A program made the position numbers and the translations under genes. Shown here piece after piece: positions 1-64,000 of a stretch of 64,000 nt of DNA. The notes below the pieces were generated by a model. The model worked only from the letters and a program-made list of their open reading frames with translations, had not been told where the DNA came from and searched no databases. How positions within the stretch are numbered: the first letter of the stretch is position 1; each line of letters opens with the position of its first letter. Source of the DNA: Glycera tridactyla. Lineage: Eukaryota. Where the stretch lies: positions 30,070,001-30,134,000 of the forward strand of contig OZ286464.1 in assembly GCA_965644265.1 (NCBI GenBank), given 5' to 3'.

Positions 1-25740: not shown

Positions 25741-26235
25741 GACCCATGAGTTATGGTAGGAAGAGAAGCAGATGAACCATGAGTTATGGTAGGAAGAGAA
25801 GCAGATGACCCATGAGTTATGGTAGGAAGAGAAGCAGGTGACCCATGAGTTATGGTAGGAAGTGAAGCAGATGACCCATGAGTTATGGTAGGAAGAGAAG
25901 CAGATGAACCATGAGTTATGGTAGTGAGAGAAGCAGATGACCCATGAGTTATGGTAGGAAGTGAAGCAGATGACCCATGAGTTATGGTAGGAAGTGAAGC
26001 AGATGACCCATGAGTTATGGTAAGAAGTGAAGCAGATGACCCATGAGTTATGGTAGGAAGAGAAGCAGATGAACCATGAGTTATGGTAGTGAGAGAAGCA
26101 GATGACCCATGAGTTATGGTAGGAAGTGAAGCAGATGACCCATGAGTTATGGTAGGAAGAGTAGCAGATGGCCCATGAGTTATGGTAGGAAGAGTAGCAG
26201 ATGGTCCATGAGTTATGGTAGGAAGAGAAGCAGAT
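25741..26235. repeat. 33-bp minisatellite, about 15 copies
   Basis: Unit gacccatgagttatggtaggaagagaagcagat; highly homogeneous with sharp edges. Confidence 0.95.
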
Positions 26236-27860
26236 GGTCCGTCAACACTTCAAATCACGCCGACCGCTGAGCTTTGGAATGAAGGTGAAGGAAAGATGTA
26301 GCTACTTTATGAATCACCAACATACGAATATGGCAAGAATATGGAATTGGCCATGTGATGAGGATATAATACAAATGTAGAATATAATGCAAATGTACTC
26401 GTTTTCCGAATCAAACAACTCGCGAAAGAAACCAGAGAATCAGTATCGATAGAGCTTGGCTGCTATAAAGGGTGAAATAAATATGGATATCACGTTGTCG
26501 AGGTTTTGACGTAAATAAGATCGGATAGTATCTGAATATTTCGGGAGGTGAAAAAGCAGAAACACGTTTCACCCACTGAGGAAACAGTGTAGATGCTTGT
26601 AGAAACATGCTCCGAGTCACTAATGAAGAAAAACTATCAAGCATCATGCAACTGATATTTTTCTGAAGCAAAACAATGGCTGAAAACCAGGAAGTAAAAT
26701 CAGTATGAAAGTTGTTCGCGGATGCATTAGCACCAGATAATCGAACTGTCAGCGATGATAAATTGAAAACAGTATACTGTATGTGAATGGGAGCCCTGGT
26801 GGTAACCTATCCCGATTCTGGGGACTGCATCACCGCATGACGTCACTATATGAAAACTCTATGGTCAATCTTTCAAAAAAGCCTACCTATGATGCTAGGA
26901 GCGGAGGATGGGGGAGTATATTTCAAATACAAAAACATAGTTTGATATTGTTAATGACATATTTTAAAGAGTGTGTATATTCGTTTCAGTTGAGATGTTG
27001 GTCCAATATTACAACCAATATTACAACAAAACTCTCTTTGAAAGCCTACGATCGCACCAAAAATACTCATCTTCTGGGTTAGCACACATTGAGGGCAGGA
27101 TTCGTTACGGTACTCCGCTAATTATAAATCATTCTTGTTGCATTATGGTCAGGGTCTCCAAGTTCTATATACGTCAGAAGATGCATTGAATTTCACAAAG
27201 TGGTGTGATATTGGAAATCTGTTGTCGTATCTAATATGTTTCCATCATCTATTACCACTATTCAATCCATATACATCACTCTTATTATCATTTTAGCGAA
27301 ATAGATAATTGATTCAGTGGAGAATGTGAAGTCTTGGTAATCAATGACTTGAAATGACTCGTGTTTGACGAGATTGCTGACCTGTTGGATCCCTTCAAGG
27401 AATGTCCGGCTTTGCAATAAACTAGGGAGGGCAAATAATTCACTTGGATTAATTTATGCAATCTAATTAGGGGTCAACGCATGCTATTAGAGCCCAATAG
27501 ACGCTCCGCATCTTACAATGCCATAGAATAGCTCGGTCTGGGCATTGACTTTCATCAGAGATGTCCTCTCTGTAATATATTTGAGAGAACACATGGCCTA
27601 TGACCGCCATCAAGGATGCCCACTGCTGTGATATACTGAATGGAGCGAATGGTTTACTAGTATTGCATCTACTCAATCTACTCCGATGTTCTGGCAGCTG
27701 AGTATATTGCAATGGACACACTGCATCTCACGTCCTCATACATAAGCTTCACCTAATTCCCCCTACATACAGACTATGATTTTACGATCAGAATCATTGT
27801 TACATATATATGATAATAAATCCAAGCTTCATTCTGGCTGACTTGATCACCCTAGTTATG

Positions 27861-27883
27861 GTTGTCTAGGCAACCATGGAAAC
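27861..27883. promoter_or_regulatory. Two overlapping RFX X-box-like motifs
   Basis: GTTGTCTAGGCAAC (27861-27874) overlapping CAACCATGGAAAC (27871-27883); motif match only. Confidence 0.4.
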
Positions 27884-28399
27884 AGCAGATTTACACTCAG
27901 AGTGATATGTTTGTCTCTGGCGTTCCCTATTCATGGTGTATTGATGGAATCATCTGGCACAGAAATGTATGTCACTATATTTGTGTGGTGATGTGATGGA
28001 GTGGAGCAGGGGATTGAGTGAAGATGGCATGGAATGGGGATAGGATGAAATGGAGTTGCTTGGGTGGTTCAACGTCAGGAGGAGATGATCAGAGTTGGAA
28101 AAGTCGGAATGAAGAAGAGGTGGGGGGGGGGGCGGTGTTTTGATTGATCGATTGAGTATTGTATAACGTCCTCTAGACACCAAATGGGTCATTTCGGACA
28201 AGAGATTTCTATTGTACTATGGAATTACTCTTCTATACAAATCATCGTATTCAGGAAGTAATGTGTGAAAACAAATCTTGGATTGAAAGAAAACCCAATA
28301 AAAAATGTATTTTTATTCTCTAATTTTTCAAATCTTTTTCATTGTTTTTTCAGTTTTCCTTCATAGAAAATAAAGCAATAGCTTAAGAAAGGAGCACAA

Positions 28400-28830
28400 T
28401 TGCCAGGGAACTTTCCCTTCCCTTATCGAATGAGAGAGGAGGAGGCATTGTGGAGTTGGAATGGACAGGATGCAGTCGAGACCGAATAGAAAGGAGTTGG
28501 GATGGAATGGAATGAGGATAGAAGTGAAAGGGAATGAAGTGTGGGCGAAATGGGGAGAAAGAATTAAGGAGTGGAGACGGAAGAAGTAAGGAGTGAAGAC
28601 GGAATAAAGTGGAGGAAGAAAGATGTGGTGACAGGATGGAGTGGAGTTTGGACGGAGTCAAGAGGGAATGTAGGGGAGTAGGGAAGGGATGGTATGGACT
28701 GGGATGAAGACGTAATGGATTGAAGAGAGTGCAGGAGGAATACGCGGGGATAAAATGGACTTGAGAGGAATGTGGTGAAAATAAAAATGAGTGGAGATTG
28801 AATAAAAGATACAACTGACCGTATACACGA
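28400..28830. repeat. Degenerate (GGAAT/GGAGT)n purine-rich array
   Basis: Recurrent ggaat/ggagt/gaagt pentamers. Confidence 0.7.
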
Positions 28831-29439
28831 TATAAGTGAAGAGAAACCTCAAGCTATATTTATATTCGAACTTTATTTACACTCCACATAATAATAAATG
28901 AATAACTGATTCATTCATGACAGTCAACAGTATCACACATAGAACTGATTTCAATTGATCAACAATTACAGTATAATCATGGTATCACACGCACACACGC
29001 ACACACTAAAGAAATACCTGAGCCTGGGTCATCGCCATATGCTGCTGTCAATCAACTCTTGTGTGAAACCCAAGTATACGCGATCGAACTTCGGTTTGTT
29101 GTTGTGTGCATGAAATGATTTCTCCAACTCCTCACTTCTTGTAGGGTCTATTTCACTTATCGTCAAGCTAATTATGGTGTTGGTGCACTCACTACTGTGA
29201 ATATAAGACCAATTGAAGGCACTTGTGCCATTCTGATCACAATGAATCCTTGATGAAACGGTCCCATACTTGTATCTTACTACGAGCGGAGCTAATACTC
29301 CCATCTCGAATATATTTACTCCGGCTGTTCGGTATTCGTGGCATGACAGCATTGATGGGAGGGGGGGGGGGGGTCATTGGTGGTGCTGTAGATACTGCTT
29401 TTGTTATTGTGCTTAGTCAACCCCATTACGAGGATGACA

Positions 29440-29513
29440 ATGGCGATGATGTTGACGATGACGACGACAAAAACAATGATAGTGATAATGGTGATGATGA
29501 TGTTGTTATTTTC

Positions 29514-29575
<62 letters not shown>

Positions 29576-29600
29576 CGATGGAAATGACTGATGATGATAA
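29440..29600. repeat. (GAT)n microsatellite
   Basis: Long gatgatgat run; explains the poly-D/M/I/S ORFs in the track. Confidence 0.95.
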
Positions 29601-30275
29601 AGTTGATGAGTGGGGGGGGGGGGCTGGTAGACAGGGAAAAGCATCAGCAGCGAGAATGGAGGGGGAAGAGAATAAAGGTGAATCATCTTCACATCTCTTT
29701 TTATCGAGGGATGTGGCAATCTGCACACATATATATTTGTGATCATAAGCAGTCTCTGTCATCCTCATCAACTATCTGTTATCTGCAGCCCCCAGGGTCT
29801 CAGCCACATGATGCATCTCACTGTAAAGGCAAAATAAAGTTCAAGAATGATACGTCTGGGTTAGTGAACATAGAGACCTAATATATATTGCAAACAATTA
29901 TTCAGAGAGGGGCGGCGAATGCATCACTTGGTAAAAGATAGAGTAGCCAATCTCTCAATCTCTCAATTTATCATTCGGTAGGCAGAATGACANNNNNNNN
30001 NNNNNNNNNNNNNNNNNNNNNNNNNNNNNNNNNNNNNNNNNNNNNNNNNNNNNNNNNNNNNNNNNNNNNNNNNNNNNNNNNNNNNNNNNNNNNNNNNNNN
30101 NNNNNNNNNNNNNNNNNNNNNNNNNNNNNGGAATAACATCCGGTACAGATGCTTTGGGGTAGGGGAGGAGATGTTGGAATAAGAGGGAGAATAAAGAGGA
30201 GAGAAAGGAGAGAGAGAAAGAGAGAGAGAGAAGATGGGGTAACATTCACAAGACAGCAGCATGCTGACCAGCAGT

Positions 30276-30817
30276 GGAAGTAATGTAGTTTACCGGGCGC
30301 TGTTTTTCCCGCAATATTTCGTCTATATAGCGCCGTGCAGCCTCGTTCTGGAATGAATGATGGCTCAGGAAAAGTAGGCAATTTTTCAATTTTTGGAGCA
30401 CACCAACAGAAAGATCGTAGAAAAGTATGGTCTACATGGTAGACCGTGAATCCAAAGGTGATTTGAATCAGGTGAGTGTGTGAAGAATGCTGGAGCTGTG
30501 AAGGTCCGATGTGATGGCATCCATTTTGTTTGGTGTGAAGTTTCAAGAATCCCCCAGGTAATCTCAATTTTTAATTTATCATTTACAATCTCATTCTAAC
30601 AAACATAAGAATTTATGGCATATTAGGGGGGGCTCTGCCCCCCCTAAAACCCCCCGTCTAATTAATTTTTTATCACAGCCAATGGACTGGGTGAATAAAT
30701 AAAACAAATTGTTTGGGGTATCTTGAAACCGTGTTATCACATGACAAACGTTATTTCACACGGTAATCTCGCCGTGTTTACAGGTCAACGCTGCGCCCGG
30801 TAAACTACATTCTACCC
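30276..30817. mobile_element. 542-bp MITE with 25-bp TIRs and an 8-bp TSD (Merlin-like termini)
   Basis: Left TIR ggaagtaatgtagtttaccgggcgc matches the reverse complement of 30793-30817 at 21/25 positions; TSD ccagcagt at 30268-30275 and 30818-30825. Confidence 0.85.
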
Positions 30818-33800
30818 CCAGCAGTATCTCATCCAATGTACTCCCCTCTCACATTTAATGGCTGCAGAAATGAGGTTTAGACCTTTCTGAAAAGTTTGAG
30901 ACTCATACAATATCTAAAAGAAAGGCCCTCAATCACCGGGATCTCATCCATTTGGCACTTTTCTCATACATGACGTTTGGTAGAACCAATCCATCCAGCA
31001 TCAGTGCAAATGTCTGCAACCGACTATGCTCATCACAGGCCCAAATACATCACTCATATGAACTCTCGATGTGTTGCCTATTTGACTTTGACTTGTATGA
31101 TGCAGCTTGAATAGTTATCATCAAGTGCTTGCTATTTTGGGCTTCTCAACCACTTCGGGATCCTTCATTGCTATGTATCCCCTTGAGGCCGTAGGGGAGA
31201 TGTTGTCCTGCTGATGAATGCTCCCCACGTGCTTCGATTCATGGTAGCGTCGATATGCAAGTATTGGAAATTCATAGATGCGGAACTAATTCGTTATCGA
31301 TACATCTATGCAGTAACTGAGTACATGTTGGAAATTATCAAAAAAAAAACACGGATCATGCATGACACATGTAAGACCGTGAAACATTTGATGCTGACAT
31401 TCGAGGATGAAGACTATTTCTTCTCAACAAAACACACAGCTTGGAACATGAAAGGCCCATGCACTGAAACACTAGTAGTTTTGGTCACGTGATGTTATAT
31501 CTGAGGCGATCTTTCATTCATATTTTGCTCAAACTAATGATAACTGACTGTCTCGTTTATTCTCTTGGGGCCTTCTTTCAAATGTCTTATAGATATAGCA
31601 GTTGGCAAATAAGATCAACTTCAATCAGACTCAGGGCTATTCAAATTGGAAATTGAGGGTAGAATGGTGACAAGATTGCTGCATGTGCCCCAAATTTTGA
31701 ATCATCACACACGCCGCCCAGCACAATCCTTGAATTATATCAACGCCACCATGCATCTCTATCTGGATGGAATTCTTGATTGGCTTCATCACCGCCTACT
31801 ATTTAGGAACAGAAAAAGCCCGTAGAATGAGTATTTATGAGAGAGGCAGCGGGTGTGATATCTATACTAGGAGTTGAATATGATTGTCGTGTTAGACCCT
31901 GTTACCTGTTACATCACTTATATATGGATATGGCAAGATGACTGAGGCATCCCACAACACAGAACATTGTCTGCGGACACGATAAACAACTGCATCCCAC
32001 CCACTGAGGCACCGTCAAAGATGCCTGTTACACAATTACTCCATCATGGCTATGATAATTTCACTGAGCACCATGTGGCTGATATTTGTTGGTACATAAA
32101 CAGAAGCTGAGGTCCAAAACCTGAATTTCGAGTGAATATTGATAATAATCAAAACGATATATGATAATTAAAGCGGTGGAGCTACAGTGCCAGAAGTACT
32201 CCATGAATGACGTACTTCTCAAATGAAATTACATCAACAATATGCTCATTCTTCGAGCCCATTGCTGATTCACTATCCAGGCAAAGTATAGTTCTGATAT
32301 TGTTCTACTATGCTGAAGCAGTTTGGCCCACTGTATCGCTACTCGCCATCGACTAGTGTTGTTCAATACACTGTGACCTACATATAGTCATTGACCCAAT
32401 TATTGATTGATGGATTGAATGATGGTTGAACAACATTTATCACCCAAAAGATTTTGTATGCCGTGTGTTTCTGGTCAATGAAAGCTAGATGTTTTGTCCC
32501 CTGCATACATCACTCACACAAACCCAGAGCACAAGCTGATTAGGAATCTGGAAGGTTTTCGAGTGAAAGGAGCTGACGTTGGTCCAATGAATCTCATCAT
32601 ACAGCAGCCATAGCACATGCTTGATGTTCCTCTGTGAAGAGACCTAATGATCGAGGAAAAGCGCAGGTATATATGTCAACAATATACCATCCATATCTCA
32701 GTGACATACGCTGAATATTTGAGTATTTCTTCGCCGTTTGAAATTCAGAATTCATGATCATACTATAGAGAGATTATATCCCACCAGGTGGCACTTCCAT
32801 GCGCTTTCTCGAGGCCAGCGCCTGTACTCGTGGGATATGTCTTTTTTACTTGGATGATCATGACATTTTATTATAATATACACTTGTTTCATATAGTTTT
32901 ACAAAAACGAATGATTGGTGGTTGTTTGTATGGTGAGATCCCATATGGACCAGGCATCACCCAGCCAAATCACTGGTAGAGTATGGACATTGGCAATTGA
33001 CTGACATGAGAAGAACCCCAATTTAGCTGCACTTCTAAATATAAAGTATTCAATGACACATATCTCATTCTAATCCAGTATATTTGCTGCTGCACTTTTC
33101 TGGACACGTATTCTCTTGATGTCCGTATTAGGACTACATTTATGCAGTGTCCAAAGACACAAATCATGTAGACGGTGTACTTCATTCAAGGGGCATATGA
33201 CAATCTCCCCAAAATAAATGCACACACTGAAACATAATCACAATAATCCCAGAAAACAATTTCCGGCTCAGTTCTAGGCCGATACTAGACCCCATGCTGG
33301 ACCGAAATCAGGTGTGCGTTCGATTCATCAACATTCGCCCGACGTGAGATTATTCTTCATACAAATGACATCCTATGTTACATATATACATTAAAACCGA
33401 CATGTAATCAGTTAGTAGATATCTCACAGGTATAGACACATAGATGAGCATGTACAGGTACTGGATAGGTAATATATTCACACATCTATAAAGAACAACC
33501 ACTGGAAGAAACTAATACAAGGCCTCCTGAAACAACGTAATGCTAAGTCGTACCACACATACGCCATCATTCACGAGATATCAACTCGTGGGATATTGTA
33601 ACCGATATCAAATGAATATCGAATATATAGAAGTGCGAAATTAGAAGGTATAAACCAAACTGAGGACTGGAAGTTAGAGTCGATGATTTCTGAACATAAA
33701 CATGATATTCCTTGAGATTGGATTACATGGGTTTCGGAACAAGCTTTTCCCTCGTGAAGGCAAGTGACAATTCCACCCAGCAGGGTACAGATATCGTATT

Positions 33801-33899
33801 CGGTAGCTAGAGTTTTCGACTGTATTTGATTCGTCAGATGGACGACTACATCTACCAATGCAATATATAGGCAAACATCCGCCTCTCAGCTATCTCTAC

Positions 33900-34600
33900 T
33901 TCAGGCTAATAGCTATTCTTTTTCGAAAATAAGATTGCACTTCGGCCCTCCTGATCAATAATGCTGGCGCAGATAACACATTCCCTTTCTTTTGCAAAGC
34001 TGCCAACTCCACCAGTCAGCGTTATTTGGTTATACGTGGCATTCTATTCTGAATGTAATTGGTAGAGCATTTTCAACCAAATTCCAGCTACAGCTTTTGA
34101 ATCATATGTTTGTTGGATAATTGAAGGCTTATCCGCAGCACCTGTGCTATGCTGAGACGCCCATGCAGGCACCGAATAGTACAGGAACTCTCATCGGAAT
34201 GCTCGCCGGAGGCTGGGAGATTTTGAAGTTCGGATACCACCAATTGATTAGAAAATACCACCTTCATGGATTAATCGGCTCCCCCAGCGGGACATAATTA
34301 CTCAAATATTTTAGGAGTCTCATCGAAAAGAATGAGAAGTATTAGGAGCAAGTTATTTGCAATCACTCGGATCCACAACTCAACAACGTTGTATCTCAGT
34401 TGTGAGATGAGTTCCTGCAGGTTGTATGACAAATGAGAAGAGGTTAATCATTCAATTCCAGACCTGCCCCAATTACACGGATCAAATGATGTGCGGCTCT
34501 TACTCAGAAGGCAACTCCACGTGGAGGTGACTGAGTTGGAACTCCTATACCTCGCCACTATATGTGATGAATCAGTGAAACGCCCCAACTTCACAACATA
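33900..34600 (-). mobile_element. Decayed LINE RT C-terminal fragment
   Basis: LQELISQL..VELW..ANNLLL, then FLYYSVPAW and KPSIIQQ (LEYA.PVW / KLE.IQ-like). Confidence 0.45.
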
Positions 34601-37600
34601 CACAACCCAGGTGTGAACAGATACTCGCTTACCGGCACTGAGCATTTCCGTTCTGTGTTCTCGATCGTATACTGCCTAGGGGTGTGACAGGGGCTGTCAA
34701 GGTGGAATTACATCTGTATTTTTCTGATTCATTGACACTTTCTGTCTGTCGAGAGCAGAAAAGAGGATCAAGCAAGCTGCCAATTTCTTCTATGTCCGGG
34801 CATTTTCACTATAATGAACCGAATGATTGCCCACAGTTTGTACCCTCAAACACCATTGATAATGATTATGATTTCATACCACCAGGAGGTTCCTCAGGGA
34901 ACCCGACCCCTCATCAGGGGGCAAACCTTTGACACATACCAACTGAAAATGCAACTTTGCATCTGGATGTTGAATTCCAGAGGACAAATTAGTTAAATTT
35001 ATTGACGAGATTTTGCACGGAATGAGACCATGATATTCTTTTCTACTTGGTATCCACACAAAACAAGATATATTGCTACCTAATTTCCTATGGAAGATCA
35101 TACATATAGTTTGTTTTAGAGGCCGAAAGTCAGATAATACAAATACCATATACATTTCAGTACATATTTGCTTTGCGATTCCCAGGATTTCTACAATAAC
35201 CAAGAAATCTAGGTCACGGAACCATATGGGAATAAGTGAATCTTTCAGGATTTTAAAAGTGAGAAATTATGAGCGATTGCTCACAGCTCCCAACAATCTC
35301 ATGAAGAAATTGCAAGGACATATGAATTCATCTTTTCCAATTCTCTAAGGATACTTCATCCCACTCGAACCACTATTGTAATATCATTTAGTGAAAATGC
35401 GTTCCCCGTTTCCCGTTATATTGAAGAAAAAAAACATACAAAACTCCGAGCTTACATCCTCAAACCTATATGACGTCAAAGTAAATAAATCGGAAATGAG
35501 GCGCACGCCAAATGTGTAAACAAACAGTCCGCTGCAGACATGGTCAAAATCTGAAGTTGAGGTGGTGAACAGGGACACACTATCTATCTTCTCAGTGTAT
35601 TTGACATATCTACAAAAATCTATGCTATCGGAACTGAACGGAATAACTTCTAAAGTAATCATACTAATGTGTGCGTAAAGAACGACCTAAGAAACTTAGC
35701 AGAATTACCTATAATGAGATCACACTTCATCAGGACTGACAATATTCTGTTGTGACATCATCATTCAGACGATGACATCACAGCACACCGCATCGAACAA
35801 CATATACTCTATCATAGTCTTGTATCGGTGAACTCACTGATACCGCGTGTGCTATACCACAGTATTCAAGCGTATCAAGAAGTATCTCAATGATTCTGTT
35901 TAAACCGGCATGAGATGTGAACGCGTATGTATTGAATGATAACACGTTTTGAGGGAAATTTAGATTTCCGGGCTGTAGGTGGGATTAGAGTTGTATATCA
36001 TTTCAATATCTTGTAATGAATCACTACGGATTTATGGGTTGTAGCAGTCGACGATATCATATAACATATCCTAATGACAATGTTCGCAAGGCATTCAAAG
36101 CATACCCGACTCAGATATCCAAGTACCTGAATACACAACATGCCATCCTAGTTGTTTCTACTGGGCACTTGATCTAGTTTCCCACGATAGGATACAAACT
36201 GATCCTCTTGCTGAATTATTGTCTTGTAATACTCTAACATGGCGCATTGAGTATGGACTGTGAAGGCGGCAACAGTAGGGCAATTTCATTTGTTCATTCA
36301 GCGGTTTCATGAAAATTCTTCAAATGTGCGATGCCATGCAGAACGGTAACCCCCCAGTCCCAGCCCATTTGGTTAAGCATAGGATGCTTATTACTGGAGA
36401 AGTCTTTGACAGGCAAAATCTTCACAGTGGATACCACAACGGGATACACTATGAGCAGATGCAAAATCCGGGAGTTATTGTTGAGATGGGTTGAGATGGG
36501 TTGATCCTTAACGGCATGTATCAACCCAAAGAATAATGTATGCCATGTGTTCCTTGTCAATGAGAGCTAGCTAGTCCCCTGCATGCATCGCTTACTAAAA
36601 CCCTGATAAAAAGATGATGGAGGACCTTAAAGGCTGTCAAGGGGAAGTAGCTGACAGTTCAGACGCACCTCTAAGTCCTCAACATGAACATAATGAACCT
36701 GATGATGGTACTTCCGACTATGCAACTGGCTAGAAGCTGACACTCGAGCAAGGCTTTCTTTTTGACAAAGCGCAGCCCGGGAGAGATTTGTGTGGGTGTT
36801 GTGAGTGAAACGCATGCCAGAGGCCATTGTCCGGCTCAAAGCGATGATATCACAATTTAGGGTGTAGGCCTAGGCATCACACCCAGATATGGAAAAAAAC
36901 AACAACTAAGGTTTTGTCAGCATATTTCGAGTCCGAAAGAGGTGTATACAAAGAAACTGATATAATGTAGATGGACTCACTGTGCCTATTTTCCTTTCAG
37001 CCCCCCATCAATTCCACGGATATCTGTCCAAAAATAAAGTAATCATGGAAAAAACTTATTTCGGATGTGTCTCATTCACAGTATGACAACAACGTAAGAG
37101 GCTATGCTATCGGCTGTAAACAAGGTCACGTGATTATCACGTGACATCATGGGTCATATCACCAGATGGCAAATGATCACAGATTCTATGTACAAATACA
37201 AAACACACAGAGCTATGTACACTCGGACACTCAACTTTGTACAGATTCAATTCACCAGGTATATCTGTTCTATACAGTTCAGCGAGTGAGATCCTGGGTC
37301 ATTCATTGTCACCCTACCATGACATGATGTGACCTTGATCTTGATCTCGGGCCCTCTGCTCATGCTACTTTATCGGGTAGTATTCAGAATATATCTATGT
37401 ATATACAGGCAGTGTATGAGTTATACCATTCACTCAATCAGTTCAATAATTTTCTCAGACTCCATCCTAAGCATCATACAAAAAAGCTAACAAGTCTGCT
37501 TCCCCATGATTCCATGACGCGAAAAAGCAGTGATTATGTTTCTCTGACTGCCCCTAAAATTCACACCTAGGGCAAGAGCTTCAGTTCAAACTATCTCCTC

Positions 37601-38242
37601 TATGTCAACAAAAACCCGTTTGAAATTATGCGTGATCCGAACATCTCTCAGTGATTTGTAGGCTCGGTCCATCGTTCGGAATTTAAGATGCGATGCGAAG
37701 TTGTACTTGCTTACACGAAACGGAGGTGCTACCGGGGCATGAGCGACTCAACATGAACTAATTTCATCTGATATCAGACAATCATTTCACCCAGTCGAAT
37801 ATAAAAATAACGTGAGACTAGATCAGGAAAGAATAATTCTGACTAATAATTTGTAACTTCAAACTGGCAAAATAAAAACGCGAGCATGACTAGGAAGCGA
37901 AGCGCTGGGATAGTGTGGGAAAATGAACATCCGGTTATGGGCCAGCGCCCGTCGGTGGCTTGGCAGCCTCGATCAGAAATATCAGATGTTCGCTGGGCAG
38001 GTCTAAAATTTCCCACATGCCATGTTGGTCGAGAGCCCAGATGTGCGTTGAAATGATCCCTCCGCCCAGAGTTTCTGAGTTCCCGCGTTTCCCCGTAATT
38101 GACATCGATATAGTCCTAAATATGGTAGAACTCTTGGGATTTGCAGACTCTGTGCTCCATCACTCGGCGAGTACAAGACACCAGATGTAGTAGATTTGAG
38201 CAGAGGGGAGCCTGAGACAGAAGACGGGCTGTGAGTCCGCTC

Positions 38243-38452
38243 TCATAAGCTGGTTCCGTCCTTGAATTCGTCCAGATTGATAACGACGCGTTTCCCATTC
38301 ATACTCGGCGACGTCGGCGTACTGTCGGGTGGTTCGCCCTTCATGGCTGCCTCGGTCATGGCGCACAACTTGTACGATAAGTGGGGGTTGTTTAACTTCA
38401 TGTTCTTCTGCTTCAATACTTCAAGCTGCATATAAAGCCGCTTGAACTCCTC
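38243..38452 (-). CDS. GPR158-like (CG31760): GPCR last coding exon: EEFKRLYMQLEVLKQKNMKLNNPHL...DGTSL*
   Basis: Acceptor tttttttctatatcttcacag; 210 nt including TGA; resembles the GPR158 cytoplasmic coiled-coil segment ELKKLYAQLE...NNPHL. Confidence 0.92.
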   Translation of the reverse strand, partial: EEFKRLYMQLEVLKQKNMKLNNPHLSYKLCAMTEAAMKGEPPDSTPTSPSMNGKRVVINLDEFKDGTSL

Positions 38453-41011
38453 CTGTGAAGATATAGAAAAAAAAACAGGCAAATGTCAGGACCTACTGTC
38501 AACGGCTGTAAGTGATATTTTATATGGGAACTAGGTACTGTGGGTGCAAATGGTGCTTAATAGATGACCAGTGTGTCTGGGGGTGCGGGCGTGTGTTTCA
38601 CCCCCCCCCCTCCCCACACGCACACATATGCGTGCACACTCATACAGACATACAAACACATACAAACATACAAACTGCACACAGCATTTTCATATCAAAT
38701 ATGATCTGGAATCTGGAAGAATGTTCATGCTCGTATTCGACCTAGATATCCTTTTGGTAATCGACTGATCTGAATGATTTATCTGTCGATGGCATGCGTT
38801 CATTGATGACCATTGGGCGTCCGTATTGTTGCAGGTCTTGTATATAATGTTGAACCTCGCCTGACCTCTTCTCCCATTTGAGCAGGAACCCAGACCAACC
38901 TCAATGTATATCTGTATATCATCTACTGCCAATTACATATTGCACAAATGTCCTGATCTACAGCATATATGAAGAAACTGTTTGATAAGATCGAGACCAG
39001 AAATATCACCGGATATTTGAAAGATAATGAGATTTAGATGTTTCGAAGCGGTCCTATTATTGTTAAAATGTTTGAGAAGCGACCCATTACTACAGATATG
39101 AGTTCACGTAATTGAAGAGACATTGAGCATCACTCAATCAATCGGCTCCTCGCTCAGATTGTAGATGCATCAGATAGACGGAGATATTGACCTCTATATG
39201 AGCCTGCCTGCATCACCCGACAGTCTGCCACCAGCGTCTAATCATTTCGTATTCCACGTGGTCACCTCGGTCGAATTGTTTTTCAAATGAATTCAGTCCG
39301 CACGATGCATGTGTGGAATAAGTGGAGAGTTCCACTGACAGGCCGGTGAGCTCTTTTATCCAGTTATGACGTGGACTTCACACTTCGAGTTCTCAGGTGA
39401 TGGACGTGAGCAAGGGGTCGATGTCTTCGACTTGATGCTAACTTTCCAGCAGAGATGCTTCAAGATGAAGACATTTAAGAGTGAGTATATAACTCTGTAA
39501 CGACCTACTGCGTCTTAAGGGATTTATTTGGATCAAGAAGTCGAACAATTCCCAGCGGACCGAGATAATGCACTCCCCAGACACCGAATAGATTCACCCC
39601 GAACTTTTGAACAGCTGTATACAGGGATATGCCTCTCTCAACGCACACAACAGATGCCCGCCAGACTCGATGCACCAGATTCTGTCCAGCACGAAAGTAT
39701 CACCAGTACCATGCTCTATTCAGATAAGTACGAAATATATCCTCATCAATATCCTTCTTTAGGTTCCCATATGGCACGCCGGAGTCCCTTCCACGTCGAG
39801 GGACGTCCATGCGCCATCTGGGATACGTGGTACGATTTCTTTATTTTTCGAGTCAGTACGAAACAAGTTTCAAACTTTATATGCCCTGATTAGTCATGCT
39901 TTGAATGGTACTTTGGAGGCACAGGCGAACGAACAAATTGAGTCAGGTTCTAACCTTCATCCAATACATGATACAGCTGTGATTCGATTAGAAATTTAAT
40001 CTGCTCACGAATGTAGGCCTGAATATGATACGCTCTTATCAGCCCTGTGGAGAAGGTCAAATGGCTAATCGAATATGAACGCCGAACTCACACACGTGTC
40101 AGTCACACTCGGTGGAGTGCGAAATAGTTTCATCGTTGAGCACGAAACGTTTGAAGAATATTTCGAAGTGATTACATGATTGACATGCAGGGTTATGCCA
40201 CATATCCCGCCCTGATCGTATCCGAGACGGGTGGAATCTTGGCAATTGGCCAGAGCTTGGCTATGCGATAATCCAACACAGACACAGACACAGACACAGA
40301 CACACGCACACACGAATGCCCCAACTAGATAATGCATGAATGTCTTCCGCGTGTATTTACTCCGCACATTCCCTGTGCATGTGTACACACTCAATCGCGC
40401 ACGTTCTTTCAGAAGATTCAACTTGGACATACTGAAGCAAAACAAATGAAAGTGGTGGCTGTTACTTAATCATAGCTTTTTGGAGGTTTTCAAAATCACT
40501 GTATAAGCATGGCAAAAGTATTTCTAGAGCAGTGAGGTTTCAATGCAGACTATTCAGCGATGCTGGAGAACGTTGTGAAATCAATCCATGCCAGACTCAG
40601 TCCTGTCTCTTTGTCTTCCTGTCTCTTCACCTCCATTCCTGTCTCTCTCCACCTCCCTCTCTCCATACATCTCTTCATCTATAGCTCTTCCTATCTCTCT
40701 CCACGTCTCTGTACGAATGTCCGTATGTCTGTCTATCTGCCTGCCTGTCGGCCAATCTGTTTGTCTGTCTGTGTGTCTATATCTGTGTATGTACGTGTGT
40801 GAGTCTATGTGTCTGTCTGTGTGTTTATGTGTCTGTCTGTGTCTGTCTGTGTGTGCGTTTTGTGTGTGTGGGTGTGTGTCTGCCTGTCCCTCTCTCTCTA
40901 AAAACTAATGAATAAAAGGATAAATAAATGAATAAAAAATGATGATAGATTATGATACGTTACACAGTGGAGTGTAGCAATATTAATCATTTTGAGGAGG
41001 TGAGAACTGAC

Positions 41012-41203
41012 CTGTATATCTTTTTCTAGGGAGCTGCTGTAGTCGCCTTCGTCGCTGACCTTCTCGGCGACGCTGTTCGAGTTGTTGGAGACGACCGTAC
41101 TCATGACGGTGTTGGCCGACTTCGGTGCCGCTACGTATTTGGAGCCTCGGCTCATCGTCGTTTGAGGCTGCTCTTTACCACTATATTTGTATACCAGATA
41201 GGC
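41012..41203 (-). CDS. GPR158-like (CG31760): GPCR exon (proximal C-tail): AYLVYKYSGKEQPQTTMSRG...SSSLEKDIQ
   Basis: Acceptor tgtgtttcag, donor CAG|gtcagt; 192 nt, phase 0 to 0; open frame joins both neighbours. Confidence 0.88.
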
Positions 41204-41575
41204 CTGAAACACACACAGACAATAGGCAAACGTGAAGCAAAGAGAATCTCAAACGCTCTTTATCATTGTATTTGTACATAAAATAGGCCTCGGAGCATAT
41301 GCAGACAGCAGGCAGATGTAAAGCAATGTGATATCAATTGCTCTTTAACAAAGTATTGTGTATCAGATAGGCCGGGAGCACACACAGACAACAGACAGAC
41401 GAGAAGCAATGATGATCTCAAACGCTCCCTATCAATCTATTTCTATACCAGATAGGCCAGAAACACAATCAGACAACATGCAAACATGGAGCAATAAGGA
41501 TCTCAAAAGCTCTTCATACATTCATCTGTATACCAGATAGGCCTGCAACACGCACAGACAATAGGCAAACGTGCG
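41170..41575 (-). repeat. Five-copy 84-85-bp tandem repeat made of the GPCR splice acceptor plus the first ~11 codons of the exon
   Basis: GCCTAT exon-start equivalents at 41203, 41288, 41372, 41457 and 41542 (spacing 85, 84, 85, 85). Confidence 0.9.
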
Positions 41576-42899
41576 GCAGAGGTGGTGAAGTCGTGGTTGT
41601 GCTCGATTGATAGTTGTAGTAATTTCTGCTGTTGTTGACGAACTGCTCTGAATGAAATTGCAAACGACGATTTGTCTAGTATCCGAGGTCGTTTGGTGCA
41701 AATGTAGATGATGGTTCTATTGTCAGCCTATGTAATTGTTGCATTGTGATTGCACTTGTTGGCATTCTCGTCTTTACTGCTGCTGTTACTGTGTTGAGCG
41801 TTGTTGAGGATGGCAGTGGTGCTCGTATTGGTGATCGTAATGAAGTTCACGTAGGTGAGCGCAACACTGTCAAGATGGTTGAGTGATTGTGGTTGTGATG
41901 CTGGTGGTATTGGTGGTAGGGGTGAGGAGGATGATAAGTGATTTTATCTTTGTGCTCGACAATTGCTGTTCCTGCAGATCAAGTATAGTGTCGATGATTG
42001 TGGTGATGATGGTGATGGTGATGTTGCTGGTGGTCATAATGAAGTGTGTGGTGCGGATGGTTGTGGTCTTATCTTTTTCTGTGGTGGTGGTTGGGTGATA
42101 ATAGGGGGGGGGGGGTCATAGTTGCATGTGACTAGATGTGCTGTAGGTACCAGATTCCGGAGTTGTAATAGAGCGGCGGACCGTTGCGTATTGCTAATAA
42201 GTTGGCACTGACATATGGTGCATATACAGCGGTGCATATCTTCGTGATTCGGCCATTTCAGTTTGCTTCAAGCTGGTTTGACTTCAACAGCATCTAGTCA
42301 TCCAAAGGATTATGACATCATCCTATGATGATCACATGAATCTGAATGAACGTATCGATGACATATTTGAATGCGTAACTACATGCATGCATACACTCAG
42401 GTCAGATAGCAATTGGCTGGTAGTGAGTATACAACATACTGGCGATGGTACCGGTGATCCTCATACATTATATCAGTACCCATATTGGCAGATAGTTGTT
42501 TTTCGCCCCATCAGTATCATCCGGGCTATATTGGGACGCACTGACAAAGGGCATAGATCACTCAATATGTCTGACGTGATTCATATTGGTGACGATGGTT
42601 GAGGTGGCAGAATGGTGCTGGTCATGTTGGTGATGTCTCTGATGATGGTGGTCGGTGGAGGAGACAACTTATGCTCAATAACAGCCATCAATCACATAGC
42701 GATATCATATAATCAGTCACTGTCACATGGCAGCATAGACAAAAATCTCTCATTCTGGGAAGCTGTGAAACAAGAGGGGCGGTGAATGGCCACTGCGAAT
42801 CAATGGTTAAGTATAGGACTTCCCGCCTTCCCGTTCGCCTAGCATCATCCATCAACCGCATCCAAGAGGATGCTGGGCTCATCCGGCCTTAGTTACCAT

Positions 42900-43250
42900 G
42901 GTACACGCGTGGAGATAGCGGGGCCTGCTTCACCAAACCCCTTCTCCCATGATTTGGAACTACCTGTCCTACTTCACTATATCATTCCCAGTTGTAAATC
43001 CTCATCAACCCGAAACATATCAGCCAGGCAGCATAGGATTTCAATGCATGATATGTGGGAACTTGAGAAACTATGACTCTCACTCAGTGAAACCTAGTGA
43101 AAGCGAAAAACTCTGTAGAGTAGCGATCTCAGGGATTACTGGATAGTGAAGTAGTCTTCCGTCACTGAGCTGCAGATAGGCTGCAAAATTTTCTCAAAAC
43201 CACCCATCTTCACTTCAGGATTGGGTCGCTAGTTGGTTTTTCACATCTTG
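42900..43250 (+). mobile_element. Possible decayed non-LTR ORF2 C-terminus (CCHC-type, RTE-X/L1-like)
   Basis: KL*LS.SE..K then LCRVAISGITG**...SC resembles KLRLS.H.L..E.GR / C..C...IEDE.H..L.C. Confidence 0.3.
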
Positions 43251-44829
43251 AGAAGACAATCTATATTGAGAGGCCTATGCGATATACATGGGTGGATTCT
43301 TCAGTACATGGGTGGATTTTATATGGAAAGAAAAAATGTATGAAATTACTTGTGTCATTTTTAAGATCGGCATGTGGCACAAATACCTTGGGAACATGGA
43401 ATTGATCAACAAACTATCAATCAACATAATCGATAGCAGTTGACTTCAAGCAGAGAGACAATCATTCGAGTGGTCGGTAGGGACGGAGTTGAGAGAGTCC
43501 ATGAACCCCTCACAATTATTACTGCGGCCGAACTCTCAAGGTGCTGTGTGTGTATGTGTTGGTGTGTTTAGTGAGCGGAATTGGAGTGTGTACATGAGTT
43601 CATGTGATTTTGAAGTCCTGACGAAGACAATGAATCAGTCATGAATTACCGTGCTGATCATACTCGTACGAAAGTTTTCAAGAATATTAATGATGGCAGC
43701 GTGTCACTGATAGTGAATGACTCACCCACTCAGAGAACATGGGTCCGTGAAATTGTGCTTGGGTAAATAACACATTCTATCGACCTGTTGCCTGTGTACT
43801 ATCTCACTAGCATAGATTCAACGAGACATGAGTGTGTCTGTGTTTGTATGTGCATGCATGCGTGTGTGCATACATAAATGTTCCATAGAGTAGCTTGCAA
43901 GGTGACTTCGAACTTACAACAGTTGATGAAGTGCAGAACTAATCTGATCGTGACAACAATGAGATGAGGCGTGGCTGAGGTCTGAAGCAAGCTGAATGTA
44001 ACTGCCATCAGAAGGGATTTGAAAGTCAATGGCGGCTGGAACACGAAAGACATTGTGTAGCACAGACAGGATAACATGATCCTGTTGCTGTCCGCAGGTC
44101 AGATTCAGGAATACAGAATCCAGCTGCGTCATGGGGCCAATTTCACTGGAAGTAGAATTCAACAAACCTAACGAAGGTGTTGTTCTGAGATGTTCTTTAG
44201 CATAATTTGAATTCCTTTCGTGACTTGATATTTAAGAACTTATGACTATCCGCCCTTACTGCCAGGTGTTCACGTTATTCTATCTTACCGACCAACTTCC
44301 ATCGAATGTATTGAGTTATTGATGTAGTACGCCGCAAATCACGAGGATGAAAAGACTTCGAGAGATATTCAGGATAAACGCAAAGGAACAAAGAATACAA
44401 AGGGGAAATATGGAAGGTGTATATAGAAGGACTCGTCAGAAATAGGAGAAGACGTTGCGGATGACTGGGAGCTGATTGCATGTCCGAGCCGGATAACTCA
44501 GCCAGCCTCTGGCATTAATGGCACGTATTTTGTGCCGCCCAACAAGATAAGACATGGCACAATACTACTTCCAACTTTGATGCTCTCTATGGCATTCTCA
44601 CATCACGACCACAACGTGACGTCAATCTGGCGTCGCTTCCGGGCTTTCTTGATGCTTTGGTGTCATCATTTACTTATTTTTTTCTTTATACCGACAAAAA
44701 TATGACTATGTATTTGTTGATTCTTGGAGAGCATCTCTCCCAAACCATTCCGAGGTGGCAGCGAGAATTCACCCTGATGCATCACATCTACATGAATTGA
44801 TGATGTGGAAAGAGGCCTGCGTTAGAAGA

Positions 44830-46310
44830 TTATCAATAGGGTCAGCTCTCTTCTTCACTTGATTGACGATAGGAAAAGCTCTCACTGCTTTATGATGATG
44901 ATAGGACTGCTTTTTTTCTGAATGATTTCCGTAAGAATGGCTCATTTGGCTTTCTGATGGACGAGAGGAATGACTGTCTTTGCTGTATTATCGATGATAG
45001 GAAGAGTTCTCTCTGTTTATTCACCGACGATAGGACTGGTTCGCTTAACTGTCAGATCAACTCTAGAGATAGCTCATCTTGTTGCATGTTCGATTATGAG
45101 ATCATCTACTTTTGCTGTATGATCAAAAATAGGATAAGCTCTCTCTGGTTCATGGTCAGTGATAGGATGATCAATGGTATGATCTCCGATAGAACCAGCT
45201 CTCTTTTTCTAATGTCGATTATAAGACTAGCTCTCGTCACAATATGATCGATTATAGGACCAGCTCTCTTAGTTGTATGAACTATGATAGGTCCAGCTCT
45301 CTTTGTTGTATGATCTATGATAGGACCAGCTCTCTTTGTTGTATGATCTATGATAGGACCAGCTCTCTTTGTTGTATGATCGAACATAGGACCAGCTCTC
45401 TTTGTTGTATGATCTATGATAGGACCAGCTCTCTTTGTTGTATGATCTATGATAGGACCAGCTCTCTTTGTTGTATGGTCGATCATAGGACCTGCTCTCT
45501 TTGTTGTATGGTCGATCATAGGACCAGCTCTCTTTGTTGTATGATCTATGATAGGACCTGCTCTCTTTGTTGTATGTCGATCATAGGACCTGCTCTCTTT
45601 GTTGTATGGTCGATCATAGGACCAGCTCTCTTTGTTGTATGATCTATGATAGGACCTGCTCTCTTTGTTGTATGTCGATCATAGGACCAGCTCTCTTTGT
45701 TGTATGATCTATGATAGGACCAGCTCTCTTTGTTGTATGGTCGATCATAGGACCAGCTCTCTTTGTTGTATGATCTATGATAGGACCAGCTCTCTTTGTT
45801 GTATGGGCGATCATAGGACTAGCTCTCTTTGTTGTTTCATTGATTATAGGACTAGGTCTCTTTGCTGTATGATTGATGATGGAACTCACTCTCTCTGCTG
45901 TATGAACTAATGATTATAGGACTAGGTCTCTTTGCTGTATGATCAATGATAGGACTAGACCTCTTGTGACTAGCTCTATTTGTTGTTTGATGGATGATAG
46001 GACTAGCTTTCCCTGTTTCTATGATCGACGAAATCACTAGTTCTCTTTGTTGTATGACCGATGAAAGGACTAGATCTCTTTGTTGTATGGTCGATGATAG
46101 GACTAGATCTCTTGGTTATTTGGCCGATGATAAAACTAGATCTTATTGTTGTTTGATCGATGAAATGACTAGATTTTTCTGTTGTATGATCAATGATAGC
46201 ACTAGGTCTTCATCTTATCATTGATGGTATGACTAGCTCTCTTTGTTACATGACCGACGATTGGAATAACCGTCATTGTTTTATGATCTATGATGGGACT
46301 GATTTTTTTT
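44830..46310. repeat. 33-bp minisatellite with homogeneous core (about 45270-45820) and degenerate flanks
   Basis: Unit gataggaccagctctctttgttgtatgatctat with variant gtcgatcataggacctg; produces the DRTSSLCCMIY and HTTKRAGPIID ORF repeats. Confidence 0.95.
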
Positions 46311-47529
46311 ATCAATGACAGACTAACAGTCATTAGTTTATTTTGGTTTATTTATGTTCATTCATGTACCCGAGAGCAAGACTGATCTTACACAAGCACA
46401 TCCGACAAGTTACTTCACGAGACTCTCTCTTCATATACAGACAGTCCTCAGTGAATGTCCAATGCGATGTACTCTGGATGACTGTGCATGCCTTTTCGTG
46501 AATGACTTAAGCGTAAGCAGTTGAAGTGCAGTCACAAAGATGGATGTAGGTTGAGCATTCCCGGTGGAGGGTGATTCTATTTAATCCACAATTGACTGCC
46601 CAGTAGTGACCCCTTTGAATGCAATTAGGATGCACTCCTACTTGTAATTTGAACCATCAATCAAGTGACCTCCACACTTTCTTTACAACACGTTGACCAT
46701 TTCACGTGCATTGTACGATAGTACTCACAAACTGAATGTTATCACCAACACAATGACAATTGGATATGTTCATGTCCGTCAAACCGAAAGACTGAACTTG
46801 TTTAATTTCTAATGCATTGTATAGTATATGAAGATACACATAATACAACATGGATCCCTTGCATGGATCGAACATGCCTTCTTTTGCATTGTATTATCAT
46901 CATTACTACATGTGATCGTGAATGCACCTGAATAAGAAACCTTACATTCTATCGGATTATACGTCTATAAATAGACTAATTGTGAACTAAACAGATGAAG
47001 CGATGCAGACTGCTGACTGAATGATGATAGCTACTCAATTAAGGGAAACCAGGGCAAGCTGTCTCTTGTATCCAGCTTCAAACTTTTAAAGGTCTGAATA
47101 AGGTATTACCTGGGTCACAATGCGAAGTGCTTTGGTCTGAACGTCAGATGAAGTCAGAGCTGTAATACAATTACATTCACATCTCAGTGGAGCAGCGGGA
47201 AGGAGATTGATGAAGATGGATGGTCAGTTTGAGATCGGGGGAAGAACGACTGCTAACTGGCAGTTTTGTCATATTTGTTTGTCAGTATGTGTGTGCTGCG
47301 CGAGGCTGGCTGGCATGTGATGCGCTGGGAAGCTCGCATGAGATATTGGCATCTGTGTTTCTATGCCTTATCACCAACAACGCATCATCGGGTAGACGTC
47401 ATTGCCATAGCCACATATATATCCAGCCAGACATCTGTCTCCAGTCACGCAATATAACCATCCATAAATAGCATTCCATTGTTTTCACCCAGCGTACATT
47501 GACAGAACGCTCGATTCCATCATATCGAA

Positions 47530-48586
47530 TGCCGTGAGGAAATCTCAGGAAGTGGAAAGGAAAGAATTTACCTTGAATAGAAACAAATCGAAAGAAATGC
47601 TATTCGGCACGCCAAAGAAAATACAATCAATCTCTGCCTAAACCTCTATTGCGGGATTCGAACTTGTCGACGATTTCTGTTATCTGGAATGCACGTTGAC
47701 CCATGCTTAACCTTTCGTAATCATGTAAGATATGTCTGTGGCAAGACACGCTCTCGCTTAGCTCTTTTACGAAGAACACATCTCCTGATCAATCGAAAGA
47801 CTGCCATCTATCTCCTCAAAAACGTTGATCCTACCCATTTTCAACTATGGCAACTCATTGCTCCTGGGTTTAAATCGAGGACTTTCTAACGACTTAGAGG
47901 TTCTCTTTCGTTCCGGATTAAGAACATGTTTGTTTAAACCCCCTAGAATACCAACTATAGAATTAGAGAGACAGTCAGACTTGTTCTCTATCGTCACAGC
48001 CAGGAAGTTCCACGCATTATGTGGTCTCTTTAAGATAAAGGTCGGCGAGTGCCCTTCCAGACTTTATCGAAAATATGTCAAACTATTCAGCAGGGAATGA
48101 ATATACTATACACGAAACGTTACAGAAGGAATTCTCCCTATCCCACCATCTAGATTGAAAACAAGCGATAATAATTTCTTCACTGCTAGTGCAAAGTTGA
48201 GGAACCAACTTCCTCCATCTCTCCGCAACATAGACACCCTTGGGAGTTTCGAGAAGAATCTGTACAAGCATCTCATCTCAGCATATGAATGATATTTTAT
48301 GTAACGTTTCTAACGCTACTCACTTATTGACCAACAGCATCGATAGGTGCCCTACTATGTGCAAAAGTCCCATTCCCTAATCCTTTTACATAAAATCATA
48401 CATGTTGCCTTCATCTGTACAGTGCTACCTGTGTATTACCGCCCACCCTTCATTTTCTCGTTATATTGCTTGTGCTTGACATGTGCACTTGATTATCATA
48501 CTCTTGGGCTCTCCTGGGGACGATATGGTCATGTACCTACCCAGGTAGAGCATAATAAAAGTGCAATTCAATTCAATTCAATTCAA
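47530..48586 (+). mobile_element. 5'-truncated CR1/L2-type LINE (RT C-terminus, 3' UTR and tail)
   Basis: LNRNKSKEMLFG, FRNHVRYVC.K..RLALLRR, ILPIFNYG, NQLPPSLRNI..L.SF.K.L; AATAAA at 48554 followed by (ATTCA)n. Confidence 0.85.
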
Positions 48587-50279
48587 GAATTGAGAATGGG
48601 CGGGCACTTCAATCTAACAAATCTAATGTGATCATGAACGTTGTGTAAGCTAATTTGTCTGAGAAAATGATGCATCGACCTCCCCAAGCATCAATTTCAA
48701 ACGCAAATTATGGGCAGTTAGAAAGGATGCTCATTGAAACTTCGGGATGAAAATAACCTTGGTCTCAATTGCACTTCAGCGGCCAGGGGTTGTGGTGATG
48801 CTGATGTCTTGTTTTACTGTGTGCATAAGTAGTGCTGGTGGTGCTGTTGCTGGTGTTTGTGCTGGTGCTGGTGCTCGGGCCACTATCTTTGCTGGTGTTG
48901 GTGTTGGTCATGGTAACAAAGCGAGCGGATGCTGGTACTAGTGTTGGATTAGTGAGGGTGCTGATAATGGTGCAGGTGCAGGTGCAGTCGTAGGGGTTGG
49001 TGTTTGCACTGATACTGGTGATGCTACTGGTGTTGAAGTCGGTGTGTACCAATTTACCCAATCTCGCGCCTCACAATTGATGTGACCAGACCTTCTGGTT
49101 GAGATTCTTTTCCAGAGTGATTTTACACAAAACAAAAGAAAAGCACTTGAGGTCACCCGCAGGGGAAATCTTCTCCATGCTTCTAGAAATGACAAGTCTT
49201 CTCCCGACACCGGAGTCAGCGTGAAGTCGCCCTCTCTGGGAAATGTGCCTCTCTGATTGCTTGTAGGCTAACTCTATATGAACTCTCAAACGAGAAGTGA
49301 TCTTCATTACATTTCACCTAGTTTGCTCGTGCAAACTGCACCTAGCAGGCTGATCGCTGGAATCAGAACGCTAGGTGCACTCCAGGAAATGTCACATAGA
49401 CATATTCTATTCATTCATGAAATGTCTGTAGGCATTAGATGCATTTGATCGAGTAATGTTCCCCTCAATTCTGTTCAAAATGAGACTGGACTGGTATAGT
49501 ATTCAGATATCATTTTACTTGTTAAGACAATAATTGAATTGTAAGAATATATCATGCAATATATAGCATAGCTACCGATTTTTCTTCTCTCCTTTCGTAC
49601 AATTATGTGGATGGATTCTGTTTTGCTGGAGAAATGGGTATCCCCGCCCCCTATGTGTGATTACTTTGTGATCCATTGATGTGAAGACGGCATAGACGAT
49701 ATCACACACGACCGGTCTCTGATCAACAGTCATAGTATTGGATGATCCACACATTTTGAAGCAGTCTGATCTTTTTCAACTATACAGATACAGATTTTCT
49801 TGTGAAAATCAGCCTGTGTCACCGAAGAGTCACGCGGAAATAGGATGTATATATGAGATAACTCGTTTGGCATGATGTTGATAGGTCCACTGGATCAGAC
49901 CAGATAGCCACAGTAAGTAGAATGTTCTATAAAAAAACGGATGTACAATAGATAATAGCATAATTTCATATGTCTAAATAGTCTCTCATCGGACATGATG
50001 GTAGTAGCTATGATTTCTCTTTGATTTGTATCCATTTCTCCAATCAGTATCATGAAGAAAATACATTCAATGAGTATTAATTTTTTGCAATAAGACATGT
50101 GATTCGACGTATGTCCCATCCGAATAAGTTCGACTTTGATCCAGAAAACACGTAGAATTTCATATCAGCGTAATGGCAGCATGCAAGACATCACATTCAC
50201 AGGATGAGGTGGAAGATGGGTAGTGATCTAATTAGAAATGGGTTCAAAACTCGTTGCGCAGTGTAATTAAACTTGATTG

Positions 50280-50388
50280 TCTGATTAACCGATTGCTTGG
50301 TACAGTTTGTGGTTCCAGAAACAATCTAACATGTCTGTCTAATTAACTGATTGCTTGGTAAAGTTTGTTGTTCCAGAAACAATCTATT
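50280..50388. repeat. Tandem duplication of about 59 bp
   Basis: gattgcttggtac/aagtttgt(g/t)gttccagaaacaatcta occurs twice. Confidence 0.8.
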
Positions 50389-50505
50389 CTAGACATGTGA
50401 GTAGCATTTCCATCATACATATCACCAGTCAAACTAACACCAAAACGTACGGATCAACTCACGAACAGTGACCTATATGACAAAAAAATCAAAGGCTGTA
50501 CTCAC

Positions 50506-50611
50506 CTTACTGCCGAATAAAAATGCTAGTGTTACAGTTGTAGTAAGTTGTGTGTGGATGAATAATACTAGATATAATAAATCCGGGTTGGCCGGAGATT
50601 GTAAGAAAAAC
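50506..50611 (-). CDS. GPR158-like (CG31760): GPCR exon (ECL3 and TM7): FFLQSPANPDLLYLVLFIHTQLTTTVTLAFLFGSK
   Basis: Acceptor ctgtttcag, donor AAG|gtgagt; 106 nt, phase 2 to 0. Confidence 0.95.
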
Positions 50612-50879
50612 CTGAAACAGACAAAAAATAAACGACGTGTCAGCACTCAGGAAAAATAAGGTCATCGTGTATTGTGATTTTTCTGATTTATCGGACCCTA
50701 GAACGGGAGGATCGGGTTTCATGATCAGTTTCTTGTGCTTCCCGTCGACACACCTCTTCGAGATAAAAAGATAATTGTTTTTATTCCAGGTGTGACATGT
50801 CTTGCTATATGAGAAGGATTCGGTTCACTAATTGCCCTTTTCCACGAATTGAAATTTGACAACCTCCTGCTTAGAGCAC

Positions 50880-51125
50880 GCAGTCCTCAGAGTTGACATT
50901 CTGACCATTATGAACTACTCTCATATATATTGATAGATCATACATGTATGAATAAATTGTTCTCAATTGAATAGCGGAGTCCCTCTTTTGTGGGCAGACA
51001 AAAGGTTGACCATTCCATACCATTCCACAAATATATATGATTCCCGCCTCCAACAGGGATGCGACCTCTGTGTGGAGGTACCCGTGTAGAAATTGTGCAC
51101 GCAACCACTCCACTCGACCGTGGCG
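50880..51125 (-). mobile_element. Possible degraded tRNA-derived SINE
   Basis: Head ggtcgagtggagtggttgcgtg...gaggtcgcatccctgttggagg resembles an A-box and a deleted B-box. Confidence 0.3.
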
Positions 51126-51329
51126 ATAAAAGAGGTCTTTTCAGATATGTATATCGAGGATGTATGCAACCACACTAGAATGGTCGACCGCAATGAGGTG
51201 TCATTGGCGTATGATTGCTGCCTCTAAGCCTTCGAAAAATACCTGATGGTGAACTTTCACATTTACATTTACATTTATACACGAGGGGTGAAGGGATACA
51301 GGGAAGGGGATGAAATAGGTGGTACTTAC

Positions 51330-51468
51330 ATGGTAATGTTGAGAAATAAAGAGAGTAAAGTTTCATTATATATTGCCCAACTAATGAAGCGGCTTTCGTT
51401 AAACTCGGAGGGGGCCTTCCGCACGACTATACACAGACGAATACCCCAGAGTAGAAGGCACAGCTCGG
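51330..51468 (-). CDS. GPR158-like (CG31760): GPCR exon (TM5-TM6): (A)ELCLLLWGIRLCIVVRKAPSEFNESRFISWAIYNETLLSLFLNIT(M)
   Basis: Acceptor tttattttcag, donor AT|gtaagt; 139 nt, phase 1 to 2; class C P-x-x-FNE motif. Confidence 0.96.
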
Positions 51469-52082
51469 CTGAAAATAAACCAACATTAGCTCAGTATCAC
51501 ATATTCTTGTTCATCTGATCACAGAGGCACGCACGCACGTACGTACGCACACACGCTCACATCAGCAAACATACTTCAAAAGATGATCTCAACATCGATA
51601 TTCCTCCCTCACGCGCTCACACACGTTCCTCCCTCTTTCTCTCCCCCCCCCCCTCTCTTCATCTTTCTCTCTCCCTCTCTCTCTCCATATATATATATAC
51701 ACTGATAATTTGAAACATTTGTTCCAGCTAACCCTGATCAGAATTAATCATATACAGTATGATTGATACTCTCCAGCGGACGTCGTCATTGGACAGATGT
51801 GAATTGTGTCATCACAGTTCAACTCTGCCCAAACAATGGGAACCAGACACCATAGACATATGCCGTGGTGTCCCCATTTAGACCCAGGAGTTGAACATTT
51901 ACAGAATGATCAACCCATAGATCCATAATTCAATTTGAAATGACAACCTAGTTGTCTGTGATTTTCATATCCTTTCAGTGACATGAGATGGGAGAAATTG
52001 TCCAATTTCCCCTTCCTCTGGAGCTATGTGTCAAGCACCCACATTGAATTTTGGAATTTTGGATCAGCCCCATTCCTTCTGT

Positions 52083-64000: not shown

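What the first reader, a model, noticed from the sequence alone, without database searches (positions are those of the whole stretch)
41170..41575. Tandemly amplified splice acceptor creates decoy 3' splice sites that would cut off the GPCR C-tail
Seen: the acceptor and first ~11 codons of the post-TM7 exon are repeated five times at an 84-85 bp period into the upstream intron. The most upstream copy (41542), met first in transcription, keeps a near-identical pyrimidine tract and CAG (cacgtttgcctattgtctgtgcgtgttgcag vs cacgtttgcctattgtctgtgtgtgtttcag). It reads AYLVYR then TGA (41522-41524). The copy at 41288 keeps AG, still encodes AYFMYKYNDKE, and frameshifts to a stop. The copies at 41372 and 41457 have lost the AG. 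Known: the GPR158 cytoplasmic coiled coil docks RGS7-Gbeta5. Inference: decoy use would give an NMD substrate or a tail-less 7TM receptor, so a repeat whose copy number may vary could tune receptor output.
Basis: partly seen in the sequence, partly recalled or inferred. Interest (0 to 1): 0.72.

Follow-up and report, generated by a model that had tools for sequence, protein, structure and literature searches.

The report
Splice-acceptor minisatellite in GPR158-like intron
The last 51 bases of an intron plus the first 34 bases of the next exon of a GPR158-type (metabotropic-glycine-receptor-like) gene have been copied four extra times head to tail; this is a real example of an already described repeat type ("mirage") that normally leaves splicing alone, and nothing yet shows that the one spare copy which still looks usable is ever used.

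Summary
A 404-bp array with an 85-bp period and 4.8 copies lies at 41170-41573 on the minus strand. It repeats the 3' splice site and first 11 codons of the penultimate exon of a GPR158/179-family class C receptor gene. Copies starting at 41457 and 41372 have lost the AG. The copy at 41288 keeps a weak gAG and frameshifts to a stop. The copy at 41542 keeps a near-identical acceptor and reads AYLVYR-stop. The downstream last exon encodes the helix homologous to the RGS7-docking coiled coil of human GPR158.

The regulatory reading is not supported. The units are 62-75% identical, so this is an old, decayed array and not a hypervariable one. The only transcript-like public contig covers the exon alone and stops at the canonical boundary. 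The array is missing from all nine other orthologous loci I recovered. Boundary-spanning repeats occur there about as often as the local minisatellite density predicts.

This repeat type is known from amphioxus "mirages" and the human F7 intron 7 VNTR, where spare sites stay silent. One oddity remains. Copy 1 is a mosaic, with 2/47 differences up to its stop codon and 8/18 after it. That points to gene conversion or to real use.

The parts
41170..41573 (-). Whole tandem array: 85-bp period, 4.8 copies, spanning the 3' end of the 9.3-kb intron and the first 34 bases of the penultimate exon
   Evidence: TRF; nhmmer; unit alignment
41490..41573 (-). Copy 1, the most upstream. It has an intact pseudo-acceptor ttgcag (AG at 41544-41543) and its first 'exon' base is 41542. 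It reads AYLVYR then TGA at 41524-41522. It differs from the true acceptor only at -10 (t>c) and -4 (t>g) over -31..+16
41405..41488 (-). Copy 2: AG mutated to TG (ttctg|GCC at 41457)
41322..41402 (-). Copy 3: AG mutated to CG (tcccg|GCC at 41372)
41236..41319 (-). Copy 4: keeps gAG after a 1-nt insertion, with first base 41288. It reads AYFMYKYNDKE, shifts frame through the true exon start and stops at TAG 41183-41181
41204..41234 (-). True acceptor region (cacgtttgcctattgtctgtgtgtgtttcag), with a consensus branch-point-like ttcAc whose A is at 41233 (-30)
41012..41203 (-). Penultimate coding exon (64 codons, AYLVYKYSGKEQPQTTMSRGSKYVAAPKS...EKDIQ), which completes the TM7 'SKAY' end and the proximal tail. 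All 11 listed differences in a relative's contig lie at third codon positions
50506..50611 (-). TM7 exon (...TVTLAFLFGSK|gtgagt), the donor for the 9.3-kb intron 50505-41204
51330..51468 (-). TM5-ICL3-TM6 exon, which gives the family assignment (7tm_3; GPR158 and GPR179)
38243..38452 (-). Last exon: EEFKRLYMQLEVLKQKNMKLNNPHL... is homologous to the human GPR158 716-747 coiled-coil helix. It ends ...DGTSL then TGA at 38245-38243
41584..41588 (-). The only consensus yUnAy motif (ttcAc, A at 41586) in range of the copy-1 acceptor, 44 nt upstream. The homologous -30 site reads cgcAc in copy 1

Best explanation
This is a 'mirage'-type minisatellite. A segment straddling the intron/exon boundary, about 51 intron bases plus 34 exon bases, was duplicated in tandem and amplified to five copies in this lineage. 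The likely cause is replication slippage or unequal exchange in a minisatellite-rich genome. The copy continuous with the rest of the exon (41203) is the working 3' splice site. The four upstream copies are intronic relics that have been decaying for a long time. Two have lost the AG and one has a weakened tract and a shifted frame. Copy 1 keeps a good-looking acceptor, most simply because a short gene-conversion tract from the true acceptor refreshed it. Shown here: the anatomy, the gene identity, the consequences of each possible junction, the lineage restriction and the age of the array. Inferred: that the spare copies are silent or nearly so, and that conversion explains copy 1.
For: The array and its five copies are real and occur at one place in the genome. 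Unit identity of 62-75% points to an old, non-homogenised array. A profile of the units finds one acceptor copy in each of L002, L004 and L005 and two in L003. Self-probe and TRF surveys find no extra acceptor copy in L006-L009 or L011. The duplicated acceptors in L003 (111-nt period) and L010 (204 nt) differ in length and extent, so they arose independently. Minisatellites of period 15 or more cover 5.9% of the window and 7.6% of all loci held. TRF-detected arrays on 3 of 20 boundaries of this exon across lineages is therefore not an excess (my binomial estimate is about 0.2). The transcript-like contig of run X1 covers 41028-41205 only and nothing lies on 41206-41575. It stops 2 nt past the boundary, as expected when the upstream exon also ends in AG. 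Loss of AG in 2 of 4 spare copies fits neutral decay at 15-30% divergence. The literature describes the same structure in amphioxus Adh3, globin BflGb6, TnC and PGBD5 with normal splicing (PMC3087553 and PMC3902484). Its donor mirror image, the human F7 IVS7 37-bp VNTR, has functional but silent pseudo-sites (PMC1557585).
Against: Copy 1 is not decaying evenly. It has 2/47 differences from the true copy over -31..+16 against 8/18 over +17..+34 (Fisher p=0.0003), and 2/47 against 32/142 for the pooled inner copies (p=0.004). The switch falls at its in-frame stop codon. This pattern would also be expected of a used, constrained alternative acceptor. Its polypyrimidine tract and NCAG match the true site by consensus, and a yUnAy motif lies 44 nt upstream with no intervening AG. 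The RNA evidence is thin: one 183-nt contig at depth about 3, from a run whose RNA status is only guessed, and with no junction letters shown. A minor or NMD-degraded isoform would not be seen.
Confidence: 0.72

Rival explanations
1. The copy-1 acceptor (41542) is a genuinely used alternative 3' splice site that is kept by selection. It yields either an NMD-targeted transcript (unproductive splicing that lowers receptor output) or a complete 7TM receptor ending ...FGSKAYLVYR, without the proximal tail, the RGS7-docking helix or the C-terminal TSL motif.
For: Conservation is mosaic and ends exactly at the stop codon (2/47 against 8/18, p=0.0003). The acceptor is equal to the true one by consensus, with a branch-point-like motif at -44 and no AG in between. 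It is reached first during transcription of a 9.3-kb intron. The retained codons AY complete the class C TM7 '..K.Y' end. The missing part includes the helix homologous to GPR158 716-747 (PMC8611064). In L010 an independent upstream duplicate of the exon start also keeps an open, protein-like frame with an in-frame indel and its own stop.
Against: No RNA lies on 41206-41575 in any of the four runs laid. The site is absent from all other orthologous loci, so it is not a conserved feature of the gene. The homologous branch point at -30 has lost its U (cgcAc). The resulting exon would be 531 nt, which is long for exon definition between introns of 9.3 and 2.6 kb. Published mirages and the F7 VNTR leave spare sites silent. 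Gene conversion explains the mosaic equally well.
Confidence: 0.15
2. The array is the worn-down remnant of a tandem exon duplication, that is, an alternative or mutually exclusive version of the exon like the one seen in L010, and not a boundary minisatellite.
For: L010 carries a 204-nt-period duplicate of the exon start, with a 41-codon open frame resembling the true exon. L003 has an in-frame second copy that includes more of the exon.
Against: Each unit in the window contains only 34 exon bases followed by 20 bases that match the intron stretch just upstream of the acceptor. That is a simple 85-bp head-to-tail unit. No unit has a donor site or any further exon homology. tblastn finds no second copy of the exon in the window or in the genome.
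Confidence: 0.05
3. The array is an assembly artefact or a dispersed repeat or transposon fragment that happens to resemble the acceptor.
For: None beyond the general caution that repeats can be mis-assembled.
Against: The copies differ by 25-38% from each other, whereas artefactual duplications are near-identical. The stretch has a single place in the 2.04-Gb, 207-contig genome. There is no Rfam family in 38-52 kb.
Confidence: 0.02

Closest known systems
[quoted passage not shown]
   Same: These are head-to-tail units that contain the end of an intron, its splice signal and the first part of the exon. BflGb6 is likewise an acceptor-side array. Many units keep AG or GT, and the authentic site lies at the array's edge. 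Splicing is reported as normal (PMC3087553, PMC3902484).
   Different: The host here is a lophotrochozoan-type genome, not a cephalochordate one. The units are much more diverged (62-75% against 81-100% in BflGb6), so this looks like an old, frozen array. No length polymorphism could be tested. One edge copy shows mosaic similarity to the true site.
Human F7 intron 7 37-bp VNTR, whose first unit spans the exon 7 donor
   Same: It is a minisatellite straddling an exon-intron boundary, so the authentic splice site is accompanied by a row of look-alike sites. These are competent in constructs but silent in the natural context (PMC1557585).
   Different: F7 repeats the 5' splice site, with identical units and known copy-number alleles, and the site next to the exon is the first one met. 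Here the 3' splice site is repeated, the real site is met last, and the rules of choice (branch point, first AG, exon definition) are different.
Unproductive splicing coupled to NMD (poison exons and alternative splice sites)
   Same: Use of 41542 or 41288 would place a stop codon far upstream of the last exon junction. This is the classical configuration for NMD.
   Different: Regulated cases are defined by observed isoforms and usually by strong cross-species conservation. Neither is seen here.
Tandem exon duplication giving alternative or mutually exclusive exons
   Same: It shares the local tandem duplication of exon sequence together with its acceptor. The orthologous locus L010 shows this form (reviews PMC9013439 and PMC9741552 listed).
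   Different: The window's units hold only 11 codons and no donor, so they cannot act as substitute exons.

Membership tests
Mirage-type splice-junction minisatellite | Head-to-tail tandem repeats of minisatellite unit size | tested here: met
   TRF gives period 85 and 4.8 copies. nhmmer finds five contiguous copies.
Mirage-type splice-junction minisatellite | The unit spans an intron-exon boundary and carries the splice signal | tested here: met
   Each unit is a polypyrimidine tract, (C)AG or its mutated remnant, and GCCTAT... exon bases. The exon is confirmed by orthologues and by third-codon-position differences.
Mirage-type splice-junction minisatellite | The authentic site is the terminal copy, continuous with the rest of the exon | tested here: met
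   Only the copy at 41203 continues into ...QPQTTMSRGSKYVAAPKS, which is conserved in 13 orthologous fragments.
Mirage-type splice-junction minisatellite | Spare copies are not used in mature mRNA | tested here: inconclusive
   One low-depth contig from a run only guessed to be RNA covers 41028-41205, and nothing covers the spare copies. No junction reads were available.
Mirage-type splice-junction minisatellite | Length instability or polymorphism between haplotypes | not testable with these tools
   No DNA run of the same species was offered. The 62-75% unit identity argues against present-day instability.
GPR158/GPR179 (metabotropic glycine receptor) family of class C GPCRs | Class C seven-transmembrane domain | tested here: met
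   Pfam 7tm_3 scores 37.8 bits, above the 33.5 cut-off, on exon 51329-51490. The best solved-structure hits are GPR158 (1e-7) and GPR179 (4e-5), ahead of the mGluRs.
GPR158/GPR179 (metabotropic glycine receptor) family of class C GPCRs | Cache-like extracellular domain (GPR158_179_EC) in place of a Venus flytrap | not tested
   The N-terminal exons lie beyond the window. The nemertean orthologue XP_074645793.1 carries MCP-like_PDC_1 and GPR158_179_EC, and its C-terminal half maps exon by exon onto the window.
GPR158/GPR179 (metabotropic glycine receptor) family of class C GPCRs | Cytoplasmic coiled-coil helix that recruits RGS7-Gbeta5 | tested here: met
   The sequence homologue is present: the last exon aligns to GPR158 716-747 (E 1.5e-4) and to GPR179 680-708. 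Binding itself was not tested.
Regulated unproductive splicing (AS-NMD) | The alternative junction is observed in RNA | tested here: inconclusive
   None was seen, but the data are very thin.
Regulated unproductive splicing (AS-NMD) | The alternative site is conserved across related species | tested here: not met
   No homologous extra acceptor exists in L002 or L004-L009. L003 and L010 have independent duplications of different length.
Regulated unproductive splicing (AS-NMD) | A premature stop lies more than 50-55 nt upstream of the last exon-exon junction | tested here: met
   The stops at 41524-41522 and 41183-41181 lie 510 and 169 nt upstream of the 41012 junction.

The most novel reading that the evidence does not exclude
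The most upstream copy is not a relic but a maintained alternative 3' splice site. Its acceptor and the five codons that finish TM7 are held nearly identical to the real site up to an in-frame stop. Choosing it would give either a tail-less 7TM receptor that cannot dock RGS7-Gbeta5 or an NMD-coupled reduction of receptor mRNA. That would be a mirage repeat co-opted into a splicing switch, with parallel experiments in the L003 and L010 lineages.
Probability: 0.12. Interest if true: 0.6.

Novelty: new member of a known kind. Interest (0 to 1): 0.25.

Why it matters
As it stands this is a well-preserved, datable example of a splice-junction minisatellite outside cephalochordates and humans, on the acceptor side. 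It sits in a neuromodulatory receptor gene whose tail is the docking site for RGS7-Gbeta5. It is useful as a natural test of how the spliceosome ignores a nearly perfect upstream copy of a real 3' splice site. If the upstream copy were used, it would show how a neutral repeat can be recruited to make a truncated receptor or an NMD switch. Without RNA evidence it remains an ordinary by-product of a repeat-prone genome.

Tried and rejected
1. **Dispersed repeat or paralogue.** Whole-genome DNA and protein searches gave a single place, so this was rejected.
2. **Structured RNA.** There is no Rfam match in 38-52 kb.
3. **Public reads.** Only four runs were offered and none is on record as RNA. They were laid at 80% likeness. 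One exon-only contig came from organism A and one genomic contig from a roughly 90%-identical relative, organism B. The relative's flanks are too diverged to say whether it has the array.
4. **A degenerate upstream copy in L004.** I suspected one by eye (GGCCTACGGGTACACAAAT), but the unit profile did not detect it at E<=10, so I dropped it.
5. **Excess of boundary-spanning arrays at this exon across lineages.** The excess is not significant against a background array coverage of 6-8%.
6. **A full-length protein from the window's own species.** None is in the protein libraries, and the best hit is 68% identical, so no annotated junction could be read.
7. **Joined spliced model.** I did not build or search one.
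8. **Quantitative splice-site scoring (MaxEnt type).** This was not available offline, so I compared the sites position by position instead.

Full report
**What is there**

On the minus strand, 41170-41573 is a tandem array with an 85-bp period, 4.8 copies and 72% matches. A profile made from the units finds exactly five contiguous copies in 40-52 kb, each with E between 1e-21 and 1e-23, and none elsewhere in that span. The stretch has a single place in the 2.04-Gb, 207-contig genome, and the exon it touches is also single-copy.

Each unit holds three parts:
- A GT-rich pyrimidine tract with the acceptor or its mutated remnant.
- The first 34 exon bases (GCCTATCTGGTATACAAATATAGTGGTAAAGAGC and variants).
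- Twenty bases that correspond to the intron stretch just upstream of the tract.

The five 'first exon bases' and their reading are as follows:

| Copy | First base | Acceptor | Reading |
|---|---|---|---|
| 1 | 41542 | ttgcag | AYLVYR, then TGA at 41524-41522 |
| 2 | 41457 | ctg, AG lost | none |
| 3 | 41372 | ccg, AG lost | none |
| 4 | 41288 | gag | AYFMYKYNDKE..., frameshift, TAG at 41183-41181 |
| 5 | 41203 | tttcag, the true site | continues into the exon |

My only corrections are that the exon ends at 41012 (64 codons) and that the unit is 51 intron plus 34 exon bases.

**The gene**

The exon at 51468-51330 matches Pfam 7tm_3 above its cut-off. It hits human GPR158 (1e-7) and GPR179 (4e-5) ahead of the mGluRs.

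The exhaustive protein search with the exon returned 13 orthologous fragments and one full model, XP_074645793.1, 'metabotropic glycine receptor-like' of the nemertean Tubulanus polymorphus. That model carries the domains MCP-like_PDC_1, GPR158_179_EC and 7tm_3. Annelid members (Ridgeia, Lamellibrachia) are in the same clusters.

Mapping that protein on the window gives these minus-strand exons:
- 63372-63262
- 62320-62165
- 53342-53259
- 51468-51330
- 50611-50506 (TM7, ...LFGSK|gtgagt)
- 41203-41012
- 38452-38246, followed by a stop at 38245-38243

I searched the exons one at a time by reference.

The repeated acceptor thus belongs to the penultimate exon, at the end of a 9.3-kb intron. The last exon aligns to human GPR158 716-747 (E 1.5e-4). 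That lies within the 708-763 region assigned to the cytoplasmic coiled coil that recruits RGS7 (PMC8611064).

The exon is under coding constraint. In a contig from a roughly 90%-identical relative (organism B), all 11 listed differences fall on third codon positions.

**Is any spare copy used?**

By sequence, copy 1 is as good as the real site over -20..+16. It differs only at -10 (t>c, still a pyrimidine) and at -4 (t>g, the unconstrained N of NCAG). The homologous branch-point-like ttcAc at -30 has become cgcAc, because the repeat ends at -31. Another ttcAc lies at -44, with no AG in between. Copy 4 has a weak gAG.

Only four public runs were offered and none is on record as RNA. In run X1 a 183-nt contig covers 41028-41205 and nothing else. 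No contig from any run lies on 41206-41575. The contig stops 2 nt past the exon boundary with 3 letters left over. This is the geometry expected for the canonical 50506>41203 junction, because the upstream exon also ends in AG. That last point is my inference, since the letters were not shown. The result is consistent with normal splicing, but at depth about 3 it cannot exclude a minor or NMD-degraded isoform.

**Evolution**

I recovered ten orthologous loci (L002-L011). Two of them, L005 and L011, share the same acceptor sequence and so represent one lineage.
- The unit profile finds one acceptor copy in each of L002, L004 and L005 and two in L003.
- Self-probe and TRF surveys show single acceptors in L006-L009 and L011.
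- L003 has a second acceptor copy 111 nt upstream, in frame.
- L010 has a diverged duplicate of the exon start 204 nt upstream. It has a 41-codon open frame, an in-frame 3-nt indel and its own stop.
- L003, L005 and L011 carry arrays across the donor of the same exon.

These duplications differ in period and extent, so they are independent events. The window's 85-bp array is specific to its own lineage.

Such recurrence looks striking, but minisatellites of period 15 or more cover 5.9% of the window and 7.6% of all sequence held. Three TRF-detected arrays on 20 boundaries is not a significant excess (my binomial estimate is about 0.2).

Unit identities of 62-75% show that the array is old. The longest exact runs shared by any two units are about 20 nt. 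Frequent copy-number change, on which the 'tunable' idea depends, is therefore unlikely today.

**What is known**

Tandem repeats that span an intron-exon boundary were named 'mirages' in amphioxus. They are described for Adh3, TnC, PGBD5 and the globins BflGb6 (acceptor side) and BflGb9. Many units keep AG or GT, yet splicing is normal (PMC3087553; PMC3902484).

The human F7 intron 7 VNTR is the donor-side analogue. Its pseudo-sites are competent but never compete with the authentic site (PMC1557585).

Earlier notes of this scan say that the same genome holds many such arrays and that, where transcripts were available, only the copy next to the real exon was used. I took these as leads only. 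I checked the literature claim but not those loci.

**The one unexplained feature**

Copy 1 is a mosaic. Against the true copy it has 2/47 differences over -31..+16 but 8/18 over +17..+34 (p=0.0003). The inner copies show 7, 10 and 15 of 47-48 in the first zone and 5, 4 and 3 of 18 in the second. The switch coincides with copy 1's stop codon.

A short gene-conversion tract from the true acceptor is the simplest explanation, and it fits what is known of repeat turnover. Constraint on a used alternative site would look the same. The test was chosen after seeing the data, so the p-value overstates the case.

**Verdict**

The consequences of decoy use are right, but use itself and tuning are unsupported.
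- The best explanation, at about 0.72, is an old, lineage-specific mirage-type acceptor minisatellite whose spare copies are silent or nearly so.
- The main rival, at about 0.15, is real use of the 41542 site, giving an NMD substrate or a tail-less receptor.
- Novelty: a new member of a known kind. Interest: 0.25.

Noticed in passing
L010:318-443 and 522-725: In one orthologous contig the start of the same exon is duplicated 204 nt upstream. The duplicate has its own tttcag acceptor, a 41-codon open frame (AYVVFTKYRRKEQPLTIVQGGAKYVAAPNSTTNVTETTTNM then stop) and an in-frame 3-nt indel relative to the true exon. It may be an alternative short-tail exon.
   Followed up: partly
L003:4600-5044: A second acceptor copy lies 111 nt upstream of the true one (4661 against 4772), in frame with it. 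In addition, a 63-nt x 2.4 array repeats the donor of the same exon (GG|gtgagt).
   Followed up: partly
L005:3454-3632; L011:306-549: Arrays of 49-nt and 78-nt period span the donor of the orthologous exon in two closely related contigs. The predicted ORF P0015 reads straight through the repeated exon ends.
   Followed up: partly
L006:25100-25125 (Tubulanus polymorphus): The RefSeq model uses an acceptor 9 nt further upstream (ttgtag|GCTTTTCAAGCG). The bases that form the ttt-cag acceptor in other species are coding (AFQ) here.
   Followed up: no
window 45177-46299: A 33-nt x 33.6-copy minisatellite lies in the same 9.3-kb intron and gives long repeat-made ORFs on both strands. Further arrays lie at 25741-26236 (33 nt x 15), 60269-60487 (39 nt x 5.6) and 40-754 (173 nt x 4.1).
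   Followed up: no
window 41240-41247 and 41157-41164 (minus strand): The 20-nt spacer of the repeat unit contains CGTTTGAG, the reverse complement of CTCAAACG at +40..+47 of the true exon. This may be a template-switch scar from the original duplication, or it may be chance.
   Followed up: no
window 38243-38260: The receptor ends ...DGTSL, and the annelid and nemertean orthologues end ...DATSL and ...NPTSV. This is a conserved C-terminal motif of the PDZ-ligand type, and any decoy-spliced product would also lose it.
   Followed up: no
window 41204-41575, gradients among copies: Divergence from the true copy rises towards the exon in the acceptor zone (2, 7, 10, 15 differences) but falls in the exon zone (8, 5, 4, 3). 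There are too few copies to test this.
   Followed up: partly
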